Shown here: one piece after another, positions 1-64,000 of the stretch | Layout of the letters: each line of letters begins with the position of its first letter | Numbering within the stretch: the first letter of the stretch is position 1 | Source of the DNA: a phage | Assembly (NCBI GenBank): GCA_011835815.1 | Contig: GCA_011835815.1_3615.1 | Length of the DNA stretch: 64,000 nucleotides | Strand: one strand, 5' to 3' | Notes under the pieces: model-generated | What the model was told of the DNA's origin: nothing | Seen by the model: the letters and a program-made list of their open reading frames with translations, nothing else | Databases searched by the model: none | Program-made: the position numbers and the translations under genes

Positions 1-13
1 AGGAGAAAATATC

Positions 14-637
14 ATGACCACCGTTAACATTACCACAGGTTACAATTTATCTTTCGACGTGCTGACCGACGAACAAAAAGAAAAAGCCATTGAAATGGTA
101 CGCGAAAGAGAAGAACACAGCGGGGATAACTTTTTTGCAGAAAGTGTAATTGAGTACTATAAAGAATATGTTTTTCCAGAGTATGGCCTTGAAGATACCG
201 AAGTACATTGGTCCGGCTTTTGGTGTCAAGGCGACGGCGCATCAATTAGCGCTGAAAATGTAAACTTAGAAAAATTCTTGCGTAAGGTTAAAGCGCTTAC
301 AAAATTCCGCTTAATTAGACACTTGTTCGGCACAATGCATGATGGCGAACTGTCAGCCAGCGTTGAGCGTATCCCGTTTAGCCATTATCATCACGAAAAC
401 ACAATAGGCGGGTGCATCGATACCAATTGGCTAGACCTGACCACCAAGCAAGAGGATAAAGTTGAAGAGCTGGAAGAGCTGATCACCGAGACGGTACGGG
501 AGTTATCCCGCAAGGTTTACGTAGACCTGGAGCAAGCCTATCTTGAACAATTCACCACCGAAAACCTGATCGGCCTTATCGAAGCCAATGATTGGCGGTT
601 TGATGTGGATGAATATGGCGAGATGACTTTTTCATAA
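14..637 (+). CDS. hypothetical early protein
   Basis: 207-aa ORF; ATG with AGGAG SD upstream; no domain recognised. Confidence 0.6.
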   Translation: MTTVNITTGYNLSFDVLTDEQKEKAIEMVREREEHSGDNFFAESVIEYYKEYVFPEYGLEDTEVHWSGFWCQGDGASISAENVNLEKFLRKVKALTKFRLIRHLFGTMHDGELSASVERIPFSHYHHENTIGGCIDTNWLDLTTKQEDKVEELEELITETVRELSRKVYVDLEQAYLEQFTTENLIGLIEANDWRFDVDEYGEMTFS

Positions 638-726
638 ATAAAGTGTTGCAATAACCTAAAAACCTGCTATATTAAAACTCAAGGGGGCAAGACGTTTGCC
701 CCACACAAAACAAAGAGGAAAACATC

Positions 727-1107
727 ATGAAAAACACTACTAAAGCTATTGACACCGTTATGTTTAACCTGGTTACATTCCGTGAAGATATGAAAGATCT
801 TCCACGTGAAACAGTGTGCGACCATATCGAAAACTATCGCAAACTAATCAAAGAGTTGCCTTTAAAACGTGACCAGTATGCGGCTAACGCTATGCTCAAC
901 GCCATGATCAAAAAGATGATCCAGTGTGATTTAACTCTGGCCTACGATTATGCAGGTGGTCGTTTTGCAGTATACAATCAGCCCGTGCCTGGTATGGGCA
1001 CCACCGAAGAATTGCACGCGCTCAATCTAAAACAAGACGTGTGGGATAGTATGCCCCGCGTGGTGGTATGGGCAGAAAGCGGAAAGATTTACGGCGATAA
1101 TTTTTAA
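727..1107 (+). CDS. hypothetical early protein
   Basis: 126-aa ORF with AGAGGA SD; followed by hairpin terminator. Confidence 0.6.
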   Translation: MKNTTKAIDTVMFNLVTFREDMKDLPRETVCDHIENYRKLIKELPLKRDQYAANAMLNAMIKKMIQCDLTLAYDYAGGRFAVYNQPVPGMGTTEELHALNLKQDVWDSMPRVVVWAESGKIYGDNF

Positions 1108-1118
1108 TCAGGTAACAG

Positions 1119-1144
1119 GCGGCATATTTGCCGCCTTATTGTTA
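1119..1144 (+). terminator. rho-independent terminator
   Basis: GGCGGCA-TATTT-GCCGCC hairpin followed by T-rich run. Confidence 0.6.
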
Positions 1145-1171
1145 AACAGAACTGCAAAAGAGGTACATAGA

Positions 1172-1543
1172 ATGGAATTTATTATTTTGGCTGTATTGGT
1201 TTCCTTGTTTAACGCCTGGATCGCTGGCAAGATTGGCAGATCCGCCTTTTTATGGTTTATTATATCTATTTTCCTGGGGGTGGTTGCAACTATTGTATTG
1301 GTTATCCTTGCAATTGTTGACAAGGGGAATAATAGAAAGGGTAAAGTATTTTCAGACCTGTACGACGCTCAAACGTTTGTCAACGCCTATTATAGTGATC
1401 TTCCAGTCTCCCTACGCTGCAGCCTGGCACAACAGGTTTTTGATGAGGCTAAAACCAGAGATCAAGCCCATGAGATATGTTTAACTGAGGCGGATCGCCT
1501 ATTTGAGAGGAATAGAAAATATGTGGGCCAACCGTTTAAATAA
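1172..1543 (+). CDS. small membrane protein
   Basis: In-frame ATG at 1172 with AAGAGG SD (track ORF starts 1139); two hydrophobic segments. Confidence 0.55.
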   Translation: MEFIILAVLVSLFNAWIAGKIGRSAFLWFIISIFLGVVATIVLVILAIVDKGNNRKGKVFSDLYDAQTFVNAYYSDLPVSLRCSLAQQVFDEAKTRDQAHEICLTEADRLFERNRKYVGQPFK

Positions 1544-1926
1544 TGCCACGTTAATTAATCCCTTTAGTGAAGATTTGAAGCCAGCCGCCTGGCGTGACGG
1601 ATTCAATAACGAACGCTTTATTTTCAGGCCTGATCTTGAGGAATTTTATAACAATGGATCGAACAACAGCGGAGATAATTTTTCTTGTGGTGTGTGTCGT
1701 GATAGGACTCCTGGGGGCCATTGTAGATCGCGTCACTACTACCCGGAGGAAAGGGGGAGACGATGACAACCAAGGATAAGCCATGCGCTGATAAGGTGCG
1801 CCGTGTTATGGTATGGCTTGAGATTATCGCCCTTGAAATATTGTTAGGCGTAGGGATGTACTTTATCGCTGTAAGTAACTAAGAGCGGCCCCCGATCATG
1901 GGGGCCTATCTTTTAAAAAATTTTTC

Positions 1927-1955
1927 TTCCGGGGTGTTGCAATCCGGTCCGGAAT
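1927..1955 (+). promoter_or_regulatory. sigma70-like promoter
   Basis: TTGCAA-N17-ATAATA. Confidence 0.5.
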
Positions 1956-2021
1956 GTGGATAATAACAATCAACGGGGAGCTAATCCCCACCACCACAAA
2001 AAACCAGAAAGGAGAAACAAA

Positions 2022-2222
2022 ATGAGCAACAATATCCGCGTTATTAACTTCAAAAAAGAAGAAAAAATTGCCGTGCTGATTGACGGTCAAGAAATCTTCA
2101 AGGGCGACTATGAAGATCATCAAACGGCGATTAGTATCACTCGCGTGATTGGTTATCATAATTTCTACCCCCAAGGCGCTGAGGCAGCAGTTAAACGAAT
2201 CAAAGAGATTGTAGGCCTGTAA
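2022..2222 (+). CDS. hypothetical early protein
   Basis: ATG at 2022 with AGGAG SD, downstream of TTGCAA-N17-ATAATA promoter; 66 aa. Confidence 0.55.
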   Translation: MSNNIRVINFKKEEKIAVLIDGQEIFKGDYEDHQTAISITRVIGYHNFYPQGAEAAVKRIKEIVGL

Positions 2223-2316
2223 AATTTATTTTTTAGATGGCCTTGACTTCAGGGCCATCGATAAAGTAAATTTAAACCCTGTTAAAATACCACGCAGTTA
2301 ACAAGGAGTGATAGAC

Positions 2317-2616
2317 ATGTTTATCCAGGCTAATAATCTTTATTTCTTTGATGGTCAGATCGTAGATGGTGTGGAAGTGGAGATCACCGGGTGCCCTGGC
2401 GGTCAGGCTATGACTTTTCGGAATAATGCCTTTGATGATTCTCATATCGTTATGAGAATGGAAGTTACGAAGCTGGACGACAAGAAAACACTTATTGACT
2501 ATTCTGTGAAAGATCATCCAGACTACCGCATGATCCATGGTGATTTGTGCATTGTTGACCGTGACAAGGTGGGCGGCATTGTGATCGCTATTGTGAACGA
2601 TGTTTTCTCAAACTAA
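2317..2616 (+). CDS. hypothetical early protein
   Basis: ATG at 2317 with AAGGAG SD (track ORF starts at GTG 2308). Confidence 0.55.
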   Translation: MFIQANNLYFFDGQIVDGVEVEITGCPGGQAMTFRNNAFDDSHIVMRMEVTKLDDKKTLIDYSVKDHPDYRMIHGDLCIVDRDKVGGIVIAIVNDVFSN

Positions 2617-2633
2617 TTTCAGCAGGCGATTTT

Positions 2634-2984
2634 ATGAAAGTCAAACTATATTACCTTAATGAGCTTAACCCCCTTGCCCAGGTCCGCGCCCTAGCTAATA
2701 CCTTGATTTGTGAGAAATCTGTATATTGTGTTGAGCTTAACGCCATGCGTGAACGTCTCAAAGGTGGTTACTTTGACATCCATGCTGCAATCAACGGCCT
2801 GAATATGGAATTTATACGCTTACGTAACAGCCGCCGGAATCTGGCAAGAATGGAACAAGATCCGGCCCACCTTCGTAAGCTGGTTATTGAAAATCATCTG
2901 ATGTTTAATGCCGAGGGTGATTATTACCATTTTCACCGCAAACGCTGGTACCGTGGCGGCAATACAGGTAAGAATGCAAAATAA
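2634..2984 (+). CDS. hypothetical early protein
   Basis: 116-aa ORF followed by strong hairpin terminator. Confidence 0.5.
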   Translation: MKVKLYYLNELNPLAQVRALANTLICEKSVYCVELNAMRERLKGGYFDIHAAINGLNMEFIRLRNSRRNLARMEQDPAHLRKLVIENHLMFNAEGDYYHFHRKRWYRGGNTGKNAK

Positions 2985-3020
2985 GGCCCCTAGCAGGGCC
3001 TGCAGCAATATAATCACATA

Positions 3021-3055
3021 AAGGCCATGCAACCGCATGGCCTTTATTATTTTGG
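3021..3055 (+). terminator. rho-independent terminator
   Basis: AAGGCCATGC-AACC-GCATGGCCTT hairpin then TTATTATTTT. Confidence 0.65.
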
Positions 3056-3101
3056 CGTTACAACGGCATACGGGGCGCTTAAAAAATTTTTAAAGAAGTA
3101 C

Positions 3102-3130
3102 TTGCATCATTCCCGACAATATGGATAATA
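3102..3130 (+). promoter_or_regulatory. sigma70-like promoter
   Basis: TTGCAT-N17-ATAATA. Confidence 0.5.
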
Positions 3131-3186
3131 AGAGTTGTCGAGGGGGAGGCCCCCAATCGTTGACCAGATAGATAGGAGTTAAAATC

Positions 3187-3471
3187 ATGGCTATTGTTAC
3201 CGCTGGCGATGTAGTAGAAATGGAAGCAAAATACTTAAAAGCGGGTATGCACATCCTACGGAATGATCAAGAGTTATTATTAACGATGGTTGACTATAAT
3301 CACGGCCAGGATTATCCAAGCATCGACTACTTTTTTGAGTATGTTGATGAAGAGTTGAAAGAGGATGAGGCCTATTGCGGTGAGTTCTGCAACTTCTTTT
3401 GTCCTGATGAGGTTGTAAAGGTTATTTATCAACCTGGCGTAGCTTTCCCGCTGCACGCTATCAATAAATAA
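3187..3471 (+). CDS. hypothetical early protein
   Basis: 94-aa acidic ORF with AGGAG SD, promoter upstream, hairpin downstream. Confidence 0.55.
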   Translation: MAIVTAGDVVEMEAKYLKAGMHILRNDQELLLTMVDYNHGQDYPSIDYFFEYVDEELKEDEAYCGEFCNFFCPDEVVKVIYQPGVAFPLHAINK

Positions 3472-3526
3472 ACCTGGCGGGGCCGAAAAGGCCCCCAATT
3501 ATGAAAATAAAGAGAGGCAAATCATC

Positions 3527-3760
3527 ATGATGGAACAAATTAAACGCGCCGAGGCTATTAATGGCAACGTGATCTATTTTGTCAGCAAAAACGAAAAAGG
3601 CGTACCATATGCGGCAGTAATAGTACAACCTGACGGCGATTATTGGTTTACTGTGTACGGCGCTTATTCTTTTGGGCGTCCAGTGCATGATAAAATTTTG
3701 AAAGTAGCGAACCCTACCGGGAAGAATATCACAGCAGAAAAATTTTTTGAAAATAGTTGA
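3527..3760 (+). CDS. hypothetical early protein
   Basis: 77-aa ORF with AGAGAGG SD. Confidence 0.5.
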   Translation: MMEQIKRAEAINGNVIYFVSKNEKGVPYAAVIVQPDGDYWFTVYGAYSFGRPVHDKILKVANPTGKNITAEKFFENS

Positions 3761-3788
3761 CATGACCATATAAGACTGTAATATATAA
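3757..3788 (+). promoter_or_regulatory. sigma70-like promoter
   Basis: TTGACA-N17 then AT-rich -10 (AATATATAA). Confidence 0.5.
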
Positions 3789-3835
3789 ATCAAAGGGGGC
3801 AACGAACCCCACCAACTACAAAGAGGATAAAAATC

Positions 3836-4015
3836 ATGGCTATTATTGCAAAGACTGAGATCGTAGGCTTAGATTCTATTCTCCTCGCATATGAGGAAGC
3901 TATAGAAATGTATGTGGTTTCCTATGGTGAGTATATCCGTGAATATAAATCTATTGATCTGGCTTTTGAATGTTATATCCGCCAGGTTAATAAAGCGTAC
4001 GATGATTATCGTTAA
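3836..4015 (+). CDS. hypothetical small protein (59 aa, below ORF-track cutoff)
   Basis: ATG with AGAGGA SD downstream of a TTGACA promoter; translated by hand, in-frame stop at 4013. Confidence 0.45.
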   Translation: MAIIAKTEIVGLDSILLAYEEAIEMYVVSYGEYIREYKSIDLAFECYIRQVNKAYDDYR

Positions 4016-4021
4016 AATAGT

Positions 4022-4050
4022 TTGACAACAGCCATCTTACAAAGCATAAT
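4022..4050 (+). promoter_or_regulatory. sigma70-like promoter
   Basis: TTGACA-N17-CATAAT. Confidence 0.45.
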
Positions 4051-4102
4051 ACATAAGGCGGTGGAATGGTCCGCCACCTGGAACAAAGAAGAGGTAAACA
4101 CC

Positions 4103-4348
4103 ATGAAAAGCAATAAAGGTTATAACGGTTACAAAAACAAAACTCATTGGAATGTAAGCCTTTGGATTAATAACGATGAGTCATTGTACCGGTTGGCCCA
4201 AGGCTTTATTAACGCCAATGCTAATCGTAATGATGCGGCGCGGGATATGATGCTTTTTCTGGAGCTAACCGGACAAGATAAGACCCCGGACGGCTTCAAG
4301 TACAGCACTACGGCGATCCGTGCCGCGATGGTTGGAATGAAACACTAA
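4103..4348 (+). CDS. hypothetical early protein
   Basis: ATG at 4103 with GAGGT SD (track ORF starts at TTG 4022). Confidence 0.5.
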   Translation: MKSNKGYNGYKNKTHWNVSLWINNDESLYRLAQGFINANANRNDAARDMMLFLELTGQDKTPDGFKYSTTAIRAAMVGMKH

Positions 4349-4425
4349 AAGCACATAGCTGCCTTACCCTGGGGCTGTGGTAGCGGCCCCATGAATAAGG
4401 TTACTAACAGAAGAGAATAAACACC

Positions 4426-4530
4426 ATGAAACAGAAATTAATCGATGCAGTGATCTTGGTTATTGCCCTGGGTATTGGCCTGATTGCAACCATGTCTAAT
4501 ATGATCTTGTCTTCCAACGGTATCGGGTGA
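4426..4530 (+). CDS. small hydrophobic peptide (34 aa)
   Basis: ATG with GAGAA SD; single predicted TM helix; hand-translated. Confidence 0.35.
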   Translation: MKQKLIDAVILVIALGIGLIATMSNMILSSNGIG

Positions 4531-4539
4531 GGTTGGCAA

Positions 4540-4755
4540 ATGATCACTAACAAAACAGGCAAAACGGAATTTTTACGCAACTTACAGATCGGCAAGCCTG
4601 AGATCTGGTACTGCACTAAAACACCGCGTGACGAAATGAAAGACTTCACCGCCACGCTGCAACGGGTAAAGATATCTATCACGCAGAAAAAGGCCTTACT
4701 AGTGGTGGAAGGGGAGATCCCCCAAACCGTTGTTATAGTTGAGCGTACAGCATAG
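4540..4755 (+). CDS. hypothetical early protein
   Basis: 71-aa ORF directly after the small peptide. Confidence 0.4.
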   Translation: MITNKTGKTEFLRNLQIGKPEIWYCTKTPRDEMKDFTATLQRVKISITQKKALLVVEGEIPQTVVIVERTA

Positions 4756-4846
4756 TTTAATTTATACAGATACCTGAAAATTAACCAACAAAGCATAAAC
4801 AGGCGGTTACCGCCGCCTTAAACGTAGCAGAAAGAGGATAGACACA

Positions 4847-5131
4847 ATGAAAAAGATGATCGCAGTGGTTACCCTGGTTGTTGGACTTAATGCGCCTGTA
4901 ATGGCTAAAGAGCTGGCAAAAGAGGTTAATCTAACGGATATTCATGCCGTCAATCAAATCGGGGGTACTTATCGCTTATGCCTTGCCGCTAAAACTTTTA
5001 AGGACGGCACAACAGAGTACTACGGATTCGAGGGTATCCGGTGCGGTGAGCTTGCTCGCGACCTTAAGGAAGATCCAGACCTGGAGGATCTGCCCATAAC
5101 CGTGAACGGGAAAACTTACGTGAACCGTTAA
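4847..5131 (+). CDS. secreted small protein (signal peptide)
   Basis: N-terminal MKKMIAVVTLVVGLNAPVMA is signal-peptide-like; AGAGGA SD. Confidence 0.55.
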   Translation: MKKMIAVVTLVVGLNAPVMAKELAKEVNLTDIHAVNQIGGTYRLCLAAKTFKDGTTEYYGFEGIRCGELARDLKEDPDLEDLPITVNGKTYVNR

Positions 5132-5133
5132 CC

Positions 5134-5268
5134 ATGAGAAAGATAATTATTACCATGGGGATCGTGGCGGCAATGTTGGCGATCTTTCCCTTTATGGTTA
5201 GGTATGTGCTGATTAATGTTGTCCTGGTAGTCAGCGATCTGGTGTTATATATTAACTCATTGTTTTAG
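5134..5268 (+). CDS. small hydrophobic peptide (44 aa)
   Basis: ATG 2 nt after preceding stop; hydrophobic throughout; hand-translated. Confidence 0.3.
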   Translation: MRKIIITMGIVAAMLAIFPFMVRYVLINVVLVVSDLVLYINSLF

Positions 5269-5276
5269 GCGCGATA

Positions 5277-5468
5277 ATGACAGCGGAAGAAGTTAAAAAA
5301 GTACTGGCGGTACTGCGTTATCATAATCATTGCAAGGTGAAGAATGATCCTGATTATCTTGATTCATCCCTTGAAGAGGATACACTACAAGCCATAAGCA
5401 ACATGCAAGAATTGCTTAAGCGTATGACAGAGAAAAACCGACCGGACTACATAGGGGGTAAAATATGA
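5277..5468 (+). CDS. hypothetical early protein
   Basis: 63-aa ORF; stop overlaps next start (ATGA). Confidence 0.45.
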   Translation: MTAEEVKKVLAVLRYHNHCKVKNDPDYLDSSLEEDTLQAISNMQELLKRMTEKNRPDYIGGKI

Positions 5469-5776
5469 TCGCTATTACGCCAACCGTTTTAGATTGGTAT
5501 CGGCAACGCATAGCGCCTCCGCTGGCTATCTTCAAAGATGCGGAAGCAAAACAACGCCGGATCTCAATACATGAGATCATCAACCTTAACGCTGGAGGCA
5601 CACCATACCGCCCAGGACCTGGCCGTGAGATGGACAATACATTGGCGATCCTGAAGATACGCCGTAAACGGTCCTCCCTTACGCTGGATTCATTACACAC
5701 AATGCAGTCTCCGTTCCAGGTGACTGGGAAACGGATCGCCAGGTCCTGGACAAAGGCCAATGACCGGACCGTATAA
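5465..5776 (+). CDS. hypothetical early protein
   Basis: 103-aa basic ORF, translationally coupled to upstream ORF. Confidence 0.45.
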   Translation: MIAITPTVLDWYRQRIAPPLAIFKDAEAKQRRISIHEIINLNAGGTPYRPGPGREMDNTLAILKIRRKRSSLTLDSLHTMQSPFQVTGKRIARSWTKANDRTV

Positions 5777-5911
5777 ATAAAAAGTGTTTTGGTACTGATT
5801 TTGGGGTTGACTTGTTCGGCCCCTTTTGCTATTCTTATTAAACGGGCGGCACTTGGGAACAGGGGGAGACAATCACCAGGCCTGCCTGTCATATAAGAAC
5901 TATAAAAACCG

Positions 5912-5940
5912 TTGACATCTGCCGGGGGGTGGGGTAACAT
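5912..5940 (+). promoter_or_regulatory. sigma70-like promoter
   Basis: TTGACA-N17-TAACAT. Confidence 0.5.
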
Positions 5941-5994
5941 TTATCTTGAAGGGGCAAAGGTGCCCACACAACAACCAGAAGAGAGGAAAACACT

Positions 5995-6267
5995 ATGTCA
6001 GGCTGGATTAATCAAGAAGTCGAATCACGTTTTAATGCTATTTGGGATCTCATCGAAAAAGAAGACGGCACATCAAGCCCCTACCTCAACAATTTGGAAT
6101 TCCATTTTGTGGAAGCGATGAACGCAGAACATGATCACGAAGGTGGTGCGGACGAGTTCGCTAAAGGGTATGGCTTCAACAATGCCAACGAAATGATCGA
6201 GGCGGTTGTACTCCAGGCTGAGGAAGATTATCAATTAAAAACGCTTGAATTCTGCCGCCGTAAGTAA
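5995..6267 (+). CDS. hypothetical early protein
   Basis: 90-aa acidic ORF; AGAGAGGA SD; TTGACA-N17-TAACAT promoter upstream. Confidence 0.55.
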   Translation: MSGWINQEVESRFNAIWDLIEKEDGTSSPYLNNLEFHFVEAMNAEHDHEGGADEFAKGYGFNNANEMIEAVVLQAEEDYQLKTLEFCRRK

Positions 6268-6327
6268 TAAGATAATGACACGGGCCGGGAGGCCCACTAA
6301 TCAGAACCACACAAAGAGGTAAACATC

Positions 6328-6591
6328 ATGAAACGTCTTGATCAGCTTAAACTAGTTCAGTACATGGCCTACAAAGTTCTTGAAGTCCAAAAAGGTAGCA
6401 AAAAAGAGGTTTGCGAGAAAGCATATAAGATCTTTACCCGTAAAAAAGATGATTGGATGTTACGCCAGACCAAAAAAGCCGATATCCTGGGATATCTGGA
6501 AGAAGAGATCCGACTTGAAGAACAAGAAGAGATCCGCCGTAGTGAGGCAGATTATCAGGCAGCTTGGGAAAACTGGATGAGCAACAAATAA
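6328..6591 (+). CDS. hypothetical early protein
   Basis: 87-aa charged ORF with AGAGG SD. Confidence 0.55.
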   Translation: MKRLDQLKLVQYMAYKVLEVQKGSKKEVCEKAYKIFTRKKDDWMLRQTKKADILGYLEEEIRLEEQEEIRRSEADYQAAWENWMSNK

Positions 6592-6657
6592 TACAACAAG
6601 TTACATGGTCAGGGGCAATAAAGCCCCTTGATCGCATAAAAATTATGCTATCCTTGG

Positions 6658-6686
6658 TTGACAAGGATCGGCAGTTTTGCTATATT
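6658..6686 (+). promoter_or_regulatory. sigma70-like promoter
   Basis: TTGACA-N17-TATATT. Confidence 0.55.
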
Positions 6687-6734
6687 CTTTTTGAAGGGAA
6701 GTTGTAAGAAAATTAACTAAGAGGTAAAAACACC

Positions 6735-7154
6735 ATGAACATTAAATCTAATAATCCGGCATATAGCTTTGATAACGCTTTTTGTCACGGTCCGGCGGCG
6801 AAAGGTTTTGAAATTGATGGTAAACTAATTATTGTCAATGTTGACGGGGAAGAGGTTGCAGTATATCCGGTGGCAGACGTAAAAAGCCGTTTGCAATGCC
6901 GCATGGATGTTACCGCCTATCAGCTTGATCCGGTCCGCATAGTTGCCCTGGTCCTGGAAGAAGAAATTAAAGCCATGCACCATAGCAACAGGTTTATTGG
7001 TGACGCACAGGATAATATGAAGGTATGCCGCCATAAAGTTAATGAAGTGCTTAAAGAATATGGCTTTAAAGATCTGATGATCAAACGTGAGGAAAAATTC
7101 CGCTACCGTAACGACCTGGCAAATCGAATCTATGAAATATACGAATCATTATAA
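6735..7154 (+). CDS. hypothetical early protein
   Basis: 139-aa ORF with AGAGG SD; promoter upstream, terminator downstream; last + strand gene before the gene desert. Confidence 0.55.
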   Translation: MNIKSNNPAYSFDNAFCHGPAAKGFEIDGKLIIVNVDGEEVAVYPVADVKSRLQCRMDVTAYQLDPVRIVALVLEEEIKAMHHSNRFIGDAQDNMKVCRHKVNEVLKEYGFKDLMIKREEKFRYRNDLANRIYEIYESL

Positions 7155-7172
7155 TTTCTTAACTAAACTATC

Positions 7173-7202
7173 AGGGGCTTTAAAAGGCCCCTTTCTTTTT
7201 GT
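7173..7202 (+). terminator. rho-independent terminator
   Basis: AGGGGCTTT-AA-AAGGCCCCT hairpin then T-run. Confidence 0.65.
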
Positions 7203-7810
7203 CTGTATTTCTCCTACCACAAACGGCCCAGCCTGGCAAGTGGAATAATTGACTAGCCATCAATCCCACACACTGTACAAACATACATGTAAAATAACTA
7301 TTGCATAATTTTTCATTGTGTGGTAGCAGGTCCATTTTTACCCGTTTTCTCTCTCAAAATTGCACGTAATGCCGCTATTGCACAAAATTTAACCTGATGC
7401 ACATCTTCAATATCTTGTCAACAACTAAAAATCTTTATAAGTCATACACTTACACACTCACAAAAGCGTGTTCTACGTGAAAAATCGAGTATAACTATAG
7501 CCGCCAGATCTCAGAATTTACGTACGCTCACCATTCTATAGTCTGCTAAGTATTTATTCCAACCATGGAATAACGGAATAGTCAATACCTGCATAAAATA
7601 ATTATTCGTGTAAACTGCATAACATAAATCAGCTTATGTGTCAACATTCTTGGTAAACAGTCCGAAATTGTAACGGTAAGTTATAATAAACAGAGAAATC
7701 TTTAGTCGTCTAATGTTTACTGTACATAACTATACTGACTGGAATCATTAGATGACTAAGAGAAAGATAAGAAATAATTAACAATACAATTATTTTATCT
7801 GTAACAATAA

Positions 7811-7984
7811 GGCAACTATGCAAACGAATGGCATGGCGCGACGGAGTCGCGACATAATATAAAAGCAGTAACCATCACCCCCGTGATAGTTTGTCTGCAA
7901 TCTATTAATCAGATCATAGTTGCCTTGTATTCAGTTAATCATGACATAATAAGCAAGGCAACTATAGATCTGCTAATAGTTGCC
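7811..7984. repeat. four copies of GGCAACTAT in alternating orientation, including a perfect 12-bp inverted repeat
   Basis: Copies near 7811(+), 7916(-), 7957(+), 7976(-); ATAGTTGCCTTG...CAAGGCAACTAT arms; also a 19-bp direct repeat TGCAAACGAATG(G/T)CATGGC at about 7819 and 8047. Confidence 0.6.
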
Positions 7985-8075
7985 CTGCTTTTATATTATG
8001 TCATATATTATTAACTTGTTAATTGTTAACTTGCTAATTGTTTTCATGCAAACGAATGTCATGGCTTATCCTATC

Positions 8076-8147
8076 TGTGTAAACAGTTAAGGTGTAAACT
8101 ATCCAGGCGTAAACAGTCTATGCGGGAACAATCTATACGTGAACAGT
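8076..8147. repeat. three copies of GT(A/G)AACAGT at roughly 31-bp spacing
   Basis: GTAAACAGT near 8076 and 8108, GTGAACAGT near 8139; a related GTAAACTA between. Confidence 0.45.
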
Positions 8148-8759
8148 GAAACATGAAATAATAACAGTCGTTATTGTGTCGAAAGTGTATAAGGTGTCAG
8201 ACAAGTTTTTCTCCTCTTTGTCAAGTGCTGCATGAAAAATTTACAATCTGGTATGGTAGCATTTTTGCGGCCCGGTTTACATTCAGTTGTGTATGTATAA
8301 CCCTTGTTGTGTGGGCGTTTAGACGTCTGGACGGTCAGAAGTCCGCAGGTTAATATCTAATCTATTGGCTGCTAACTATATCCCACACAAATAGTAAGAA
8401 ATATAATTGTTATGTGCGTAAACGGTAACTCATGTTATCAATCCCTGTATGTATCGCCAGTGGTGCGCATAATAGGTATTATGTTAAATTGCCAGTAATG
8501 ATAACTATTCTCACAATGATAGGTATTCTCATTCACTCCCACAAGATAGGTTGCAAATGTTGTGCCACTGTGTGAACGGCCTCACCTATTAATTTGCCTC
8601 ACTGCCTCGATATTTGAGAATTGTTATAAGAATGAGAAGTATTCCCATTTCGTCCGCCTGGCAGCACTCCAGTCGCTACCGGCTCCTGACAGGGAGGCAC
8701 TCCTGTTGGTCAGGTCAAAATCGGGGTAGAACTGGGCCTGTTCAGATATTTCTGGCTGA

Positions 8760-9947
8760 CTCTTCAGGTCTGTGTGGGAAAAGCCAACCTCTCCGGCGGC
8801 GGGGAGGGGGTCAATTAAAAAATTTACGGGGTATATGAAGCGCTCTTCAGGTAAGGCATGTACTATGGGATGAGACCCTCTTCAGGCAATGATATTTGTG
8901 GGTGTGATATTTGCTGGAAAGCCAGATATGACGGGACTCCCGGCGGGGCAGGGGTAGTACAGACAGGGAAAATATGGGGATGTAGTTGGGTGAATTGATC
9001 GGGCAGGTAGAGTATGGAATATGTTACAAGTATGTTAAATATGGAGGGTGAATATCTGCAGGATTTGTGTGTAAAATCAAAGACTTAAGTAGTGTTGTGG
9101 TATTTTCTATAAATAATTCAAGTTTAATAGGTAATATTTGTCTCTATCCACTTTGTGTGGTAAACAAATTCAAATGAGATTGGTTTACAAGTGTATACAT
9201 AATATACAAATTAAAGATACAAGAAACCCCCCTCCCCCTTCGGCTACCATTCACCTTTTCCTCTGACTGGTACTTAAACACTTATTCAGACTCTTCAGGT
9301 TATCACCCATATACCATATGGCAGTGACTGGTGTCCTCCGGCCCCTCTTTCGTCACCCGTCCGCTTCGCCATGCTAATGCCATAGCTAATGGTTCGGTTG
9401 TTCACCCTGTTCACTCAGGTGTATCTCTATACCCCTTCAAACCGAAGAGAACAGAAAACCCGAATTACTCGGTAAAAGAAAAGAGAAGAACTTAATTTTA
9501 TCAGGATAGGCAAGAATGTCAAGGCATGACTGCTCACTAAACAAGCAAACAGTCATGTGTGGGAGGTAAGTGATTGTGGTGGTAGGAAATTTAGTTGAAA
9601 GATGTGTTATAGGTGCTTCCAGCACTTTAGCCTGGCAGCTAATTGTGTGTCAGTCCAGCGGTTCATCCTCTACTTCACTGAAATCAATGTTCATGGTCTC
9701 TTCCCAACCATCGATCTCAGCACAAGAGTGGAGTTCTTTAGGGTTTACTCCCAAAGCCTCAGCAACAGAGTCTATATTTAACACCCCTGGCAGGTATGAT
9801 TCATCGAATTCAAGGTAAATCAGGCCACGAGTGTTGTCAGCTCCACCAAATATCTCTATCTTCATAAAATCTCCTCTGGGAATGAAAGTGTGAACAGGGT
9901 TTTATACGTTCTAATGCACAGGAATTATACACGTTTGCCTCTTCAGG
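8760..9947. repeat. dispersed 9-mer CTCTTCAGG (5 copies)
   Basis: Exact copies near 8760, 8843, 8877, 9291 and 9939, all same orientation, all in non-coding DNA. Confidence 0.5.
9650..9865 (-). CDS. small highly acidic protein
   Basis: 71 aa, rich in D/E; most promoter-distal gene of the - strand block. Confidence 0.5.
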   Translation of the reverse strand: MKIEIFGGADNTRGLIYLEFDESYLPGVLNIDSVAEALGVNPKELHSCAEIDGWEETMNIDFSEVEDEPLD

Positions 9948-9986
9948 CCATGCTTTAGCATGAGGAACCTGTGTGGGCTCGGTGCT

Positions 9987-10199
9987 TCATAGTCTACCAC
10001 CTCTGAACTCTTCGTGCTCAGGCATAATAGAGAACCAGATATCTACGATGTCCTCCCACGTCAGGTCATCAGCCTCAGGATCTGTCTGGGACGAAGATGA
10101 AGAGTCCTCAGAATCTAAGTTTTCCTCTTTAACTGGCTCATCCAAGGGACATATGGCCACTCCTTCGGATGTCTCTTCAGATGCATGTGTGTTGATCAT
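9987..10199 (-). CDS. small highly acidic, Ser-rich protein
   Basis: 70 aa, D/E/S-rich; stop of upstream small ORF overlaps its start. Confidence 0.5.
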   Translation of the reverse strand: MINTHASEETSEGVAICPLDEPVKEENLDSEDSSSSSQTDPEADDLTWEDIVDIWFSIMPEHEEFRGGRL

Positions 10200-10297
10200 G
10201 TTCCACCCGTGAGTATTCCGGCAACAGCCGCTATGGAAGTAATGATCATCAGGATCACCACTAAAACTTCAGACAATGTTCTCATTGTGTATTCCAT
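10196..10297 (-). CDS. small hydrophobic peptide (33 aa)
   Basis: Hand-translated MEYTMRTLSEVLVVILMIITSIAAVAGILTGGT; GGAGA SD; ATGA overlap with downstream gene. Confidence 0.35.
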   Translation of the reverse strand: MEYTMRTLSEVLVVILMIITSIAAVAGILTGGT

Positions 10298-10559
10298 ATT
10301 CTCCAAACTGTGTGTGGATACTATCACGGTAGCGGTAATGTGTCAACAGCAACGCCGCGAGGGTTTGGTTAAAATCCGAGCGTATGGTGATTTGGGTCAA
10401 AACGGACGTGCGTTCTCGCTACGCTCGAAAAAGAGAGTTGTTTGTAGGAAGCTCTTAAACGCTCTGTAAGGAGATTATCTGTCCAAGGTATGCAATCGTG
10501 CACCAGATAAAGAAAAGGACGCCACAGAGCGTCCTAGGTGTCTTAAATTTGATATTTTG

Positions 10560-10871
10560 CTATACCCATGATGGCTTATCAAGGTTGGAGTAGCTGAAAG
10601 GTGTCAAAAGGTGACTGTCAAAATCTCTCAAACTATCCAGATCTTTTTCCTCGTCCTGACACCATCTGTGCCTGCATTTATTGTTGTAGTGCATAGAATG
10701 CATGGCGTTCTGCAACTTAACAGGCACAAGTGATTCCGGAGTAGATAGTATTGTTGGGTATGCCAGAACCACCTCAAACAGTGGAAACACATCGAAACTA
10801 AAATCTACCTCTGCAGAGGTTGATGGCATGTAGGAGTATTTAGCCGTCTTTGTAGACATAATCCACCTCAC
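10560..10871 (-). CDS. hypothetical protein
   Basis: 103-aa ORF, translationally coupled to upstream gene. Confidence 0.5.
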   Translation of the reverse strand: MRWIMSTKTAKYSYMPSTSAEVDFSFDVFPLFEVVLAYPTILSTPESLVPVKLQNAMHSMHYNNKCRHRWCQDEEKDLDSLRDFDSHLLTPFSYSNLDKPSWV

Positions 10872-11194
10872 ACAGGTTTGATAATACCTTCACCGAATAA
10901 CTCTTCATATCTAATCTTATCCGGATCCCACTCCTGGATAATTTCGAAGACAATATCCAACCCTGGGATAATCACTTCTCCAGTGTCAAGTTTGGCAAGA
11001 ACAAAACCAGAAGGCTGAATGGTTTCCCAGTTGCGCCGATTGGAATAGAAGACCTCGAAAATATCGCCGACCTTTATCTGTTGATCAAGATGTTCAAGAT
11101 TCTCTTTCATATAGACGCAGCGGATTTTTCGTGCAGGCCATAGACCACCTGCATCACGTTCATTTAGCTCTTTTACAGTAATCGGTATACCCAT
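10868..11194 (-). CDS. hypothetical protein
   Basis: 108-aa ORF. Confidence 0.5.
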   Translation of the reverse strand: MGIPITVKELNERDAGGLWPARKIRCVYMKENLEHLDQQIKVGDIFEVFYSNRRNWETIQPSGFVLAKLDTGEVIIPGLDIVFEIIQEWDPDKIRYEELFGEGIIKPV

Positions 11195-11212
11195 CTCAAA
11201 TCTCCTTCATAG

Positions 11213-11244
11213 ATAGTAAAAAGAGGGGCCCAAGCCCCCCTCTT
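11213..11244 (-). terminator. rho-independent terminator (- strand)
   Basis: AAAGAGGGGCC-CAAG-CCCCCCTCTTT hairpin just downstream of the 11250-11555 gene. Confidence 0.55.
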
Positions 11245-11249
11245 TGTCA

Positions 11250-11555
11250 TTATTCTACAGAGCGTTTGAACAGAATGTCTGCCTCGGACATGTGCTCAAC
11301 CTCTTCTTCGATTTTAGCTCGACGTTTTTCAGCCTCATATCGAATATCGAACTCGGTAGCCACCAGAGATTTGATGAATTTAGGAGAATACAGATGATCC
11401 TGCTTCTCAACAAGAATGATATCCTTGATGGCATCTTTCAGATCTTTAATCTGAAGTTGGAGTTCCACCAGTTCTTCGATTGTTTTGCGAAGGCGATCAC
11501 GCTCTGCAGTGTCAGAAGGAAGAGAGGTGAACAGTTCAACTTTAGATTTAGCCAT
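11250..11555 (-). CDS. hypothetical coiled-coil protein
   Basis: 101 aa, charged heptad-like sequence. Confidence 0.5.
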   Translation of the reverse strand: MAKSKVELFTSLPSDTAERDRLRKTIEELVELQLQIKDLKDAIKDIILVEKQDHLYSPKFIKSLVATEFDIRYEAEKRRAKIEEEVEHMSEADILFKRSVE

Positions 11556-11583
11556 AGTAAGAGTCTCCTTATGTTGTTTTAAA

Positions 11584-11835
11584 TTAACGTTCTACAAAAA
11601 TACCGTTCAGTTCAATAACCAGGAATTTCTGGTCTTCACTATCGTCTCGTGCCAGCACCTCACAGACGTATCGGTCATCCCCATCATCATCGCAGTCAAA
11701 TACAAGACTGAGGACTTTATCATGATAAACCTTCGCCACTACCGCCTCGTAAATATTGCCGATTGTGAATCCAAGATAATCTCCGATGCATTTGACAACA
11801 ACATGGTCGCCAGCATTCAAGTCAATCTTCGTCAT
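11584..11835 (-). CDS. hypothetical protein
   Basis: Start moved to in-frame ATG at 11835 with AAGGAG SD (track start 11901); acidic DDDGDD stretch. Confidence 0.5.
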   Translation of the reverse strand: MTKIDLNAGDHVVVKCIGDYLGFTIGNIYEAVVAKVYHDKVLSLVFDCDDDGDDRYVCEVLARDDSEDQKFLVIELNGIFVER

Positions 11836-11990
11836 TACTGCGCTCCTTGGGTAATAATACTGTATGTAAAACTTTAACCAGAGATGTGAATAACGCCCCA
11901 AAACACACCGATAGCGCTAAAACAGACAAGGCCATCATTAAAGCTTCAGTAAAATCTGTCATTCCTCACCTCTTGTTAGTCACTATACTA

Positions 11991-12254
11991 TCATTTATCC
12001 TTACCGTCAAGAACTTTTTTAAATCTTTCAGGGATATCTCCCGTTCTTAGATAGTTCATGACCTCACAAGGTTCCCACTTGAATTTCTTACAAAGCAGGG
12101 CGGCTGATATTGTCTCATTGCGAAAAGAAAGGATATTAATATCCCATTCTGAGAACCCCAACTTCCGAAGGGTAGCTACAGAAATCCTCACCGCAACCCA
12201 GCAGCAAAAACATGCAACAAACGCCACTGCTATAACCCACATCAGGATGTTCAT
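11991..12254 (-). CDS. small membrane-anchored protein
   Basis: 87 aa with N-terminal hydrophobic helix. Confidence 0.45.
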   Translation of the reverse strand: MNILMWVIAVAFVACFCCWVAVRISVATLRKLGFSEWDINILSFRNETISAALLCKKFKWEPCEVMNYLRTGDIPERFKKVLDGKDK

Positions 12255-12343
12255 ACAAGCACCTCACTGAAATACAAGACACAGTGTTAAGGTTACTGAC
12301 CAGCAAATAATTAACAGTGCCGTTGCAACCTTGGCAAGATTTA

Positions 12344-12631
12344 TCATAGTGCCTCTAAGATTTCATATCCTTCGGGTCGGAATACAAGCCACTCCGTGGC
12401 TCCGTTTGGTCGATACGCTTTATACAGAACAACCTGATCTCGGCACATGCACATAGCTACATAGTTTTCATCCACACCTGCAGCCTGCATTGCAGCTTCT
12501 TCTCCGGCAACTGCTTTGCTTACAACCTCCTTGGTAGGCAGGTGTGCGATCAGCTCGTCACCATCATTAATTCCAAAATGGCTGAGCTCTCCATTGGTAT
12601 CTTTAATCTTAATCTTAACCAGATCTTTCAT
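12344..12631 (-). CDS. hypothetical protein (paralog array)
   Basis: 95-aa ORF; stop/start overlap with neighbour. Confidence 0.5.
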   Translation of the reverse strand: MKDLVKIKIKDTNGELSHFGINDGDELIAHLPTKEVVSKAVAGEEAAMQAAGVDENYVAMCMCRDQVVLYKAYRPNGATEWLVFRPEGYEILEAL

Positions 12632-12960
12632 TAGTCTTCCTCCAGGTTCAAAGGCCCTAAGATTTCATATGCCAGATTAGAAGTTACCAGAGGGTCTTCT
12701 GCATCTTTAGTATTATACCACCCGTGAATAACCAGAGTCCCACTCTGTTTCATATCTAACTGGAACTGTTCTGCAGTTTCCTCATCCATCTCTAAGATCT
12801 CCATAAGGTACTTGATGTTAGGAAGGTATGCAGCTGTTACAGTTCCCTCTACCAGACCTTCGGGCCAACCTACATCCGGATGACAAGTAGGAACCAGGTT
12901 GGTCAGCTTAATGGTGTACGCTTTTTCTGCACGAGCCTTCAGTAACGGGTCAATCTTCAT
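12631..12960 (-). CDS. hypothetical protein (paralog array)
   Basis: 109-aa acidic ORF, coupled. Confidence 0.5.
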   Translation of the reverse strand: MKIDPLLKARAEKAYTIKLTNLVPTCHPDVGWPEGLVEGTVTAAYLPNIKYLMEILEMDEETAEQFQLDMKQSGTLVIHGWYNTKDAEDPLVTSNLAYEILGPLNLEED

Positions 12961-13310
12961 TATTCGTCCTCCTCTTCGGTGCCTGCTTCCAGTAATAAGT
13001 TAAGAATATCTTCTGCACAAGGCTCATAGAACTCTTGGCCTTCATTATCGATGATTTTGTAGTCATCTCCACGAATAATCAGAGGATCACTCTCAAAATT
13101 ATCGAGACCTTTAACAACGACAACACGATCGATTGCCATCATTGTAAGAACTTTATCGACATCTTCCTCTGCTACACCATACTGCAGCAGAATGTCTTTG
13201 GTAGGAGGAACAGCATCCACCACAACGCCGTTACCAAAACCTTCTGGAAGTTTAGCTAAAATATCTTCCGGAACCACATTCACATCAAAACCGGTAATTT
13301 CTACTTTCAT
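12960..13310 (-). CDS. hypothetical protein (paralog array, VVVVKGLD motif)
   Basis: 116 aa; starts MKVEITG like other array members; acidic C-terminus. Confidence 0.5.
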   Translation of the reverse strand: MKVEITGFDVNVVPEDILAKLPEGFGNGVVVDAVPPTKDILLQYGVAEEDVDKVLTMMAIDRVVVVKGLDNFESDPLIIRGDDYKIIDNEGQEFYEPCAEDILNLLLEAGTEEEDE

Positions 13311-13571
13311 TTACAGCACCTCTTCGTCAACTACTTCATAAAAATGGCCTGGGATTGCAATAGCGTTCTCACCTTCACCTACAAACACAGTTCCGTCAAG
13401 AATCAACATCATAAGAATTTCTGTAATATCCTCTTCCGGAACGTTGCCAAAACCTTTAATCAGCTCGTAGGTTGGAATATTTACCTCTAAGATGTCACCA
13501 TCTTTAGAACGGAAATCAACACCGTCCTGAATCTCTGCCGTTTCAAGGTTTTTCAATTTAATCTTCATCAA
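13311..13571 (-). CDS. hypothetical protein (paralog array)
   Basis: 86 aa; MKIKL start as in 14735-15004. Confidence 0.5.
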   Translation of the reverse strand: MMKIKLKNLETAEIQDGVDFRSKDGDILEVNIPTYELIKGFGNVPEEDITEILMMLILDGTVFVGEGENAIAIPGHFYEVVDEEVL

Positions 13572-13647
13572 TCGGTCCCCTGTCTTATTAAGATGAAGGT
13601 ATTATTTCACACAGGGTTGGCGTTGTCAACACCTGTGTGCAAGAAAA

Positions 13648-14043
13648 TTACTGAAACAGTGCGGATAAATTACCTTCTGGTGGGAACTTATCTGCCAAAA
13701 ACGGTGTTAGCACAGTAGCCTTCTGAAGATCTGGGGTCCACTCGTTGTTCAGAACATCCCAGTAGTACGCAATGTTGCTGTGTGGGTGCCGCATTACGAA
13801 CTTTTTCCCTTCGTAGTCATCTGAAACCTCTACAGAAGAAATAACAACAGAATCTTCAAGGGTTTCTTCATAGAAAGATCCACCTTCAAATTTCCAACGA
13901 GATGCAAGAGCCCCTGCCTTGAACGCTGCAGATAACGGACTGTCGGCAAGAACATACATTTCTTGCACTCTGTCGCTGCGATCTTTGCTTCTTACGTTGT
14001 ATACAGTATCTGAGCTATACTCAACACGGTATAGGCTTACCAT
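13648..14043 (-). CDS. hypothetical protein, paralog family B
   Basis: 131 aa; shares HPxS..YW.....WTP....T.L block with 15855-16253. Confidence 0.55.
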   Translation of the reverse strand: MVSLYRVEYSSDTVYNVRSKDRSDRVQEMYVLADSPLSAAFKAGALASRWKFEGGSFYEETLEDSVVISSVEVSDDYEGKKFVMRHPHSNIAYYWDVLNNEWTPDLQKATVLTPFLADKFPPEGNLSALFQ

Positions 14044-14402
14044 TACCGCACCTCCTCAATAACTTCCACATCTGAACCTACCACAAATGCAAAAGGACAG
14101 GTTTCATGAAAGATATCCGGATCGCCGCCAAGCTTGCTAACAATTTCTCCACCACTAATAAACACAAGCTCACCGATATTCATCAGATTGCTGAAATAGT
14201 ACCCATAATGATTAAAGAATGCAGCAGGGTCAGGTAGACTAGTAGCCTCAAGCACTACATCGGTTGAGGTTACTTTCTTATCATAACCTCTCGCCTTTTG
14301 AGATGCAAGATCTGCAGAATCCTCAGGCGACCGGAGATGCACAGGAATTGTTTCACCAATAAAGCGTACTTTCATATTATCACCCAACAACCATAGCTTC
14401 AA
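14043..14402 (-). CDS. hypothetical protein (paralog array)
   Basis: 119 aa; hydrophobic strand plus glycine motif LVFISGGEIV. Confidence 0.5.
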   Translation of the reverse strand: MKLWLLGDNMKVRFIGETIPVHLRSPEDSADLASQKARGYDKKVTSTDVVLEATSLPDPAAFFNHYGYYFSNLMNIGELVFISGGEIVSKLGGDPDIFHETCPFAFVVGSDVEVIEEVR

Positions 14403-14643
14403 AAGGAGTCATGAACGAATAAACGGCATCATCATCTGCTTCAGGGAATGCTCCCAAAGACTTCATATCTGAGCCCTTGACAAATACAAGGTTTTGATCA
14501 AAGGCTTCTTGGGGGTCAATCCGATACATATTTCGTAAAATATCGCTTACCTCCTCATCAAGAGGTGAGTATGCTGTGCACGTTTTTCCGATCAAGCTTT
14601 GAGAATCAGGGTATCCACCTGAAGTTTTAAAATAAACAATCAT
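14380..14643 (-). CDS. hypothetical protein, paralog family A
   Basis: 87 aa; NLVFVKGSDMKSLGA motif shared with 16266, 16510 and 20064 genes. Confidence 0.5.
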   Translation of the reverse strand: MIVYFKTSGGYPDSQSLIGKTCTAYSPLDEEVSDILRNMYRIDPQEAFDQNLVFVKGSDMKSLGAFPEADDDAVYSFMTPFEAMVVG

Positions 14644-14734
14644 ATAGTATCACCTCTGGTAAGAGATTGGGACTCCTTTCCCACAAATAATTACAAATCT
14701 TCCTTAGCGAGGAAGTATGCTAATCCAAGCAGGA

Positions 14735-15004
14735 TTATTCCTCTACAATCTCATACACATCAGGAGTTACAATCAACTCTTCTCCGTTACCCGGTGCAAC
14801 AAACACCACCAAACCTTCAGGTGTGTGCTTTTTAGCCATCTCGATAACATCTTCTCGCAGAGCTGGCTCCATCAGATCAAAACCTTCACCTAGGGCATCA
14901 CGAACCACCTTCATATAGTCCACTGGTTGTGCTTCAACAATCATGCCTTCAACCAGTCCACAATTTTTGTCTGCCAGCTCAGTTTGGAATAATTTAATTT
15001 TCAT
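14735..15004 (-). CDS. hypothetical protein (paralog array)
   Basis: 89 aa; MKIKLFQTELAD start similar to 13311-13571. Confidence 0.5.
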   Translation of the reverse strand: MKIKLFQTELADKNCGLVEGMIVEAQPVDYMKVVRDALGEGFDLMEPALREDVIEMAKKHTPEGLVVFVAPGNGEELIVTPDVYEIVEE

Positions 15005-15141
15005 TTAGAGGTCTCCTCAATTATTTGATATTAATAGCCGTAACCTAACACATTAACTACAACTGCGATTGCAAACATAATTTCAAAGCATGCAATCTCT
15101 ACATTTGGGACTAATTTCTTAATCACACCCATTGTAGCGCC

Positions 15142-15462
15142 TCATTCTCCAAAGTCAATCTTTACTTTGCCTTTCCCCTTACCTTTCTTTCCACCACATT
15201 TAGCCAGCTGACGTGCTGCAACATCTACCATACGGTCAGTTGCCTCGTAAGCATCACTGCCTTTAGCCTTGGCAATAACTTCTTTTCCAGAATTGTCAAA
15301 AATGAACGCCATAACTTCCTGGTGATCATTTTCAACTTTTACACTCACACGTGCATAGTTAACAGAGGGATGTAAACGCTCCAGCTTGGACATTTTGCGG
15401 GAAATAAAAGATACCATACCTTCTGTGATTTCTACATTGTTGCCAGTGATTTCAATTTGCAT
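15142..15462 (-). CDS. hpf: ribosome hibernation promoting factor (HPF/RaiA family) homolog
   Basis: 106 aa; MQIEITGNNVEITEGM...RVSVKVE...AKAKGSDAYEATDRMVDVAARQL lines up along its length with E. coli HPF as I recall it (MQLNITGNNVEITEALREF...YVVLKVEK...AEGQDMYAAIDGLIDKLARQL); extra Gly/Lys-rich C-terminal tail. Confidence 0.8.
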   Translation of the reverse strand: MQIEITGNNVEITEGMVSFISRKMSKLERLHPSVNYARVSVKVENDHQEVMAFIFDNSGKEVIAKAKGSDAYEATDRMVDVAARQLAKCGGKKGKGKGKVKIDFGE

Positions 15463-15546
15463 AACGTGTTCCTTTTAAGGAAGAGGGAATAACTATCTCT
15501 CTTTGAAAACAATGATACTAAATCTGAAGCGTTGTGTCAACAGTTT

Positions 15547-15837
15547 TTACAGCTTGTTGTCGATAGTTTTTAAAATATCCACAGCAAGATCTGCCATTTT
15601 TCGAACATACTCTGCAAACTCAACAGGATCCTTGATCAAAGAATTCACAGGGTCGTACCCTAGAGCGTTTAAAATGGCTGCAGCATCTACAACCTTCTCA
15701 TCATTTGCGAAGATCTCTCCGTCAAACTTGTAGGTCCATTTTGAGTCAACCTTAGCAGAGCAGGGTTTGTCCATGCTTGTTACACCATCGTCTTTAAACT
15801 CTCCTGCGTTATCAATATTTAGAATTAAATCCATCAT
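15547..15837 (-). CDS. hypothetical protein
   Basis: 96-aa acidic ORF. Confidence 0.5.
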   Translation of the reverse strand: MMDLILNIDNAGEFKDDGVTSMDKPCSAKVDSKWTYKFDGEIFANDEKVVDAAAILNALGYDPVNSLIKDPVEFAEYVRKMADLAVDILKTIDNKL

Positions 15838-15854
15838 GGTGACACCTCACTGTT

Positions 15855-16253
15855 TCAGTTTAGCTTTTCTTCAACAACCCCATAACTTGGGGCAGAGTCA
15901 AGAGCTTTCTGGTTTAAAAGTGGCGTAGCAGAATCTGCAAACGGTGTCCAAGTTTTTGTTCTGGCATTCCAGTAATGCTTCACTCTGGAATCTGGATGCA
16001 CTATAACAAAAACTTTTTCACTTGTCAACACATTAATTTCTTCTACACCCTTGCTGATAATTTCTCCGTCATAGCCCCCAGTCTGGTATCCTTCGTACCA
16101 GGTTCTTGCATAGGCATAGCCAGCCTGCCAGCATGCAGCCTCCTCCGAGGTGGAGACTACGTAGAAGTCTTTCTCAAATTCTGGAATACGCCCTTGCTTT
16201 ACGCTCCAAGCCCCGCGAATTTTCATTGTAACTTTAAACAGTTTATTTTTCAC
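15855..16253 (-). CDS. hypothetical protein, paralog family B
   Basis: 132 aa; paralog of 13648-14043. Confidence 0.55.
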   Translation of the reverse strand: MKNKLFKVTMKIRGAWSVKQGRIPEFEKDFYVVSTSEEAACWQAGYAYARTWYEGYQTGGYDGEIISKGVEEINVLTSEKVFVIVHPDSRVKHYWNARTKTWTPFADSATPLLNQKALDSAPSYGVVEEKLN

Positions 16254-16265
16254 AACGGTTACCCA

Positions 16266-16520
16266 TCACAGCTCTACAATATCTGCATCTGACCCTACCC
16301 CAAAGGCATAGTAGGACTCTTCCCCGAAATAATATTCAGGTGCACCAGCGGTGATCAGGTCTGATCCCAAGATAAACACCACGTTGTGGCCTACATAACT
16401 GTGATGTTGCCGCACAGGATCATCCCACGGCAACCCTTCAAAGTATACCGCAGGAACGACCTTTCCATTCAGGAAGGATTGTCCCAAGTAGACGTTAGAA
16501 TCAAGAATTTTAACCTTCAT
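16266..16520 (-). CDS. hypothetical protein, paralog family A
   Basis: 84 aa; MKVKILDS start and VVFILGSDLITAGA motif. Confidence 0.55.
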   Translation of the reverse strand: MKVKILDSNVYLGQSFLNGKVVPAVYFEGLPWDDPVRQHHSYVGHNVVFILGSDLITAGAPEYYFGEESYYAFGVGSDADIVEL

Positions 16521-16737
16521 GATCGTCCTCCACTACCTCTACATCCTCACCTAGGGCAAAGTTATAGGTCCACTGACTGTCAAAGCATTCCTGAGATGCA
16601 CCAGCGGCAATAAGATCTGCTCCTTTTATTTTTAAAAGGTCAGGGTAATCTTCGTTAGGGACAGCAGTAAACACTTTTCCTACTAAAGGCTCCTGACCAA
16701 TATAGAAGCTTGAATCTAAAACTTTAACTTTCATCAA
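16510..16737 (-). CDS. hypothetical protein, paralog family A
   Basis: 75 aa; MKVKVLDS start and KIKGADLIAAGA motif; tandem with 16266-16520. Confidence 0.55.
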   Translation of the reverse strand: MMKVKVLDSSFYIGQEPLVGKVFTAVPNEDYPDLLKIKGADLIAAGASQECFDSQWTYNFALGEDVEVVEDDHEG

Positions 16738-17021
16738 CGGTCTCCATCAGGTGGTTGTGGGACGTAAACACTGTTACGAATATCGTCAGCAGTGTAGTAA
16801 TAAGTGGTTCCAACCCTGTCTCGGGCTGCAATGTACTCTGCTATACCAATAAGTGCCATTGATTTGGTGGCGTATCTTCCCAACTCGTTAGCTCCCCAGT
16901 AGAATTTAGACCAGTAGGGAATAAGACCGAACAAATATACCTTTTGACGAACTTCCCAGTAAGTGCCTTTTCCGACAAGTTTAAACTCTACTTCACTACT
17001 GTTAATCTTTTTCATTATCAA
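16734..17021 (-). CDS. hypothetical protein
   Basis: 95-aa ORF, coupled. Confidence 0.5.
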   Translation of the reverse strand: MIMKKINSSEVEFKLVGKGTYWEVRQKVYLFGLIPYWSKFYWGANELGRYATKSMALIGIAEYIAARDRVGTTYYYTADDIRNSVYVPQPPDGDR

Positions 17022-17314
17022 TCTCCCTCTACCGTGGTCGGATTGTCAGTAAGAAATTGAGCATTGGCTGGAGGCACGCCTGACATTTTCCACACAACCA
17101 TAAGTTTGTAACCAGGCACTCTATTAAGTGCAGATCGAGTAGAGTTTGTGCACGTATACTTTCGCTTTCCAAACCCGTTCTCCATCATAATCCAGTACCC
17201 AGTATCTTTGTCACCAGGTATCGGTAGACCACCTTCATCAACCCACTGAATGGACCACGGCACGATGGCTACAGCTTTATATTTAAACTTTTTAAACCAC
17301 TCAAAAAGTTTCAT
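17018..17314 (-). CDS. hypothetical protein
   Basis: 98-aa ORF, coupled. Confidence 0.5.
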   Translation of the reverse strand: MKLFEWFKKFKYKAVAIVPWSIQWVDEGGLPIPGDKDTGYWIMMENGFGKRKYTCTNSTRSALNRVPGYKLMVVWKMSGVPPANAQFLTDNPTTVEGD

Positions 17315-17499
17315 AATTCAGCCTCGCTTGGCAACTCTTCTACCTTAACATGCCGAAAAGTGTTACCGTAATGGTTGATCCATGACATCAGCTCGCTTTC
17401 TTGCTCTTCCTCTGGGATGAACTCTCGAATGCTGACAAGTTTTAAGAAAACCCAATCACAATCTGCACCCATTCTACCAGACAGGCAATAGTGCTTCAT
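17311..17499 (-). CDS. hypothetical protein
   Basis: 62-aa ORF, coupled. Confidence 0.45.
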   Translation of the reverse strand: MKHYCLSGRMGADCDWVFLKLVSIREFIPEEEQESELMSWINHYGNTFRHVKVEELPSEAEL

Positions 17500-17517
17500 A
17501 AAACCCTCCTGCCTGGT

Positions 17518-17712
17518 TTAGAATATTGCTTCTTCCATTGCGCCTGAGAGCAACAAAGAGGTGATCTGGCTAACATTCATCTCAGACTCTACTTCCTCCC
17601 CTTTGAAAGGTTCGCGGCAGAATAGGACTGTTTCAGGACTTTTACTTCGAACAATATAATACAAATCATTCAATGTGTTGTAGTAATAAGTGTTAAAACG
17701 TAAGTTTTTCAT
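17518..17712 (-). CDS. hypothetical protein
   Basis: 64-aa ORF. Confidence 0.45.
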   Translation of the reverse strand: MKNLRFNTYYYNTLNDLYYIVRSKSPETVLFCREPFKGEEVESEMNVSQITSLLLSGAMEEAIF

Positions 17713-17996
17713 TTTCTAGTCCTCTTCTTAGATTTTTGGGGAGAAACGCTTTCTGCAATACGAGACAGACGTTCTTCTGAAGCCTTACCTACTCCAGGTT
17801 TTTTGAGTGGATTATCTTTATGACCACAATCCAACTGGATATTGGATACCTCTCCAACTTTGTAAGTCAATTCTAGCAAAAGGTTGTCGTCCTTGTCAAA
17901 TGTTTTTACGATAAATTTTTTATCGTTCTCCTGAACTTCATATCTGGTACCTGCAGTATACAGCATGGTGCCATCAGCATAGGATATCCAGATCAT
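17709..17996 (-). CDS. hypothetical protein
   Basis: 95-aa ORF with basic C-terminus. Confidence 0.5.
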   Translation of the reverse strand: MIWISYADGTMLYTAGTRYEVQENDKKFIVKTFDKDDNLLLELTYKVGEVSNIQLDCGHKDNPLKKPGVGKASEERLSRIAESVSPQKSKKRTRK

Positions 17997-18340
17997 TGAG
18001 CCTCCTTTTGCTGCAACAGCATTAACTCTTTGTTAGAGATCTTTACTGCTGTTTTTATTGTTCCATCTTCACGAAACCACGACCAGAACTCTACAGTGTC
18101 ACCACTATCAAGTAAAGCATGCCCATGGTAAAAATCTTTGTCCTTAGACAGTTTCTCATCTATATCTGCATCAACACATTCGTGATCCATAGCATTTTGC
18201 CTGAACGCATCGGTTATGCCAATGCACGCCTTGCTCTCAAGACTGGTATATCCGATATCTTTTAATTCAGTTTCCCAAGTCCAGTACCCTATAAAAGCTA
18301 AAACAGCTACCCACAGTAATAACGTTTTAATCTTTGGCAT
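17993..18340 (-). CDS. membrane-anchored or secreted protein
   Basis: 115 aa; N-terminal hydrophobic segment LLLWVAVLAFIGYWTW. Confidence 0.5.
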   Translation of the reverse strand: MPKIKTLLLWVAVLAFIGYWTWETELKDIGYTSLESKACIGITDAFRQNAMDHECVDADIDEKLSKDKDFYHGHALLDSGDTVEFWSWFREDGTIKTAVKISNKELMLLQQKEAQ

Positions 18341-18402
18341 TCTCTCTACCTCTTTCTTAGTTTATTTCACTATGGCACATCCTTTGTGCCATATCTCAAC
18401 TA

Positions 18403-18873
18403 CTACTTAAATAGTAGTTCAAAATAGTGCAAAATTAACAGAAGTTGAACTACACCTAGTGCAACGGCGAGTATGTTAATCTTAGAATCGAAAAACTTCT
18501 TAACTTTTACTCTAAAAGGTTCCTTAATGTCCTTTACGATCCTATCTATAGATGACCTCATATCTCTGATTACCATCCTGAACATTAAAGACGGATGCTC
18601 CCCCATCTCTGTAACGGAATCGAAAACATACTCTCTTCGGTCATAAGGGCCGCCAGCTCTGCGTATTAACCTCTCCACAGAGACCTCGAACGTCACACCT
18701 GTAACGTAATCATCTATAACAAGTCGTGACGGGTCTTTACCTTTACTATCAAGAGGTATCAAAGTTATCTTTCCAGATTTTGTTAAAATTTCCCCTTTTT
18801 CAAGCAAGGTGTACCAATGCTCTCTGCCAAGACTGTTGAGGCACGTTTTTACATATTTAACAAACATCGTCAC
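18403..18873 (-). CDS. hypothetical protein
   Basis: 156 aa; C-terminal hydrophobic segment. Confidence 0.5.
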   Translation of the reverse strand: MTMFVKYVKTCLNSLGREHWYTLLEKGEILTKSGKITLIPLDSKGKDPSRLVIDDYVTGVTFEVSVERLIRRAGGPYDRREYVFDSVTEMGEHPSLMFRMVIRDMRSSIDRIVKDIKEPFRVKVKKFFDSKINILAVALGVVQLLLILHYFELLFK

Positions 18874-19055
18874 CCCTCATCGCACGTCTGATATAACCAC
18901 TCTATAAAATCTTGATACCATTCGCCCTCTGAGCGCTCCGTAGGCCAATAATCTTCACCCTCTCGTGCATTAAAATCTGAGTATTCAACTTTCCACTCCT
19001 TTACCAGCTCGTGGAGAAGGTTTTCAGCCTGCTCTAAAGATTTATTTTTTACCAT
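18870..19055 (-). CDS. hypothetical small acidic protein
   Basis: Start moved to ATG at 19055 with AAGGAG SD (track uses TTG at 19073); Trp/Glu-rich. Confidence 0.45.
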   Translation of the reverse strand: MVKNKSLEQAENLLHELVKEWKVEYSDFNAREGEDYWPTERSEGEWYQDFIEWLYQTCDEG

Positions 19056-19274
19056 TGCTGTCTCCTTTTTCAAGATAGTTATACATCAGAACTGCACCAC
19101 CTAAGATGGCTACCAGTAACAATATCCCAGATAGCATCTCAATAAACATGGCTTGAAACACTGGAAGGTCTCCCTAAATTAACGCACCATTTTAAATACA
19201 TGCTCTTTTCCCATAAAGGTGCCTGGCTAAGATCTGCGTAGAACGCAATCTCTTTAAGAACAGTATAGATAGTT

Positions 19275-19502
19275 TTAGGTGCGGTCTCCATCCCTACTCT
19301 CCTTCCTGATATTCTTGTAGTAATCAACTAGGCACATTATTACGATGAAGATAACAACAGGCCAAAAAGGTGCAGCAGTGATGATGGTGATAAAATCATC
19401 AAACTTCACCCTTCGTCTGGACACGATGCATACACCTGTCAAGAATACCGCTGTTATAACGGACATTACCAGGTAACCTATTAGCACAACATTTATACTC
19501 AT
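19275..19502 (-). CDS. small membrane protein
   Basis: Start moved to in-frame ATG at 19502 with AAGGGGAGG SD; two hydrophobic helices. Confidence 0.45.
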   Translation of the reverse strand: MSINVVLIGYLVMSVITAVFLTGVCIVSRRRVKFDDFITIITAAPFWPVVIFIVIMCLVDYYKNIRKESRDGDRT

Positions 19503-19533
19503 TGGTCCTCCCCTTTGTAGGTTAAATTGTATA

Positions 19534-20067
19534 CTACAAATGGTCGCTGAGGGTGTCAAGAAAATTATCCCGTTCTTTCTCAGAGTTTTCATGTGTGTAG
19601 CTGAAAAACATATCGAGAATAACCTTATTGATATATTCCAGCTCCTCTGTGTTCAGATGCTTAGCAGGATCTACAATGACATCCCAAATATCATACAGAC
19701 CACACTCATGATACCCATAACGCCACTCAATTGTCAAGCTGAGCGGCAAATCTTTACCTTCACAAACAACCTTCCATCTACATATGTTGGTATCTGGTCG
19801 TACCTGTGCACGGTACACCTGCACAAAATCCAATTTGAATTTGAGGTACTCGTCATACAATTTAAGCACAAAGCTCTCGATTTGTGGAGACACTTTTGCA
19901 GCAAACTGTGCGTATTTGTACTTGCACTGGATGATCTTTCTGCGTTTTGCAGTTAAATTTTTTGCCGCCAGTTGTTCTTCAGTGTATCTCCACCTACGAT
20001 CAACAAACGCAACAGGGTCTTTGTCCCCATAGAGGTCTTCCCAGTTAATCAGAAGCATACCTGTCAC
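19534..20067 (-). CDS. hypothetical protein
   Basis: 177 aa; GTG start; Trp/Tyr-rich. Confidence 0.5.
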   Translation of the reverse strand: MTGMLLINWEDLYGDKDPVAFVDRRWRYTEEQLAAKNLTAKRRKIIQCKYKYAQFAAKVSPQIESFVLKLYDEYLKFKLDFVQVYRAQVRPDTNICRWKVVCEGKDLPLSLTIEWRYGYHECGLYDIWDVIVDPAKHLNTEELEYINKVILDMFFSYTHENSEKERDNFLDTLSDHL

Positions 20068-20297
20068 TCCTCCACAACTCCAAGGCCTTTACCGCCTCGC
20101 TCTGGCAGATTACTTAAAGATAGGTAATACATATAATCAGGAGAGATCCTGCCAGACTCTGCACCTGCAGCTAGTAAATCCTTCCCTTTAACCAGGACAA
20201 CATTCTCGTTTGCAGATAGCCGTTTTGCTTCCACAATTTTACCAACACAGTCAACCAAGGAAGGGTACCCTAAATCTGTAAGAAATTTAACTTTCAT
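20064..20297 (-). CDS. hypothetical protein, paralog family A
   Basis: 77 aa; MKVKFLTD start and VVLVKGKDLLAAGA motif. Confidence 0.55.
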   Translation of the reverse strand: MKVKFLTDLGYPSLVDCVGKIVEAKRLSANENVVLVKGKDLLAAGAESGRISPDYMYYLSLSNLPERGGKGLGVVEE

Positions 20298-20334
20298 GCT
20301 ACCTCCTACCTACCGTCCCTGGTAAGATAAATTA

Positions 20335-20733
20335 TTACTGAACAGAGCGCGGTGCTGGGAAGGATAACTCTTCTAAAGAGAAGATTTCATTTCCTACCAC
20401 CCAAGTTGCTGGGTCATCTGGATCAACAGGTTGGATAATCATTACTTCATCCGCCTCGCACACACGTTTCCCACCCATAGTAGCGTCAGCCACTAACATA
20501 CGCGGCTCTTCAGAAATGCACAGGTAGCCACCTCGGCCCACTGTTCCTTCCACGGGATCCTGCCCTTTGACCACAATGAATACCTTCTCTCCTGTGGAGA
20601 TATTACTTTTCACACTAACAGTTTGACCAACTTTAGATGTACCGATCTTGGTGGCTTCAAACATTAAATCCCGAATTACTGTTGCATAGTTGCCGGACAC
20701 TTTCTTACCTTCTTTAGTAATCTCAATCTTCAT
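20335..20733 (-). CDS. hypothetical protein (paralog array, KVFIVVKGQD motif)
   Basis: 132 aa; MKIEITK start. Confidence 0.5.
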   Translation of the reverse strand: MKIEITKEGKKVSGNYATVIRDLMFEATKIGTSKVGQTVSVKSNISTGEKVFIVVKGQDPVEGTVGRGGYLCISEEPRMLVADATMGGKRVCEADEVMIIQPVDPDDPATWVVGNEIFSLEELSFPAPRSVQ

Positions 20734-21005
20734 AATCTAGGCTCCTTAAATGAATCTATGTAATCAATTAAATCCCAAGCATCGCGATGGGCTGTCAGAG
20801 GGTATACTTCTCCGAGAGGGATCATAGCAATAAGTCTATCAAAAACCCAGTCTGGACGCAACATTTTATGGTGATATTCCCACTCACCTTCCACAGATTT
20901 TTTCTGAGTGATCAGGATCTCTGTGTAGTGTTTCGCCTGTCTTGAGTAGATTGAAAATGACTTGTACATAAATGACCCCCTCTTGTTGAAAACAACAATA
21001 CACAA
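20730..21005 (-). CDS. hypothetical protein
   Basis: 91-aa ORF, coupled. Confidence 0.5.
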   Translation of the reverse strand: MCIVVFNKRGSFMYKSFSIYSRQAKHYTEILITQKKSVEGEWEYHHKMLRPDWVFDRLIAMIPLGEVYPLTAHRDAWDLIDYIDSFKEPRL

Positions 21006-21320
21006 CTACCAGGTTACTGTCAAGTAGGCAACCGTATTATTTTTCTCTGGGGAGATGCCAACAACATCTACCTGCAGACCTCCTGCCCTTAAATCTCCAA
21101 CAATGTGCGGGAAGTAATCTGAGAGATGCGAGGGTAGATTTATCGAAAATCCGCACCCCAGAAAGCCTGCTAACGCTTTATTTTGTATCTCCCCTACAAT
21201 CGCATCATAAATGGAGTTAAGCTCGTCAGGGAGCGTTACAGGGCGTTTTAGCGCTAGCTGGTGTAATTTGTCCTTAGCACTCATTTTCATTTCAGGTCTA
21301 CCTCTGGGGGTGCCAACCAC
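21006..21320 (-). CDS. hypothetical protein
   Basis: 104-aa ORF. Confidence 0.5.
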   Translation of the reverse strand: MVGTPRGRPEMKMSAKDKLHQLALKRPVTLPDELNSIYDAIVGEIQNKALAGFLGCGFSINLPSHLSDYFPHIVGDLRAGGLQVDVVGISPEKNNTVAYLTVTW

Positions 21321-21820
21321 ATAAACGGCGGCAAGTCTAAACGGTTTTTCTTATCCCACACAAAATATGCATATGCTTGCCCGTCAGTTCTGCCGTTTGA
21401 TTGAAATGATGGACGCTTAGATATTGTGATCACAGTAGTAGGTGCATTATCAAGCCACCATTCAAATCTGGCTTTGCTTTCCAGAAAATTAAGACGCAAA
21501 AGCATAATAACTACGTCAGCATCTTTCAACGCCTTGTCTACAAACTCACGAGCCAGGCTGTATGGTGGGTTGGTGATAATACAGTCAACATGGTTGTATT
21601 CTGTATTCAGATAGTCAACACCTTCTTGTATTTCTCCCCATGCAGATCCTAACGGCATACGGGAGTAGAACACACCTGAGGCACTATTCCTGCAAGGCTC
21701 TAAGTAGGTCCAGTCTTCTGGGAACGGAATAAGGTCATACAGCCCTTCTGCACACCACTCCGGTGTCACATACTCATCGTAGGCGTTACGTTGTTCATCA
21801 GGTTTTCTAGCACAAGTCAT
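21287..21820 (-). CDS. DNA N6-adenine methyltransferase (small phage Dam-like type)
   Basis: 177 aa with DCIITNPPYS, the (D/N)PPY catalytic motif of amino-methyltransferases. Confidence 0.65.
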   Translation of the reverse strand: MTCARKPDEQRNAYDEYVTPEWCAEGLYDLIPFPEDWTYLEPCRNSASGVFYSRMPLGSAWGEIQEGVDYLNTEYNHVDCIITNPPYSLAREFVDKALKDADVVIMLLRLNFLESKARFEWWLDNAPTTVITISKRPSFQSNGRTDGQAYAYFVWDKKNRLDLPPFMWLAPPEVDLK

Positions 21821-21832
21821 GCAAATCTCCAG

Positions 21833-21859
21833 ATCATAAAAGCCCTCCGAAGAGGGCTT
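21833..21859 (-). terminator. rho-independent terminator (- strand)
   Basis: AGCCCTC-CGAA-GAGGGCT hairpin with U-run on the - strand transcript, just downstream of the ClpP-like gene. Confidence 0.6.
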
Positions 21860-21871
21860 TAGAATTAATGT

Positions 21872-22921
21872 TTAAGCTTCTTCGACAATTCCTGCACCCA
21901 GGATTTTTTCATTGAGCTCTTTTGCTGTTTTAATAATATTGTCCACCAGACGCTTGCGAGTCTTATCTTTCACCTTAACCTCTTCACCGCCGTTCAGAGT
22001 AGTCTTCAATTGAGACAGAATATCCTGAAGTTCAACGACAGAGAATCTCTGCAGATCTTCTGAAGTAATCTCACTCAGGGCAATTCTGACGGTCTCGCCA
22101 CTTTCCATCTGCAGATTCAGGAACACAGTGTGAACATCACCTTTCGAACCACCAGCTTTTGCAGATTCAACAGCATGAACTAACTCATCTAAAGATGTGC
22201 ACTGGTGAATCTCCGGAAGACCTGCTTCACCTAACACGCCTTCTTCATCACCTTTTGCCAGAAGCTTTTTCGGTTTTTGTCCGTTCTGGATGCGTTGTAT
22301 GTTGCCTTCATCCAGAATAATAGCTCCAGTGCGTGCTGCCAGCTCTTCTCCGTCCAACCACACTTCGCCACCAGCTGTGATGGATGCGATCTCATCTTCT
22401 GTCAGCACCCCACCGTAGTATTTTTCGATCAGGCGTTCAAAACGTTTTTTCCAGTAGCTGACCTGAGTATTCATGTTCACACCGTTACCATAAGTGCCAC
22501 CTTGATAGTAGTGGAACATAAACTCTGTGTCCGGAGCCACAGTACGTTCTTTACAACCAAGCCATAAGATTGTTCCAGCAGAGCAGCACATCCCTTCAGC
22601 ATGTGCAACAACGCTTGCCTGAGACTCTCGGAATGCCTGCAGATAAGCCATTGCAATGTGCACGCAACCCCCAGGGCTATTGATGATCACCCGAATGCTT
22701 TCTTCCGGCTGAGCCATACGGATCGTCTGCAGACGAGACATATGATCTTGTAAGTCTTCCAAATCGTCGATATAAAGAACGTGGTCAACAACAGGTGTTG
22801 GGTAGCTGTATGTTTCCATGATACCGCCTGGCATACCAAACATTTTATTACTCATAGGTTCGAAACCGTTCTGTTTTTCTTTCATGCCGTGTACCATGGT
22901 GCTGCGAGGTGTTAAATTCAT
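21872..22921 (-). CDS. ClpP-family (S14) serine peptidase with C-terminal extension
   Basis: 349 aa; IRVIINSPGGCVHIAMAYL and GMCCSAGTIL match the ClpP INSPGG and active-site Ser regions; His in MFHYYQGG; about 170 aa extra charged C-terminus. Confidence 0.75.
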   Translation of the reverse strand: MNLTPRSTMVHGMKEKQNGFEPMSNKMFGMPGGIMETYSYPTPVVDHVLYIDDLEDLQDHMSRLQTIRMAQPEESIRVIINSPGGCVHIAMAYLQAFRESQASVVAHAEGMCCSAGTILWLGCKERTVAPDTEFMFHYYQGGTYGNGVNMNTQVSYWKKRFERLIEKYYGGVLTEDEIASITAGGEVWLDGEELAARTGAIILDEGNIQRIQNGQKPKKLLAKGDEEGVLGEAGLPEIHQCTSLDELVHAVESAKAGGSKGDVHTVFLNLQMESGETVRIALSEITSEDLQRFSVVELQDILSQLKTTLNGGEEVKVKDKTRKRLVDNIIKTAKELNEKILGAGIVEEA

Positions 22922-22981
22922 GAGAAATCCTTAATATTGGAAGTTGAAAGCTATTTATTTAAACCTGATTCACATTTACCT

Positions 22982-23293
22982 TTATTTAGCAATCACTATG
23001 GAATACTTACGATTGTCAGAAGCATCACAGCTCAATGATTGCCAGTCTACCACATACCACGTATCATTGTCAACAATTACTTTATCGCCTGTTCTGTAGC
23101 AGGTGCTGCTTTCAATAATCCGAGACTCGATAAAGAATCTGTGTCGGCGCTCACGTAGCAACGCTAAGTTGATTATATTACCACCACTGTCCTTGATCCA
23201 CACATTCTTGGATCCTTTATTTGCCAAAATTGTCTCGCCGTTATAGACAAACAGGCAGTATATTTTATTCAGTCTCTCTTGTATTGTAGCCAT
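22982..23293 (-). CDS. hypothetical protein
   Basis: 103-aa ORF; TTGACA-N17-TATTAT promoter on - strand just upstream. Confidence 0.5.
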   Translation of the reverse strand: MATIQERLNKIYCLFVYNGETILANKGSKNVWIKDSGGNIINLALLRERRHRFFIESRIIESSTCYRTGDKVIVDNDTWYVVDWQSLSCDASDNRKYSIVIAK

Positions 23294-23323
23294 ACTATCT
23301 CCTTCTCCTTGTCTTGTCCGATA

Positions 23324-23352
23324 ATAATATCTAAAGCTTACCTGTTTGTCAA
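23324..23352 (-). promoter_or_regulatory. sigma70-like promoter (- strand)
   Basis: Reverse complement reads TTGACA-N17-TATTAT, upstream of 22982-23293. Confidence 0.45.
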
Positions 23353-23396
23353 CAACTGTTTTAGATATTTAAGGGTGGAATAACCACCCTTCTGTA

Positions 23397-24185
23397 TTAC
23401 TCGGAAACAGGGGTCCAAATATGATTTGCACGATCCTCAATAAGATTGAGTGCAATCTGACGACCCAACCCGGAACGAACAACATCGTCTGGACTATCAA
23501 AGCTGATCATTCCAACCTCAGGGTCTGGATGACGAGTAAAGAAATCCGTCACCCATGCAAGGCCAGATTTACCAGGGATGTCACGTTGGCTATTATCGCC
23601 CATAATTACAAGGGTGGCCTGATCAGAGATCCTTGTGATAATTGACAACATTTCTTCAGGGTTAGTTTGCTGTGCCTCGTCAATCAGGACAAAGCATCGC
23701 TCATCGAAACTACGACCACGAATGCTTTCAACCTCACAAATCTCGATACGGCTGTTCTGACCGTCTCCCAGCATTGCGGCAAAAGCACCTTTGCCAACAC
23801 GACGACAAATCGTGTCCATCATGCTTCGAAGATAGGGCCACAGTTTCTGCATTGCATTTCCAGGTTTAAATCCTGAAGTCTTTCCTGTCTGAACGTAAGG
23901 ACGTGCAACAATGATCTTATCAATCTCGTTCTTACGCAGAAGATCACCTGCATATGCAGATGCCATGAATGTCTTACCGGATCCAAACACACCGTTTACA
24001 ATGATAATCTTACGTGACCCTAGATAATCAAGATACTTTTGCTGCTTCTTATTCATTGGTCGGAGAGCTGGAGCGGTGTGCTCTCTTTCGTCAGCAAATT
24101 TCTCAGCAGCCTTGCGCAGGCGATCAGATTTGCGAGCCTCTCTAGCTTCATCACGCATGCGTTTTGTTTCTTTAGCTCGACCCAT
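23397..24185 (-). CDS. phoH: PhoH-like ATPase
   Basis: 262 aa; Walker A GVFGSGKTF and Walker B VLIDEAQ in PhoH-typical context. Confidence 0.8.
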   Translation of the reverse strand: MGRAKETKRMRDEAREARKSDRLRKAAEKFADEREHTAPALRPMNKKQQKYLDYLGSRKIIIVNGVFGSGKTFMASAYAGDLLRKNEIDKIIVARPYVQTGKTSGFKPGNAMQKLWPYLRSMMDTICRRVGKGAFAAMLGDGQNSRIEICEVESIRGRSFDERCFVLIDEAQQTNPEEMLSIITRISDQATLVIMGDNSQRDIPGKSGLAWVTDFFTRHPDPEVGMISFDSPDDVVRSGLGRQIALNLIEDRANHIWTPVSE

Positions 24186-24223
24186 GTTGGGACTCCTTTC
24201 AGATTGAGATGTGCCAAGTACTT

Positions 24224-24574
24224 TTACTGCAACAGTTTTTCAATAGCCGCTTCCATGCTGCTTGCAACAGCCTGAACTCGGATATTCATCTCTTCTTGGT
24301 GGATCAGCTCCTTAAGCTCTTTAATGGTAAATTCTTTAGAGAAACCTTCCACCATAATCTTGTGTAAGGCTTCTTGCGTATCTACTTGCAAGAACTTTTC
24401 CAGTTTGTTGGCAGAGGCTTCTAAATCAGCCCGAATGCGAGGGTCATCTGTGCGATTCAGCATTAGGCGTAAGCCATCAAGATTAGTAGAAATAGCGTCT
24501 GCATGTTGAGTAACTAACCGTGGCAAAATGAGATCTACAAACTTATTAGCCAAATCGATACGTTCTTGTGTCAC
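24224..24574 (-). CDS. hypothetical protein
   Basis: 116-aa ORF; GTG start overlapped by upstream small ORF stop. Confidence 0.5.
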   Translation of the reverse strand: MTQERIDLANKFVDLILPRLVTQHADAISTNLDGLRLMLNRTDDPRIRADLEASANKLEKFLQVDTQEALHKIMVEGFSKEFTIKELKELIHQEEMNIRVQAVASSMEAAIEKLLQ

Positions 24575-24684
24575 TGTTGCACCCCCTCTTCATCCTCATG
24601 ATGTTTCTTTTCACGCTTGTGTTTTTTCTTGAGCTCAAGCGCAATTTCTTTTTTGTACGCCTTCTTCAAGGCTTTTTTAGCCAT
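24571..24684 (-). CDS. small lysine-rich basic peptide (37 aa)
   Basis: Hand-translated MAKKALKKAYKKEIALELKKKHKREKKHHEDEEGVQQ; GGAGGTG SD; stop overlaps next start. Confidence 0.35.
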   Translation of the reverse strand: MAKKALKKAYKKEIALELKKKHKREKKHHEDEEGVQQ

Positions 24685-24748
24685 TTGGCACCTCCTCTGC
24701 TTTCATTTTACGATAATTATACCTATCTAAACAAAGCTTTGTCAACAG

Positions 24749-25222
24749 CTAGTCTACCTGAACCCAACCGCCTGATACTTTTTTAAACATTCTTTGGTTA
24801 TCACTGCCTCGGAACGGTTTCTTGGTTGGTAAATCTTTTACATACTTACCGTCAATGATGATATCAGCCAGTTTAAGAACATCACTAGAGATATGGTCAA
24901 ATGTGAACCCAGTATATACAAGAATAGTTTTCTTGTCACCAAATTTTTCCTTAATTTTCTCCATCAGGCTAATAATATCTGGCTCATTATAGTATGCTAA
25001 GGGTTCTCCACCCAGCAGAGAGATACCGCACACAGACGGGTTATCTAAATCTGACAAGATTTTTTGCAAGTCTTCTTCAGTAAACTCTCTCCCCTTATCT
25101 TTTGACCAAAATGCCTGATTAAAGCAACCAGGGCAAGCGTGTGGGCACCCAGATACCCATAAGGCAGTTCTAATACCTGGCCCTTCGGTGTAAGATATTT
25201 CTGTGTATCCGGCAATATTCAT
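24749..25222 (-). CDS. nrdG: anaerobic ribonucleotide reductase activating protein (radical SAM)
   Basis: 157 aa; GCPHACPGCFN radical-SAM cysteine motif; adjacent to nrdD. Confidence 0.8.
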   Translation of the reverse strand: MNIAGYTEISYTEGPGIRTALWVSGCPHACPGCFNQAFWSKDKGREFTEEDLQKILSDLDNPSVCGISLLGGEPLAYYNEPDIISLMEKIKEKFGDKKTILVYTGFTFDHISSDVLKLADIIIDGKYVKDLPTKKPFRGSDNQRMFKKVSGGWVQVD

Positions 25223-25335
25223 AGATACTCCGCATCACATTTAGGGCAATGCCAAATAAAATCGTCCAGTGCCTTGCACCAACGAAGATTGCAACGACAA
25301 CCACACTTGCAAATTTTATAAATACCTGTAGACAT
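25219..25335 (-). CDS. small Cys-rich peptide (38 aa, 7 Cys), putative zinc-binding
   Basis: Hand-translated MSTGIYKICKCGCRCNLRWCKALDDFIWHCPKCDAEYL; perfect AGGAGG SD; stop overlaps nrdG start (ATGA); lies between nrdD and nrdG. Confidence 0.5.
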   Translation of the reverse strand: MSTGIYKICKCGCRCNLRWCKALDDFIWHCPKCDAEYL

Positions 25336-25398
25336 ACTGTACCTCCTAGCTCACTGTGTGTCAATAATATGCCACATCCTTGTGGCTTTTGTCAAGTA

Positions 25399-27522
25399 TC
25401 AGCAACCACAACTTCCGTAGTGCTTAACCCGTTCTATAACTTCCGCTTGCTTACCTTTATTGTAAGGACGGGAGTTTGGACTAGACAGGTACCCGGATAC
25501 ACGTCTGATCACACTGATCGTTCCCTCTTCATGGTTTCCACACTCTGGGCATACAAAGCCTTTAGCTGTTGCACTAAACTCACCAGAGAAACCACACTTG
25601 AGACATTTATCCACAGGTTGGTTAATACCAAAATACATAATGTGTTTATACCCGAAGTCAACAAGAGCCTCTAAAGCATCCAGGTTGTTTTTCAGATTTG
25701 GTGTCTCTACGTATCCGATGTTGCCACCAGAGGAGATCATAGCAAAACCTTCTTCATACTTCCACTTATCAAAAGGAGAGCTATTGATCCATACTGGCTG
25801 ATGGAAACTGTTGGTGAGATATTCATGCTCGTGCTTCAACACTTCAGGATATTCACGATCCAGACAGGTTGCAGCTTTATAGCATAGGCTCTCAGAAGGG
25901 GTGCCGTACAAGCTAAATGCTAGTCTACTTTCCTTCTTGTATCGCTCACAAGCATCTCTCATGTGCTGAAGGATTCCAAGAGCTAAAGCCTTGTCACCCT
26001 CTCTGCCCAAAATCTGACAGGTTTCATACACACCAATATACCCAATACTGATGGAAGCGTACCCGTCATAGAAGAGTTTATCAATACTCTCTTCAGGATC
26101 CAGGCGAGCAAGAGCGCCTTCACACCACATGATAGGGTTCTGCCCTGCCTTGGTGCCTTTCAGACGGTTAACCCTTACAAGGTGAGCCTCGTATGCAAGA
26201 TCCAGATACTCGTCAAGAACGGCAAAGAAATCAACACCTTCCGTCTTAGCTTTTGCCGCAATCATTGGCAGGTTAAGACTAACAACACCCAAGTTGAATC
26301 TGCCTAGGTATTTCTCCTCGCCTGTTTCCAAGTCATTGTATTTGCTAAGAAAACTCCGGCAACCCATGCTCGTTACTTTACCATCTGTCGAGCCTGTCAC
26401 TTTACGATTTAGTGGAACAGAAACAAAGTCAGGATAAATCCGCTCTGCAGAGCATTCCAGAGCTAATCGTTTCAAATCATAGTTAGGATCTCCAGGGTTC
26501 ATGTTGACACCCTCTTCTAGGAAGAACAGCACTTTAGGGAACACAGGTGTGATACGTTCTTCACCAAGACCCATTTTGTGGACTTTCAAGTAATTTTTGG
26601 TAATCATTCTACCAAAGACCGAGGTATCCAGTCCTAAACTTAATGTGATGAATGGAGTTTGCCCGTTGACAGAAGTTAACGTATTGATTTGATAGAGCAA
26701 AGTCTGCATGCTGTCAAATACGTCTTTATCTGTCATTTGCATTGCAACAGTCTCAGCATCTGGCAACCAATGTTCCTGGCAAAATTTAAGGTTCTTCTCA
26801 TAGGTCGCTTCAGCATACTGTGCCAGATAATGATCAATATGGCTCATAGTCTGACCACCATATTGAGCACTAGCTACTGCACTAGAGATTTGGCTAAGGA
26901 TTGTTGTTGCAACCCCTATTGACTTCGGCTTACTGACATGGGCGTTACCAATGTTGAATCCGTTTTCCAACATATCTGGATAATTTACCAAACAACAGTT
27001 TGTTAACGGACTGATCAAGTAGTCAAGATCATGCACATGGATGAAGCCTCTATTGTGCTCTTCTGAGACACGGTCTGGCAGGATCTGTGTTGATGCAAGG
27101 TGTTTGCTAAGGATGCCTGCAAGCAGGTCACGATGAGTGTGTACATGATTGGTAGGCTTATTTGCGTTTTCTTTTGTAAATTCATCACAAGTGCGATCCA
27201 AGAAGCCACTAATATCTGCAAGCAGTTTTCCACCTGCCTCTCTATTATTATCTCTTGTCTGCCTATACTGGATGTATTCTCTGGCTGCACATTTTAAACC
27301 CATATCCATAAGAGCGTCTTCAACAAGGATATGGATATTTTTTACAGAGATCGTGCACTGGTCGGTTGGTAGAGTGTTAGCAACAACTTCATTAACCGCG
27401 CAGGCGATCCGGTAAGCTTCTTCTTCAGTATGTCCAGACTCAAGTAAGGCGGACTCTGCCGCCTTGATCACCTTAATTCCGTTATATACCTCTTCTCTAC
27501 CGTCCCGTTTTACAACTTTCAC
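25399..27522 (-). CDS. nrdD: anaerobic (class III) ribonucleoside-triphosphate reductase
   Basis: 707 aa; C-terminal glycyl-radical region (RRVSGYL) and C-terminal Cys-rich motif CLKCG...CPECG. Confidence 0.85.
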   Translation of the reverse strand: MKVVKRDGREEVYNGIKVIKAAESALLESGHTEEEAYRIACAVNEVVANTLPTDQCTISVKNIHILVEDALMDMGLKCAAREYIQYRQTRDNNREAGGKLLADISGFLDRTCDEFTKENANKPTNHVHTHRDLLAGILSKHLASTQILPDRVSEEHNRGFIHVHDLDYLISPLTNCCLVNYPDMLENGFNIGNAHVSKPKSIGVATTILSQISSAVASAQYGGQTMSHIDHYLAQYAEATYEKNLKFCQEHWLPDAETVAMQMTDKDVFDSMQTLLYQINTLTSVNGQTPFITLSLGLDTSVFGRMITKNYLKVHKMGLGEERITPVFPKVLFFLEEGVNMNPGDPNYDLKRLALECSAERIYPDFVSVPLNRKVTGSTDGKVTSMGCRSFLSKYNDLETGEEKYLGRFNLGVVSLNLPMIAAKAKTEGVDFFAVLDEYLDLAYEAHLVRVNRLKGTKAGQNPIMWCEGALARLDPEESIDKLFYDGYASISIGYIGVYETCQILGREGDKALALGILQHMRDACERYKKESRLAFSLYGTPSESLCYKAATCLDREYPEVLKHEHEYLTNSFHQPVWINSSPFDKWKYEEGFAMISSGGNIGYVETPNLKNNLDALEALVDFGYKHIMYFGINQPVDKCLKCGFSGEFSATAKGFVCPECGNHEEGTISVIRRVSGYLSSPNSRPYNKGKQAEVIERVKHYGSCGC

Positions 27523-27797
27523 TTTTTCTCTCCAAAACCATTCTTAACAAAAGAGATGAAATCGTCGGCACCGCCTATATGGACACTTTCAAGATTACTT
27601 TCTAAGAAGATCTGCGGCAACGTTCTGGGTACGATTGGACTGCACTTCTCAATAAGCTCTTCTTTTGTGTAACCCTCGCCAAGTGTCTTATATACAAAAG
27701 GCAGACCCTTACTGACTGCAAATTCTTTTGCTCTTACACAATGTGGGCAGTTATCTTTACCGTAAATAATAAAGAAAAAAGATTTTTCACAGCTCAT
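27519..27797 (-). CDS. glutaredoxin-like redoxin (NrdH/Grx type)
   Basis: 92 aa; active site CPHC near N-terminus; coupled to nrdD and nrdB. Confidence 0.75.
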   Translation of the reverse strand: MSCEKSFFFIIYGKDNCPHCVRAKEFAVSKGLPFVYKTLGEGYTKEELIEKCSPIVPRTLPQIFLESNLESVHIGGADDFISFVKNGFGEKK

Positions 27798-27800
27798 GTA

Positions 27801-28889
27801 TTAAAACTCCCAAATTTCTTCTTCAGCGTCGTTAACAGTTGTGTTGACGCGGTAGTCAGTGTTCGACATTTCTTGGTTCGCCGTCTGTTGCAATGAAGGT
27901 TTCATCCACACCTGCATAAACGGTAGAGGGTCCTTTGTTGGCGGCACAAAGTCTTTGTCGATGTCGTAGTAATCATAAATCGGTGAGCAGTTATAGTCAA
28001 CCCATTCTTTAAGCAACGGTGAGTTAAGACCTATAATCGCTCTTCCTTCGCTGAAAATATAGTCACTCCAACCGTACTCTTTGGTTCGTACTTCATCAAG
28101 AATCTCTTTTAACTCCCCTTTTATCTCAAGGAAGCTTTTCTCCCATGCGGGATCATTAAGCAGGATATCAATGATGGCAAAATCACCTTTCGAATGTAGC
28201 ATTTCGTCAAGCATGATTTTTTGAACAAGCTGCGCCACCTGAACAAAGATACCCTGCTCAGCTACTGCGAAAGTGCATGCAAAACTTGCAATAAACTCAA
28301 TACTTTCCAGAGCTAAAAGTGCAAAAAGCGCTCTAAGAATGCATTTCCGCACAACATCTTCTTCAACACTAGAAGGATCCAGTCGGTATTTTGCACCAAT
28401 AACCTCAAGCTCTTGCATGTATTTGACAATAACGCCGGATCTGCTCAGAACGTTTTGGTTTTCCTGAATCTCTTCTATAATCTCACGGGCATTGGGGAGG
28501 CATTGTCTAACAATCTCTGAGTAAGTTAGTGCGTGAAGAACTTCAATCTCTGACTGTTTCATCAATAGAGTGAAAAGCTCACTATTGGTGATAAATGGTG
28601 AAAACAGACAAATGATAGATCTTGCCGCAACGCTATCAGCCTCCCATTGCCACATCAAGGTCTGCACCATCACGTCATAAGTTGACTTTGAGCATGTTAC
28701 AAAATCTGAAATAGATTGCGACAAATCCACTTCATCCTCTGCCCAGTCTTGTTCTTTTTGTTTTTTGTATAGTTCAAACAGTTGTGGATATTTTTTGTTG
28801 ATAGAGTCGTACATACCCATTTGCTGTCCTAGAAACAGCGGATAGTCACCAGTTTTATGAGCGGTGTTCTCAGCATTAAATACAGCCAT
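27801..28889 (-). CDS. nrdB: ribonucleotide reductase small (beta) subunit, class I
   Basis: 362 aa; size, ferritin-like character and position directly downstream of nrdA. Confidence 0.8.
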   Translation of the reverse strand: MAVFNAENTAHKTGDYPLFLGQQMGMYDSINKKYPQLFELYKKQKEQDWAEDEVDLSQSISDFVTCSKSTYDVMVQTLMWQWEADSVAARSIICLFSPFITNSELFTLLMKQSEIEVLHALTYSEIVRQCLPNAREIIEEIQENQNVLSRSGVIVKYMQELEVIGAKYRLDPSSVEEDVVRKCILRALFALLALESIEFIASFACTFAVAEQGIFVQVAQLVQKIMLDEMLHSKGDFAIIDILLNDPAWEKSFLEIKGELKEILDEVRTKEYGWSDYIFSEGRAIIGLNSPLLKEWVDYNCSPIYDYYDIDKDFVPPTKDPLPFMQVWMKPSLQQTANQEMSNTDYRVNTTVNDAEEEIWEF

Positions 28890-28928
28890 TATTCTAACCT
28901 CTAAAATGGGGCCGAAGCCCCTTTAAAA

Positions 28929-31244
28929 TTATAGTGCACAACTTTCGCAATACTGATCTTCAACTGAACTATCTGCATTCAAAGGATAGTTCTTTCTGGT
29001 TTCATCTTCAGCCTGTTTCTTGGCATGAAGTTCCTCTGCCAAGGAGTCGCCAGCACCAACCCTAGAGTTTAAATAATACCATGTCTTCATTCCGAATTTA
29101 GTGGCACGGATAAGGTACCCTAGCTGCTCCTTCATTGAAATTTTACCATCTTTCAACTTGGTGTAGTCTATGTATAAATCCGCGCTGATTGCCTGACCTG
29201 TGAATTTTTGAATCACGGCATACATATCGATCATGTCGTTAGTATCAACGTCCCAAGCCGAGGTGTAATACTCTTTCAACTCATCATAGTCAGGAACGAT
29301 AAACAGCACCTGCCCTTGTGGCGACTTTTTAAAGATAATGTGCTCACGGACAGGATAAACCCCGTTAGTGGTGTTTGTTGCCAGCGAAGAGCTTTCATTA
29401 GGCATATATGCTTCAAGAACGCTATTACGTAGCCCACCATTCTCAATGATTTCTTTACGTAACCCTTCCCAATCCTGTTTAAGAGAAGGATCTTTCACCA
29501 CGCTATCGACCTCTTTGTTATAGGTGTCGATTGGTAACCAACCTTCTGGATATTTTGTTTTATGCATCCACTCGCAGACACCACGCTCTTTTGCCAACCG
29601 TAAACTTGCCTTATGCAAGCTGTAGCTATGAAGTTCTGCAAGATCGTGAACGAGCTGTTTACTTTCAGGAGACCCGTAAGTAACCTTGTGGCTGGCAATA
29701 AAATGTGCAACATTGGTAAGGCCAACCCCGATGGATCTGCGTTTTTTAACTGTGCTTTCCATATTTTCATACGGATATGTCATGATTTCCATAACATTGT
29801 CAATCATAAGCACCGTATAGTATGCAACATCCTCATACTCCTCTGGAGTAACCCTCCCAGCTACAAGAGATGACAGGAAGCACAATGCAACCTCTCCATC
29901 ATCAGCATCGTACTTGAAGATATTACGCATATCTGAATAGCCTTTTGTCGGGAGGGCTATTTCTGCACACAGGTTGCTTGAATAGATCACATCTTTAAAA
30001 GGTGTATGTCTATTCATCTCATCTGTCCAGTATACGTACAGCCTTCCCACCTCAGTGCGCTGCGTGATCAGTTCAACAGCAAGATCTCTAGCTCGGATCC
30101 ATGTTTTAGGAATACTGTCATCTTTAGCAATACGATCAACCTCTGCATCAAACTCCTCCATAGACATGGTGAAGATACCCTCATGCAGTTGAGGCGCGTG
30201 CTTATAAGAAACAAGCATCCAATCTAAATTCTTAGCCACACGGTTGATAAACGACCTATTAATACCGATGGAGTAGTCCATGGTGTTGATTCTTTTTGAA
30301 GCAACAGTCATAGGGTTTCTCAAACGGATTAGCTCATCAATCTGCGGGTCCAGTGCAAGGAATGATACTGTTGCAGAACCACCACGTGATTGTTGTCTGT
30401 TCTCCTTAACCCCAGCATCAATACCTCGATAATATGGAATCTTACCCATATGTTTAATAGTGTTACCACGAACACCATCGCCTGCAGATCTTGAGGATAA
30501 GTAGTAGCCGATACCTGCTTGGTTAACCGTCATTGTGTACGCAACTTCACGTGCCACACCAATAGATTTTGCTGTATCGTCAGCTTTTATTACACAACAA
30601 GATGCATACCCTGTCTTACCTGTGCGCAGCCCGTTTAAGTACGGTGTTGGGGCATTGATCTTTAAGTCGGACAGATAAGTGTATAATTTTACAACATCGT
30701 TGATACGACGTTCTTTCGGCATATTCTTCATGACAGCCATTGCTATCCCCATAAACATCATCTGGGGAGATTCAAACAAGGTGTCTTTAAGAGTATCCTT
30801 GATCCCGTATTTGTCGCGAAACTGTTTAAGGACTGCATAGCCATAACCGAGATCTTTACTGTGGTCAATAACAGCGTCTAAAGTGTTTAGCTCGGTAAAG
30901 CTATAACCCATATCCTCCCAATAACCTTTCTCAACCATGTCATTGTAAAATGATGGTAAGGAAGGGATCTTTGTAAACCCTCCAAAAGCCTCTTTATAGA
31001 TCTGACCAATAAGAACACGACCAGCCATACGGGAATGTGCTTCGTCTTTACGGCTAACACAAGAGTCTATAATAGCTTGGTTAACTTCTTTGGTTGTACA
31101 TCCATCATACAACCGCTTGTAGGCATCCAGTGCAATATGTGACCAATTGCCGTTACCATCGTCACCGAAAATAGCTGCCTTATTTAAACGTTCTGGATCG
31201 AATGCCACTTCACATCCGTTGCTTTTAATTACCTTGGTGATCAA
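28929..31244 (-). CDS. nrdA: ribonucleotide reductase large (alpha) subunit, class I
   Basis: 771 aa; NLCAEIALP active-site region; C-terminal CxxC tail (YCESCAL). Confidence 0.85.
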   Translation of the reverse strand: MITKVIKSNGCEVAFDPERLNKAAIFGDDGNGNWSHIALDAYKRLYDGCTTKEVNQAIIDSCVSRKDEAHSRMAGRVLIGQIYKEAFGGFTKIPSLPSFYNDMVEKGYWEDMGYSFTELNTLDAVIDHSKDLGYGYAVLKQFRDKYGIKDTLKDTLFESPQMMFMGIAMAVMKNMPKERRINDVVKLYTYLSDLKINAPTPYLNGLRTGKTGYASCCVIKADDTAKSIGVAREVAYTMTVNQAGIGYYLSSRSAGDGVRGNTIKHMGKIPYYRGIDAGVKENRQQSRGGSATVSFLALDPQIDELIRLRNPMTVASKRINTMDYSIGINRSFINRVAKNLDWMLVSYKHAPQLHEGIFTMSMEEFDAEVDRIAKDDSIPKTWIRARDLAVELITQRTEVGRLYVYWTDEMNRHTPFKDVIYSSNLCAEIALPTKGYSDMRNIFKYDADDGEVALCFLSSLVAGRVTPEEYEDVAYYTVLMIDNVMEIMTYPYENMESTVKKRRSIGVGLTNVAHFIASHKVTYGSPESKQLVHDLAELHSYSLHKASLRLAKERGVCEWMHKTKYPEGWLPIDTYNKEVDSVVKDPSLKQDWEGLRKEIIENGGLRNSVLEAYMPNESSSLATNTTNGVYPVREHIIFKKSPQGQVLFIVPDYDELKEYYTSAWDVDTNDMIDMYAVIQKFTGQAISADLYIDYTKLKDGKISMKEQLGYLIRATKFGMKTWYYLNSRVGAGDSLAEELHAKKQAEDETRKNYPLNADSSVEDQYCESCAL

Positions 31245-31471
31245 TTTGCTTCCTCCACTTCACTAACGTATTTATCAAGGCAGGTATCAGTATCTTGCTG
31301 GATAAAAGTATCCTCTTCTACAGAGATATTTATAATTTTACCTGTATACTCGTCATAATAGACATCATCATACATTTTAATATCGTTTGTCAGGCCATTG
31401 AACCAAAGCCAACCAACATACTCTGCCCGACTTGCAAAACCAAGATCCTTCCACTTGGAGTTATGACTCAT
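31241..31471 (-). CDS. hypothetical protein
   Basis: Start moved to in-frame ATG at 31471 with AAGGTGG SD; 76 aa. Confidence 0.45.
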   Translation of the reverse strand: MSHNSKWKDLGFASRAEYVGWLWFNGLTNDIKMYDDVYYDEYTGKIINISVEEDTFIQQDTDTCLDKYVSEVEEAN

Positions 31472-31481
31472 CTTCACCACC

Positions 31482-31982
31482 TTAGCTTTCAATACCGAAT
31501 AATTTTTCCAGGCGATGCAGATCTTCAAAATTGAAAGGTTCATCAACAATATGAATATCTTCAGCCTTTTCAGATTGTTTTGTATACTTTCTTACATTAA
31601 CACGATCCTCTACAGGGATATCATACGGGAGATCTTGAACAAGCATTGCCTCACCAGGTGCTTTATCTACATCTAAAATATCTACACCGTTATACATTTG
31701 TGGGTATCTAAAGTCTGCACGCATGACACCAGCAAATACATCTGCCTTTCGATAATGTGTTGGCTTATTTTTGCATCGAACGTTTTTTCCACGAAGAACA
31801 TCAATACTTTTTAAATCAAACCCTACGGCAAAGAGTGCAGCTCGGAGACCGTTTCGTGTGCGAACGTTAAACCCGGGGACGGTAGATAGAAAATCTAAAG
31901 TAACTGAAATAAATGTCTTTTTAGGAATCATAACATTACTCATATCTGTCTCCATTTCTGGCTCACCAACAAAGTGAGCCAT
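31482..31982 (-). CDS. hypothetical protein
   Basis: 166-aa ORF. Confidence 0.5.
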   Translation of the reverse strand: MAHFVGEPEMETDMSNVMIPKKTFISVTLDFLSTVPGFNVRTRNGLRAALFAVGFDLKSIDVLRGKNVRCKNKPTHYRKADVFAGVMRADFRYPQMYNGVDILDVDKAPGEAMLVQDLPYDIPVEDRVNVRKYTKQSEKAEDIHIVDEPFNFEDLHRLEKLFGIES

Positions 31983-32041
31983 TATTATAGATTATCTAAT
32001 ACTATTAGTCAACACAAAAGTTACCTATCGCTGTGATAGGA

Positions 32042-33025
32042 TTAACCTTTCACGAAGTGGTTATTAAGCAGTTGTCTGTGCTGAACCCACCCACAAAAGT
32101 TGGCAGACCAGAATTTACCATCACGGTCTTGATGGGTTACACCTTCCTGCCAAGTACTGATGTCTTGTGTGATTTCACATGAAGACAGGTAGTAGTTTAA
32201 ACGTTCCATTGCGTTATCGTGATCCATAGGTGTTGCCTGGTGCTCGTAAGGGCTTGCATGAATACGATCCCCACCAATCAATTTTTTAGCCACACTATCT
32301 GCCTTTTCAAACGTGCTGTCAATATTTCGATAAGATACTTGTGCACAGCAACTAGCACTGATAGACAGAGCTTCTTTAGTATCGAGAATGCAGAGCTTTC
32401 CTTCTGTGTCACGTACAGCGTAGTTAAACTCTCCGTCCAAATAAACGTGCTCTACATATGGGGTGTGCCATTGACCCGGTTTAAGGATTTCAGGAGTGCT
32501 ATTCTCAAGAGCCTCCCACATACAATTAGCTAACATCTGAATCGTAGGATCCGCATCGTGCCAGCAACGGAGGTGGAAAAAATTATTCCACTCGGTGCTT
32601 GTTACAACTGTTTTCATGCGCTGGAACGGCTCCACTAAGCGGTTACATACTTGCTTATGGTAACCAGCAAGGGCGAACTTCTCTGCATGCCAAGCGGCGT
32701 TTTTTGCAGCTTCTTTCCAAAACTCTTCAGGAGTTAGCTCCATGTCAGTGTACTCTACACGGATCTTTTGATCGTGTTCCCCACCATCTTCCATTCCTCG
32801 CTTATTTACACCGAAGCGAACTGGCATTGCCGGATTCTCCACAATCTGTTGCAGCATCTTGCCGACAGGTACTGCACGGGAAGACATGGCGTTTCGGCTG
32901 AACACTCGGTGCGTCATAAGCTCTGAGTGAATAATTCGAGGATACTCTAGTTCAAAAGTGGTGATACGCTTACCTTTCTCGGAAATGCTGTCAGCAATAA
33001 TCTTTGCAGTGCACAGTTTTAGCAT
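32042..33025 (-). CDS. thyX: putative flavin-dependent thymidylate synthase (ThyX-like)
   Basis: 327 aa; THRVFSRNAMSS resembles the ThyX RHR-x7-S signature with T in place of the first R; sits in the nucleotide-metabolism module. Confidence 0.5.
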   Translation of the reverse strand: MLKLCTAKIIADSISEKGKRITTFELEYPRIIHSELMTHRVFSRNAMSSRAVPVGKMLQQIVENPAMPVRFGVNKRGMEDGGEHDQKIRVEYTDMELTPEEFWKEAAKNAAWHAEKFALAGYHKQVCNRLVEPFQRMKTVVTSTEWNNFFHLRCWHDADPTIQMLANCMWEALENSTPEILKPGQWHTPYVEHVYLDGEFNYAVRDTEGKLCILDTKEALSISASCCAQVSYRNIDSTFEKADSVAKKLIGGDRIHASPYEHQATPMDHDNAMERLNYYLSSCEITQDISTWQEGVTHQDRDGKFWSANFCGWVQHRQLLNNHFVKG

Positions 33026-33225
33026 TATTTAGCTCTCCTTGTTTTAATTTTGGAAATTTCGTCTGGGTTTATGTTGGCCTTAAATGCAAGGTATCTGTTG
33101 AACATGTCAGAGCACATATCTTGGGTGATCCTAGAGGCATACACTAGCTTACCTCCTAGATCATACACCTCTAGCCAGTCACCGTATCTGACTACAGGAT
33201 CGCCACCTTTAGAACATCTGCCCAT
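33025..33225 (-). CDS. hypothetical protein
   Basis: 66-aa ORF, coupled. Confidence 0.45.
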   Translation of the reverse strand: MGRCSKGGDPVVRYGDWLEVYDLGGKLVYASRITQDMCSDMFNRYLAFKANINPDEISKIKTRRAK

Positions 33226-33226
33226 T

Positions 33227-33820
33227 TCAAATACCTTCTAAAAATTTTCCTATTTTATACCAGCTATTAGCGGTATAGTCAACACTGACCTTTAACTCCT
33301 CGAATTGCTCATAAGGTGTATCTTTTAGGATTTTAATAACTTCAGGTCGTGAAGCGAATTGGTTCAGGTATTCATGCCTGTCGTCAATTATAACATCTAC
33401 AGCCACATTCCCTTTGAAATGTGTGGCGTAGAAGCCGTGGCCCTGGGTGTGATCGTCCAGATCCATAAAATCACTGGTCCAACGCTTTAAGAACCTTGAT
33501 TTAGATGCAAGGTGACCTTTCTTGCATACCGAGATAAATGCAAGCTTGTGACCACGAGCCACCAAATCTTTCATAACCTCAATAGCCCCCTCTTCAGGCT
33601 TAAGGAAGTCGTAGAGGAACGGATCACTCCAGAAATCAAAAGGTCCTATGATGTTTTCTTTGGGACGATCAGGCCAATACTTTGACAGATCGTAATACAT
33701 TAGCCCATTAGAAGGTTTAGCTACTGTCTTACTGGCTGGACCATACAAACGCTCCAACCACTCCCACCATGCTGTTCCTGAATCTACCAGTGTCAGATCT
33801 ACATCAATTCCGATTAACAT
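33227..33820 (-). CDS. HAD-superfamily hydrolase, possible 5'-deoxynucleotidase
   Basis: 197 aa; N-terminal IGIDVDLTLVDSG matches the HAD DxDxT motif. Confidence 0.55.
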   Translation of the reverse strand: MLIGIDVDLTLVDSGTAWWEWLERLYGPASKTVAKPSNGLMYYDLSKYWPDRPKENIIGPFDFWSDPFLYDFLKPEEGAIEVMKDLVARGHKLAFISVCKKGHLASKSRFLKRWTSDFMDLDDHTQGHGFYATHFKGNVAVDVIIDDRHEYLNQFASRPEVIKILKDTPYEQFEELKVSVDYTANSWYKIGKFLEGI

Positions 33821-34428
33821 TCTTCTTGGGCCTCTTTAGCATCAATATACTTGCACACAATCTCCGATGCACACTCCCAAGGTGCACCTTCAGGGTTTAC
33901 AACATCAAACTCAACCCCTTTTATTCCGTTCTTTTCCAGACTTAGATAGGTTCTGGAATCATTTCCCCAGTCATATCCTACACGGTGAATACGGAACAAC
34001 AACAGATCTCCACCTGTGCTGTATGCGTACTCGCTAAGGCATGCCAGCTCCTCTTTGAATCCCCCATCGGAGTAAACAATAACCCCTTTACCTTCAGGGA
34101 AATCTTTCTTCAAAGATGCGACTGCGGCTTTACCGAAAGCATCTTCACCAAAGATAGGTTTAATCAGATTTTCACTACAATGGATCATCCATTCTCGCGG
34201 AGAAACATGCTTGCCGTCTATCATTAAGAAAGGGCAAGGCTCTTCTTTGTAGTGGCGGTCATAAAGTGCATTCCAGAGTTGAGGAGTTACACCAGCTGCC
34301 TTAATTGCCACACTGAAGAGCATTTCCTTAACCTCACGGTGGTGTGAGTTAGGAATAGCTTCCAACAAGAGATCTGCAATGTGATCCTTACCACTGCTGG
34401 GTGGGGCGTTAAGAACAATAATATCCAT
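33814..34428 (-). CDS. deoxynucleoside monophosphate kinase-like P-loop kinase
   Basis: 204 aa; N-terminal IIVLNAPPSSGKDHIADLL P-loop resembles T4 gene 1 dNMP kinase. Confidence 0.55.
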   Translation of the reverse strand: MDIIVLNAPPSSGKDHIADLLLEAIPNSHHREVKEMLFSVAIKAAGVTPQLWNALYDRHYKEEPCPFLMIDGKHVSPREWMIHCSENLIKPIFGEDAFGKAAVASLKKDFPEGKGVIVYSDGGFKEELACLSEYAYSTGGDLLLFRIHRVGYDWGNDSRTYLSLEKNGIKGVEFDVVNPEGAPWECASEIVCKYIDAKEAQEEC

Positions 34429-34631
34429 TAAAAACCTCCGTGGTATTCTTCAACTGCATCAATAATACTTTTACACTTATCTACCAGCTCGTTAGCCACT
34501 ACAGCATCGTCTTCCCAAACAGCCTCCTCAATCTGATCAAGCAATGATCGCATCTTACTCATCATTTCTGGGATAAAGTTTTCTGAAAAGCTGTCTGGAA
34601 TTGTTAACTCTAGTGTCATTTCGGTCTCCAA
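34428..34631 (-). CDS. hypothetical small acidic protein
   Basis: 67-aa ORF, coupled. Confidence 0.45.
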   Translation of the reverse strand: METEMTLELTIPDSFSENFIPEMMSKMRSLLDQIEEAVWEDDAVVANELVDKCKSIIDAVEEYHGGF

Positions 34632-34646
34632 TCATACTATGCGTTA

Positions 34647-35105
34647 TTAGAAGTTTGTTTTTACACGTCCCTTCTCATCAACCTCGTTGTTAGCTAAAAG
34701 CGTTACAAAGTCTGTGAAACGAACATGAAGAACCCTTTTCTTATCAAGGTATCCTAAAGCCACCCCTGAGAAATTTAGCATCAAAGGGGCTAAAGAAGCT
34801 CTGGCACTGAAATGCTGTTGTTCTACCCTTCCAACACCCTTAGTGTAGGATGGGTTAAGATTGTAAGTTCTGAATCCCAGTTTTGTTGGAGCTTTAGAAT
34901 TAAAAACGACTTTATAGCGTTTCTTACTCAACTTATGCTCCAGGATAAGCATTCCCTTATCACCTTTGATAAGTTGAAAATCTGTAAAGTGCTCTTTTAA
35001 GACGAAAGGTAGTGCCAGTCCCATCGCCTGTCCTCTTTGTACCGCTGTCTCACCAAAAGCTTTTGCATCAGTAAGTTCTTTGGTCAAGTCTATGCTTTTG
35101 ATCAT
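34647..35105 (-). CDS. hypothetical protein
   Basis: 152-aa ORF. Confidence 0.5.
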   Translation of the reverse strand: MIKSIDLTKELTDAKAFGETAVQRGQAMGLALPFVLKEHFTDFQLIKGDKGMLILEHKLSKKRYKVVFNSKAPTKLGFRTYNLNPSYTKGVGRVEQQHFSARASLAPLMLNFSGVALGYLDKKRVLHVRFTDFVTLLANNEVDEKGRVKTNF

Positions 35106-35916
35106 ACCTGGTCTCCAAAATGTATTGTAGTTCTTTCTTACCTATACTCTTCATTCCAGCAGTCTTACCTGCTTCTTCTTGAAAAGAAGAATAGCATTCA
35201 GCAAACACTCTGTCAACACCGTTAACTAAAGATTTTATGAAATATGTTGATTCTTCAGATTTTGGGTCATCATCCCCCAATACTTTTCCAGCATTATACC
35301 CAACACGTCTTACACAGAAGTCGTAGTCATCTGGTGTGCTAAAAGAAAATAACTTATTCTCTCCAATCTCTACAGGATCCCTATTGCACGCCTTTTTCTC
35401 CCAAATTTGGAAAACACATGGCACGTCATAAGGTTTGCCATTAAGTAAAAACGAATTCTTAGGGCACCTTTCGCTGTAGACAAGGTGCATCGACATGTCC
35501 AGTTTGTTTGCAAAAAATATTTTTTCAAATGTCCGTGGCAAGATGAAGGCTATAGCCCCTCCAAGCTCTAGCAATGATGCACAATGGTTAAAGAATTTGC
35601 AAGCTAAGGATGAATTCTTGCCAAATGGTGGGTTACCTATGAAGACATCTGCCTTGGGATGCACCTCCAAGAAGTTTGCCTGAATGCACGGTGTTGGTCC
35701 TTCAAATTCAGGATCTGGTACTAAATCGTACGACAGTATCTCTGAAAATAGTTTTGAAAAAGAACCCCTTCCAGCAGAAGGCTCAACGTATGCACAATTC
35801 CCATACTTATCTTTTACTTTACCAACAAGATATTCTGCATACTCAGGGTTTGTGTAGTATTTGTCGTTGGACTCTTTCTTGCTCAAAGTGCCTCCAAAAG
35901 GAAAAGGGAGGCGCAA
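35068..35916 (-). CDS. DNA N6-adenine methyltransferase
   Basis: 282 aa; SAM-binding-like VEPSAGRGSF followed by catalytic FIGNPPFG. Confidence 0.7.
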   Translation of the reverse strand: MRLPFPFGGTLSKKESNDKYYTNPEYAEYLVGKVKDKYGNCAYVEPSAGRGSFSKLFSEILSYDLVPDPEFEGPTPCIQANFLEVHPKADVFIGNPPFGKNSSLACKFFNHCASLLELGGAIAFILPRTFEKIFFANKLDMSMHLVYSERCPKNSFLLNGKPYDVPCVFQIWEKKACNRDPVEIGENKLFSFSTPDDYDFCVRRVGYNAGKVLGDDDPKSEESTYFIKSLVNGVDRVFAECYSSFQEEAGKTAGMKSIGKKELQYILETRYDQKHRLDQRTY

Positions 35917-35923
35917 GCCTCCC
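35893..35923 (-). terminator. rho-independent terminator (- strand)
   Basis: GGGAGGC-GCAA-GCCTCCC hairpin with U-run on - strand, downstream of 35932-36915. Confidence 0.55.
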
Positions 35924-35931
35924 TATAATTG

Positions 35932-36915
35932 TTAGATTATCTGAATCAGGGTATTTTTCATTTCTTCTCTGGTGCGGATGTTGTTACGGTCACGAACAAC
36001 AGATCCACAACCTTCGCAGCGGTATGTTTTAAATGCACTCAGTTGAGTATACGCCAAAGCTTCTTCCTCGTGAAGGTGTTCTCCACCACAGCGTGGGCAA
36101 CGAACTTTTGGCTCCTCATCCTGGTAGTACAATGACATGTTGGGGTGCTGCTTAGCAAACGGGCGAGCCAGCAAATACAGGCCTTCCAGAGATAGGATAT
36201 CGCCAACATTGTACTCCCGCATCTGTTTAAACGCCTCAAGATCACCGTGAACACACTTGATCCACATTTCAAATGTGTGGTCAATCAGTTTCTGTCGGGC
36301 AAGTTGGAAGTATTTGCATGCATACTCCAAAGTGTTTGCATTCAAACGGAATGCCTTCTTGATCATTTTAAGGGTGTCAACCTCTTTGTAGGGGCTTGTT
36401 GGAGGCAATCCGTGAAATGCAAATCGTTGGTTGGCCCACCCACAGTCAAAACCTGAATTGTGGGCTACTGCGACATCACATTTATCCAGATAATACCACA
36501 AATCCTGAATCAATTCGAGATCATTGTGAATATCCTCATCCCACATTTTGTAATCAGGAAGAGCGCAGTCAACCACACTAGGACTGTCTAACCACTTACC
36601 TGCGAAAGTTAGCATGTAGGGCATAATTTCAATACCGCAGGTTTGAATGTTGGTCTTATAGTGCCCAAAGAACCAGCCGTTTGTTGGGGATGTCTCTGTA
36701 TCATACACCCAAACTTTAGCACCTTTGTGCTCTTCAAGGAAGCGCTCCGTTGCTTCTCCTACAATCTCTGACATATTCTCTTGTGCACGTTTAAGCTGTA
36801 GTCGGATCCAGCTCTCACGTGACTCACGGCCTAAAAATTCACGAGCAATTTGTCTATTAGTGTATCCTTGTTGCTTTAGTGTTAAAATTTGCTCAAGAGT
36901 TAACTTTGTCATCAT
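35932..36915 (-). CDS. DnaQ-like (DEDD) 3'-5' exonuclease with N-terminal HTH and C-terminal zinc ribbon
   Basis: 327 aa; VYDTETS (Exo I-like), AVAHNSGFDCGW (Exo II-like), C-terminal CPRCG...CEGCG. Confidence 0.5.
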   Translation of the reverse strand: MMTKLTLEQILTLKQQGYTNRQIAREFLGRESRESWIRLQLKRAQENMSEIVGEATERFLEEHKGAKVWVYDTETSPTNGWFFGHYKTNIQTCGIEIMPYMLTFAGKWLDSPSVVDCALPDYKMWDEDIHNDLELIQDLWYYLDKCDVAVAHNSGFDCGWANQRFAFHGLPPTSPYKEVDTLKMIKKAFRLNANTLEYACKYFQLARQKLIDHTFEMWIKCVHGDLEAFKQMREYNVGDILSLEGLYLLARPFAKQHPNMSLYYQDEEPKVRCPRCGGEHLHEEEALAYTQLSAFKTYRCEGCGSVVRDRNNIRTREEMKNTLIQII

Positions 36916-36927
36916 CGTTAAGATTCC

Positions 36928-37149
36928 TTAGTAAAACTGAAGAATGTCTTTTAAAGCGAAGTCACGATATTCGCCCTTGTCTACATCGAAGGCACGCATC
37001 AACCACTGCTCTTCTTTATGATACTCTGTAGAGCCAAACCATAAATTAGGCTCAGTAACGCAGCGATCTGCAACAACACCTTTCCAGTTACGGTATTTCA
37101 TCCTGATCAGGACTGAGTCGCAAGGATTGAATACCTTTTTCATCCCCAT
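36928..37149 (-). CDS. hypothetical protein
   Basis: 73-aa ORF. Confidence 0.45.
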   Translation of the reverse strand: MGMKKVFNPCDSVLIRMKYRNWKGVVADRCVTEPNLWFGSTEYHKEEQWLMRAFDVDKGEYRDFALKDILQFY

Positions 37150-37693
37150 AGAAATCTCTCTCCTCAGTTTTCTTTATAAACTCCTGCATGTAGAGCTCAA
37201 TAGCCTCATGCTTGGTGCACTCTGGATTAATGACAAGATTGAGATCTGATTCTGCTCGTGCAATAATCGTAGCTTTAGAGCATCTCCTCAAGAACTTTGT
37301 CATATCATCTCTGTAGTTTTTGTGGAGCGGGAAGTCGCTGTAGTCTTTCTCCAAATAGTCAGCCATCCGGCGCAACGCCTCTGATAAACTGCAATCTGTA
37401 TACTCGTTACAGTATTTCATCCAGTATTTAAGCACATACCCCTCAAAGGTATTAGTGCATTGAGACAAAACACCCCTGCAACGACCAGTCAGATGATCAT
37501 GATCTAAACAAGGCTTACGAAGTGGCTCGCACAAGATCGGATCAAGACCATCCTGCTCCTCTGACAATTCTTTTCGAAAGTTGGCTATGTCCTTAGAATC
37601 TTTTAACCACCCGTTATGAACTGGGGCTTTGACAGCTTTCTTTCTTATTTTACGCTTTGCGATAATCCCTCCAGATGAGCCCTGCCTATCCAA
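37088..37693 (-). CDS. recombination endonuclease VII (T4 gp49-like)
   Basis: 201 aa; CLDHDHLTGRCRGVLSQCTN matches the endo VII LDHDH...RGLLC..CN zinc/catalytic motif. Confidence 0.75.
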   Translation of the reverse strand: MDRQGSSGGIIAKRKIRKKAVKAPVHNGWLKDSKDIANFRKELSEEQDGLDPILCEPLRKPCLDHDHLTGRCRGVLSQCTNTFEGYVLKYWMKYCNEYTDCSLSEALRRMADYLEKDYSDFPLHKNYRDDMTKFLRRCSKATIIARAESDLNLVINPECTKHEAIELYMQEFIKKTEERDFYGDEKGIQSLRLSPDQDEIP

Positions 37694-38274
37694 TAAGCAT
37701 CTGCGAGATCGGCCTTACCTTGTACCAAATTGATCCCGTCTAGGAACCCAGGTTCAGATACTTCGCAGGCCTTAACCATCAACTTTTTATCCATTGTAAC
37801 AGGTTTCTTCACAGTATGCTCTTTACCTGTCTTTTTGTCAAGCTTTTTCTTCTCCTCAAAAGCAAGTTCTTCAGGAAGATGACTACGAGCAAACTTTTTG
37901 GCAGTTGTTGGTGTCACTGTGTGGACCTTAAACAGGCCGTCATTTTCACAATCAGCTAAGGCATCCCAAAGCATAATTTCAAGACCGTAAAACAACCCAG
38001 CCAGTTCACGTGTGGCATCCCCGCGTGATCCAAAGGAAAGCCCTTCCATAACCACGGTGTCAACGTGATGCGTGTGGATATGATATCTGACCTGTTTGCA
38101 GATCCAGTCAATACGCTCAGCAGCTGTTGCAAAAGAAACCGTCCCTGGTTTCTTCTCTTTTGCAGATGAGCTTTGAGTTCGTAACACAACCTTATGAACA
38201 GGCTTTCCATCGTCCCATACAACGCAAGCTGTGTGTGTCAACGACTGGTCTATGGATAATAGACGCTCTCTCAT
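37645..38274 (-). CDS. RuvC-like Holliday junction resolvase (putative)
   Basis: 209 aa; SIDQSLTHTACVV, VVMEG and GKADLADAYWIGRAHL lie where RuvC has its conserved acidic residues. Confidence 0.5.
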   Translation of the reverse strand: MRERLLSIDQSLTHTACVVWDDGKPVHKVVLRTQSSSAKEKKPGTVSFATAAERIDWICKQVRYHIHTHHVDTVVMEGLSFGSRGDATRELAGLFYGLEIMLWDALADCENDGLFKVHTVTPTTAKKFARSHLPEELAFEEKKKLDKKTGKEHTVKKPVTMDKKLMVKACEVSEPGFLDGINLVQGKADLADAYWIGRAHLEGLSQSVK

Positions 38275-38606
38275 GCTTCCTCATCCTCCTCTCCTTCATC
38301 AGGAGCATAAGCCTTATCTTTGAACAAGACGAGAGAGCAAAGCTTAACATCTGTTTCCACACTGGTGAACATGCATAACCGCTCGCCCTCAATCAACTCA
38401 CAATCCTCTTTTAAAACAGCAGACCATACACGGTCATCTGCGTAATCATCTGTGTACAGGATGTATGAAATAGTGTCATCTTCATACAACCGCCACATAC
38501 CTGTGGCAACAACGAATGTATTTTTTGTTTTAAGTGTCCCTGTTGTGTGATCATCCTCAAAAACAGCTTCCATAATTGCGTTATCTACAGAATTTTTAGT
38601 CATCAA
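38271..38606 (-). CDS. hypothetical protein
   Basis: 111-aa acidic ORF, coupled. Confidence 0.5.
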   Translation of the reverse strand: MMTKNSVDNAIMEAVFEDDHTTGTLKTKNTFVVATGMWRLYEDDTISYILYTDDYADDRVWSAVLKEDCELIEGERLCMFTSVETDVKLCSLVLFKDKAYAPDEGEEDEEA

Positions 38607-39742
38607 ATTGCTCCAACATTTCTAAGAACGTTAACAAGTTTTGTTTGATCATTGAATGTTCGCTTCATATACAAACAGTCAAAAATTATACTCATCCATT
38701 GACCTACGGAGATTCTACGATCAATACCATTGAAGTCAGTATACTTAACAACACCTTTCGGGAACCACTTCTTGTACTGATCAATAATAGCCACCCACAT
38801 CTCCTTTGGAGTGCTGCACTGAGACAGTAGGTAGAATGCTGAGGCATCTCCGAACTTACCCTTACCGATAAGTCCTTGATACGGCTTGATGTTGTCAGCA
38901 GAGTCACCACACAGCATTTGGTATCCGAAGAACAGCATTCCGTAACCACCAACCTCTCCATTAGGCTTCATGAAGATGTTCCCCATACCGTTATCGATCA
39001 GCATAGGGGTTTCCCTTACAAAATCTCCCTTATCGTTTCGCATGGGATCGAACACAAGCCCCGGTAGTGTTCTTTGGTCCTTATCAATAGAGATAATAAA
39101 CTTGTTGAACTTACCTGTTTTTTGGTAGTGGTTCCAACCTTCAAATTGCTGGATAGCTAACCAGTCATCAGCCTCGATACCGTTGATCACTTGAGCATTA
39201 TACTGCTTTTGGAGATACTGTCTTGCATCTCCAAGCAGCAGTGGTCGAAGAGTATTGTTACGGTTGGCTTTATATCTTTCCGGCATGGGAAGATCTAGTC
39301 TGAAATTACCTGTGCCTCCAAGTACCCCCACGCACCGATCTTCCGGAATACCGAGGTAATTAAGGACTGCATTAGCTTTACACTTAATTGTGTGCAAGCA
39401 ATTCTCTACAGGATCAGGGGTTTGGATATCCAAGACATCGAAATCTTCTCGTGTCCACGGAATAAACTCCTTGCCAGCCTTTTTACATGCAGCTTCACGG
39501 TTGGTATTCTCAGCTTTTAACCAACCACCAACGGTGTTCTTCTGCCGCCCCCAGAACTCTGTTCGTGTTTTAAACATCTTCTTACGTCCGGAGGCTTTGT
39601 GTGTTACCTCAATTGTCCTTTTTTCACAACTTGCTGCAGCTTGATATGCAACCTGATCGAAGTCATAATAAACTATAGCGTCAGGTTCAAGAAGATCAGC
39701 CAGACAATCTATGGACTCAATAAGTGGATATTCTCTACTCAA
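38603..39742 (-). CDS. FEN-family 5'-3' exonuclease (flap endonuclease / RNase H-like)
   Basis: 379 aa; INGIEADDWLA, IISIDKDQ and LCGDSADNIKP match FEN motifs; roughly 190-aa N-terminal extension. Confidence 0.65.
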   Translation of the reverse strand: MSREYPLIESIDCLADLLEPDAIVYYDFDQVAYQAAASCEKRTIEVTHKASGRKKMFKTRTEFWGRQKNTVGGWLKAENTNREAACKKAGKEFIPWTREDFDVLDIQTPDPVENCLHTIKCKANAVLNYLGIPEDRCVGVLGGTGNFRLDLPMPERYKANRNNTLRPLLLGDARQYLQKQYNAQVINGIEADDWLAIQQFEGWNHYQKTGKFNKFIISIDKDQRTLPGLVFDPMRNDKGDFVRETPMLIDNGMGNIFMKPNGEVGGYGMLFFGYQMLCGDSADNIKPYQGLIGKGKFGDASAFYLLSQCSTPKEMWVAIIDQYKKWFPKGVVKYTDFNGIDRRISVGQWMSIIFDCLYMKRTFNDQTKLVNVLRNVGAI

Positions 39743-40043
39743 AGACCCTCCTGTTAGTTATTCTGCAAGATGGTTGGATGCTGTAATGGAATGCATCATC
39801 ACTCTCTGCAATAAGTGACTCAACATCCCAATACTTTTCAAAAAGGAACGGATTAGACCCCCAGTGGTGGGTTATTTTCATCAAGGAGTCTGGTATCATA
39901 TAACCACAGATCTTAATTACATCGCCAGGTTGAATTGTGTTTTCATGAAGGTTACTTGCCTTCTTCAGAATCATACCTTTATGATTCTCGTTTGCATACA
40001 ACTGGACAATATCTTTATCTTCAATAATAAAAATTTTAAGCAT
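39735..40043 (-). CDS. hypothetical protein
   Basis: 102-aa ORF. Confidence 0.5.
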   Translation of the reverse strand: MLKIFIIEDKDIVQLYANENHKGMILKKASNLHENTIQPGDVIKICGYMIPDSLMKITHHWGSNPFLFEKYWDVESLIAESDDAFHYSIQPSCRITNRRVFE

Positions 40044-40102
40044 ATCTGGTTCTCCTAGTTTATAGATATCTGACCGATAATATCAGATTAATAACACTTT
40101 TG

Positions 40103-40396
40103 TCAAGACTTTTTAGTCTTTCTTGGAGAGCTTTTTGTTGATCTTTTCCTTTTGTGGTAGATTCCAAGTGCAGCGTTTTCTTGGGCGCACGTTTTAACAG
40201 TTCTCAGACAAGAACTTTCAGCTTTAGGCAGGTTTAACTCCCACCAACCAAGCCAGTAAAGTTCTGATTCAGACAACTGCTCAGATTCAGCCTTCCGATA
40301 CAAGGCTTGCATACCTCTGATGATATCGTCCAGAGGTGTATCGAATACAAAAGCTGTCTTATCGAATTTCTCTTTTACAGGTCTCTTAGCCATCAA
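40103..40396 (-). CDS. hypothetical protein
   Basis: 97-aa ORF with basic C-terminus. Confidence 0.5.
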   Translation of the reverse strand: MMAKRPVKEKFDKTAFVFDTPLDDIIRGMQALYRKAESEQLSESELYWLGWWELNLPKAESSCLRTVKTCAQENAALGIYHKRKRSTKSSPRKTKKS

Positions 40397-40850
40397 GGTA
40401 ACCCTCTATCCACGAAAAGTCAGTCTTCCATTCTGGAACTTTACTAAGCTCACGCCACTCTGCAAAGCAGTCTCGGTAATACGCCTCTGCCATACCTTTG
40501 GTGATCTTATTCACCTTAGCCAACTGATTAACTGCCTGAGCATACTTTCCACGGATATTTGCTAACCCAGGGTGCACCGATGTGTGACAATCTGGGCACA
40601 ACGCTATCAGTCCGACAAGCCGGATCACTCCCTCTTCGAAAGTGTAAAGTTCATGACACTCCACTGGGTGTTTGCTGCCTTTACCGCCGCACACCTCACA
40701 GGTGTAGTTGGCTTCTCTATAGCACTTCTTGCGGATCTTATCCCACTCACTCTTCTTTACAGCGTTTCGGAGGTTATTATACCAAGCTGTTTCTGGGATC
40801 AGTTGCACAATAAGCCTGCGTTCAGACTTCATTAAACGTCCGTCTTCCAC
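40386..40850 (-). CDS. HNH-family endonuclease-like protein
   Basis: 154 aa; CEVCGGKGS...HPVECHELY...CPDCHTSVH fits a zinc-bound HNH motif. Confidence 0.55.
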   Translation of the reverse strand: MEDGRLMKSERRLIVQLIPETAWYNNLRNAVKKSEWDKIRKKCYREANYTCEVCGGKGSKHPVECHELYTFEEGVIRLVGLIALCPDCHTSVHPGLANIRGKYAQAVNQLAKVNKITKGMAEAYYRDCFAEWRELSKVPEWKTDFSWIEGYLDG

Positions 40851-40859
40851 GTATTCTCC

Positions 40860-41066
40860 TCATTCAAAGAAATGGGTGCGAGGGCAGGAACCTGCCTCTC
40901 CTTGTTTCACAAGTTCGTAGAGCTCACCTTGGCTTGTCTCATAAAGGCAAATACGTTTACCATTGTCCCGATATACATCGACAAGATACGCTGTTTCACC
41001 TGCAGACACGACACCACAGGCCAGACATGCCGCCATGAACAAAATTGCCAACAGAAAATCTTTCAT
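40860..41066 (-). CDS. small secreted protein or lipoprotein
   Basis: 68 aa; N-terminal MKDFLLAILFMAACLACGVVSAG is signal/lipobox-like; directly downstream of endolysin. Confidence 0.5.
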   Translation of the reverse strand: MKDFLLAILFMAACLACGVVSAGETAYLVDVYRDNGKRICLYETSQGELYELVKQGEAGSCPRTHFFE

Positions 41067-41129
41067 GGTTAAACCCTCTCAAACATTTTATGAGGTGACA
41101 ATACCACGTCCGTGTGGTTATGTCAATGA

Positions 41130-41600
41130 TCAATCCAGGACAACACCGCCTGCCTTTTTAAACACCTCGATCAACTTCTCGATCTTCTGTTCATGCTGAC
41201 CATATCCAGCGCCGGGTAACGAAGCCCAGCGGGAACGGCATTTGCGGATAGCTTCGTGGATACGCCCTTCGTCAATGTCGGCGAGAGCCTTGCACTCACG
41301 GATCAGTTGCAACGCAATCTTGTCCTGACTGGCAGGGCCAAAATCTGGTAATCCTAACTGTTTCATGTAGTGTTTAGCAAACTTCTCCAAAACCTGGTAA
41401 CGCCCAGCAGCGGAGGAGGTAAGTTTAGCATTTAGCTTAACGTAAACACCTGGATGCTTGCTGTAATCGCTGAACAGCTTGCCGCCGACTATGACATCGT
41501 ACCCCCGATCCTTGGTAGGTTGTCTACCATTATCTGTTCCTTCCGAATATGCGATCATATCCAAGAAAGCTTTTCGTTGAACATTTTTATCAAGTTTCAT
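41130..41600 (-). CDS. endolysin, lambda R-type lytic transglycosylase
   Basis: 156 aa; QRKAFLDMIAYSEGTDNGRQ...GYDVIVGG...AGRYQ...WASLPGAGYGQHE matches lambda R closely, including the catalytic Glu in YSEGT. Confidence 0.85.
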   Translation of the reverse strand: MKLDKNVQRKAFLDMIAYSEGTDNGRQPTKDRGYDVIVGGKLFSDYSKHPGVYVKLNAKLTSSAAGRYQVLEKFAKHYMKQLGLPDFGPASQDKIALQLIRECKALADIDEGRIHEAIRKCRSRWASLPGAGYGQHEQKIEKLIEVFKKAGGVVLD

Positions 41601-41724
41601 TTTTCATACTCTCCAGTTTACTCATAACTAACCCGATCAACAACACTGCATAGTGTGGTTATGTAGGTGCCAATTGAAAAACCATCATTCAATTGGCTAC
41701 CGTTACCTACTAAACCATCCTACA

Positions 41725-43008
41725 TCATTCCAGAACCTCCCAAGTGTCTGGGTTAACATTTCGGACGCAGATACCGACAGGGAATTGGTAGTTGTTGTCT
41801 TCTGTCCTTGCTTGATATTTGAAGGTGACAAACTTGCCGATCATTTCCTGCATCCTGTCATAGCTACGCTCCTCGTGCGTGCCTTTCATCTTCATTTTAA
41901 CAACAACACCTTCCTTGTCAACACAGATAAGAACACCTTCATCATTCTTATCTTTCTCAACGTCAATAACTTTCACCTCTGCGTCGTTGAACTTTTTCCA
42001 TTTCAATGCTTCAGATGTTCGCTGACCATACTCATATTTACCACAGAAGTTACGCATAATGGTACCTTCATATCCCTCAGACATAAATATACCAACAGAC
42101 TCTTCGCACCGATCAACTGTGTATGCAATCTCTGCATCAACAACCTTAATATGATCAAGCATCAAAGAAGCAATAGCACCATTTGCCTCCATAAGATCCT
42201 TACAGCGTCCAGACTCTGTTTCAGGATCCCACCACACCTTATCGCTAGGAATATCGAAAATATGATACTCTAAGTCGTAGCTGCAGTACCCTCCGTAACG
42301 CAAATCATCACGAACAGGCTCAACATCAACAGGAATGTCCATCTTGTTGAAGTTTTTGTATGTTGCTAAACCTGCTTTAATCGCAGCCTGACGGCGTTTT
42401 TTATCTGCCTTGTAGTCTTTATCGATCTCGGCCTGAATTTCTTCCTGTGTGCGCCACCGTTTAGCAAGAGACACTATTTTCTGCAGAGGCAGACCATGAA
42501 TATAGAGCTCTCCGTCGAGCTGTTTAATCCCGGTGGTTAGGTGGAAAGAGCGAAGTTGCTCCAGAAGCTTCCCTTGAATAGGGTAGGACTTATTACCACG
42601 GGAAATAAATTTAGGCTCACCATTCTGGAAAACAACAAGTAGACGAAGGCCATCTAACTTACGCAAGATCCAGCAAGGTAATTTAAGTGCCTTGCCACGC
42701 TTCAGGTAGTCATGCACCAACATGGGTAAAAGATCAACACCTTGCTCACAATCTTCCATACTCTCCACGTACCCGAGTCGGACCTGTTTTTCCCACTTAC
42801 TGATCGCTTCCAGCTCGGCCTGTTGCTCAGCTGTAGTTTCATTAGCGCGACCCACGTTCTTAGGTGTGCAGATCGTCTCTTTGTATTGCAGTTTACCATC
42901 AAGCTTGCCAAACTCTACGATAACCTTATCACCATCCGTGAATACTTTCCACTGTTGGTGGCTGCCATCTTTGTTCAGTGCGTACAGTGTTGTTTTGATC
43001 TGATGCAT
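41725..43008 (-). CDS. DNA ligase (nucleotidyltransferase superfamily)
   Basis: 427 aa; KxDG motif I (RKLDGLR), motif III (LDGELYIHG), motif IV (YEGTIMRN); cofactor not determined. Confidence 0.7.
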   Translation of the reverse strand: MHQIKTTLYALNKDGSHQQWKVFTDGDKVIVEFGKLDGKLQYKETICTPKNVGRANETTAEQQAELEAISKWEKQVRLGYVESMEDCEQGVDLLPMLVHDYLKRGKALKLPCWILRKLDGLRLLVVFQNGEPKFISRGNKSYPIQGKLLEQLRSFHLTTGIKQLDGELYIHGLPLQKIVSLAKRWRTQEEIQAEIDKDYKADKKRRQAAIKAGLATYKNFNKMDIPVDVEPVRDDLRYGGYCSYDLEYHIFDIPSDKVWWDPETESGRCKDLMEANGAIASLMLDHIKVVDAEIAYTVDRCEESVGIFMSEGYEGTIMRNFCGKYEYGQRTSEALKWKKFNDAEVKVIDVEKDKNDEGVLICVDKEGVVVKMKMKGTHEERSYDRMQEMIGKFVTFKYQARTEDNNYQFPVGICVRNVNPDTWEVLE

Positions 43009-43277
43009 TACTCGGCCTCTTCCTTAAAAATGTTAAACATCTCTTCTTTACTCATTACCAGCCAGTCCCCCATAAAATCAACAAGCCAGTCACCCTGGTA
43101 CAAGACTAGGTTACCAAACGGCTCTACAAGCTCACACATGCGACGAAGATCTCTGGTCCGAACAGGTGACGATGTAAACACACCTGTATCAATCCACCGT
43201 TGCAGATCAGATACTGATGAAGAGCTTCCGTCAAACTGGTGTGCTTCTACAGGTTTAGCAAGATTAAATAATGGCAT
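43008..43277 (-). CDS. hypothetical protein
   Basis: 89-aa ORF, coupled. Confidence 0.5.
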   Translation of the reverse strand: MPLFNLAKPVEAHQFDGSSSSVSDLQRWIDTGVFTSSPVRTRDLRRMCELVEPFGNLVLYQGDWLVDFMGDWLVMSKEEMFNIFKEEAE

Positions 43278-43572
43278 TGCAGTCCTCCTTATCTAATAGG
43301 TCTTTTATCGGGTAAACAAGCAGATGTGGATCGTAATAATTTATAGTTTTATTCTGCCACACTATGAACTTAATTACAACTAAATTTACCACATCTTTAT
43401 CTCCATGTAGTCCAACACACAGATTTGTCCATATTTTGTGGTTGAATACTTTGCTGTCGATGTAGATTTTAGTGTCAAACTTATCCTCTATCCTGCCTAT
43501 GAGTTTAACCAACTCTTTCATCTGATCCCCAAACACAGCATCGTTTTCAAGATCTCTAGAGTGCTTGTACAT
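43264..43572 (-). CDS. hypothetical protein
   Basis: 102-aa ORF. Confidence 0.5.
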   Translation of the reverse strand: MYKHSRDLENDAVFGDQMKELVKLIGRIEDKFDTKIYIDSKVFNHKIWTNLCVGLHGDKDVVNLVVIKFIVWQNKTINYYDPHLLVYPIKDLLDKEDCNAII

Positions 43573-43599
43573 AACTAACTACCTCACTGCATACTTTCC

Positions 43600-43628
43600 A
43601 TAATAAGTAAAGCCGGGTAATCCCGGCT
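43600..43628 (-). terminator. rho-independent terminator (- strand)
   Basis: AGCCGGG-TAAT-CCCGGCT hairpin downstream of 43635-44348. Confidence 0.5.
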
Positions 43629-43634
43629 ATGTTG

Positions 43635-44348
43635 TTAAATATACTCTGTTACATCCTTGAAGCTCGAAGGCTTCATGATCTTACCTTTACTGTCAAGGAA
43701 TATAATAACTTTATTGCCGTTGTAGAACTCCTCTTTAGCAACGAAACCTTCGTAGCGACCACCAAAACGACGCTCAAGATCTTTAATCTCCAACTCGATG
43801 AGTTGTTCAGCAGGCATATCTGCACTGGCACCGTGTGAATGCCGTAGATGGTTGATCCGTGCAAACTTACTGTCATTAGATTTTAGAACCTTCCGCATCA
43901 TCCCACACACATCCCCGCTAAGCTGGAACAGCAAAGCTGTTGATAACTCCGCTAGTCGGTAAGCTGACGCTCTTTGCTTGGATGTGTTTTTCGCAGCGAT
44001 CAGTGTATCATAGAACTCACCGATCTTGAACTTAAGACCTCGCGGATTATCAAACAGGTTTGACCACTTTTCGTGGTTATCATTAACAAGATAAGCTGCA
44101 TAACTTGTGACAACGTGAAGATCGCAGGCCTCTTTTAGCAGGTGATCTCCACCATCACCTTTCTCCAGCTCTTCCAAAACCTCATTGAACTCTTCCTCAA
44201 TGAAGCTAAGCTGTAATTCGAATGGTGTGTATGATTTTTTCACTTTAGCTGCCACACGGTTCCAGTTTTCCACCCAGTTGGCAGACCAAAGGTAGTTTTC
44301 AGGCTGGGACAGTTTTTCCAGGTTGTCGATCAGTTTAGTATTCAGCAT
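43635..44348 (-). CDS. hypothetical protein, possibly MazG-like NTP pyrophosphohydrolase
   Basis: 237 aa; acidic cluster FIEEEFNEVLEELEKGD is reminiscent of MazG; weak. Confidence 0.3.
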   Translation of the reverse strand: MLNTKLIDNLEKLSQPENYLWSANWVENWNRVAAKVKKSYTPFELQLSFIEEEFNEVLEELEKGDGGDHLLKEACDLHVVTSYAAYLVNDNHEKWSNLFDNPRGLKFKIGEFYDTLIAAKNTSKQRASAYRLAELSTALLFQLSGDVCGMMRKVLKSNDSKFARINHLRHSHGASADMPAEQLIELEIKDLERRFGGRYEGFVAKEEFYNGNKVIIFLDSKGKIMKPSSFKDVTEYI

Positions 44349-44361
44349 TAAAGGTCTCCTT

Positions 44362-45123
44362 TTAAAGTTCCATAAAGTTTTCTACAGTTTCAATAAATGC
44401 TTTATCAGAGAAAGCGTCAACAGCACCGTTAAACCATACAGGGATCCCGCGATCCTCATATTGATAAAGGTCGCTACGTGGAATGCCACTTCCATCTGCA
44501 CTCTGCGAATCATACTTGTTTACAATCAGCAGTTTTGTGCCTTTACAAGTAGCAGGAAACAATTCCCAGTTAAAATTAATAACTGTGTTAGAACAACCTA
44601 CCAGGATCACCATATCATTGCTTGTGAGAGATGTCAACAGGTCATACATGTCTGTATACTTAGGAGCAACCTCACCGAAGAACACTACATTGGGCTTAAC
44701 CCAGGTATACTTGCCTGTATCTACCTCCGTGTATCCGATATTTTTAATTACATCATTACCTTCAGCATCTTCGTAGGTGATTTCAGGCAAATACCCGTGG
44801 ACATGTAAAATATCTTCATGTTTTACACCAGCACGCTCCAGCAAATCATCTACATTGGTAGTAAGGTTGATCACACGACCAGACCAGCGGGAATACCACT
44901 CAGAGATCCGAAGATGTGCAAGGTTAGGATCAACACTGCCCAGAGCTACACGACGTGCATTGTAAAAGTCATGCACCTTATAGTAGTTCTTGGCAAAGGT
45001 GTGGATGTTGCACACCTCATCGATGCTGAAATTCTCCCACATTGCAGTGCTACCAGATCGGAAAGTGGGAATACCAGATTCAGCGCTCAAACCAGCACCG
45101 GAGATAATAATCAGTCGTCGCAT
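44362..45123 (-). CDS. Sir2-family (sirtuin-like) NAD-dependent protein
   Basis: 253 aa; N-terminal IIISGAGLSAESGIPTFRS matches the Sir2 GAG(I/V)S...GIP.FR NAD-binding signature. Confidence 0.75.
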   Translation of the reverse strand: MRRLIIISGAGLSAESGIPTFRSGSTAMWENFSIDEVCNIHTFAKNYYKVHDFYNARRVALGSVDPNLAHLRISEWYSRWSGRVINLTTNVDDLLERAGVKHEDILHVHGYLPEITYEDAEGNDVIKNIGYTEVDTGKYTWVKPNVVFFGEVAPKYTDMYDLLTSLTSNDMVILVGCSNTVINFNWELFPATCKGTKLLIVNKYDSQSADGSGIPRSDLYQYEDRGIPVWFNGAVDAFSDKAFIETVENFMEL

Positions 45124-45131
45124 AAGTGTCC

Positions 45132-45512
45132 TCAGTAGATGTTTTGTTTAATCTCTATTCCAAACTTCTTGAATGAGTCAGCAGCAAGCATAAATTTACG
45201 AGCTGCCGATGGATTAGAAGTATGCACGAAAATAATCACGTTGTCAATAAGTGGTGGCTTTCCGAATACAAGTTTCTCCTCTAGCGCAGAGAAGCAGTCG
45301 TACCCTTCAAGCACTTCACCTAGATCATTGTCAAAATGCCACTCAGAAACGCGCCTGTAGAGCTTTCTATTATCGTTAATAAAATCCATGAACTCAGAAG
45401 AGTTCTTCAGCCAAAGAGCATCTTGGATTCCGTAATTTGACGGATCTCTCAAGTCATCTAGCCACACAATCAACTTCTTCATTGCATATAGTCCTCGTTG
45501 TGAAAATAGCAA
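45132..45512 (-). CDS. hypothetical protein
   Basis: 126-aa ORF directly upstream of the Sir2-like gene. Confidence 0.5.
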   Translation of the reverse strand: MLFSQRGLYAMKKLIVWLDDLRDPSNYGIQDALWLKNSSEFMDFINDNRKLYRRVSEWHFDNDLGEVLEGYDCFSALEEKLVFGKPPLIDNVIIFVHTSNPSAARKFMLAADSFKKFGIEIKQNIY

Positions 45513-46414
45513 TCAAGTATCTCACGGCGTTCCTGCTCCAGGAGGCAGTTCCACACATCTTCTGTGTAATTGCTACGAATGAAGTTTACCATGCCATAAA
45601 ACTCTTCGTCAATACGTTTAAAGATATCATCATCCCAAATCTTCCAAGCTTTACCCCTCATTACGGCCTTCCGTGCCAAATAGTATGGAGACTTGATCTT
45701 CAGCTGCAGGTCATAAGGGTAGTAAGGCTTACGGATCATATACCCTTCGCCCCTTGTTTCTGCAGCTAATTCTTTTGCATAGCTGAACGGGATTTCACGC
45801 ACAGTGTGAGGACGTTTTGCACCAAGGTATTTGGCAATCCCATCTAAAGCTGCTTCTGGTAGCATTATTCCAGAATCATTATATCTGCAACCTATCAAAT
45901 ATGCGCCATGGTCTTCTTGAACAATATGCGGATCTGAAGGGTGACAAATTTCAAACATGAATGTCATGTTTTCATTGCCCATAACCTTCTTGATAAGATC
46001 TAAATTACCACATTGCTCTTGGATGGTTTCCTTTGCAAGGTTACAATATGGAGAATCAAGAGACCCGGTTGTTGAGAACAATAGGTCACCTTTATGAGAT
46101 GATACCACACCAAGGAATCCGTTCTTTTTCTCTACCGCAGTCACAAGCTTATTGTCAGGCAGGTTGGTGGAGTTTTCTCCCAAGTTAAACACTTTTGTGA
46201 AGGGCCATGCCACAACATTTCCTTCATTACCTACAACAATGCCTCGGCACTCCAGTAAACGAGGGGACAAATGCCATAAATTGTTGTAAAATACTTTTCT
46301 AGCATATTTATAGATCTTTAACCCGAGATCTGGGTAATACCTACTGGTTACAAGACCTTTGTCAACTAGGTCGTCTGCATTAAAATACTTCATCATACGT
46401 TCCTCATTTGTCAT
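45479..46414 (-). CDS. RNA ligase, T4 Rnl1 (RnlA) family
   Basis: 311 aa; LECRGIVVGN, KVFNLGEN, AVEKKNGFLGVVS (KxxG lysine motif), FMFEICHPSDPHIV and GYMIRKP...LKIKSPYY are collinear with T4 RnlA blocks as I recall them. Confidence 0.8.
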   Translation of the reverse strand: MTNEERMMKYFNADDLVDKGLVTSRYYPDLGLKIYKYARKVFYNNLWHLSPRLLECRGIVVGNEGNVVAWPFTKVFNLGENSTNLPDNKLVTAVEKKNGFLGVVSSHKGDLLFSTTGSLDSPYCNLAKETIQEQCGNLDLIKKVMGNENMTFMFEICHPSDPHIVQEDHGAYLIGCRYNDSGIMLPEAALDGIAKYLGAKRPHTVREIPFSYAKELAAETRGEGYMIRKPYYPYDLQLKIKSPYYLARKAVMRGKAWKIWDDDIFKRIDEEFYGMVNFIRSNYTEDVWNCLLEQERREILDCYFHNEDYMQ

Positions 46415-46514
46415 TTTGTCAGTCTATCCTGCCACACAAATAACCTAGTGTCAACACTTGAAATTAACAAAACAGTTAGATATACTATCGTTGAAATTAA
46501 AACGGAGGGTCACT

Positions 46515-46925
46515 ATGTCTAAAATGCTATATATCGTGCGTGGTCTACCAGGGTCTGGCAAATCAACACTGGCAAATGCGCTATCTTTAGAGGGTCTGTA
46601 TCCACATTTTGAGAACGACATGTTCTGGTATGACGATGACGGCAATTACAACTGGGATGCAAGTAAAGTAACACTCGCAGCGAAATGGTGCAAAGATAAC
46701 GTAGAAGATATGATGCGTATGGGATACGACCGTATCGTGGTAAGTAATACGTTTACAAAAGAAAAACATGTGCAGGAATATGTTGACATGGCAATCAGTC
46801 ATGGGTATAGTTATACCGTGATCGTGGTTGAAAACCGCCACGGTAATAAAAGCATTCATGATGTTCCAGACAGGGTTGTGGATCGTATGGAACGCCAGCT
46901 TAAAAACTGCATTAAACTTAAATGA
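46515..46925 (+). CDS. P-loop kinase, candidate polynucleotide 5'-kinase
   Basis: ATG at 46515 with GGAGGG SD (track ORF starts 46458); MLYIVRGLPGSGKSTLA Walker A; divergent from the RNA ligase. Confidence 0.6.
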   Translation: MSKMLYIVRGLPGSGKSTLANALSLEGLYPHFENDMFWYDDDGNYNWDASKVTLAAKWCKDNVEDMMRMGYDRIVVSNTFTKEKHVQEYVDMAISHGYSYTVIVVENRHGNKSIHDVPDRVVDRMERQLKNCIKLK

Positions 46926-46932
46926 GGAATGT

Positions 46933-47487
46933 ATGAAATACTTTGTAACAAGCGACACACACTTTCTCCACCAGCGGGTCATGGAGTTCGATTCATGTCA
47001 AAAACACAGATCTCAGTATGATCACAATCTTGACAGTATGAATGCGGGAATCATCACCAAGTGGAACTCTGTTGTGTCACCTGCAGACACTGTGTTTCAC
47101 TTGGGAGATATTGCGTGCACTAATGATAAGAATATCAACAAATTGCTCCCAGATATTCTAAATATGTTGAACGGACATATTATTCTTGTTCGTGGTAACC
47201 ATGACACAAGGACGACTGTCAGAATTATGAAAGAGTTCGGTCATGAGGTTGTAGATTATTACGAGCTTCGCCACAACAAGAATTTGATCTGTATGAGCCA
47301 TTACCAGTTTGCAAAGTGGAACAGAAAGCCTCACGGATCAGTCCAACTGTTCGGTCATGCTCACGGAACCACACAGCAGTTGTTTGGCAGGCAGTTTGAT
47401 GTCGGTTGGGATGTGTGGGGGAGACTCTTACCATTAGAAGAGGCATACCGTATTGCAATGAGTCTTGCTATTGACAGCGGGGAGTAA
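46933..47487 (+). CDS. calcineurin-like metallophosphoesterase, candidate 2',3'-phosphatase
   Basis: ATG at 46933 with GAGGA SD; VTSDTHF, GDIACTN and VRGNHD metallophosphatase motifs. Confidence 0.65.
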   Translation: MKYFVTSDTHFLHQRVMEFDSCQKHRSQYDHNLDSMNAGIITKWNSVVSPADTVFHLGDIACTNDKNINKLLPDILNMLNGHIILVRGNHDTRTTVRIMKEFGHEVVDYYELRHNKNLICMSHYQFAKWNRKPHGSVQLFGHAHGTTQQLFGRQFDVGWDVWGRLLPLEEAYRIAMSLAIDSGE

Positions 47488-47534
47488 TCCCTGCTATTTT
47501 AAAGAAAATTGCCACACAAGGAGAATCAGGAGAT

Positions 47535-47885
47535 ATGAAAGATGGGGATAAGCTGCTATATCTTAAAGTCCCCCTTGAAATACTGTCTATGTCAAAAGTT
47601 TTGAATGACACAACTGGGGAGGTTGTTGTTCTTGACTTATATGACAAGATCGTATACTGCTACCTGCACAACTGGTATAAGCTTGGAGGAAATTCACGCT
47701 TCACACCCAGCACAAGGAAAATTGCAGCAGATGTTGGGATAAAGAAAACAAAAGCAGCAGCGTGCGTTAAAACTTTAGAATGTGCAGGAGTGGTTGAAAT
47801 ATCCACACAAGGGAGAGGTAAAAGATGTACATTTTCCAAAGTTTTGCCACCAGAAGAGGTTATTCGAATGTCAACAACTGGTTAG
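47535..47885 (+). CDS. putative winged-helix DNA-binding protein
   Basis: 116 aa; TRKIAADVGIKKTKAAACVKTLECAGVV is HTH-like; directly upstream of the iteron array. Confidence 0.45.
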   Translation: MKDGDKLLYLKVPLEILSMSKVLNDTTGEVVVLDLYDKIVYCYLHNWYKLGGNSRFTPSTRKIAADVGIKKTKAAACVKTLECAGVVEISTQGRGKRCTFSKVLPPEEVIRMSTTG

Positions 47886-47959
47886 ACCAGTAAAAACTTA
47901 AATATCTGTACTATAAGGATTCGTATGTTTTATGTTCGCTCTGGAACAGAGGTCAGTAA

Positions 47960-48042
47960 CTGTCCGTGATACGGACACTACTGTCCGTCACGCGGACACA
48001 TCTGCCCGTAATACGGACACTAACTGTCCGTGATACGGACAC
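47960..48042. repeat. four 19-bp palindromic iterons CTGTCCGTGATACGGACAC at 21-22 bp spacing
   Basis: Copies near 47960, 47981, 48002, 48024 (two exact, two with 1-3 changes); each holds GTCCG-N5-CGGAC; AT-rich tract with ATAACTAAA x2 and GTAC-rich palindromes follows. Confidence 0.7.
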
Positions 48043-48180
48043 ATAAAGAATATAACTAAAATAACTAAATAATAAAAAATAAAAGATCTAGTACTTATGG
48101 TACTAAGTACATATACTTAACTTATGTAGAATATACTAGATCCTAAGTACCATGTTTTAAAATTATTACTTACTATAGGT

Positions 48181-48430
48181 AGTGTCGGCCCTTCATTGGC
48201 ACTCGCCTACGAGGGGCGAGATGCCGGGCCTCCTTGGTGCACACAATAACAGAAGTGCATACATGCAGGTCTGTTAACATGTGTGGGAGCGAAGCGATAG
48301 CGCAGGCCAAAGGCCGAGCACTGATGTGGACCACCGACGAAAGCTTGCCAGCGCCGTAAGGAGTCGGTTGAGAGTCTCCCGCGCGAGCTTGGATGAAGTT
48401 TATGTGTGGAAACTGACAAGAAGGCCCCTA
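48181..48430. other. GC-rich structured island, candidate ncRNA
   Basis: About 250 bp with much higher GC than surroundings, no + strand ORF, nested hairpins such as CTCGCC-UACGAGG-GGCGAG and GGCC-AAA-GGCC. Confidence 0.35.
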
Positions 48431-48545
48431 AATCGCTCCACAGCTATATAAACTATACCAGGTAATGCAATCGCACCAGTTTGATAGAAAAGCTCGTTAC
48501 AAAGTGATACAGTGAGTTTTTCTATAACTTGAAGAGGAGGCAGCT

Positions 48546-49124
48546 ATGGGTTCACGCAAAGATGACCGTGAAAAGATTGCAAAACGTTATCAGAATGAAG
48601 AACAGATGGAGAAAACTTTCAAGTGGAAGCCAGGTTTCCAGCGTAATCATTCTAACGCTCGTGATCGTAAGCATCCGGATAAGTGGTTAACACCGCCAAA
48701 TGATGGCATGCAGGTTGGTGATGAGAAGGAGCTGTCACCTGGAAAAGATGGCAACTACATTCGCACTAAGGAAGCAGGTCCAAAGGATGACAGCTATCTT
48801 GTAGATAAGGTTCTTGATGGTATTGATGTAGATGTTGACACTGCACGAAACCTTTTTCTTGGTTGGTATCGTACAGGGTTTTTCGACATCAAGGCTATTC
48901 GTCGTGTTTGTGATATTAAAAAGTCTGCCTATGATGATGACTCTCTACATCGCACTCTGAGACAATACTCAGAGAGATACGGTCATCCAGTTATCACTCT
49001 TGACGATATTAACGAAGTGATGTATCATGCAGAGGTTGTTGCAGGTAGATTCGGTGATGCATATCTCGGTATTCTTTCTGCAAAAGATGAGGTAATGTTA
49101 AATAAAATTTACTATGAACGCTGA
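48546..49124 (+). CDS. hypothetical protein
   Basis: 192-aa ORF with GAGGAGG SD. Confidence 0.6.
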   Translation: MGSRKDDREKIAKRYQNEEQMEKTFKWKPGFQRNHSNARDRKHPDKWLTPPNDGMQVGDEKELSPGKDGNYIRTKEAGPKDDSYLVDKVLDGIDVDVDTARNLFLGWYRTGFFDIKAIRRVCDIKKSAYDDDSLHRTLRQYSERYGHPVITLDDINEVMYHAEVVAGRFGDAYLGILSAKDEVMLNKIYYER

Positions 49125-49323
49125 GGAGCGCTTAATGAACAACCCGGTAGCAAAGAACTGTAATAAGTTCAACAAGTCTGCAATTCACACTGACAGGAAA
49201 AAGAGCTGGTCTCCTGACATTGACGAGGAGCTTGAGAGTTACTTTGAAGACCTGGTCACTAATGCAGATGAGGTTGCGATTAAAGAATACGCAGACAGGA
49301 AGGATAAGGCCGGAATCTGTTGA
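49114..49323 (+). CDS. hypothetical protein
   Basis: 69-aa ORF overlapping preceding stop. Confidence 0.45.
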   Translation: MNAEERLMNNPVAKNCNKFNKSAIHTDRKKSWSPDIDEELESYFEDLVTNADEVAIKEYADRKDKAGIC

Positions 49324-49399
49324 CAAAAATAGTGTTACCTGATAAGATCTGCAATATGATGTGATGCAATTTTAACTTACGAGGTCTACAGGTAATGCT

Positions 49400-49642
49400 A
49401 TGTTTAAGGTTAAGCTCGTTTTTCGTTCCATGAATGAGGATTATTTAGAAGATGAAGGTGAATTTCGTGCACTGGATGATGCAATAGATTTTGCCAACGA
49501 CTTAGCTTGTATGAATACAGGTTATGGGCTATGTTGTTGGGATGGTGGTGTTCAGATCGGTGATAGCAAGATCTTCTACTTCTACCCTGAGCCTGATAAC
49601 AAACAAATTAAGTATGTTTTATTTATTTGTGCTTTACAATGA
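49400..49642 (+). CDS. hypothetical protein
   Basis: 80-aa ORF. Confidence 0.45.
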   Translation: MFKVKLVFRSMNEDYLEDEGEFRALDDAIDFANDLACMNTGYGLCCWDGGVQIGDSKIFYFYPEPDNKQIKYVLFICALQ

Positions 49643-49699
49643 GGTTGTTTTCGTGTATCATGATGAATATCCAATTTAAAGATGAATTTGATGGCTTTA

Positions 49700-49930
49700 T
49701 CTCTGGATGCTTTGAAACAGGGTTCGGAGAAGGCTGAGTTCCCTTAGAGGGCTTGATAGTGCACCACACTTAAAATGGTAGGGGCAGCCAGCACATGACG
49801 ATGTGACCCCAGCCAACCTGTAATAAGGTCGAGCCTGAGCGCGGTAATGGGTATAGCTGGAAAACCCACTTGTTGGGTCTTGCTGGTCCAGGACGCTGGA
49901 CAAGTCGCAGGGAATACCACCCTGCGGCGA
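49700..49930. other. second GC-rich structured island, candidate ncRNA
   Basis: About 230 bp GC-rich, no + strand ORF; all three - strand frames stay open (few stops), as expected for GC-rich non-coding sequence. Confidence 0.3.
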
Positions 49931-49932
49931 AC

Positions 49933-49961
49933 TTGACAATCAGTATTTGCTGTGATAAAAT
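49933..49961 (+). promoter_or_regulatory. sigma70-like promoter
   Basis: TTGACA-N17-TAAAAT upstream of the 49990 gene. Confidence 0.55.
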
Positions 49962-49989
49962 CCACCTATCACGTGATAATGGAGGAAAC

Positions 49990-50328
49990 ATGGCGGATAC
50001 AACTAAAAAGCGTCGCCGTAGAGGCAGACCTCTGAAAGAGGAGTCCAACGCCATTCAGCTAGAGAAGAACATCCTTGATATGAAGGAATCTTTTATAGCG
50101 ATGGTTCCAGAAGCTCATAAAGTTTTAAGAGAGCTGATGTTGGACCCGAAAACCAAACAAAATATTCGTCAAAGCATTGCAGAGTATGTTCTTGATAAGG
50201 CAGACCGAATGCAGGAAGAATATGATGAGATGTTTGGTGAAGAGGAAGAGGTGGTAGTAGAAGAGGCTGAAAAACCAGCACCTTTTATGCCGTTTACCAC
50301 AGAAATACAGCCTGTTAGCAATAGCTAA
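49990..50328 (+). CDS. hypothetical protein with basic N-terminus and acidic C-terminus
   Basis: ATG at 49990 with GGAGGA SD (track ORF starts 49870); MADTTKKRRRRGRPLKEE. Confidence 0.55.
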   Translation: MADTTKKRRRRGRPLKEESNAIQLEKNILDMKESFIAMVPEAHKVLRELMLDPKTKQNIRQSIAEYVLDKADRMQEEYDEMFGEEEEVVVEEAEKPAPFMPFTTEIQPVSNS

Positions 50329-50337
50329 AATATTTTC

Positions 50338-50366
50338 TTGACAAACTTTGCTTAACAGTGTAATAT
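50338..50366 (+). promoter_or_regulatory. sigma70-like promoter for the tRNA cluster
   Basis: TTGACA-N17-TAATAT about 60 bp upstream of the first tRNA. Confidence 0.55.
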
Positions 50367-50424
50367 TGTAAACATGGTCTCCCACCTTTTCTGGCGGCTA
50401 AGGTGTAAAAGAAAGCCACCCAGT

Positions 50425-50499
50425 GCCCTGTTAGCTTAGTGGATAAAGCAGCGGCCTTCTAAGCCGTTGACACTGGTTCGAGTCCAGTACGGGGTGCCA
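50425..50499 (+). tRNA. tRNA-Arg (anticodon UCU)
   Basis: Hand-folded cloverleaf: acceptor GCCCTGT/ACGGGGT, anticodon loop CTTCTAA, T-loop GGTTCGAGTCC, encoded CCA. Confidence 0.75.
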
Positions 50500-50629
50500 A
50501 GTTCTTTTTAATGTAGCTTACTTTAGCAGAGTAAATCTTCGGCAAGTGGCGGTAACCACTTTACCGATACCTCATAGTTAGTGGTGAGAACACTAGCTAT
50601 TTTAAAAAGAATTTAAATATTAGTATTTA

Positions 50630-50717
50630 GGTGAGTTAATTCCGTAGGGGTAGCGGGGCAGACTGTAAATCTGTTATCATTGCGATTCGGGTGGTTCGAC
50701 TCCATCACTCACCACCA
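50630..50717 (+). tRNA. tRNA-Tyr (anticodon GUA), class II
   Basis: Acceptor GGTGAGT/ACTCACC, anticodon arm GCAGA-CTGTAAA-TCTGT, long variable arm, T-loop GGTTCGACTCC, CCA; D-arm register uncertain. Confidence 0.65.
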
Positions 50718-50821
50718 AATTTATATTTTTAAATGCATAAATCATACAGATAATGGCATTGATATTTATCGTCGTTTATACTAGTCACTAACTGCTCGAA
50801 AATCAGTGTCATTATCAGTAT

Positions 50822-50912
50822 AATTTATAAAGGAGGGTAGGGAGCAATGGTGCTCAAGCGGTCTTGAAAACCGCCCCGTTGAGGATGACTCGATGATGGT
50901 TCGATTCCATTA
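50822..50912 (+). tRNA. tRNA-Ser (anticodon UGA), class II
   Basis: Acceptor GGAGGGT/ACTCTCC, anticodon arm GCGGT-CTTGAAA-ACCGC, long variable arm, T-loop GGTTCGATTCC, CCA. Confidence 0.65.
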
Positions 50913-51020
50913 CTCTCCGCCACATTGTTGACCTTGTAATTAAGCGAAAGCCGGAAGCAGAACCGGATTATCAAATGTTACAGTCGTCATCGCCGACTAG
51001 CAACATGGTCAACATACTGA

Positions 51021-51119
51021 GCTAGGTAAGCCCTTTGGCAAGGGCGAGGATTTTTAATCCTGAAAATAGACGAGGTAGTCGTTGAATACATAGGTGGTTC
51101 GATTCCATCGCCTAGCACC
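51021..51119 (+). tRNA. atypical tRNA-like gene (about 97 nt), anticodon possibly UUU (Lys)
   Basis: Perfect acceptor GCTAGGT/GCCTAGC, D-arm GCCC-TTTGGCAA-GGGC, anticodon-like hairpin GAGGA-TTTTTAA-TCCTG, canonical T-arm; but about 30 nt inserted between anticodon stem and T-stem. Confidence 0.4.
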
Positions 51120-51124
51120 TTTTT

Positions 51125-51200
51125 GCTGATGTAGCACAATCGGTAGTGCAATTGATTTGTAATCAATAGGTTGTAGGTTCAAGTCCTGCCATCAGCACCA
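51125..51200 (+). tRNA. tRNA-Thr (anticodon UGU)
   Basis: Acceptor GCTGATG/CATCAGC, D-stem GCAC/GTGC, anticodon arm ATTGA-TTTGTAA-TCAAT, T-loop GGTTCAAGTCC, CCA. Confidence 0.75.
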
Positions 51201-51201
51201 A

Positions 51202-51276
51202 GGCCCTGTAGCTGGAAGGTTCAAGCAAGCGACTCATAATCGCCAGACGGTGGTTCAATTCCACCCAGGGCCACCA
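51202..51276 (+). tRNA. tRNA-Met or Ile2 (anticodon CAU)
   Basis: Acceptor GGCCCTG/CAGGGCC, anticodon loop CTCATAA, T-loop GGTTCAATTCC, CCA; not initiator-like. Confidence 0.7.
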
Positions 51277-51287
51277 AATAGTAAATA

Positions 51288-51364
51288 CTCCGCGTAGCTC
51301 AGCTTGGTAGAGCGCCTGATTTGGGATCAGGAGGTCGAGTGTTCGAATCACTCCGTGGAGACCA
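51288..51364 (+). tRNA. tRNA-Pro (anticodon UGG)
   Basis: Acceptor CTCCGCG/CGTGGAG, D-stem GCTC/GAGC, anticodon arm CCTGA-TTTGGGA-TCAGG, T-loop GTTCGAATC, CCA. Confidence 0.75.
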
Positions 51365-51410
51365 CTTTCAGTTATACTTTAAACATATACAAACAAAAGG
51401 AACCTTTAAA

Positions 51411-51680
51411 ATGTATACACTTAAAATTGTAGAGCGTGTAAATCCAACCCATACCGTAGATTTTCGTGACGATTTCAATCCTCTGGCTGTAAATCTTCGA
51501 GAGTCATATCATGAACTCAGCTGCGATGCAGTGGTGGTCTTTTTTGAAGACAACTCTGAAGGGGCAGTAGCTTGTGTTGTTGATAGTGAGCAGAAGTTTT
51601 ATATTTACAGAGATGTAGATGCATACTTGATGAATGAAAATGCAGTTACTGTTAGAATCATCCACCGAGTGCCTCGATAA
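51411..51680 (+). CDS. hypothetical protein
   Basis: ATG at 51411 (track ORF starts at TTG inside tRNA-Pro); 89 aa; terminator follows. Confidence 0.5.
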   Translation: MYTLKIVERVNPTHTVDFRDDFNPLAVNLRESYHELSCDAVVVFFEDNSEGAVACVVDSEQKFYIYRDVDAYLMNENAVTVRIIHRVPR

Positions 51681-51732
51681 GTATTAGTCTCCTTTTAGTT
51701 AGTTTCGATCTATTTAGGTTACTCAATTTTAA

Positions 51733-51768
51733 CCCGCCCCGTTAGCTGCATAGCTGCGGGGTTTTTTC
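51733..51768 (+). terminator. rho-independent terminator
   Basis: GC-rich hairpin ending CGGGG followed by TTTTTT. Confidence 0.55.
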
Positions 51769-51785
51769 GTTTCTGGAGCCTTAAA

Positions 51786-52184
51786 ATGATTTCAGTTTTA
51801 ACATGGCTGAGTAGGTATAAAGGGATCATAAAAGGTTTAGTTTTTGCAGCTGCGATAGGTACAGCTTATCTTGGGGCCGTGTATTGGTTTAACTCTAAGC
51901 TTAATGATGCCTACCAGGAGGGTGTGTCAGCAACAGAGTTAAAGTGGGAACGGATCCTTGATCAGCAACAAAAGCAGGCCGACAAGATTAAAATGGGCCA
52001 CGCAGAGGAGGTTAAAAACCTTGAAAAATCTCTTTCTGATCTGCAGGATAAATTAAATATAGCTGAGAGGGCAGGTAGAGAAAAGCAGATTATCTACCTC
52101 CAATCACCTGAAGGTAAGAAGTCAACACTCCCTGATCAGCTTATAGATATTTATAATGAGAGTATCAATCAGGAGGATCGATGA
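51786..52184 (+). CDS. i-spanin (Rz-like inner membrane spanin subunit)
   Basis: 132 aa; N-terminal TM helix then charged coiled-coil-like periplasmic domain; followed by overlapping lipoprotein gene. Confidence 0.6.
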   Translation: MISVLTWLSRYKGIIKGLVFAAAIGTAYLGAVYWFNSKLNDAYQEGVSATELKWERILDQQQKQADKIKMGHAEEVKNLEKSLSDLQDKLNIAERAGREKQIIYLQSPEGKKSTLPDQLIDIYNESINQEDR

Positions 52185-52468
52185 GAGTTGCTGCACTGTT
52201 TATTGTGTGCTTTTTATTATGTGGGTGTGCAACCAGCGTTGAGAGAGAATACAAGATTGACCCTCCAGATGTAGGAAGGTTGATTGTTAAACCCCCGGAA
52301 GGTGCCATGAAACCACCTGCTAAAGCTATACCTTTGAAGAAAGGTGCTCCAGATGCAGTAAATTCTGGCATTATGAGGGATAATAATTTGTCTTGTAGCA
52401 ATGATAGAGCTAAATTGATCATTTTGCAAGACTATATTAGAACACTGTTTCCAAAGGAGAGAGGTTAA
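52181..52468 (+). CDS. o-spanin (Rz1-like outer membrane lipoprotein)
   Basis: 95 aa; signal peptide with lipobox-like LLCGC, Pro-rich mature region; start overlaps i-spanin stop (ATGA). Confidence 0.6.
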   Translation: MRVAALFIVCFLLCGCATSVEREYKIDPPDVGRLIVKPPEGAMKPPAKAIPLKKGAPDAVNSGIMRDNNLSCSNDRAKLIILQDYIRTLFPKERG

Positions 52469-52893
52469 TGTCTAAGATTTACGGACCGTGTTCTGAAAAG
52501 CAGAAGATGATCCTCGAAAACGATGCAGATATTTTGGTAATCGGCGGTGCCGCAGGGTCTGGCAAGTCGTTCCTCTTGCAGTTGATGCCGCTTAAAATTA
52601 TTGATGACCCCCACAGCTCTGTGGTTATGTTCCGAAGAACAACCCCACAGTTGGAAGGTGAGGGTGGGCTATGGCCTAAAGCAGTAGCTATTTATAGTGA
52701 TCTGCCTGAAAACATTAAGCCAAAGTTCAGAGAGAAGGATCATAAGTTCATTTTCCCACGGTTTGATCCGAGCACTGGCAAGTGGGATAGAAGCAAAAAG
52801 GGAGCTGTTGTAAAATACTGCCACATGGAGTATGTCCAAGATAAGCTTAACCATCAAGGTCTTGAGTACACCATGGTTTGCTTCGATGAGGGT
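52468..52893 (+). CDS. terL: terminase large subunit, exon 1 (ATPase N-terminus)
   Basis: Walker A VIGGAAGSGKS and Walker B-like MVCFDEG; reading frame is broken by a stop just after FDEG where the intron begins. Confidence 0.8.
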
Positions 52894-53213
52894 TAATTTG
52901 TAGCTCTCGTAAAACCTCCCTAATTGCGGGGAAATCTTTACTATTAATACCACCAACCTGTCATGGTAACATGATAGAGGCTTCGAAGAGAGATCGAAGG
53001 TATGGTAACAGTGTGTTAATTTAGATAATCCGCAGCGAAGCATCCGAGAGGATGAACGTTCAACGACTAGTCGAAAGACGTAGAATCAAGCGATTCGAAA
53101 CGGGAGGGTAAGCGGTTGTTGTCGCTTATAAGATATAGTCTGGTCTGCATGGAGACATGCAGCTGCCTGAAAAATGGCGGGGCAAGACTAGCGACCTTGC
53201 CCGAACATAGACG
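52894..53213 (+). other. group I self-splicing intron (no ORF) within terL
   Basis: Conserved core elements in order: P AATTGCGGGGAAA, Q AATCCGCAGC, R GTTCAACGACTA, S AAGATATAGTC; exon ends in U that can pair with internal guide GCTCTC; intron ends in G; P9-like hairpins; boundaries +/- 3 nt. Confidence 0.8.
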
Positions 53214-54335
53214 ACACAATTCGAATGGGAGCAGATAGACTATCTGATGTCTCGTCTGCGATCTCAGTCAAAGTATCCATCAAGAATGGTTATCAGCTGT
53301 AACCCCGATTCAGAACACATGCTTGCCAAACTGGTTAGATGGTGGTTGGACGATGAAGGGTATCCAGATCCGGAGAAATGCGGTAAGAAAAGATATTTTA
53401 TCCGACGCGACGGTGAATTTATATGGGGAGATTCTAAAGAAGAGTTGATAGAGAAATACACCACGGTTAACGGACTGGGTGTGGAGATCAAGCCAAGACC
53501 GTTGTCATTCTCGTTTATAGGCGCAACAATATTCGATAATCCTGTTTGCTTAAGAGACAACCCAGAATATCTTGCTTTCCTTGAAGGTCTGCCGGAACTG
53601 GAAAAAGCTCAGCTTCTTCATGGTAACTGGTTTGCAAAGCCTGAGGGTGCAAACTATTTTCAAAGATCTTTCCTTCGTGATGCCGATAGAGTACCCCTTG
53701 GATCAGTATCTTGCAGGGCATGGGATAAGGCAGGAACCGAGAGAACTTCCGGTAATAAATTTCCTGACTTTACCGCCAGTATTAAGGTAAGTAAAGATAG
53801 CGACGGCTTTTATTACCTGTCCGGTGATTATTGTCCTGAGAACGTGGATGACGGGAGGTATTCCACAGGTCTGGAAGGCAAGTTCTGTAAAAAGGCTGGT
53901 GAACGAGATGTGATCATCAGGAAACAGGCGCAGTTTGATGGTGATGATTGCATAATCGTATTCTCTGTGGACCCTGGTCAGGCAGGTAAGAGTGAGTTCT
54001 TAACCTCATCCAGATCCTTGCTCGCCGAAGGGTTCAGGGTTGAAGAAGACCCAATGCCTTCCAACAAATCTAAACTGACAAGGTTCTCACCTTTTGCCAA
54101 TCTTGCACAACAAGGAATGGTGAGGATTGTAAAATCCAGTTTCCATCCTGATACTCTGGAAGCATTTCTGACTGAACTTGAAAAATTCAACGGGGAAAGA
54201 TCAACATTTAACAGAAAAGACGACTGGGCAGACTGTGTAGCTTCTGCGATTAATTTCCTGGAGAAAGAGGAGGTAGCACTTCCTTGTGTGATTCCATCAA
54301 TCTCATCACCTTCTATGTTCAAGCGTTTTATCTAA
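53214..54335 (+). CDS. terL: terminase large subunit, exon 2 (remainder incl. nuclease domain)
   Basis: In-frame continuation TQFEWEQIDYLMSRLRS... after the intron; track ORF starts at internal Met 53247. Confidence 0.75.
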   Translation, partial: TQFEWEQIDYLMSRLRSQSKYPSRMVISCNPDSEHMLAKLVRWWLDDEGYPDPEKCGKKRYFIRRDGEFIWGDSKEELIEKYTTVNGLGVEIKPRPLSFSFIGATIFDNPVCLRDNPEYLAFLEGLPELEKAQLLHGNWFAKPEGANYFQRSFLRDADRVPLGSVSCRAWDKAGTERTSGNKFPDFTASIKVSKDSDGFYYLSGDYCPENVDDGRYSTGLEGKFCKKAGERDVIIRKQAQFDGDDCIIVFSVDPGQAGKSEFLTSSRSLLAEGFRVEEDPMPSNKSKLTRFSPFANLAQQGMVRIVKSSFHPDTLEAFLTELEKFNGERSTFNRKDDWADCVASAINFLEKEEVALPCVIPSISSPSMFKRFI

Positions 54336-54437
54336 GTGTTGCCAATCTTAATTAGATGTGGTAGAATAGAGTAATCGGAGATACTAGCCCTCTAACACGA
54401 GGGCTATTTTGTTATACTGTTTTGAGGGGTAAAGCTT

Positions 54438-55994
54438 GTGTCCAAAAAGAACCGCAGGAAACACAACGCCACAGCCAAAACTGTGAATAAATCTGGGAAC
54501 GCAGGCGCACCAACTCATAATGTTCGTATGAGTGAGATCGGTTCTGGCGCACTTTCCCAAATTATGGCAGAATCGCAATCTATGATGGTTGAGGAATTGC
54601 GTTGGCCTCAGCTGATTGCCACAGTGGAGACTATGAAATGTGATTCCACAGTTGCTACTGCCTTAGATACAAAATATGTTTTCATCACGAAAGCATTCAA
54701 TGATTTTAAGATCCTTTATAATGTTAAAAGTGAAGACTCTAAGAAAGCTGCCGAGCTTATAGAGTATTCTTTGCGTAATTTGGCAAACCAACAAACTCTT
54801 CGAGATATTGCAAGAAGCGCAGCTACCTTTAACGAGTATGGTTTTTCACTGTTTGAGAAAGTATACCGCAGAGAAAAAGAAGGTAAATATGCCGGGATGC
54901 TCCTTATCGATAAAATTGCATTCCGACCTCAGGCCAGCCTGTCCAGATCAGAGCCGTTTGTTTTTGATAAGAATAGCAGAACACTGACAGGTATTTATCA
55001 GTCACCTAATGCATTTCTAAACACTCAGAATGCACGCTGGGCTGGACCTCTTGCTGCAATGCCTTCAAAAGGCTTTAATGAGCCTGAAATTTTCATCCCT
55101 GCTAAAAAGCTTATGCTCATGACCCTGTCAGGAACAGAATCTAACCCTGCAGGTGTGTCACCTATGATAGGTTGCTACAGATCTTTCCGTGAGAAAGTTC
55201 TGATTGAAAACCTTGAGGTTGTTGGCTGTTCCAAAGACCTTGGTGGCGTGCTTGAGCTGAAAATTCCTTCCAATATTTTGAACAAGGCCAGCATTGACCC
55301 GAATTCAATGGAAGGGAGAATGGTTGCAGACCTTATGCTTGACGCAGCAAACGCCCATAGTGGTGAGCAAAGTTTCTTTATACTTCCGTCTGATAGAGAT
55401 AAGTCTGGTAAAGAGCTTTACTCCATGACCCTGAAGGGGGTTGACGGTATGGGTAAGCAGTATTCCACTAAAGATTTGATTGATGCCCGTAAGAAGGCGA
55501 TTCTTGACCGTTTCGGTGCTGGCTTTATTAACCTCGGTAACGATAACGTTGGATCCTTCTCTCTGTCTGAGTCAAAACAGTCTATCCATGGTCATTTTGT
55601 TCAGCGTGATATAGATATTATCACTGAGGCCTTCAATAAAGATCTTATTCCACAGCTTCTGGCATTGAATGGTATCATCCTTGAAGATGATGATATGCCT
55701 AAACTGAAACCTGGTCTGATTGAAGAAGTGGACATGGAGAGCTTCTCCAAGTTTGTCCAGAGGATCGGTGCTGTAGGTTACTTGCCAAAAACTCCTGCAG
55801 TAATTAATAAGATTCTTGAAGTAGGCGGGTTTGATGAAAGATTTGACGAGGACATGGATCAGGAAGAGCTGATGAAGCTCTTGGGCCAGGACATCAGTAG
55901 GGCTGGTGATGGAATGGCTGCAGGATCCACTGGTAACGGCACTTCTAAGATGTCATCAACCAGAGATAATTCCATATCCAACATGGAAAATTAA
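54438..55994 (+). CDS. portal protein (putative)
   Basis: 518 aa; GTG start with GAGGGG SD; directly downstream of terL; size and position typical of portal. Confidence 0.6.
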   Translation: MSKKNRRKHNATAKTVNKSGNAGAPTHNVRMSEIGSGALSQIMAESQSMMVEELRWPQLIATVETMKCDSTVATALDTKYVFITKAFNDFKILYNVKSEDSKKAAELIEYSLRNLANQQTLRDIARSAATFNEYGFSLFEKVYRREKEGKYAGMLLIDKIAFRPQASLSRSEPFVFDKNSRTLTGIYQSPNAFLNTQNARWAGPLAAMPSKGFNEPEIFIPAKKLMLMTLSGTESNPAGVSPMIGCYRSFREKVLIENLEVVGCSKDLGGVLELKIPSNILNKASIDPNSMEGRMVADLMLDAANAHSGEQSFFILPSDRDKSGKELYSMTLKGVDGMGKQYSTKDLIDARKKAILDRFGAGFINLGNDNVGSFSLSESKQSIHGHFVQRDIDIITEAFNKDLIPQLLALNGIILEDDDMPKLKPGLIEEVDMESFSKFVQRIGAVGYLPKTPAVINKILEVGGFDERFDEDMDQEELMKLLGQDISRAGDGMAAGSTGNGTSKMSSTRDNSISNMEN

Positions 55995-56061
55995 AAATTA
56001 TCAACACAGGGGGTTGCAAAACCTCCTTTGGCGTGATAAAATAATCCACATGGGGAATAAT

Positions 56062-56481
56062 ATGCCACAGGAAGAAATGATTTCCTACGAAATCATCTAC
56101 GAGCCTGACACTAAAGATGCTCACGGTGAGTGGATGAGTAAAGACACCATCAAAAAGGCTAAAGATAACTGGGACGCAGCATACGCCGCAGGCCTAGTTT
56201 CTGAGAACCTTTTCCACTTGACCTCTACAGATGCTTTCACCATTGAAAAAACGTGGATTCAAGAAGAGTTTGATGTTGTAGTAATTGGCACTGAGCAGGT
56301 CATCAAGGCTGGCTCTTGGGTTGCTAAAGTTAAATACAATAATCCTGAACTATGGGAAGCTAAGAAGGCTGGCATTGTTGGTGGCCTAAGCATTCAGGCA
56401 ACAGGTAATGTTGATGAAGAAACTGGTGAAATTACCAACGTAAACTTCGGGATCAGTGTTGTAGAAGAGGGCAATGAATAA
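56062..56481 (+). CDS. head morphogenesis protein (function unknown)
   Basis: ATG at 56062 with GGGGA SD; 139 aa; between portal and scaffold. Confidence 0.45.
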   Translation: MPQEEMISYEIIYEPDTKDAHGEWMSKDTIKKAKDNWDAAYAAGLVSENLFHLTSTDAFTIEKTWIQEEFDVVVIGTEQVIKAGSWVAKVKYNNPELWEAKKAGIVGGLSIQATGNVDEETGEITNVNFGISVVEEGNE

Positions 56482-57458
56482 TGTCTGAAAAAACGATTAC
56501 TATTAAAGAGAAGGGGATTGCCCTGTGCCACAAGGCGCAAGGCTATAGCGCTAACAATAGACCTGTATCTCTTTTGATGAAGAGTGATCTTAAGCCTGAG
56601 CAGTTAACAGACGATATTGTTAAGGCACTTCGCCAAGTTACTGTGGAGCTTAGTTTTGAAGAATACCTGCGTCGTTTCTTCGATATGTGGTATGATGATG
56701 CTAAAGCACTTGCACACATGCTTGGTTTTGAGATTGAAGAGGAGGCTTGGGCTAAAGAGCATCCTGATTGGGAATGGGCGCAAGCTGACGCAGAGTCTTG
56801 TATTGCATGGCTGGAAGAGCGTTGTGATAACGTGACCATTCATAAGGCTGCAAAAGAAGGCAAGCAGCTTAGTGTGGTAGATCAGTACAGCCTGTTAAAA
56901 ACACAACAGATTTTTGAACAAGTAACCGCTGATCTCTTCGATAAAGAAGGGAACCTGATCAAGGCGGTACAGGAACCTGCTGAGGTGGATAAAACTACCG
57001 AGGTGGATGATGTTGCAAAATCCGCAAATACCGAGGAGAATCCGGTGGACGTAACCAAAACTAAAGAGTATCTGGATCTGCTGAAGCAAGTAGAAGAGCT
57101 GAAAGCAACCCAGAGTAAAGCTGAAGAAATCATCAAGGCCCAGGTTGAAGTTGAAAAAGCTAAAATGCTGACTAAGGCTCAAGCTTTAAGCTTTGTTGGT
57201 GAAGAAGATCACGCAACCCTGGTTGACTTCATGCTGGAAAAAGCTAACGAACCTATCGTAGCTATGCTGGAGAAAGCTCAAGCAAAAATTGAAGAGCTGG
57301 AAGCAGAGGTGCATAAAACTAAAGAAGAGTTTGCCACCACTGAACATGGTAATGATGGCGAACCTGTTGTGGATGATATTGCAAAATCCGCAGAAGAAAT
57401 TCTTGCTGAAAACGTTGCAAAAGCACTTGCTCGTGCACGTGCAGAATCTAACAAATAA
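56481..57458 (+). CDS. scaffolding protein (putative)
   Basis: 325 aa; acidic, long coiled-coil-like C-terminal half with repeated DD(V/I)AKSA; lies between portal and capsid genes. Confidence 0.55.
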   Translation: MSEKTITIKEKGIALCHKAQGYSANNRPVSLLMKSDLKPEQLTDDIVKALRQVTVELSFEEYLRRFFDMWYDDAKALAHMLGFEIEEEAWAKEHPDWEWAQADAESCIAWLEERCDNVTIHKAAKEGKQLSVVDQYSLLKTQQIFEQVTADLFDKEGNLIKAVQEPAEVDKTTEVDDVAKSANTEENPVDVTKTKEYLDLLKQVEELKATQSKAEEIIKAQVEVEKAKMLTKAQALSFVGEEDHATLVDFMLEKANEPIVAMLEKAQAKIEELEAEVHKTKEEFATTEHGNDGEPVVDDIAKSAEEILAENVAKALARARAESNK

Positions 57459-57478
57459 GACATTAACGGGGGAAATAA

Positions 57479-57868
57479 ATGATTACCGCTCAATATTCTG
57501 ATATCGTGCTCGGCAAAGTTGATTCTAGCGATGCTGGCTACAATTTTAAAGAGATGGAAATTACACTGACAGAGCACCATCATGCTGGTACTGTTGTAAC
57601 AAAAACTGGCACTATCGCTAACGATGATGGCTCAGACGTTTATGGCGTTCTCGTAGACCGAGCTCTGGTAAAAGATGCAGGAAAAGTTCATCTCGCTGAG
57701 CCTCTGCAAACAGGTCAGAAATATAAACTGGTTGTTGCAGTTCATGGTGTTACCTTTGCAAAAGATAAGCTGCTGGGGTCTAACGGTGAAGCAGCTAAGC
57801 AGGCTGTTCTTGAAAAGCTGGAAGCTCTGGGTAACAAAGTTCACGTCCAGACTCTTGGTGAAGAGTAA
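57479..57868 (+). CDS. head decoration protein (putative)
   Basis: 129 aa; sits immediately upstream of the capsid gene, as lambda gpD does upstream of gpE; by position only. Confidence 0.35.
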   Translation: MITAQYSDIVLGKVDSSDAGYNFKEMEITLTEHHHAGTVVTKTGTIANDDGSDVYGVLVDRALVKDAGKVHLAEPLQTGQKYKLVVAVHGVTFAKDKLLGSNGEAAKQAVLEKLEALGNKVHVQTLGEE

Positions 57869-57916
57869 GTCCTAAATTGTTCGGGAAAATATTTAAGTTT
57901 TACTTTGGAGAAATAA

Positions 57917-58927
57917 ATGATTACTCGTAAAGATGAATTTGGCATTGTTGATTTAGGTGCTACTCTGGACCTTGTTCCGCGTCAATTCCGCCTGATTACT
58001 GGTATGGATCTGTTCGAAACTCGTCTCGGCACCTCAACAATTGCTCAGATCGAGCGTGTTGATGAAGTTGTAACAGACATTCCGGCACGCCGTCGTGGTG
58101 GTGAGCGTAACTACGTTGGTAATGAACGTGCTCAGGTTAAAAACCTGAACATCCCGTTCTTCCCTCTGGATAAAGGCATCACTGCTGCAGATGTTCAGAA
58201 CTTCCGTCGTTACTTCACTCCTGATGCTCCGAAAACTGTTCAGGACGTAGTAACCCGCGTTGTTCGCCGTATCCGTGTTTCCCATGAAGCACTGCGTGAG
58301 AAAGCGCTGTTCCAGGCTATTCTGGGTAAATCCTATGCACCTGGTGACGCTACCTGCCAGTATGACTACTACACTCTGTGGGGTGTGGATCAGAAGTCTG
58401 TTGAGATTGACCCTGCAAAAGCAGATCAGGACCCCATGGAGGTTCTGGAAGAAGCTCGTCTGCACATCGCACTGCAAGCTGGTGATAACGCAGCTGGCTA
58501 TCGCATCGTAGCCCTGTGCTCACCGGAGTTCTTCAGTGCTGTTACCCATCACCCGCTGGTAGAACTGGCATACACCTATTACGGCTCTGCTCAGGAACCT
58601 CTGCGTCGCCGTCTGGGTGCGGGTGGTCAAGACAGCGTATACCGTGTGTTTGAGCATAAAGGTATCACCTTTATCGAAGATATCTCTGGCAATATTCCTA
58701 AGAAAGAGGCTCGCATCCTGCCGATGGGTATTGATCAGATGTTCCAGCTGCACTTTGCTCCGGCAGACGATGTTAACGAAGCAAACACTCCAGCACAGGA
58801 ACTGTATATGTGGTATAAACACTCTGCATACCTGCGTGAAGAGAAGATTGAATCTGAAACTTCCATGCTGGCAGTTAACACCCGTCCAGAGCTGGTTGTT
58901 AAAGCAACTCTGAAAGGTGGTGAATAA
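57917..58927 (+). CDS. major capsid protein (putative)
   Basis: 336 aa; strong SD; followed by a very strong hairpin terminator typical of highly expressed capsid genes. Confidence 0.6.
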   Translation: MITRKDEFGIVDLGATLDLVPRQFRLITGMDLFETRLGTSTIAQIERVDEVVTDIPARRRGGERNYVGNERAQVKNLNIPFFPLDKGITAADVQNFRRYFTPDAPKTVQDVVTRVVRRIRVSHEALREKALFQAILGKSYAPGDATCQYDYYTLWGVDQKSVEIDPAKADQDPMEVLEEARLHIALQAGDNAAGYRIVALCSPEFFSAVTHHPLVELAYTYYGSAQEPLRRRLGAGGQDSVYRVFEHKGITFIEDISGNIPKKEARILPMGIDQMFQLHFAPADDVNEANTPAQELYMWYKHSAYLREEKIESETSMLAVNTRPELVVKATLKGGE

Positions 58928-58951
58928 TCACTGAGGTGATTCATCCCATAT

Positions 58952-58983
58952 GGGGAGGGGGTTCTCCCCCTCCCCTTTTTATT
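58952..58983 (+). terminator. rho-independent terminator
   Basis: GGGGAGGGGG-TTCT-CCCCCTCCCC hairpin followed by TTTTTATTT. Confidence 0.75.
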
Positions 58984-59008
58984 TATTAGGGTTTAACAGG
59001 AGTGTCCC

Positions 59009-59836
59009 GTGAAGCGAACCGTCTACCCAGTCGAGTATGATCCTCTATTAAGAGTTTTCAACAATCAGTTAAGTTTTTATCAATTTTTAGCACAATATAA
59101 CCCAGAAATCAATGTTGGTTTATCAGCCCTGCTGCCACCAACAGAATTCGTTATTGGCAGTGTTCACTATCCGTGCAGAACGATTGTAGACTTCTTCGAG
59201 AAGATTGCAAAACATACAGGCCTGCCAATTGATACTGGTATTTCAACTATCCGTATGGGTGTTATTCTTCTGTTCTTCACAGAGAACCTTGATGAAAGCA
59301 CTTTAACACTGCAAAGCGGGGATGTCAATATCACACTCACTCCGTCAGTGTTTAAAGAGGTAGATGCTGCTTTCAAGGTTTCCGTGGCAGAAGGTCATCT
59401 GTGGGATCCTGCAGGGATGCCTAAAAAAGTGACCATAAACGATGAGCAATGCAACATTGTTTATGAAGAAGATACCCAAACTTTCACCATTGAGTGGCCT
59501 AAGAAACGTTCTCAGGTTGTAAATCTTGGACTGGTCTCTACGATAGCTCCACCGCCTGAACCAGAGCCGGAGCCGCCTGTAGGTCCTACTGAACCTGGTG
59601 GTGACGGTGAAGTTACTGTAGCAGATCCGCAAGATGTGACTGTATTCTCTTCCTCATTTGTAGCCATTGAGAATAAGGATGAAATCCTTAAACAGGCCGC
59701 AGCTCTTAACAACGAAGATGACAAAAGTGGTTCAAAAGATGCACTCCAAACCTTCGCTAAAGAGTACGGTGTTACCTTAAGTAAGGCAAAAACTTTCCAA
59801 AATATGATGAAAGATTTTGAGGCTGCACTGGCATAA
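59009..59836 (+). CDS. structural protein with Pro/Glu-rich linker
   Basis: 275 aa; PPPEPEPEPPVGPTEPGG linker between two domains; terminator follows. Confidence 0.5.
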   Translation: MKRTVYPVEYDPLLRVFNNQLSFYQFLAQYNPEINVGLSALLPPTEFVIGSVHYPCRTIVDFFEKIAKHTGLPIDTGISTIRMGVILLFFTENLDESTLTLQSGDVNITLTPSVFKEVDAAFKVSVAEGHLWDPAGMPKKVTINDEQCNIVYEEDTQTFTIEWPKKRSQVVNLGLVSTIAPPPEPEPEPPVGPTEPGGDGEVTVADPQDVTVFSSSFVAIENKDEILKQAAALNNEDDKSGSKDALQTFAKEYGVTLSKAKTFQNMMKDFEAALA

Positions 59837-59895
59837 TTTTGTTAAGGCCCCTTCCAAATCAGGAATGGGGCTTTATTTTTACGAGGTATTTTCAA

Positions 59896-60516
59896 ATGGC
59901 ATGGTATGAAGATGAAGAGATTATCCCGTCACCGCCTAACCATGATGGTGTGGTCGATACCCCAGAAGAACCACCAAAAGAAGATCCTGTACTTCCGGAA
60001 CCTGATCCAGACCAACCTCTTATTAATATTATGAGGTTGTTGCTCGGCAATGTTGATGAGGAAACTCTCCCTGATGAGGTAATTAAAACATTCCTTGACA
60101 TGGAGAAGTTGAAACTAAATTATCCGGCAGACCCTGATAAGCTACCTCTGCTTAAGTACAATGTGCTTGTGCAGCTTGTGCGGTGGCTAATGATGCAGGA
60201 AGTGTCCAGCGGTAATGCAAGTATAACTTCCCGTCTGGAAAAAATAGGTGATGAGACTATAGAGATTCGTGGTGGATCTTCCTACGCTCAATGGAAAGAT
60301 TTCCTTGATTGGCTGCTGGCACACCCCGACTATGTAGATTCTGAGCTAGATGCTTACAGTAGAATGATTATCATTGGTGGTGTTCGTGTAGATGAAGGAA
60401 TTCGGGTTAAATTTAATGAAAACAGCAACGGGCCGTTCGATGTCCAGGGTATTACACCTATCAGTGGTCTAAATAACCAACCTCCTCGCCACCCAAGACG
60501 CAAACGCAGTTTTTAA
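59896..60516 (+). CDS. head-tail joining / neck protein (putative)
   Basis: ATG at 59896 with GAGG SD (track ORF starts 59839); 206 aa. Confidence 0.45.
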   Translation: MAWYEDEEIIPSPPNHDGVVDTPEEPPKEDPVLPEPDPDQPLINIMRLLLGNVDEETLPDEVIKTFLDMEKLKLNYPADPDKLPLLKYNVLVQLVRWLMMQEVSSGNASITSRLEKIGDETIEIRGGSSYAQWKDFLDWLLAHPDYVDSELDAYSRMIIIGGVRVDEGIRVKFNENSNGPFDVQGITPISGLNNQPPRHPRRKRSF

Positions 60517-60569
60517 AAATTGTTGCTTTTGATGTATCTTTGTGGTAAAATACATTAGTGAGGGATATA

Positions 60570-61028
60570 ATGCTAAAGGTTAAATGTCAAACAAGGTTCA
60601 ACCTAAAGCGTTTAGATCGCTTCTACAAAGAACTTGTGAGACTTGAAAGTAAAACAATAACCTACGGCTTTTATGACGAACCTCACCCGTCAGGCTTAAA
60701 TATGGCAACATTGGCAGCCATTCACAACTTCGGTTGGAACGGGCTGCCTGTTCGCAATTTCATGGAGACAGCTTTTGCATTTCACAGCACTCAACTACAG
60801 ACCTTGACAGAAAAATTGTTGAGAGCTATGGCTAGGGGATCAAGTGCAGAGGCTATTCTTAAGCAGATGGGGGACACAGGGGCCAAAGCTATCCAGTTTG
60901 TTATTGAGGCTGGGCAGTTTAGTAATCCTACTGTTAGCGAGCAGTGGGCACAAGAGAAAGGCTTCAACGAGGCTATGCGGCATTACGATGTGCTGCTTGA
61001 ATCTGCAACCTTTAAAATCGGACAGTAA
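60570..61028 (+). CDS. head-tail joining / neck protein (putative)
   Basis: ATG at 60570 with GAGGGA SD; 152 aa. Confidence 0.45.
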   Translation: MLKVKCQTRFNLKRLDRFYKELVRLESKTITYGFYDEPHPSGLNMATLAAIHNFGWNGLPVRNFMETAFAFHSTQLQTLTEKLLRAMARGSSAEAILKQMGDTGAKAIQFVIEAGQFSNPTVSEQWAQEKGFNEAMRHYDVLLESATFKIGQ

Positions 61029-61043
61029 AAATAAGGGGGTTGA

Positions 61044-61469
61044 GTGGCAGCAGGTTATAAGCTGATAGGAAAGAACAGACTAATACCTCGTAAAACATTC
61101 AAAGGTCGCCACAGAGTGTATAACAAAACAGTTGGTGGCCCTTTTGCCAACGAGGGGTTAGAACTTGAGTATGAAGAGTTTGATGTCTTAGATTGTGTTG
61201 TGCAGCCGTTGACAGGAAGGGCAGCTAAAGATTACTCCTCTCAAATAAACCCTGAAGGTGACAGACAGTACGAGGCTTTTACAGTTTACTCCTCAACCAA
61301 GTTGTATAGTCCGGACGAAGGAACATATGCAATGGCTGACCAAATTCAGCTGCCTGACATCCGTGGTGACTTGAAATGGTTTACTGTTTTAAAATGCGAT
61401 GCATATGTTACCTCTGGTGGTGGGAGATATAGATTTTTTGTGGTAGAAGAGCCTGAAGGAGAAAACTGA
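61044..61469 (+). CDS. tail completion / neck protein (putative)
   Basis: 141 aa; GTG start with AAGGGGG SD. Confidence 0.45.
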   Translation: MAAGYKLIGKNRLIPRKTFKGRHRVYNKTVGGPFANEGLELEYEEFDVLDCVVQPLTGRAAKDYSSQINPEGDRQYEAFTVYSSTKLYSPDEGTYAMADQIQLPDIRGDLKWFTVLKCDAYVTSGGGRYRFFVVEEPEGEN

Positions 61470-62020
61470 TGGAAGATTTCGAAAAAGTTTTTTCTGATCT
61501 TGAAACAACCATTGCTAAGCTCGTCAAGGTTGCCACAGGAAGAACTGTAGTTCTGGCAGAAAGCTCTACCATACCGAAGCCGGAAGGTGAGTTTGTACTT
61601 TTACAAACCTTGGCGATCAATCCCACCACTTGGGAAGATAATGAGTTTCAAGATGCGGAGGGTAATGCTTACGTCACCCACAGTTACACTGTTACTTATC
61701 TGTTAACAGCTTATCGTGGCAGGGCATATGCTGCACTTAGCAGAGTATTGCAAGCAATAAACCTTCCAATGTTTTATGACAAGTATTTCCCTCTGGGATC
61801 GTGCTTTGCCTACTCTAACAATTCAACAATCTCACCTCAAAGAGTGCCGTTGAATAAGCAGACGTATGAAAATAGAGCCACTGTGATGCTGACATTTAAC
61901 GTAAGGTTTGTTGAAACAGACATTGGGGCTTTTGAGGATCTTGAGGGAATTAAGGCTGAAATAACCACACACTTCCCTTCACCCAATTCTGGTAAAGCGG
62001 TTACAGACAGTGGTCAGTAA
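61469..62020 (+). CDS. tail completion / neck protein (putative)
   Basis: 183 aa; start overlaps preceding stop. Confidence 0.45.
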   Translation: MEDFEKVFSDLETTIAKLVKVATGRTVVLAESSTIPKPEGEFVLLQTLAINPTTWEDNEFQDAEGNAYVTHSYTVTYLLTAYRGRAYAALSRVLQAINLPMFYDKYFPLGSCFAYSNNSTISPQRVPLNKQTYENRATVMLTFNVRFVETDIGAFEDLEGIKAEITTHFPSPNSGKAVTDSGQ

Positions 62021-62092
62021 TCGTTATAATTGTGTAGTGTAATGATTACACTGCGTGTTTGATATCCGTGCACAGATATTAAGAGGAAACAA

Positions 62093-63469
62093 ATGCCATA
62101 TTTAGATAAAGTGGTAGATGTTACAGTTAACCTCGGAACCCAGCCTATTGACACTGTAGGTTTCGAAACTCCCCTGTTCATCGCTATCCACAACAACTTT
62201 ACTGAGCGAGCTCGCGTATATGCAGAGCTGGATCAGATGGTGGAAGATGGTTTCGCACAAGGCTCTGCAGCGTATGAGTTTGCAGCAAAAGCTTTTGGTG
62301 GTGTATTCCCTCCACAATACGTTATGATCGGCAGACAGGCCAAAGAAAAGACAACTGTAGATTTTAAAGGTATTGCTGCCGCAGCTGATACCGATGTCGT
62401 AATGACTATTGCAAAAGGTAGCTACAATACTTCTTTGATAGTACCTATCTCTGGTGGAACAGGTGCAACTCAGATTGCAGAGTCAATGAAGACTAAGATC
62501 GAAGCAGATGATAACTTGGACGATATCACTGTAGAGGCTGCCGATGGTGTTATCACCATCACTGGTGACTGCACTGTTGGTTATCATACTGGTAACTATA
62601 CAATCAAAAATATCGCCAATGCTGAAAAACCTTCTACAGTAGTTGATAAGATCAATGCTGAGCGTGACAATTGGTACTTCCTGTGCCATGAAGACCACAC
62701 CGACATTGAAGCATGTGCGAAGTGGGCTCAGGCTAACTACAAGCTGCATGTCTACTCTACTGCAGAAGATGTGACTGGTAAAGATAATAACATCGCCACC
62801 AAACTGATGGCTGCACAATATGACAGTGTTGGCATGTACGATCCTCGTGCTGATAAAGATTTTCCAGAGGGTGGTATCGTAGGCGCTATGGCATCCAACG
62901 ATCCGTCTTACGGTGACAGCTTGCATTTAAAACAGATGCCTGGTGTGATTGCACCATCTATGACTTTAACTCAGCGTATGGCGATTTGGGAAAACCACGT
63001 TAACTTCTACAGAATGATTAACGGTGTTGGCGCTTTCTGGGAAGGCAAGTGTGCTTCAGGTCAGTATGCAGACGCTATTCGTTTTGCGCACTGGATCAAG
63101 TTCAGATCTGAAGAATCCATGTTTGGGTACATGCATCGTCGCTCTAATATGGGTTTAAGCATGAAGATGTCTGATGATGATCTTCCGGTTATCAAGTCTG
63201 TTCTGATGAACAACCCGATCAATACTGGCATTAAGAATGGCGCGATCCTGACAGGTTTTGACGAAGACAACAATGTGTTCTACGACCCGATCATCACAGT
63301 TCCTAAACGTGCAGAGATCCCAACCAATCAGTTGGCTGCTCGTGTTCTGGAAGGTGTGAAAGTAGAACTGGTGTATAATAACGCCCTGCACTTCGTTCGT
63401 ATCCGGATCAACGTCCTTCTGGACAAAGTTGGTTCTAAATCCACCAATGCTGTTGCAATGACTGAATAA
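62093..63469 (+). CDS. tail sheath protein (putative)
   Basis: 458 aa; large structural ORF immediately followed by a tube-sized ORF; by size and order only. Confidence 0.5.
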   Translation: MPYLDKVVDVTVNLGTQPIDTVGFETPLFIAIHNNFTERARVYAELDQMVEDGFAQGSAAYEFAAKAFGGVFPPQYVMIGRQAKEKTTVDFKGIAAAADTDVVMTIAKGSYNTSLIVPISGGTGATQIAESMKTKIEADDNLDDITVEAADGVITITGDCTVGYHTGNYTIKNIANAEKPSTVVDKINAERDNWYFLCHEDHTDIEACAKWAQANYKLHVYSTAEDVTGKDNNIATKLMAAQYDSVGMYDPRADKDFPEGGIVGAMASNDPSYGDSLHLKQMPGVIAPSMTLTQRMAIWENHVNFYRMINGVGAFWEGKCASGQYADAIRFAHWIKFRSEESMFGYMHRRSNMGLSMKMSDDDLPVIKSVLMNNPINTGIKNGAILTGFDEDNNVFYDPIITVPKRAEIPTNQLAARVLEGVKVELVYNNALHFVRIRINVLLDKVGSKSTNAVAMTE

Positions 63470-63479
63470 GGAAGACTAG

Positions 63480-63953
63480 ATGGAAACTCAAATTTTAACT
63501 CCTTATGCGTATGACCCTAAAAAGGTCAAACTGTACCTGATGCAGCAGCGTGTCACTGGCTTCGCTGCTGACACCAAGATCGTTGTTTCAAGAAACGAAG
63601 ACAACATCTACCCTCACGTTGGTGTGGATGGCGAAATGTCTGCGGCCCTGTCTCGTAACCAATCTGGTGTTATGACTGTATCTTTGCAGAACACTTCTGT
63701 ATGGAACGCTTACCTTTCTGACTGGCAGAAACAGGCATCGATTACTGGTCTGGTATTCTTCCCAGTTCTGCTGGAAGGTAGCCAGGGTCCTGGTATTTCC
63801 ACAATCGGTTGGATCCAGAAACAGCCTGACCTGACTTACGGAACCGAAGTAGGTCAACTGGACTGGGATATCGGTATTCTGGATGCATGGCTCAACCGTG
63901 ATAACATCACTGGTGCTCTTACTGGCCTCGCAGGTCTTGCAGGTATTATCTAA
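63480..63953 (+). CDS. tail tube protein (putative)
   Basis: 157 aa; directly downstream of the sheath candidate; terminator follows. Confidence 0.5.
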   Translation: METQILTPYAYDPKKVKLYLMQQRVTGFAADTKIVVSRNEDNIYPHVGVDGEMSAALSRNQSGVMTVSLQNTSVWNAYLSDWQKQASITGLVFFPVLLEGSQGPGISTIGWIQKQPDLTYGTEVGQLDWDIGILDAWLNRDNITGALTGLAGLAGII

Positions 63954-63971
63954 GGGCGCACTTTAGCATAA

Positions 63972-63997
63972 GCCTCACCTTCGGGTGGGGCTTTTTG
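63972..63997 (+). terminator. rho-independent terminator
   Basis: GCCTCACC-TTCG-GGTGGGGC hairpin followed by TTTTT. Confidence 0.7.
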
Positions 63998-64000
63998 CTT

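Follow-up and report, generated by a model that had tools for sequence, protein, structure and literature searches.

What is the function of a 2.5-kb stretch without genes that lies between two convergent gene blocks of an rV5-like coliphage (Vequintavirus)? The stretch is found in a 64-kb segment of phage DNA (the window; assembly GCA_011835815.1). It begins after the final + strand ORF, which stops at position 7154, and extends to the first − strand ORF, which ends at 9650. In the rV5 genome paper, the corresponding stretch is drawn as an unexplained “non-coding” box. The G+C content is 34–37% across 7001–8500 compared with ~43% in the flanks, and the cumulative GC skew turns within the region. 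An earlier note, made from the sequence alone, proposed that this gene desert (7155–9649) is cis-acting, with an origin, a packaging site, a genome terminus, or factor binding sites as options. The desert is a real cis-acting region, and largely one of a known kind. The note also considered such a long non-coding stretch unusual for a phage, which is overstated since phages with fixed ends normally have gene-poor terminal regions.

The observation that no credible ORF lies in 7155–9649 is borne out, as no conserved ORF has been found there. The 10 longest ORFs within the desert have no match in PHROGs or Pfam, and the genes flanking the desert have no match in Pfam. Each ORF of at least 50 aa is disrupted in most of 11 relatives except 9331–9495, which sits in near-invariant DNA. 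All of the ORFs that stay intact are located in near-invariant DNA, and none is retained in the divergent clade. Two short ORFs have been considered as genes and rejected. The Cys-rich ORF at 8858–8998, which is annotated in several records, is regarded as non-coding because its C-terminus is frameshifted among relatives and it shows 1-bp indels relative to an uncultivated sister clade (clade 2). The hydrophobic 47-aa ORF at 8432–8575 is absent from the sister clade. As a whole, the desert yields neither an in-frame ORF whose preservation among relatives would mark it as protein-coding nor a protein family match.

The ends of related chromosomes provide the main clue. HdK5 (MK373780) and Gotham (MT682716) show an exact 459-bp prefix/suffix identity that maps to window positions 8200–8658, and the repeat boundaries of EdH4 (MK327930) are identical to theirs. 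Four related GenBank records (HdK5, Gotham, EdH4, and ECP2303) terminate at 8200, and the bov11CS3 and bov25_3 records begin at 8658; records with these boundaries were also deposited by other groups. The Gotham record annotates the terminal repeat as a repeat_region, and two papers give terminal repeats of 458/459 bp for these phages. For Gotham, sharp read starts and twofold repeat coverage have been reported in reads of virion DNA. Segment 8200–8658 occurs once in the window, as expected of a concatemer junction or of an assembly in which the two copies have been collapsed, and it divides the desert into a left arm (7155–8199), the terminal repeat, and a right arm (8659–9649). From the record ends of the relatives and the exact 459-bp repeat it follows that the desert corresponds to the virion chromosome ends, or the concatemer junction. 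In close relatives, mature virion DNA has been shown to start at 8200 and, after a full circuit, to end at 8658. The short exact direct terminal repeat with fixed boundaries is found in relatives that are 93–96% identical to this isolate, and the ends of this isolate, carried over from them, would be the same. Of the options listed in the earlier note, the genome terminus is therefore directly supported, both by the relatives’ 459-bp repeat and by the papers.

Published accounts of packaging in these phages disagree over permutation. Circularly permuted or headful packaging was called for the vequintavirus in the rV5 paper, the bov phages were reported as circularly permuted/headful by PhageTerm, and BpE1AUH was reported as a circularly permuted or headful packager. 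On the other hand, the Klebsiella phage KPP-1 (MT438396), from another genus of the same subfamily, has a 514-bp repeat and was classified as T7-like by PhageTerm (PMC9862379), with sharp read starts and twofold repeat coverage reported as for Gotham. The KPP-1 repeat, too, is placed where genes are sparse, between blocks of convergent genes. A terminal repeat was sought at the ends of the ESCO5 record and none was found. The records of I29 and CM1 seem to be extended here; the extra DNA of I29 is a 575-bp internal duplication rather than a second copy of the terminal repeat. A terminal repeat of the T5 type, with an injection-stop signal, is ruled out, as the phage is a vequintavirus and its 459-bp repeat holds no gene, unlike the ~10-kb T5-type repeat with pre-early genes.

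Comparison among related phages indicates that the desert is conserved rather than dispensable. It is kept in all 122 matching phage records with ~88–97% identity (at least 80% of it is covered in 102), and several of its blocks are more conserved than the flanking genes. The elements described below have been compared across 12 close relatives, clade 2, Septuagintavirus A7_1, and KPP-1. In clade 2, the succession of direct repeats, hairpin element, iterons, short repeats, and cut is the same. The direct repeats, the hairpin element, and a repeat array recur in A7_1, whose cut site is unmapped. The layout thus recurs in more distant lineages, and the order of the elements and the co-varying hairpin arms persist where no DNA can be aligned. 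The similarity to clade 2 breaks off precisely at 8659 and is picked up again at the motif of the left boundary. In phAPEC8-type phages, DNA similarity to the desert is confined to the terminator, and their gap is 1.5 kb long and followed by genes in the same direction. Some relatives have an HNH endonuclease gene and small hairpin modules inserted in the region.

The left arm starts with the intrinsic terminator of the + strand gene block (7165–7202, + strand), formed by a stem at 7173–7192 and a T-run. This terminator is annotated in the HdK5, Gotham, Murica, and phAPEC8 records and is retained in the divergent clade with another stem sequence. It is followed by conserved island A (7395–7504, + strand), which contains TGTCAACAACTAAAAATCTTTATAAG and GAAAAATCGAGTATAACTATAG and is among the few left-arm stretches that can be aligned with clade 2 (72% identity). 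The island is promoter-like and points towards the terminal repeat. Its promoter function is putative, and it is absent from the list of a simple promoter scan.

Several of the repeats listed in the earlier note come together in a self-complementary multi-hairpin element at 7851–8002. The ATGACATAATATAA-type repeats include a perfect 18-bp inverted repeat (7851–7868/7985–8002), which forms the closing stem GACATAATATAAAAGCAG/CTGCTTTTATATTATGTC, and a further pair at 7941–7951/7994–8004. The closing stem encloses a small hairpin with a CCCC loop (7870–7891) and a long hairpin made of alternating copies of GGCAACTAT. The alternating orientation of this motif is confirmed (7811, +; 7916, −; 7957, +; 7976, −), as is the perfect 12-bp inverted repeat with 26 bp between its arms (7916–7927/7954–7965). 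There are six copies of GGCAACTAT per 64 kb compared with an expected 0.49. Folded as single-stranded DNA, the element has a predicted energy of −40.9 kcal/mol (z = −11.8), and its counterparts give z-values of −7.9 in clade 2, −3.8 in A7_1, and −11.3 in KPP-1. The hairpin arms co-vary in four lineages, in which the sequences differ while the complementarity stays. The length of the loop ranges from 73 to 215 nt across lineages, and therefore a paired stem fits better than two protein sites at a fixed spacing. Block 7835–7884 is 96% invariant among the 12 relatives.

On either side of this element lies one copy of a direct repeat of 19–20 bp; the two are 95% identical and 228 bp apart, in agreement with the earlier description. 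The first copy, DR1 (ATGCAAACGAATGGCATGGC, 7818–7837, + strand), is located directly before a GCGCGAC-N6-GCGAC motif, and the second, DR2 (ATGCAAACGAATGTCATGGC, 8046–8065, + strand), is conserved in the alignment of relatives. Clade 2 has a counterpart pair, TGCAACGATAACATGGCG, 243 bp apart, and A7_1 has the pair TTGCCAGAGTATGG. A small-RNA unit running from a promoter-like stretch (8022–7995) to the hairpin at 7891–7862 was considered and dropped because the “promoter” stretch differs among close relatives.

Between the hairpin element and DR2 there is an AT-rich spacer (8003–8045) with 8 G/C in 43 bases (19% G+C) and 7/15-bp ATTGTTAACTTGCTA repeats. It differs between relatives, and in some of them GC-rich hairpin modules have been inserted. 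Beyond DR2, an iteron-like array of five 15-bp units with the core GT(A/G)AAC(A/T)(G/A)T occupies 8077–8150 (+ strand). The GT(A/G)AACAGT repeat of the earlier note exists, but its phasing of ~31 bp does not hold; the true period is 15 bp (8079, 8094, 8109, 8124, and 8139), and the longer value arose because only exact copies, 30 bp apart, had been seen. At least three phased direct repeats beside an AT-rich region, the arrangement expected of an iteron origin, are thus present (8079–8139 and spacer 8003–8045). The iteron core is retained in clade 2, and further core pairs are found at 7653/7712, 9160/9180, and 9400–9417. Relatives have 2 to 7 copies, their cut lies 119 to 219 bp from DR2, and only 16% of columns 8085–8134 are invariant. 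From 8151 to 8199, short TGTCA-type repeats (+ strand) run up to the cut, in steps of ~10–11 bp in relatives; clade 2 has GTATGCCT repeats in their place. On the other side, the right end of the terminal repeat is abutted by an indel-prone stretch of repeats and hairpins at 8659–8734 (GGCAGCACTCC... / CCTGACAGG...CCTGTTGGTCAGG), and only 8% of columns 8685–8734 are invariant. The terminal repeat itself is conserved, while length and copy number vary in the DNA just beyond its two boundaries. The contexts of the two cuts are alike, TGTCA^GAC on the top strand at the left and TGCCA^GGC on the bottom strand at the right (the caret marks the cut), a similarity that was noticed after the fact. A common cut-site consensus, TGYCA^GRC, has been rejected, as this 8-mer is frequent (16 copies in the window) and the right site varies in rV5 and Mangalyan.

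The terminal repeat contains additional motifs. A promoter-like site, TTGTCA-18-TACAAT (8218–8247, + strand, 10/12 matches), lies 19 bp inside its left end. The site is invariant in close relatives, and its function as a promoter is uncertain because clade 2 keeps only the TTGTCAA part. Three 17-nt repeats, AATGATA(A/G)(C/G)TATTCTCA, are found on the + strand at 8497, 8515, and 8631 and, together with an ATAGGT cluster, cover 8497–8647. The ATAGGT motifs that had been reported for the region form a local cluster (four copies within 8472–8589) but are not enriched across the window (36 compared with 30 expected). Roughly where the window has the 17-nt family, clade 2 has two to three perfect DnaA boxes, TGTGGATAA, within ~50 bp; they are inside its presumed repeat and ~250 bp from the presumed left end. 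DnaA boxes (TTATCCACA) with at most one mismatch are absent from 6999–9848 of the window.

In the right arm, the stretch 8755–8968 (+ strand) comprises three copies of CTCTTCAGG (8760, 8843, and 8878), G-runs CGGCGGGGAGGGGG, and conserved island B (8870–8968). The most conserved block of the desert is a candidate structured RNA of ~280 nt at 9214–9494 on the − strand, which is at least 97% identical in 118 records. The block holds tandem GTGAAC units (9400–9417) and a small hairpin with a U-run (9472–9450), and a CU-rich 5′ leader is predicted to pair with a 3′ GGGGGAGGGGGG run. RNAalifold on a two-clade alignment of 9214–9494 gives 45 pairs, nine of which are changed on both sides. In the consensus structure 99.5% of the alignment cells pair, compared with ~55% when the partners are slid. 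The column-shuffle z is −3.27 on the − strand and −2.41 on the + strand, and many U-G pairs of the structure are workable on the minus strand only. Single-sequence folds are weak (z = −1.1 for 9214–9494 and −0.4), and folds of the 1-kb stretch are uninformative. Rfam 15 gives no match in the desert; the sole sub-threshold hit is suhB over the terminator (7139–7207, 22.5 vs. 41 bits). A literature search for a vequintavirus transcriptome returned nothing usable. Judged from these alignments, the 280-nt minus-strand element is possibly structured. Directly upstream, a conserved predicted sigma-70 promoter, TTGACA-16-TG-TAAAAT (9495–9522, − strand), points towards the terminal repeat. It is the best promoter match of the region (11/12 plus an extended −10), and clade 2 has TTGCAA-17-TATAAT at the same place.

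Taken together, the desert is probably the terminal region of a linear chromosome with fixed ends, and its arms would carry cis-acting packaging signals. Its most likely role is to have the ends recognized and the repeat duplicated in the manner of T7. Segment 8200–8658 would be present at both ends of the virion DNA and as a single copy in concatemers, between the convergent gene blocks. The non-coding arms of ~1 kb would let the packaging machinery locate the junction and cut at both repeat boundaries. The repeat would then be duplicated as in the T7 model, in which staggered nicking precedes synthesis by strand displacement or from a hairpin primer. The signals are likely to comprise the 15-bp iteron array with the abutting short repeats at the left cut, the two 20-bp direct repeats, and the multi-hairpin element 198 bp outside the repeat. 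The promoters of both arms, directed towards the repeat, may mirror T7 transcription into the junction. For the individual repeats, a role as packaging site or origin is inferred.

The concatemer junction of T7/T3 has a direct terminal repeat of 160–230 bp, flanking arrays of short repeats, the phiOL/phiOR promoters, and a hairpin-forming region. The desert resembles it in its short exact direct terminal repeat with one copy in the junction, the short-repeat arrays just outside the repeat, the hairpin-capable inverted repeat near one boundary, and the gene-less promoters near the ends, here predicted, which are directed towards the junction. For T7, a hairpin intermediate and repeat duplication are described in the part of PMC4281155 that cites Chung and Hinkle 1990. 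Unlike T7/T3, the phage is a 137-kb myovirus that uses the host RNA polymerase. Its arms are ~1 kb each instead of ~0.2–0.7 kb, its repeats are 15-bp iterons of variable number and not heptamers, and its hairpin element is a three-way structure of 150 nt. The two junctions share no sequence similarity. Repeated short motifs directly beside a sequence-specific cut are also seen in lambda cosB and in P1/SPP1 pac, but the ends here are blunt-type direct-repeat ends, neither cohesive nor a headful series.

A tentative alternative is that the left arm and the terminal repeat act, additionally or instead, as a replication origin. The 15-bp iterons would be the binding sites of an initiator, the AT-rich spacer would melt, host DnaA or a phage protein would occupy the sites in the terminal repeat, and the hairpin element would serve as a single-strand initiation or priming signal. 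Phased direct repeats beside an AT-rich stretch, along with DnaA boxes, are a feature of plasmid and lambda-like iteron origins. The five phased iterons adjoining the 19% G+C spacer, together with the DnaA boxes of the sister clade, are no less compatible with an origin than with a packaging signal. The AATGATA..TATTCTCA family within the window’s own terminal repeat, the additional iteron-core pairs, and the resemblance of the strongly folding single-stranded element to priming signals also argue for this reading. The GC skew turns here as well, but this change coincides with the switch in transcription direction, which was also the conclusion of the rV5 authors. The units are 15 bp long compared with ~19–22 bp in iteron origins, and the array varies freely in copy number and sequence. 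The window’s clade has no DnaA box within 6999–9848 (at most one mismatch), and no initiator gene has been identified beside the desert. Phages with a T7-type replisome usually begin replication at promoters and not at iterons, which also counts against an origin.

It is likewise possible, though doubtful, that the right arm is largely a non-coding RNA locus, in which the promoter at 9522–9495 drives a ~280-nt structured minus-strand RNA (9494–9214) that would serve regulation or host takeover and have nothing to do with the ends. The presence of the promoter in both clades despite different hexamers, the strong conservation of 9214–9494, and the nine compensatory pairs with minus-strand-only U-G pairs and a column-shuffle z of −3.27 point in this direction. 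However, the number of independent lineages is effectively no more than two, which makes every compensatory change one single event, and the structure was derived from and tested on the same alignment. The single-sequence fold is ordinary, no Rfam family matches, and there is no clear terminator at the 3′ end. The hairpin and U-run at 9472–9450, 15–40 nt past the predicted start, could halt transcription immediately, or may be no more than the terminator of the gene block upstream. A very improbable and already disfavoured reading is that the desert is mostly filler, consisting of decayed genes and ordinary terminators between converging operons, with repeats produced by slippage or recombination. 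The tandem arrays do vary in copy number, and the hairpin modules and the HNH endonuclease gene inserted in some relatives imply that parts of the desert tolerate change. Yet the region is retained in 122/122 matching records, several blocks exceed the flanking genes in conservation, the element order and co-varying hairpin arms survive without alignable DNA, and the virion ends lie inside the region. A terminal region with packaging signals in its arms remains the preferred explanation.

The chromosome ends themselves are already published, and the flanking architecture is not described in the papers found. The Vequintavirinae records and papers (Gotham, HdK5, EdH4, and KPP-1) give the length of the repeat only, leave the architecture around it undescribed, and draw no tie to the “non-coding” box of rV5. 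As a more speculative extension, the Vequintavirinae may share an undescribed chromosome-end module, which would consist of a co-varying multi-hairpin DNA of 130–210 nt with flanking direct repeats, a rapidly evolving array of iterons at the cut, and a promoter-driven, structured RNA of ~280 nt across the repeat. Such a module might direct end recognition, repeat duplication, and perhaps the start of replication, and would be akin to the T7 junction but a mechanism of its own, one that recruits host DnaA in one of the clades.

The rV5-like phages are among the most often isolated coliphages and are used in typing and in therapy cocktails, yet the deposited genomes start at arbitrary points. 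With the “non-coding box” located at the true chromosome ends, these genomes gain a natural zero coordinate and the absence of genes is explained. It also marks DNA to keep or exploit in phage engineering and in packageable vectors. Detailed studies of how ends are cut and duplicated come almost exclusively from T7-like podoviruses, and the co-varying hairpin element, the iterons, and the candidate RNA offer concrete targets for learning how a large short-repeat myovirus carries out this process.

Several records of related phages are linearised within the gene desert (7155–9649), as seen in searches with the flanking genes, and a comparison of record ends locates the chromosome ends of close relatives here. 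The HdK5 (MK373780) and Gotham (MT682716) records each begin and end with an identical 459-base sequence, which maps to window 8200–8658. The EdH4 (MK327930) and ECP2303 records also end at window 8200; the revised records of bov11CS3 and bov25_3 begin at window 8658. Because the relatives' records end at these positions, the desert splits into a left arm (7155–8199, 1,045 bp), a direct terminal repeat (8200–8658, 459 bp, from the HdK5/Gotham ends), and a right arm (8659–9649, 991 bp). The earlier note had proposed an origin, packaging site, genome terminus, or factor-binding sites, and the exact repeats of HdK5 and Gotham bear out the genome terminus. Short terminal repeats in vequintaviruses have been reported by two papers, with 458 bp for EdH4 and HdK5 (PMC6563267). 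KPP-1, a Klebsiella phage from another genus of the subfamily, has a 514-bp repeat, T7-like by PhageTerm (PMC9862379), and this repeat likewise sits between convergent gene blocks, in a gap with few genes. On the other hand, the rV5 paper, the bov announcement, and a 2026 paper call relatives permuted or headful packagers. The region holds the chromosome ends of the close relatives, and the same placement, carried over from them, is probable in this isolate. In the virion, the left arm would lie just inside the right-hand repeat copy and the right arm just inside the left-hand copy. Transcription of both flanking gene blocks runs toward the chromosome ends. The I29 (ON286975.1; extracted locus L018) and CM1 (MK962749.1) records are ~600 bp longer in the region; the extra DNA of I29 is a tandem duplication of window 8442–9016, spanning the right boundary of the terminal repeat, and could have arisen as an artefact when the repeat was assembled.

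In the rV5 genome paper this region appears as a grey box marked 'non-coding', said to have 'contained no ORFs' and given no function. Where the two converging transcription units meet, between their last genes 163 and 164, the paper's authors expected bidirectional terminators but found none, and they ascribed the local skew change at the box to transcription direction (PMC3606486). The rV5 GenBank record has zero features between ORF 164 and ORF 163. Since the box was published without explanation, the gene desert is a re-discovery of a known feature. Comparison with relatives, as suggested in the earlier note, finds the 2,495 bases kept in 122 phage records at ~88–97% identity, all from rV5-like phages of the genus Vequintavirus; blastn searches, sensitive to ~65–70% identity, found no other group. 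Nineteen of the 122 records are labelled Campylobacter phages (MG0656xx: C7, A112b, D#, and others), with C. jejuni named as host. They are 88–99% identical to E. coli rV5-like phages across the region, which points to wrongly labelled hosts or to coliphage contamination of that collection.

The region is non-coding, conserved in layout, and rich in structured and repeated DNA. The + strand gene block runs to 7154 and the – strand block to 9650, and the claim that no gene lies between them holds, as the ORFs lack family matches, are broken, or are not kept among relatives. No PHROG or Pfam match was obtained for 10 ORFs of 45–74 aa within the region. Each ORF of at least 50 aa is broken in most of 11 relatives, with the sole exception of 9331–9495; the intact ORFs all sit in near-invariant DNA, and a divergent, uncultivated sister clade does not retain them. 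The ORF at 8858–8998 (CGCDIC motif), annotated in several records, has been rejected as a gene: its frameshifted C-terminus differs in almost every relative, and alignment to the divergent clade needs 1-bp indels. The last + strand gene (6735–7154, 139 aa, no Pfam match) is absent from HdK5, Gotham, HMD-6, and JeffSchatz yet shows 90% protein identity in phAPEC8-type phages, a different subfamily, and is therefore a presence/absence cassette adjoining the chromosome end. The phAPEC8-type phages keep this gene with its terminator (NC_020079.1 5479–7021; L013 1480–3022); 1.5 kb of unrelated non-coding DNA comes next, and after it same-direction genes, with no converging block. Elsewhere, the window carries a complete group I intron at 52884–53162 (+) (Rfam RF00028, 84 bits); introns in the terminase gene are mentioned in the rV5 paper (PMC3606486). 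A tRNA cluster at 50425–51364 (+) comprises Arg-TCT, Ser-TGA, Thr-TGT, Met-CAT, and Pro-TGG, together with an odd ARAGORN prediction whose anticodon has 4 bases (51021–51119) and an Rfam tRNA match (50630–50714) missing from the ARAGORN output.

The repeats listed by the earlier note are all present and non-random, with one correction: the GT(A/G)AACAGT units do not follow a 31-bp phase but repeat in tandem every 15 bp, with five copies at 8079–8139. ATAGGT is enriched locally within 8472–8589 and nowhere else. Aligning 12 close relatives shows good conservation of the terminal repeat, with the most variable DNA of the whole region directly outside both of its boundaries. On the left side, relatives have between 2 and 7 recognisable 15-bp units, and the second direct repeat lies 119–219 bp from the cut. 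The interval from the array to the cut holds short TGTCA-type repeats, in ~10–11-bp steps in many relatives, ending in an invariant ...GTGTCA/GACAAGTTTTTCTCC (slash, left cut). To the right, pieces of 30–60 bp have been gained and lost in a GGCAGCACTCC/hairpin stretch. The cut contexts are TGTCA/GAC on the top strand (8195–8202, +) and TGCCA/GGC on the bottom strand (8656–8663, –). This pattern would be expected of one nuclease nicking opposite strands, but it was noticed post hoc, and the right-hand site varies among relatives. Small GC-rich double-hairpin modules (e.g., ACACCCGAAGGGGTGACCAAAGGTCACCTGGCATAGCCAGTGAAA) are present or absent at differing sites in both clades (window ~8006; ~7945 in rV5; ~8678 in JEP1 and JeffSchatz; inside the hairpin element in L023 and L026) and look like a miniature mobile or recombining insertion.

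The sister clade was recovered by a pattern search of IMG/VR and JGI metagenomes (loci L005, L021, L023, L025, L026, L035, L036, and L044) and has no match in phage database searches. It shares ~67% identity with the window here; within the clade, identity is 84–96%, with 73% between two short partial loci. The order of parts is the same as in the window: a pair of direct repeats (TGCAACGATAACATGGCG, 243 bp apart), then an inverted-repeat element, then an array of variable copy number with the core G(T/G)(A/G)AAAC(A/T)GT, short GTATGCCT repeats in ~10-bp phase, and a conserved ...CCTAA/CAAATTTCGCTCTTTTTGTCAACC, the homologue of the left end in the window. The clade's similarity to the terminal repeat of the window stops exactly at 8659. 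In L005, a 256-aa HNH_3 endonuclease ORF is inserted in the right non-coding arm (9716–10486, +; Pfam E = 1.6e-18).

The hairpin element of the window (7851–8002) is closed by a perfect 18-bp inverted repeat; inside it are a small hairpin with a CCCC loop and a long one formed by the alternating GGCAACTAT copies. As single-stranded DNA it folds at –40.9 kcal/mol, against –10.8 for shuffles (z = –11.8). Equivalent arms are found in the sister clade (GACATAATAACGCTGAG/CTCAGCGTTATTATGTC, fold z = –7.9), in the Septuagintavirus phage A7_1 (GACACTATAAAACGAG/CTCGTTTTATAGTGTC, z = –3.8), and in KPP-1 (AGCGACACAATAACACGGGAG/exact complement, 309 bp from the terminal-repeat boundary, z = –11.3). Across these four lineages the proximal GCGACA(Y)(W)ATAA of the arm is conserved, and the distal part is lineage-specific with the complementarity of the two arms retained. 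Loop length varies from 73 to 215 nt, owing to GC-rich hairpin modules that some genomes carry inside the loop. As the arms stay complementary while the loop length varies, a base-paired stem, such as a cruciform or a single-stranded hairpin, seems likelier than two protein sites of fixed spacing.

Both arms contain promoter-like sequences. Island A (7395–7504), the main left-arm stretch common to the window and the sister clade, looks like a + strand promoter directed at the terminal repeat. In the right arm, the region's best sigma-70 match (TTGACA-16-TG-TAAAAT, – strand, 9522–9495) lies just upstream of a block (9235–9484) with at least 97% identity in all 118 records holding it, and the sister clade keeps the promoter at the equivalent place as TTGCAA-17-TATAAT. 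An independent non-coding RNA function has been considered for this arm. In an alignment of 9494–9214 (– strand, 18 sequences, two clades), RNAalifold yields 45 predicted pairs, of which 9 carry changes on both sides, including a 13-bp helix of a CU-rich 5' leader with a 3' GGGGGAGGGGGG run that depends on U-G pairs. Paired cells amount to 99.5%, versus ~55% with partners slid, although the structure was derived from the alignment on which it was tested and only two lineages are really independent. The column-shuffle z is –3.27 on the – strand (–33.6 kcal/mol) and –2.41 on the + strand (–13.8 kcal/mol), but the single-sequence fold is ordinary. Moreover, a small hairpin with a U-run at 9472–9450, its stem differing between the two clades, could stop transcription almost immediately or could simply be the upstream operon's terminator. 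Such an RNA function is possible but rather unlikely. The sister clade likewise retains island B (8870–8968) and the motif CTCTTCAGG. The motif has 8 copies in the window against 0.54 expected, all on the + strand, with five (8760, 8843, 8878, 9291, and 9939) in and just beyond the right arm, and is present in A7_1 and KPP-1 too.

A model for end processing can be carried over from T7. Concatemers with one repeat copy per junction would be nicked at both boundaries on opposite strands, and DNA synthesis would then duplicate the repeat. The iteron array, short repeats, direct repeats, and hairpin element are candidate recognition or processing signals. In T7, junction processing requires transcription into the junction, and the putative promoters of both arms, directed at the junction, are reminiscent of this. 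A hairpin intermediate is also documented for T7 (PMC4281155, citing Chung and Hinkle 1990). The main rival is a role as replication origin, which is compatible with end processing. The iterons, the AT-rich spacer, and the strongly folding single-strand element would suit an origin, as would the two or three perfect DnaA boxes (TGTGGATAA) of the sister clade, which lie in one orientation within ~50 bp inside its presumed terminal repeat (L005 1693–1735 of the extracted segment; also L021, L023, L026, L035, L041, and L044). DnaA boxes with at most one mismatch are absent from 6999–9848 of the window, and its clade lacks the perfect boxes too. An origin role is possible but rather unlikely.

The core identity of the region is already known, as the terminal repeat and its coordinates are in GenBank and two papers. 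In the papers searched, the link of the rV5 'non-coding' box to the chromosome ends, the conserved order of the flanking elements, the co-varying hairpin element in four lineages, and the candidate promoter-driven RNA are undescribed. The assignment to chromosome ends is well supported and unsurprising, and it adds some new descriptive detail and several testable leads.

Follow-up and report, generated by a model that had tools for sequence, protein, structure and literature searches.

An oriented nine-base repeat beside the terminal repeat of rV5-like phages: a candidate genome-end signal

The 9-mer CTCTTCAGG is found in five clustered copies, all in the same orientation, next to the direct terminal repeat of the virion DNA in rV5-like phages, and can best be classed among the cis-acting repeats known from phage genome ends. 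With its mapped terminal repeat, two oriented motifs (the 9-mer and GATATTT) and a dif site of the host type, this junction is an organised cis-acting hub across the subfamily Vequintavirinae. Tentatively, we read CTCTTCAGG and GATATTT[TG] as recognition repeats for the end maturation and packaging machinery, in which case they would most likely correspond in function to lambda cosB/cosQ or to the SPP1 and P1 pac boxes.

The window, i.e. the whole stretch of 64,000 nucleotides analysed here (GCA_011835815.1), matches in this region 122 phage records at 90-99% identity, all of them Vequintavirus (rV5-like myoviruses of ~137 kb). Such phages have been isolated widely and are in use for phage therapy and biocontrol. 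Genes to the left of the motif region are on the + strand and those to its right on the - strand, and the motif cluster is located within the ~2.5-kb gap that separates these two convergent transcription units. This gap was drawn as a 'non-coding' box in the rV5 genome paper, whose authors did not find the expected terminators there; they also sought an origin of replication and noted a change of skew at this locus (PMC3606486). BLAST searches with the non-coding DNA returned only Vequintavirus at 90% identity or more, and nothing alignable outside the genus. A hidden small protein in the region was rejected because the indels among relatives are not triplets and annotators differ on the tiny ORFs. 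As for the flanking small proteins, a Pfam search gave no match, and the 'FtsK' label that one record attaches to the neighbouring 87-aa gene has no Pfam support. The literature searched, with one search poorly targeted, had nothing on the motif, the dif-like site or transcriptomes of these phages.

An exact search of the window found eight copies of CTCTTCAGG, all on the + strand, vs. 0.54 expected from dinucleotide shuffles (sd 0.73); none of 100 shuffles reached eight copies. The observation made in the preliminary description of this DNA, which had proposed a genome-wide count against shuffles, holds. The five exact copies in one orientation that it had reported from about 1.2 kb of non-coding DNA were borne out, all at the positions given except the third, which starts at 8878 and not at 8877 (Table 1). 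Its claim that the motif is confined to non-coding DNA is not strictly true, since three more copies (26089, 32723 and 33590, again on the + strand) lie inside - strand genes. All three are in frame as CCT-GAA-GAG, i.e. Pro-Glu-Glu, and the one-mismatch variants of the motif track the antisense strand of the local genes, switching strand with gene direction; the strand bias of these variants reflects codon composition. The simplest account of the distal copies is therefore coincidence within coding sequence, and they were rejected as part of the system.

Concerning the cluster itself, its copies are dispersed and not tandem, with spacings of 83, 35, 413 and 648 bp. Four of them are in the gap of the 'non-coding' box, where 0.005-0.014 copies would be expected from the gap's own composition, and the fifth lies further on, among small genes. 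The complete rV5 genome (137,947 bp) carries the motif nine times, five in the cluster and four in coding sequence, and CTCTTCAGG is the only 9-mer of this genome with five copies within any 1.3-kb span, the next best having three. The motif was not found at other intergenic regions of the genome, nor was GATATTT found upstream of genes elsewhere.

Table 1. Position of the terminal repeat, the motif copies and the accompanying elements in the window
Feature	Position	Strand	Remarks
Direct terminal repeat of virion DNA	8200..8658		459 bp; Gotham, EdH4 (PMC7471380, PMC6563267)
dif-like XerC/XerD site, GGTGCGCATAA-TAGGTA-TTATGTTAAAT	8462..8489	+	inside terminal repeat
Partner GATATTTG	8609..8616	+	inside terminal repeat, ~50 bp from right boundary; 0/91 cells differ
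Decayed motif fused to partner, CTGTTCAG-ATATTT	8738..8751	+	CTGTTCAGA at 8738
Motif copy 1, CTCTTCAGG	8760..8768	+	starts 102 bp past right boundary of terminal repeat; invariant in 13 relatives
GGGGAGGG within GC-rich inverted repeat	8801..8808	+	
Motif copy 2, CTCTTCAGG	8843..8851	+	sole copy with two single-genome variants
Motif copy 3, CTCTTCAGG	8878..8886	+	35 bp after copy 2; two GATATTTG partners then follow
Two partners GATATTTG, at 8891 and 8906	8891..8913	+	0/91 cells differ in each
GGGCAGGG, second copy	8946..8953		
AT-rich tract	9040..9209		between motif-rich segment and invariant block; 8% of cells differ
Nearly invariant non-coding block	9210..9560		1.6% of cells differ; holds copy 4
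CCCTNCCC	9230..9237		
Motif copy 4, CTCTTCAGG	9291..9299	+	within nearly invariant block
Motif copy 5, CTCTTCAGG	9939..9947	+	between two small - strand genes

The terminal repeat was placed by means of two isolates. Gotham was deposited with a 459-bp terminal repeat, and the end of its record aligns to window position 8200; EdH4, an independent isolate, has 459 identical bases at both ends of its record, which run from window position 8658 down to 8200. From the ends of Gotham and EdH4, the direct terminal repeat therefore corresponds to the interval given in Table 1. Terminal redundancies of 458 bp have been reported for EdH4 and HdK5 (PMC6563267). The left boundary falls between GTGTCA and GACAAG, and the right one between TCGTCCGCC and TGGCAG (TCGTCCGCC followed by TGGCAGCAC). 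Every clustered copy of the motif points away from the repeat, into the genome, and to the left of the repeat the motif was not found, even with one mismatch. The left flank of the terminal repeat carries different repeats.

Within the genus, conservation was analysed on an alignment of 13 relatives. Over the 45 motif columns, 3 of 576 cells differ (0.5%), vs. 6.4% for the flanks of 40 bp on either side and 7.0% for the whole non-coding stretch (motif vs. flank, local permutation P ~0.012). The most variable segment is the one from the repeat boundary to copy 1, with 25.7% of its cells differing and with indels; its length varies from 66 to 151 bp, and the distance from copy 1 to copy 2 from 81 to 150 bp, copies 2 and 3 being always 35 bp apart where both are exact. 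To judge from these alignments, the 9-mer itself is under purifying selection.

That the flanks of the copies differ, as had been remarked at the outset, holds in so far as only the 9-mer is common to all five; pairs of copies do share longer units, of 12-15 bp, namely GACTCTTCAGGT (copies 1 and 4), CCTCTTCAGGCnATG (copies 3 and 5) and ATGAnnCnCTCTTCAGGnAA (copies 2 and 3). The motif copies could be pictured as remnants, without function, of duplications within a spacer that evolves fast: copies 1 and 3 sit in a degenerate, gapped duplicated unit (z = 5.1), in the order motif, GATATTT-TGG, AAAGCCA and then CTCCGGCGGGGCAGGGG, and 16 of 20 bases agree between copies 2 and 3. However, conservation of the 9-mer exceeds that of the duplicated flanks about tenfold, and the 9-mer recurs with the same polarity in lineages without alignable flank, so that this already disfavoured explanation is scarcely credible. 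An extended form of copy 1, GGCTGACTCTTCAGGTC..TGTGTGG, is also present in GAP31 and VLCpiM5b.

Other genera were reached with a 48-nt query around the dif-like site, which gave anchors for the corresponding regions of Av-05, GAP31, SSE121, 4MG, PcCB7V, VLCpiM5b and ChuuTotoro; A7_1 and LTH01 were obtained via the flanking 139-aa gene, for ten lineages altogether. The motif counts across lineages cover the DNA that runs from the dif-like site to the first gene. In the seven non-Vequintavirus lineages, the degenerate pattern C-N-CTT[CT]AG[GA], which was refined after the data were seen, is present in 7/7 lineages, with 16 matches on the + strand, a single one on the - strand and 0.24 expected from shuffles. 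The a-priori test, i.e. the exact 9-mer with at most one mismatch in the non-coding stretches, gave ~15 occurrences on the + strand and one on the - strand, a hand estimate of the expectation being roughly 0.5. Copy number varies between genera from 1 to 5. By this distribution the motif is ancient. A 9-mer that outconserves its flanks and recurs on the same strand in seven lineages fits the original suggestion of a short oriented motif of the recognition type, and not a by-product of long duplications. As for the phAPEC8-like phages, they have the flanking 139-aa gene in common with these lineages, and both the motif and the dif-like site are absent.

A partner motif, for which the preliminary description had advised looking, was found in GATATTT[TG], which is equally oriented and even more widely conserved than the 9-mer. 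It is present in the window as GATATTT[TGC] at 8609, 8745, 8891 and 8906, on the + strand throughout, and in the 13 relatives none of the 364 cells of these four copies differs. In the same seven lineages as above, GATATTT occurs 18 times on the + strand and never on the - strand, with 0.36 expected. An unbiased search for k-mers shared among eight lineages placed GATATTTT at the top (7/8), followed by ATATTTTG (6/8) and by CTCTTCAG, TCTTCAGG, GGGGAGGG, GATATTTG and GTAAAGAT (5/8 each), the 8-mers of the motif standing at 5/8; under the shuffled null, the maximum averages 3.2 and never exceeds 5. The order of the elements is conserved as well: dif-like site, GATATTT, GTCCG(Y)CT, motif and then a GC-rich inverted repeat, with the GTCCG(Y)CT element coinciding in the window with the mapped repeat boundary. 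In 4MG and GAP31 the motif is fused to its partner as C(C/T)CTTCAG-GATATTTT, and the decayed fused element of the window is the positional counterpart of this fused form at +297 in Seunavirus. A G-run on the + strand follows the motif in five of the seven other lineages; the one at 8801 varies among members of the genus, with 31.7% of its cells differing.

Terminase recognition sites are typically made of several short, oriented repeats beside the cut site, such as the R sites of lambda cosB, with cosQ across cosN, the pacL and pacR boxes of SPP1 and the pac hexamers of P1. To our knowledge, every fixed-end phage requires a packaging signal, and we know of none for Vequintavirinae. The packaging reading is favoured because the elements flank the mapped cut position, have a polarity as packaging does and resemble terminase sites, and because such a signal, needed by all fixed-end phages, is missing from what is known of the subfamily. 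The terminase small subunit or an accessory DNA-binding protein would bind the oriented sites at the concatemer junction, and this binding would tell the packaging motor where to start and which way to run, and would place or stop the cut at the repeat boundary. Copies 4 and 5, more distant, might serve as auxiliary sites or be part of another process. The nicking or processing site named among the original suggestions gains in plausibility from the start of the cluster 102 bp from the mapped boundary.

When compared with lambda cos and with the pac sites of SPP1 and P1, the junction has in common short polar repeats at tens to a few hundred bp from the site where virion ends are formed, a boundary mapped here in two independent isolates. 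Copies 1-3 and the decayed copy lie within 150 bp and have one polarity. As in lambda cos, different elements stand on either side of the cut: in the present case GATATTT lies within the repeat and the motif beyond its boundary. Unlike the cohesive or headful ends of lambda, SPP1 and P1, the virion DNA of rV5-like phages has a 459-bp direct terminal repeat, and, unlike in their sites, two motif copies, 4 and 5, are separated from the boundary by more than 600 bp (~630 and ~1280 bp), too far for one terminase footprint, a protein complex covering about 100-200 bp. The variable spacing to the cut (66-151 bp) and the variable copy number argue against a strict nuclease-positioning geometry. Features like those of an origin and of a recombination site occur in the same region, and position alone does not single out packaging.

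T7 has arrays of short repeats next to its terminal repetition, and an oriented pause signal at the concatemer junction is needed for maturation. The rV5-like junction resembles that of T7, a phage with a short direct terminal repeat, in having short repeats immediately beside the terminal repeat and an orientation-dependent signal near the junction. It differs from the SRL and SRR of T7, which are dense tandem heptamer arrays on both sides, in that the motif copies are dispersed and on one side only, so that flanking arrays of the T7 type are not present. Unlike T7, rV5-like phages encode no RNA polymerase (PMC3606486, PMC7344957). If the motifs are a packaging signal, they would define what has to be kept when such genomes are engineered or rebooted, and they would be possible drivers of transduction.

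The motif copies might alternatively be iteron-like repeats of a replication origin, at which an initiator binds and unwinding occurs in the AT-rich tract alongside. Iterons of the classical kind measure 17-22 bp and are regularly spaced. The junction is like phage and plasmid iterons in that direct oriented repeats adjoin an AT-rich tract (9040-9209) in a large gene-free region, here with several classes of oriented short repeats; it is unlike them in its conserved unit of only 9 bp, in its irregular spacing and in that no adjacent initiator gene was recognised by Pfam among the flanking small proteins. The AT-rich tract, moreover, is poorly conserved. Cumulative GC skew does turn in this region, where the rV5 authors noted the skew change, but the change coincides with the switch of transcription direction, as their paper says (PMC3606486). 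Even though an AT-rich tract is present, the repeats do not qualify as replication-origin iterons, and we consider an origin unlikely.

Local transcription signals were weighed in the same manner: GATATTT would be the -10 element, at times extended by TG, of short ncRNAs, and the motif a regulator, pause or roadblock where convergent transcription ends. GATATT matches TATAAT at four of six positions, A2 and T6 included, and some copies are preceded by a TG, such as TGTGATATT at 8903 and the three TGATATTTT of VLCpiM5b. In several lineages a GC-rich inverted repeat follows 30-80 bp downstream, and copy 5, when read on the - strand, is 9 nt upstream of a TATAAT ahead of a 71-aa gene. T7 offers a precedent in its short oriented polymerase-pause signal at the concatemer junction, which DNA maturation requires. 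Against these points, motif and partner do not keep one order (the partner precedes copy 1 and follows copy 3), a consensus scan put no good sigma-70 site on the motif copies, and the GC hairpins are mostly without a T-run. Neither motif nor partner, as noted above, recurs at other intergenic regions, and no gene lies downstream in the + orientation, the region being one between convergent transcription units. With neither an Rfam family nor a folding signal to go with it, a role in local transcription seems distinctly unlikely.

The promoter element named among the original suggestions did not survive, nor did a general promoter or a MotA-box-like middle-promoter element: the copies show no consistent -35/-10 geometry, have no downstream gene and do not recur elsewhere, and they do not qualify as elements of sigma-70 promoters. 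A strong sigma-70-like site, TTGACA-16-TAAAAT, is present on the - strand at 9522..9495, within the nearly invariant block. A structured RNA or sRNA was likewise rejected: the Rfam search had no match at E <= 1, and the invariant block, folded on both strands, was no better than its shuffles (z from -1.1 to +1.0). No consistent hairpin context was seen at the motif copies; in GAP31 the motif is in a hairpin loop, and in the window it is not. A number of resemblances were dropped as unsupported: lambda/rrn boxA (CGCTCTT, copy 2 only), Chi, matS, the EarI/Eco57I sites that the motif contains, a sigma-54 -24/-12 element at CCTGGCAGC, and DnaA boxes (TGTGGG-type runs, with one mismatch at best).

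The dif-like site inside the terminal repeat, in a virulent subfamily, is the more surprising observation and may matter more than the motif; it is not found in the literature searched for these phages. For E. coli dif, published papers print the sequence GGTGCGCATAA-TGTATA-TTATGTTAAAT letter for letter, and therefore both 11-bp arms of the phage site are identical to those of dif, the 6-bp central region being different from that of the host. About 3e-8 such sites would be expected per genome. The arms are invariant in the 13 relatives and the centre varies; all ten lineages have a perfect XerD arm, with 0-2 mismatches in the XerC arm and a 6-bp centre that varies freely. In every lineage examined, the site occupies the corresponding convergent gap and its orientation is unchanged. 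The sequence at 8462-8489 thus qualifies by its arms and centre as a dif-type core site, and such conservation is what a recombinase-binding site would show. Integration at the host dif was rejected, as none of 5,426 complete E. coli genomes has an integrated copy, and the annotation of rV5 lists no recombinase.

Located 270 bp from the motif and co-conserved with the motifs in order and orientation in ten lineages, the dif-like site raises the question of whether the motifs assist host XerCD, alone or together with FtsK, as accessory or architectural sites in recombination, for instance in cyclising the injected genome through its two direct repeats of the site. GGGNAGGG, the KOPS consensus, is enriched here (3/8 of its copies in the window and 3/17 of those in rV5), and the plasmid sites cer and psi do use accessory sequence. 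These plasmid Xer sites have about 150-180 bp of it on the XerC-arm side, bound by ArgR or ArcA plus PepA, whereas the motifs here are on the XerD-arm side, at 270 bp or more, and no ARG-box-like palindrome was seen by eye. Sites of the dif type, with a 6-bp central region, need no accessory DNA. In addition, the G-runs closest to the dif-like site face away from it, and their conservation within the genus is poor, as given above for 8801. The motifs do not qualify as accessory sequences of the cer/psi type, and a part in Xer recombination is very unlikely.

A more speculative and rather improbable view takes the whole junction as an unrecognised genome-end module of Vequintavirinae, through which a virulent 137-kb phage borrows host XerCD and in which the repeats confer direction. 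The virion DNA has two directly repeated sites, so that XerCD could in principle cyclise it: the dif-like sites in both copies of the terminal repeat would let injected DNA cyclise, as with Cre-lox in P1, or products be resolved. CTCTTCAGG and GATATTT would then be architectural or loading sites that might give the reaction, or its transition to packaging, a direction and free it from the host septum. As in P1 Cre-lox, the placement of the site in the terminal repeat gives two direct repeats per virion DNA; in contrast to the filamentous and temperate elements that exploit Xer, the carrier is here a large virulent myovirus. If the dif-like site is used, a virulent phage would thereby exploit a host enzyme of chromosome maintenance in a new way.

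The terminal repeat, the 459-bp direct repeat of the virion DNA (window 8200-8658), contains a dif-like XerC/XerD site. It carries the same XerC and XerD arms as Escherichia coli dif, from which it departs only in the 6-bp centre, and no variation in the arms was found across the 13 aligned Vequintavirus genomes. The XerD arm is perfect in 10 Vequintavirinae lineages, covering six host genera, with gap and orientation constant; phAPEC8 lacks the dif-like site. No integrated copy of the phage site was found in 5,426 complete E. coli genomes, and the literature searched makes no mention of the dif-like site in these phages. The site suggests that the phage genome may be cyclised or resolved via Xer. 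As for the second XerD-arm-like element, it is an isolated half-site, without an adjoining XerC arm.

Features in and around the gene-free stretch (window coordinates unless stated otherwise)
Feature	Position	Strand	Remarks
139-aa gene	6735-7154		at the border of the gene-free stretch
Terminator	about 7174-7200	+	clean; serves the + strand genes
GTAAACAGT	within 7200-8199		three copies
ATAGTTGCC/GGCAACTAT	within 7200-8199		several copies
Inverted repeat	7851-7868 / 7985-8002		perfect, 18 bp
dif-like site GGTGCGCATAA-TAGGTA-TTATGTTAAAT	8462-8489		inside terminal repeat; arms as in E. coli dif
dif-like site in relatives' regions	L016 6577; L017 6296; L021-L027 about 3000		numbering of each region
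XerD-arm-like half-site GTATGTTAAAT	9030-9040		10 of 11 bases match
Sigma-70-like site TTGACA-16-TAAAAT	9522..9495	-	strong, TG-extended; in block 9210-9560
Small hairpin and T-run	9472..9460		after the sigma-70-like site

Both outer edges of the terminal repeat adjoin hypervariable, indel-rich patches (window 8000-8199 and 8659-8759), and on the right side 25.7% of the alignment cells differ, vs. 5.6% in the repeat itself. The non-coding block at 9210-9560 is nearly invariant (1.6% differing cells vs. 3.8% in the neighbouring gene) and includes the fourth of the five clustered copies of the 9-mer motif; it had no Rfam match and gave no folding signal. Nineteen public records named 'Campylobacter phage', several of them flagged UNVERIFIED, share 91-97% identity with window 8200-10400 of this E. 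coli phage; they probably represent Vequintavirus genomes that were either mislabelled or present as contaminants.

To the left of the terminal repeat, window 7200-8199 is AT-rich, gene-free and furnished with repeats of its own. GCTAATAGTTGC is also present in GAP31, but there lies right of the dif-like site. Concerning the 139-aa gene, its product shares about 90% amino-acid identity with a counterpart in the phAPEC8-like phages, members of another subfamily, Stephanstirmvirinae. In those phages, too, the gene lies near the record ends, which suggests that a terminal module may have been exchanged.

A further 9-mer family that clusters locally, CCCGCCAGG/ACCTGGCGGGG, has three copies in about 300 bp of rV5 outside the window (116517-116828; 16517-16828 in L020, a part of that genome) and one further copy in the terminal gap. 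Finally, in the tRNA cluster, ARAGORN called a tRNA of 99 nt whose anticodon has four bases (atcc), at window 51021-51119, roughly where the rV5 annotation has a low-scoring tRNA-Tyr.

Follow-up and report, generated by a model that had tools for sequence, protein, structure and literature searches.

Three families of small paralogous genes, twelve members in all and two families with a predicted SH3-like barrel fold, in a genus-specific accessory block of a Vequintavirus

The DNA analysed in this study, a 64-kb window, comes from a Vequintavirus (an rV5-like E. coli myophage) and carries between positions 12344 and 20297 a run of about 28 minus-strand genes, twelve of which belong to three families of small proteins that we designate A (five genes), B (two genes) and C (five genes). 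The original prediction had described a tightly packed minus-strand array with at least three families and ten or more members, and both the count and the packing agree with our analysis; the coordinates match, and consecutive genes are separated by -11 to +91 nt. A separate Shine-Dalgarno sequence precedes each array gene, and the spacings include overlaps of -1 and -4, a pattern typical of translational coupling. Two sigma-70-like promoters were located on the same strand, one at 13601..13629, upstream of the run of four family C genes, and one at 15512..15540, upstream of a hibernation factor (HPF) gene that lies in the middle of the array; they correspond to the annotated rV5 promoters P150 and P144, respectively. 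The HPF gene (15142-15462) matches the Pfam ribosome hibernation factor family PF02482 with a score of 56.7 bits, where the cutoff is 23.7, a match that the Pfam scan gave for none of the paralogs and not for the gene at 20335. The block as a whole belongs to the transcription unit for nucleotide metabolism and replication. The start motif MK[VI][KER][LIVFY] is found in 8 of 26 array ORFs, compared with 1 among 93 ORFs elsewhere, an enrichment with a Fisher P of 1.5e-5. The paralogy is visible at the protein level; at the DNA level it amounts to a single 30-nt repeat (16338 versus 16594).

The original prediction placed four minus-strand genes in family A: 20064..20297 (77 aa, rV5 ORF127), 16510..16734 (74 aa, rV5 ORF140), 16266..16520 (84 aa, ORF141, which overlaps 16510 by 11 nt) and 14380..14643 (87 aa, ORF147). 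This grouping was confirmed by BLASTP (E 1.7e-14 for 16266 versus 16510 and 7.5e-6 for 16510 versus 20064) and by hhalign comparison of ortholog profiles (1.6e-21 and 5.9e-13, and 4e-6 between 14380 and 16510), together with PHROGs matches for 16266, 16510 and 20064, the last to phrog_5009 at 5e-35. The 14380 protein has extra residues inserted between its strands b2 and b3. A fifth member that had been missed, the minus-strand gene 14043..14375 (110 aa, ORF148), is linked to the family by hhalign (3.3e-5 with 16266), by HMM searches (E 1e-4 to 7e-18) and by phrog_13661; its true start is an internal ATG (MKVRF), and the phrog_13661 alignment begins at residue 10. An enlarged family A profile finds the five genes with E values of 7e-18 to 4e-30, while every other window ORF scores 0.5 or worse, and the members match over their full length the profile with the signature MKVK-L..-GY...GKV..A ... 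G.(D/E)L(I/L).AGA ... Y.F..G.(D/E).E(V/I)(V/I)E.

Family B, also as proposed, consists of the minus-strand genes 15855..16253 (132 aa, ORF142) and 13648..14043 (131 aa, ORF149, with a 1-nt overlap at 14043). The two proteins align by BLASTP with an E value of 6e-10 across 119 aa, their similarity covers the full length of about 131 aa including an HP.S...YW.....WTP block, and both match phrog_7379 full-length (2e-66 and 4e-74). The B genes occupy the third position of two A-A-B cassettes, cassette 1 being 16510, 16266 and 15855 and cassette 2 being 14380, 14043 and 13648. Finding this order twice in the array (P ~3e-4) indicates an ancient duplication of the cassette, and the hhalign similarities across cassettes pair by position, 14380 with 16510 (4e-6) and 14043 with 16266 (3.3e-5). 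The two translationally coupled cassettes probably arose from one segmental duplication, and the tandem pairs and the repeated A-A-B order support the earlier claim of local duplication and divergence.

Family C comprises five minus-strand genes: 14735..15004 (89 aa, ORF146), 13311..13568 (85 aa, ORF150), 12960..13310 (116 aa, ORF151, net charge -21), 12631..12960 (109 aa, ORF152) and 12344..12631 (95 aa, corresponding to ORF153/154 in rV5, where the gene is frameshifted). They are held together by a chain of hhalign links, namely 13311 with 14735 (5e-5), 12960 with 13311 (1.2e-4), 12344 with 14735 (1.3e-3), 12344 with 12960 (2e-3) and 12631 with 12960 (9e-3), the last being the weakest link of the family; the Bonferroni level for the 45 comparisons is about 1e-3, so that links above this value are weak taken singly. 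A pooled family C profile retrieves just these five genes among the window ORFs, and a common arrangement runs through their whole length (MK-IK..., G..v.A.PT, EED helix, dG.VV, N, YEI). Family C is real, though weak. The looser group proposed originally stands in part: 12960, 13311 and 14735 are joined by two genes that had not been listed, 12344 and 12631, but 20335..20733 (minus strand, 132 aa) is not supported as a member. It resembles the others only in starting with MKIEI and in having a KVFIVVKG patch, and its best P value of 0.021 is confined to the first seven residues. An HPF-like identity for 20335, whose N-terminus is similar, was likewise rejected; it gives no PF02482 match. Profile searches found no further family members in the remaining window ORFs or among 19 unassigned neighbouring genes.

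Structure prediction, proposed at the outset as a way to see whether the families share a fold, assigned a single fold, an SH3-like small barrel, to families A and C, with the same strand order. The AlphaFold model of the family A protein 16510 (pLDDT 90) is an SH3-like barrel and that of the family C protein 13311 (pLDDT 89) is such a barrel with a two-helix insert. On these models the products of the ten A and C genes, 74-116 aa long, are acidic and consist of one SH3-like barrel domain each, with pI values of 4.0-4.8 in nine of the ten and net charges of -6 to -21. The predicted fold is a common one, whose nearest known examples are the SH3, KOW, PsaE and Tudor/Sm-like domains. No Pfam family, the canonical SH3 sequence models (SH3_1 and related) included, matched any member at E up to 0.1. 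Sequence support for homology between A and C is marginal: hhalign gives E values of 0.0025 and 0.0049, with probabilities of 7-12% over b1-b2(-b3), and in 38 control comparisons that involved other array genes the lowest value was 0.021.

As originally stated, the proteins have no recognisable domain, in that the family representatives matched nothing in Pfam, NCBIfam or PADLOC. PDB sequence searches with the A and C profiles and one B sequence gave chance-level matches only, and matches in the BFVD fold search were limited to uncharacterised phage proteins, the top match of 14380 being its own CM1 ortholog. The suggestion that the family might be undescribed holds as far as curated domain models are concerned, but it does not hold for PHROGs, which already clusters these genes, or for the fold. 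Window proteins match PHROGs at E 1e-32 to 1e-76, family A falling in phrog_5009, 13920 and 13661, family B in phrog_7379 and family C in phrog_12155, 12359 and 11868. Thus phrog_5009 already joins 16266, 16510 and 20064, as phrog_7379 joins both B genes. In contrast to our grouping, PHROGs distributes A over three clusters and C over three or more (for the three C members scanned, without 12344 and 12631), labels them as of unknown function, and does not record the fold, the A-A-B cassette or the A-C link. The families are not described in the literature that we searched on rV5 and Vequintavirus paralogs, early genes, transcriptomics and anti-defence, and the rV5 genome paper does not mention the paralogs.

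Compared with the most divergent Vequintavirus, all paralogs are present, syntenic and 79-98% identical, with dN/dS of 0.03-0.22; throughout the genus the copies are all intact and evolve under purifying selection. Of 122 phage records, 115 have 80% or more of the block. The description of the array as fast-evolving is therefore not borne out. The syntenic loci fetched from sister genera have homologs for 5 of 26 block ORFs, none of them a paralog, versus 17 of 20 upstream genes, and families A, B and C are absent from the syntenic block in the loci fetched from Seunavirus, Mydovirus and Avunavirus. Word-indexed homolog searches with the three families returned Vequintavirus orthologs only. 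A natural deletion in phage Bas59, a close relative of Bas58, spans window positions 15941-19661 and removes cassette 1; the phage is viable, and on E. coli K-12 one cassette is thus dispensable. Overall, the block is a non-structural accessory region specific to the genus, with sigma-70-type promoters.

Outside the genus, family A occurs in unrelated phages and in lambdoid prophages, where it is again duplicated or fused: as an adjacent pair in L016, as a fused two-domain protein (P0113) in L015 and as two copies in L002. The most widely conserved copy is 20064: lambdoid prophages and a distant Vequintavirus-like lineage have relatives of 41-46% identity to it. Family B was not found together with family A outside the genus. 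The exhaustive search also matched two giant proteins, P0096 and P0114; the P0096 match was discarded as probably spurious because Pfam identifies that protein as a YDG/MBG repeat surface protein.

The most likely interpretation is that the paralogs are acidic proteins, not essential to the phage, that modulate the infected cell by binding other proteins. An ancestral small gene for an SH3-like barrel would have been duplicated repeatedly inside the accessory block. The proteins may act by stoichiometric binding to other proteins and not through enzymatic activity or nucleic-acid binding; during infection each paralog, by way of its divergent loops and inserts, would bind and modulate its own target protein of the host (or of the phage). 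The physiological role may lie in host takeover, host-range tuning or counter-defence. Adjacent copies probably cooperate as hetero-oligomers, as the independent tandem pairs and the fused two-domain version in other phages suggest. We give about an even chance to this reading of the block as a set of duplicated SH3-like barrels that act as protein-binding modules.

The array had been proposed to be a host-takeover or anti-defence repertoire. In a dedicated anti-defence repertoire, each paralog would inhibit a different immune system or serve as a decoy or sponge for it. Known counter-defence gene clusters show multi-copy expansion, which the array resembles; the proteins are small, acidic and non-essential, the block is lineage-specific with host-type promoters, and family A elsewhere occupies positions typical of accessory genes, such as the interval that separates Q from the lysis genes in lambdoid prophages. 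However, we found no match to any known inhibitor that could be compared and no literature link to defence. The strong conservation (dN/dS 0.03-0.22) and near-constant presence, with almost no presence/absence variation in about 120 genomes, are unlike typical anti-defence islands, and the BASEL study remarked that the Vequintavirinae seem to be without effective protection against restriction-modification. We therefore consider a dedicated anti-defence repertoire unlikely: the twelve genes are stable, genus-specific accessory genes, and evidence for a fast-evolving anti-defence arsenal is lacking. Somewhat more doubtful is a bolder variant in which the ten A and C genes would constitute a single superfamily, not described before, of phage SH3-like adaptors. 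The A-A-B cassette would then encode a hetero-oligomer that puts one particular host pathway or immune system out of action, and the second cassette, by offering another specificity, would account for the viability of a phage without one cassette.

That the barrels, being KOW-, Sm- or ribosomal-protein-like, are RNA- or ribosome-binding translation regulators that cooperate with the phage hibernation factor encoded in mid-array is improbable. Net charges of -6 to -21 and a pI near 4 argue strongly against direct RNA binding, no member matches the Pfam KOW or LSM families, and the family A relatives in other phages do not adjoin HPF genes. A role as minor virion, decoration or assembly-chaperone proteins is highly improbable. 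Phage structural proteins include SH3-like barrels, and the product of the neighbouring gene 18403-18873 (rV5 gp133) was detected in virions. However, none of the twelve paralogs (ORF127, 140-142, 146-154) is among the 19 proteins in the rV5 virion mass spectrometry table, a method of limited sensitivity, the block lies outside the structural module, and a phage lacking one cassette is viable. Lastly, that the similarities reflect composition or chance, or that the ORFs are not real genes, is hardly credible despite the weak C links (1e-3 to 9e-3) and the failure of 20335, given the alignment E values (down to 1e-21 for A and 6e-10 for B) that refute it for these two families, the independent PHROGs grouping, dN/dS far below 1 for every member, confident fold predictions, the enrichment of the start motif (P 1.5e-5) and the non-random gene order.

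The preferred reading, duplicated barrels as protein-binding modules in an accessory block, can be set beside the plastic accessory regions and the small-early-gene takeover modules of large virulent phages, such as the hyperplastic regions of T4, the host-takeover module of SPO1 and T5's pre-early genes. Like these, the block consists of packed, coupled small ORFans behind host-type promoters and is lineage-specific, and under laboratory conditions at least part of it is dispensable. It differs from them in that 12 of about 28 genes reduce to three families, two with a common fold, and in that it is very stable within the genus. Phages of the rV5 type are among the most often isolated E. coli phages and are candidates for therapy and biocontrol, and small ORFans make up about a third of their genes. 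Reducing twelve of these to three families, ten of the twelve with one predicted fold, and a recurring three-gene cassette turns an anonymous block into a few testable units, helped by the natural deletion mutant Bas59 alongside Bas58. The outcome is a useful annotation and not a surprise, an ordinary type of feature with an undescribed family. Since family A is also present in lambdoid prophages and unrelated gut phages, any function found would reach beyond the genus. In E. coli prophages, a family A protein (P0091, 41% identical to 20064) is encoded in the 'moron' runs between the Q antiterminator and the lysis genes; in contrast to the array, this is a single A copy of a temperate phage in a late transcription unit, without B or C.

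Our analysis shows the small paralogs encoded on the minus strand between 12344 and 20733 to be an ancient, locally duplicated, genus-specific and selectively maintained set of small acidic non-structural proteins that is partly dispensable. Families were defined by all-against-all BLASTP of 32 minus-strand genes, local profile searches of all 536 ORFs of the window and HMM-HMM comparison of ortholog-group profiles, and these recovered the three families of the original prediction with 12 members, slightly more than had been described. Family A had been listed as 14380, 16266, 16510 and 20064 (genes are named by start coordinate), all of which belong: 16266 and 16510 match each other at E values of 1.7e-14 (BLASTP) and 1.6e-21 (hhalign), and 20064 and 14380 join 16510 at hhalign values of 5.9e-13 and 4e-6. 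A fifth member absent from that list, 14043-14375, joins 16266 at 3.3e-5; its true start is an internal ATG, as in the public annotation and the PHROG alignment. The family B pair, 13648 and 15855, aligns at E 6e-10 (BLASTP) across 119 aa and is united in phrog_7379, while phrog_5009 independently groups 16266, 16510 and 20064, with 14380 as a weak match; both PHROGs are labeled 'unknown function'. The looser group of proteins with MK-type starts corresponds to a real family, C, whose five genes are connected, though by weaker HMM-HMM links than those of A and B (13311-14735, 5e-5; 12960-13311, 1.2e-4; 12344-14735, 1.3e-3; 12344-12960, 2e-3; 12631-12960, 9e-3). The inclusion of 20335 in that group was not supported, its matches being confined to the first seven residues (P 0.021) and a 12-residue patch (P 0.12). 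The N-terminal motif MK[VI][KER][LIVFY] begins 8 of 26 array ORFs and 1 of 93 ORFs outside it (P 1.5e-5, Fisher's test). Beyond the array, the MKVK(L) motif opens a single ORF, 2634-2984 on the plus strand (MKVKLYYLNELNPLAQ), which neither the family A nor the family C profile matches. Pfam, NCBIfam, PADLOC, PDB, BFVD and the literature on rV5 and Vequintavirus yielded no curated family, solved structure or publication for the array paralogs.

The 8.4-kb region shares 99.7% identity with Escherichia phage navn. Matches were found in 122 phage records, all from rV5-like phages of the genus Vequintavirus; in 115 of these, at least 80% of the region is covered. Eighteen matching GenBank records (MG0656xx; 98.9-99.6% identity among those listed) are named 'Campylobacter phage', most with Campylobacter jejuni as host; probably this label is wrong or the preparations were contaminated. 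Word-indexed homolog searches returned Vequintavirus orthologs only, as did tblastn with one A and one B member (118 records each). No A, B or C member occurs in the syntenic loci, anchored on a ClpP-like protease, of Seunavirus (two phages), Mydovirus and Avunavirus, where homologs were found for 5 of 26 array ORFs versus 17 of the 20 genes directly upstream. In OX460980, the most divergent Vequintavirus genome, all block genes are present and syntenic, with a median protein identity of 93% versus 97% for neighboring genes; identity is lowest, at 79-84%, for the phrog_5009 trio. All twelve paralogs have a dN/dS of 0.03-0.22. Because the block is so stable within the genus, its earlier description as fast-evolving holds only as turnover between genera.

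In transcription order, the family labels read xAxxxxxxxxxxxxAABxxxCAABCCCC, in which the A-A-B triplet is present twice (16510-16266-15855 and 14380-14043-13648; P about 3e-4 by label shuffling) and four C genes form a run (P about 0.006). Since this order recurs and similarities pair by position, 14380 being closest to 16510 and 14043 to 16266 across the cassettes, the sequences suggest that a three-gene cassette was duplicated anciently. However, 16266 and 16510 resemble each other more than their positional partners, so that one has to assume later homogenization or unequal rates. At the DNA level, a single 30-nt repeat is all that is left between the copies, which indicates that the duplications are old.

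When 1.84 billion representatives were searched exhaustively by HMMER with the profile of family A, 34 proteins scored at E <1e-3, of which about 25 are distant relatives of 63-107 aa with the same signature. A 42.5-kb phage contig has two copies, one of them flanked by genes for a Prim-Pol and an AAA_24 protein; lambdoid E. coli prophages have one, 41% identical to 20064, between the Q antiterminator and the holin; a 52-kb phage contig has an adjacent pair; a wastewater contig encodes a fused two-domain protein; and a distant Vequintavirus-like lineage carries syntenic 21006-, 20335-, 20064- and 18403-like genes. No neighbor gene recurs across the contexts outside Vequintavirus, and from their variety we conclude that family A is a mobile small phage gene with several independent duplications or fusions. 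The prophage copy is one of about 15-25 small genes without annotation that form an exceptionally long series from Q antiterminator to holin (~7850-13600 of the prophage loci), and the 52-kb contig encodes TerC-, TelA- and vWA-TerF-like proteins at 6933-12053, resembling tellurite-resistance genes.

AlphaFold models of families A and C predict SH3-like barrels for ten of the twelve paralogs, and nine of these ten have a pI of 4.0-4.8 and a net charge of -6 to -21. The paralogs would serve as protein-binding modulators that work stoichiometrically and have diversified in specificity, and neighboring copies may act together. The original prediction was supported only in part, as to local duplication and divergence; the anti-defense role it proposed is possible but is not favored because the paralogs are strongly conserved, lack presence/absence variation, and belong to phages, the Vequintavirinae, that according to the BASEL study seem not to be effectively protected against restriction-modification systems. 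The strongly negative charge of the paralogs disfavors a role together with the neighboring HPF gene in binding RNA or ribosomes. The array is of the same familiar kind as paralog expansions in plastic accessory regions of large phages, although the families here are uncharacterized; what adds somewhat to its value is that the A-A-B cassette is repeated, that a fold is shared and that a natural deletion mutant is usable for testing.

That mutant is phage EduardKellenberger (Bas59; MZ501061.1), which was isolated on E. coli K-12 despite a 3.7-kb natural deletion of the interval 15941-19661. Lost with it are 16510, 16266, the greater part of 15855 and some eleven further small genes. The C-terminus of 15855 is left fused to the 19534 gene ('putative glycosidase'), at a junction where the aligned flanks overlap by 15 nt. 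In the rV5 reference (NC_011041; 9426-9715 of the locus), two single-base insertions split the ortholog of the family C gene 12344-12631 into ORF153 and ORF154, reflecting either a sequencing error or a pseudogene. Mass spectrometry of rV5 virions detected 19 proteins, none of them a paralog.

Each array gene is preceded by a Shine-Dalgarno sequence, and neighbors either lie a few bases apart or share 1, 4 or 11 nt. Sigma-70-like promoters on the coding (minus) strand at 13629-13601 and 15540-15512 coincide with the annotated rV5 promoters P150 and P144, respectively. The rV5 genome paper places the block in a long transcription unit (genes 82-163) together with nucleotide-metabolism and replication genes, and does not mention paralogs or duplications. 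Nearly all genes of the region are 'hypothetical protein' in public annotation, apart from those of a ribosome hibernation factor (15142-15462, minus strand; HPF/RaiA homolog, PF02482, E 4e-15) and a possible virion protein (18403-18873, minus strand). The former, which has the promoter at 15540-15512 as its own, sits between the two A-A-B cassettes and has no homolog in the sister-genus loci examined. The latter is rV5 gp133, a protein identified in virions and with homologs in the sister genera too. Also within the small-gene block, 19275-19502 (minus strand) corresponds, by position alone, to gp129, a two-transmembrane protein proposed in the rV5 paper as the holin despite its distance from the endolysin. 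The plus-strand genes are separated from the minus-strand unit by ~2.3 kb (~7155-9436) that lacks any ORF of at least 70 aa, gave no match in Rfam (E up to 0.1) and holds only three short 15-18-bp tandem repeats; the rV5 paper probably shows this interval as its 'non-coding' box. Elsewhere, at 51021-51119 (plus strand), ARAGORN reports a tRNA-like gene of 99 nt whose anticodon has four bases (atcc), inside a tRNA cluster (50425-51364) with five ordinary tRNAs (Arg, Ser, Thr, Met, Pro).

Follow-up and report, generated by a model that had tools for sequence, protein, structure and literature searches.

A ribosome hibernation factor homolog in an rV5-like coliphage: selective maintenance, a conserved promoter, and a mosaic of ribosome-contact residues

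The gene, its setting, and its annotation history

Which protein is encoded by the short reading frame at 15142-15462 of this phage DNA, and what could a homolog of the bacterial hibernation promoting factor (HPF) do during infection? The window (the whole stretch of 64,000 nucleotides analyzed here) belongs to an rV5-like coliphage of the genus Vequintavirus. Over the 3-kb segment around the HPF gene, identity is 99.9% to phages navn, SophiaRose, and A51.2, and 97% to rV5. The placement of the gene inside a small-gene array, claimed by an earlier sequence-only reading of this DNA, was borne out; the strand, which that reading did not give, is minus. It is one of 31 small co-directional genes that were scanned and the sole member of the array with any Pfam family; none of the other 30 genes (0/30) matched a Pfam family that could serve as a clue to function. 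The following features were assigned at the locus:

15142-15462, minus strand: complete CDS of the phage HPF/YfiA-family protein (ATG-to-stop ORF of 106 codons plus stop, from the ORF list)
15193-15462, minus strand: core S30AE domain, residues 1-90 (AF2 model and Foldseek)
15142-15192, minus strand: Lys/Gly-rich C-terminal tail, residues 91-106 (GKKGKGKGKVKIDFGE), plus the stop codon (pLDDT below 50, charge, and indel variants)
15470-15474, minus strand: Shine-Dalgarno-like AAGGA, 7 nt 5' of the ATG of the HPF gene (read from the sequence)
15512-15540, minus strand: sigma70-type promoter, TTGACA-17 nt-TATCAT, with 11/12 consensus matches (promoter scan; the equivalent of P144 in rV5)

The translation begins with MQIEITGNNVEITEGM and ends with KCGGKKGKGKGKVKIDFGE; a longer C-terminal excerpt reads AKCGGKKGKGKGKVKIDFGE. 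A ribosome-binding site is annotated at the place equivalent to AAGGA in the Murica record. The ortholog in rV5 is ORF144 (ABI79209; 97% protein identity), which was annotated as a "sigma 54 modulation factor" with a predicted sigma70 promoter (P144) upstream. The name is explained by a legacy label of the S30AE family, as given in the Pfam description. Other GenBank records name the gene hpf, RaiA, or ribosome hibernation factor, and several mislabel it "ATP-dependent protease La type I."

A second "sigma 54 modulation factor" is labeled in navn, SophiaRose, and nom at 14735-15004 (minus strand). This candidate was rejected: the product is an acidic protein of 89 aa without a Pfam match. The label goes back to APCEc02, in which it was shifted by one gene: _082 carries the name, and the HPF gene proper, _083, is listed as hypothetical. 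Other records copied the error. A separate labeling problem was observed among the 18 GenBank records (MG0656xx) of "Campylobacter phages" with Campylobacter jejuni as the stated host, which match positions 14000-17000 of the window, those listed being 98-99.9% identical. This suggests mislabeled hosts or contaminating coliphages.

Novelty of the gene, as implied by the sequence-only reading, is not supported: more than 100 GenBank records annotate it, and it appeared in print as a viral HPF in 2019-2020. Its annotation goes back to the deposition of the rV5 genome, and the rV5 protein was counted among virus-encoded ribosomal proteins, as a viral HPF, by Mizuno et al. (2019; PMC6375957). It was noted again as hpf in rV5 phages by Mathieu et al. 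(2020; PMC6969025). In the literature on phage HPFs nothing functional was found after these two papers. Mizuno et al. (2019) expressed rV5 HPF in exponential-phase E. coli. Peptides were detected in the crude extract, but zero rV5 HPF peptides were found in high-salt-washed 70S/100S fractions; the level of 100S was unchanged, with no discernible effect on these particles in the expressing cells. The authors judged their own result inconclusive, and blamed growth phase, lost binding, or stringent washes. Added here are a test for selection, a divergent syntenic ortholog, a conserved promoter, a mosaic of contact residues, and a comparison of C-terminal tails.

Several other features of the window were recorded. 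The small-gene array (9987-19502, minus strand) encodes mostly acidic proteins, with net charges of -3 to -21. It includes two sets of paralogs, 13648-14043 with 15855-16253 (31% identity, E 2e-9) and 16266-16520 with 16510-16737 (40%, E 2e-14), and both sets show weak similarity to 14043-14402. Six clustered tRNA genes were found at 50425-51364 (plus strand); they include an odd ARAGORN call of 99 nt with a 4-base anticodon at 51021-51119 (plus strand), which is probably the tRNA-Tyr reported for rV5 (Kropinski et al., 2013). Few or no genes are annotated in navn for the stretch at about 7130-9650, which lies between two divergently oriented small-gene arrays; a short repeat_region is annotated at about 8479-8514. 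It matches the "non-coding" block 104013-106618 of rV5 (Kropinski et al., 2013).

Family membership and predicted fold

Two checks of family membership had been named in the sequence-only reading, a profile search and a structure prediction, and both were in favor of the assignment. For ribosome binding, a third condition named there, the published experiment on the near-identical rV5 protein (Mizuno et al., 2019) is the counterpart. The profile search was significant. The Pfam family PF02482 (Ribosomal_S30AE) matched residues 3-89 of the window protein with 56.7 bits (E 4e-15; gathering cutoff 23.7), and TIGR00741 (HPF/YfiA family) matched with 56.8 bits (cutoff 40.9). The best sequence matches in the PDB were the E. 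coli HPF chains 2rql and 6h4n (E 4e-15 to 2e-14, HMMER); the HMMER alignment to these chains also confirmed the N-terminus of E. coli HPF (MQLNITGNNVEITEAL) given in the sequence-only reading. The reading further claimed that the protein matches HPF/RaiA along all of its 106 aa. The homology was confirmed; its extent was overstated, as it covers residues 1-90 only. The added Gly/Lys-rich tail that it described is indeed present (residues 91-106).

The top NCBIfam match was NF007780, the gammaproteobacterial short HPF equivalog, with a score of 65.2 bits that lies below its cutoff of 125. The RaiA/YfiA equivalog (NF007654) scored 22.8 bits against a cutoff of 158. Short HPFs are about 95 aa long with the C-terminus KLKQH; the phage protein has 106 aa and a tail, GGKKGKGKGKVKIDFGE, without a terminal His.

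In the AF2 model residues 1-90 have a pLDDT of about 90, and residues 91-106, with a pLDDT below 50, are predicted to be disordered. The predicted elements are beta1 (2-8), alpha1 (14-30), beta2 (34-43), beta3 (48-56), beta4 (61-68), and alpha2 (71-90), i.e., the HPF fold. A Foldseek search of the PDB returned HPF/YfiA/pY structures as the first 37 matches. The top match was V. cholerae HPF (4hei_A; TM 0.83/0.95, rmsd 0.9 A), and ribosome-bound E. coli HPF (6h4n_x) superimposed with an rmsd of 1.0 A. The input alignment combined the window protein with its phage relatives and 25 Enterobacterales HPFs, and the fold match is partly guided by the bacterial HPFs it contained.

Based on profile, fold, and selection evidence (the last is given below), the assignment of the protein as a phage-encoded HPF/RaiA homolog is fully supported. 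The gene is derived from a gammaproteobacterial short HPF.

Distribution, selection, and expression signals

The HPF gene was found by tblastn in 119 phage records, all of them rV5-like, and the flanking 3-kb DNA matched 121 records; HPF is therefore essentially a core gene of the genus. Twenty-two phage records share at least 99% identity with the window protein, and those that were checked (navn-type H31-H39, Murica) have the 106-aa-type allele. A word-indexed homolog search with the window protein returned nothing beyond the phage clade. An exhaustive HMMER scan of 1.84 billion cluster representatives gave one other cluster below E 1e-10 (P0004), a divergent-lineage ortholog about 64-65% identical to the window protein. 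The best cellular match in the same scan was an enterobacterial HPF (44% identity, E 6e-10). Among Enterobacterales HPFs, identity to E. coli HPF is 75-100%, but these proteins share only 36-41% with the phage protein, and the phage clade has therefore either diverged long ago or evolved fast.

The divergent ortholog occupies the syntenic position in the small-gene array, on contigs of about 125-137 kb. Among the contigs of this sister lineage that were compared (L003-L006, about 44-137 kb), each carries the HPF ortholog at 6001-6312. No close relative of the sister lineage was found among sequenced phages, the best match having 32% coverage at about 80% identity. One copy of the sister lineage was observed as a 136.8-kb contig within an E. 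coli isolate assembly (GCA_012894635.1). The neighbor genes in this lineage show 27-88% protein identity to their window counterparts. For HPF the value is 64% between lineages, compared with 40-60% for the immediate neighbors, so HPF is at least equally conserved.

Between the window and rV5 the HPF gene has nine synonymous and two nonsynonymous differences (omega 0.055). Between the window and the divergent lineage pS is 0.81 (saturated) and pN is 0.24. These codon comparisons point to strong purifying selection. We conclude that the gene is real, expressed, and selectively maintained. An indel polymorphism was detected at codons 8-9 (15438-15443, minus strand), in the beta1-alpha1 loop. The allele GNNVEITE, as in E. 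coli HPF, is that of the window and other navn-type phages; rV5, most of its relatives, and the divergent lineage have GN-VEITE. The indel column is occupied in 99% of family members.

An alignment of the upstream regions revealed that the extended -35 element (AAACTGTTGACAC) is invariant in both phage lineages, whereas the remaining intergenic DNA has diverged. A -10-like hexamer is present at the identical 17-nt spacing in the divergent lineage, and the arrangement is alike in L003. Early transcription by the host polymerase would be expected from these elements, the timing being read from the promoter consensus only. The extended -35 motif is related to AAACTGTTGACA, for which 26 sites with at most two mismatches were counted in the window (9.5 +/- 2.9 expected). 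The sites include 5906, 15535, 47590, and 49314, and most are oriented with the local genes. As judged from the motif, this is consistent with a family of host-type phage promoters; 33 host-type promoters have been described across rV5 (Kropinski et al., 2013).

A regulatory hairpin in the 5' UTR (promoter to RBS) was considered and rejected: the folding energy is about that of shuffled sequences (z -0.3 to -0.7), and the hairpin is absent in the divergent lineage. No structured RNA was found near the HPF gene, with zero Rfam matches at E up to 1 in 14500-16500.

Ribosome contacts, the C-terminal tail, and possible functions

If the protein acts on ribosomes, the residues by which HPFs bind the 30S subunit would be of most interest. 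The window protein was set against 137 diverse representatives of the family and against contact lists from the literature, which were mapped via the HMMER alignment. Joint mutation of K27, R30, K84, and R87 abolishes ribosome binding by S. aureus HPF (Basu and Yap, 2016). In E. coli HPF, R33 and K93 contact the E-site tRNA, and H95 stacks on G693 (Beckert, 2018). A 2025 preprint on Gram-negative hibernating ribosomes adds that K26 and Q29 touch phosphates near m3U1498, that T53 and H62 contact m2G966, that H55 and E60 contact the C-terminus of uS9, and that the basic residues of alpha2 are K80, R83 (m4C1402), K87, K89, and K91. The fate of these contacts in the phage proteins is as follows:

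Kept in both phage lineages: K23, K26, R29, R84, K88
Kept in the rV5 clade only: E61, K92
Replaced in both lineages (E. coli residue, then window/divergent lineage): R33 by S/T, T53 by F/R, H55 by F/F, K80 by V/T, K89 by G/S
Without an equivalent in the phage proteins: H95 of E. coli HPF

R84 corresponds to E. coli R83, the essential Arg that contacts m4C1402, and R29, which is Q in E. coli HPF, is R or K in 78% of the family. Three of the four binding residues defined in S. aureus are kept (K26, R29, and R84), the fourth being V81; so are three of the five alpha2 basic residues and six of nine family-wide basic columns (3/9 lost). Of the published ribosome contacts, roughly half have been replaced overall.

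Identity to E. coli HPF is 42% over 90 residues and is unevenly distributed. Beta1 and its loop are 85% identical, and the helices, beta2, and beta4 are 35-50% identical. Beta3 is only 11% identical (1/9) to E. coli HPF, yet 67% conserved between the phage lineages, and is therefore newly constrained. The pattern reads as a conservation mosaic in which the h44-side grip appears to be retained, and the strand facing the head and uS9 appears to have been rebuilt and then held constant.

With its Lys/Gly tail, predicted to be disordered, the C-terminus falls between those of HPF and RaiA. The stretch after the shared RQLxK motif counts 18 residues in the window protein, compared with 16 for the divergent lineage, 8 for E. 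coli HPF, and 26 for RaiA (the RaiA sequence used was checked to be identical to PDB 1N3G). Residues 88-106 have a net charge of +5, raising the pI of the whole protein, which is 9.0 compared with 6.5 for E. coli HPF. In both deep lineages the tail ends in a K-hydrophobic-D-aromatic motif (KIDF, KWDY). The tail DNA (15142-15192, minus strand) is a purine-rich repeat, GGTGGAAAGAAAGGTAAGGGGAAAGGCAAAG. Tail variants include a 1-nt deletion in Murica (99 aa), a 6-nt in-frame deletion in YN3, and a frameshift in APCEc02 that recurs in an independent assembly (P0003). The proximal basic segment GGKKGKGK (GRKKGKG in APCEc02) is kept in all of them. As judged from these variants, the repeat is a likely slippage hotspot or a site of recurrent sequencing error. 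No homology to the RaiA tail was detectable. In RaiA, an extension of 18 residues has been reported to head along the mRNA channel into the RMF site and to antagonize 100S formation; by length alone, the phage tail could act in a similar way.

The reading that we prefer, with a probability of roughly 45%, is that the protein is expressed early and, much like RaiA, occupies the 30S decoding channel with weak binding. The host RNA polymerase would transcribe the gene early from its own sigma70 promoter. The protein would probably dock in the decoding channel via beta1 and the h44-side basic residues of both helices. Binding of the core is likely to be weaker and salt-sensitive, because beta3 has been rebuilt and the terminal His and several lysines of alpha2 have been lost. 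The flexible Lys-rich tail would replace the short HPF C-terminus and probably follow the mRNA path toward the RMF site. Idle ribosomes might then be held as reversibly parked 70S monomers without 100S dimers being driven, a more RaiA-like than HPF-like role, and the decoding center and the 3' region of 16S rRNA would be shielded from host hibernation factors or nucleases. This explanation agrees with the contacts that were kept, with the tail, with the unchanged 100S level, and with the loss of the protein in high-salt washes; the unchanged 100S in cells expressing rV5 HPF (Mizuno et al., 2019) in particular fits a non-dimerizing role. Counting against it are the negative ribosome association of rV5 HPF, the replaced contacts, the poor match of beta3 to E. 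coli HPF, the three lost basic columns, the NF007780 score, and a low-complexity tail that varies between isolates (two variants are frameshifted) and has no detectable RaiA homology.

A more specific proposal goes further, and we consider it doubtful. Here the protein would be not a classical hibernation factor but a phage-adapted variant, combining an HPF-type h44-side grip, a rebuilt surface toward the 30S head and uS9, and a RaiA-like basic tail. Early in infection, idle ribosomes would be capped transiently, and dimerization by host RMF/HPF or ribosome-directed nucleases and toxins would thereby be blocked; alternatively, the rebuilt surface might recognize a new partner.

The main rival, which we regard as rather unlikely, is that the HPF fold has been neo-functionalized. 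Ribosome binding would have been lost, and the beta-sheet face and the basic tail would serve another RNA, a host protein, or a small nucleotide. The published rV5 HPF ribosome-association test (Mizuno et al., 2019) was negative, about half of the defined contacts are replaced, beta3 has its own conservation between phage lineages, and the pI has shifted from 6.5 to 9.0, all as this rival would have it; a precedent exists in the phage dsRBD/HPF-like fold repurposed as the Acb4 sponge. However, the residues most closely tied to 16S rRNA contact (K26, R29, R84, and K88) and the beta1 loop have been kept despite saturated synonymous sites, and the negative experiment involved stringent salt washes and exponential-phase cells, its authors calling the result inconclusive.

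Classical short-HPF activity is improbable. In this case the phage protein would act with host RMF to convert 70S ribosomes to 100S dimers, so that host ribosomes would be shut down or stored. The closest cellular relatives are enterobacterial short HPFs, with NF007780 as the top NCBIfam family and E. coli HPF as the top PDB match; however, the score of 65 is far under the equivalog cutoff of 125, 100S ribosomes were not discernibly affected by rV5 HPF expression, and K80, K89, and the G693-stacking C-terminal His95 are missing. The longer tail also argues against it, as in RaiA, whose extension antagonizes RMF.

We give an equally low probability to the anti-hibernation decoy suggested by Mizuno et al. 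(2019), who proposed that the phage protein competes with host HPF/RaiA; translation would thereby be kept running for the phage. A weakened core interface could ease displacement, and the promoter suggests early expression. Against this, whatever sits in the HPF site also keeps out mRNA and the A/P-site tRNAs, and simple competition therefore frees no ribosomes. The decoy overlaps with the preferred reading of a RaiA-like occupant and differs from it mainly in the net effect on translation.

The remaining readings are highly improbable: a functionless host-derived passenger gene is opposed by strong purifying selection and near-universal presence in the genus, a true sigma54 modulator by the fact that the historical "sigma 54 modulation factor" annotation on which it draws is a legacy S30AE label, and an Acb4-type nucleotide sponge, in spite of the reported structural resemblance of Acb4 to V. 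cholerae HPF (4HEI), by its different topology and the lack of any Acb4 chain among the sequence or fold matches.

Phage-encoded ribosome-associated proteins form a small but real class, and the residue mosaic supplies concrete mutants and conditions for deciding on function. The genus Vequintavirus is widely used for typing and biocontrol of E. coli O157, and its near-universal core gene would make a reasonable test system.

Among known systems, the Acb4 anti-CBASS sponge of phage SPO1 (PDB 9E4W) is also a small phage protein, with a monomer reportedly like the V. cholerae HPF and dsRBD folds. It differs in being an obligate tetramer of alpha1-3/beta1-3/alpha4-5 topology with cyclic-dinucleotide pockets, and has no sequence similarity to the window protein; the sponge reading was rejected on topology, with zero Acb4 chains in the sequence matches (E up to 1) or the top 50 fold matches. 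Cronobacter phage GAP32 and phrog_8990 likewise represent phage-encoded S30AE-domain proteins from large myovirus genomes. These were acquired separately: the rV5 family makes up a PHROG of its own (12469, E 1e-69) with only a weak match to phrog_8990 (1e-7), and GAP32 groups away from the gammaproteobacterial clade in the tree of Mizuno et al. (2019). E. coli RaiA/YfiA (protein Y; PDB 1N3G, 4V8I) shares the fold, the expected binding site, and a flexible extension past alpha2. Its sequence similarity is much weaker, and its tail, which is longer and ends in an acidic stretch, is not homologous to that of the phage protein. E. coli short HPF (YhbH; PDB 2RQL, 6H4N) is alike in fold (rmsd 1.0 A) and in K23, K26, R83/R84, and K87/K88; the equivalents of R33, T53, H55, K80, K89, and H95 are replaced in the window protein, and 18 rather than 8 residues follow the shared motif. 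The closest system is rV5 ORF144 (ABI79209), which has the same genomic position, 97% protein identity, and the same upstream promoter, P144; the window allele differs from it by one extra Asn (GNNVEITE) and two substitutions (R22/H, V34/A).
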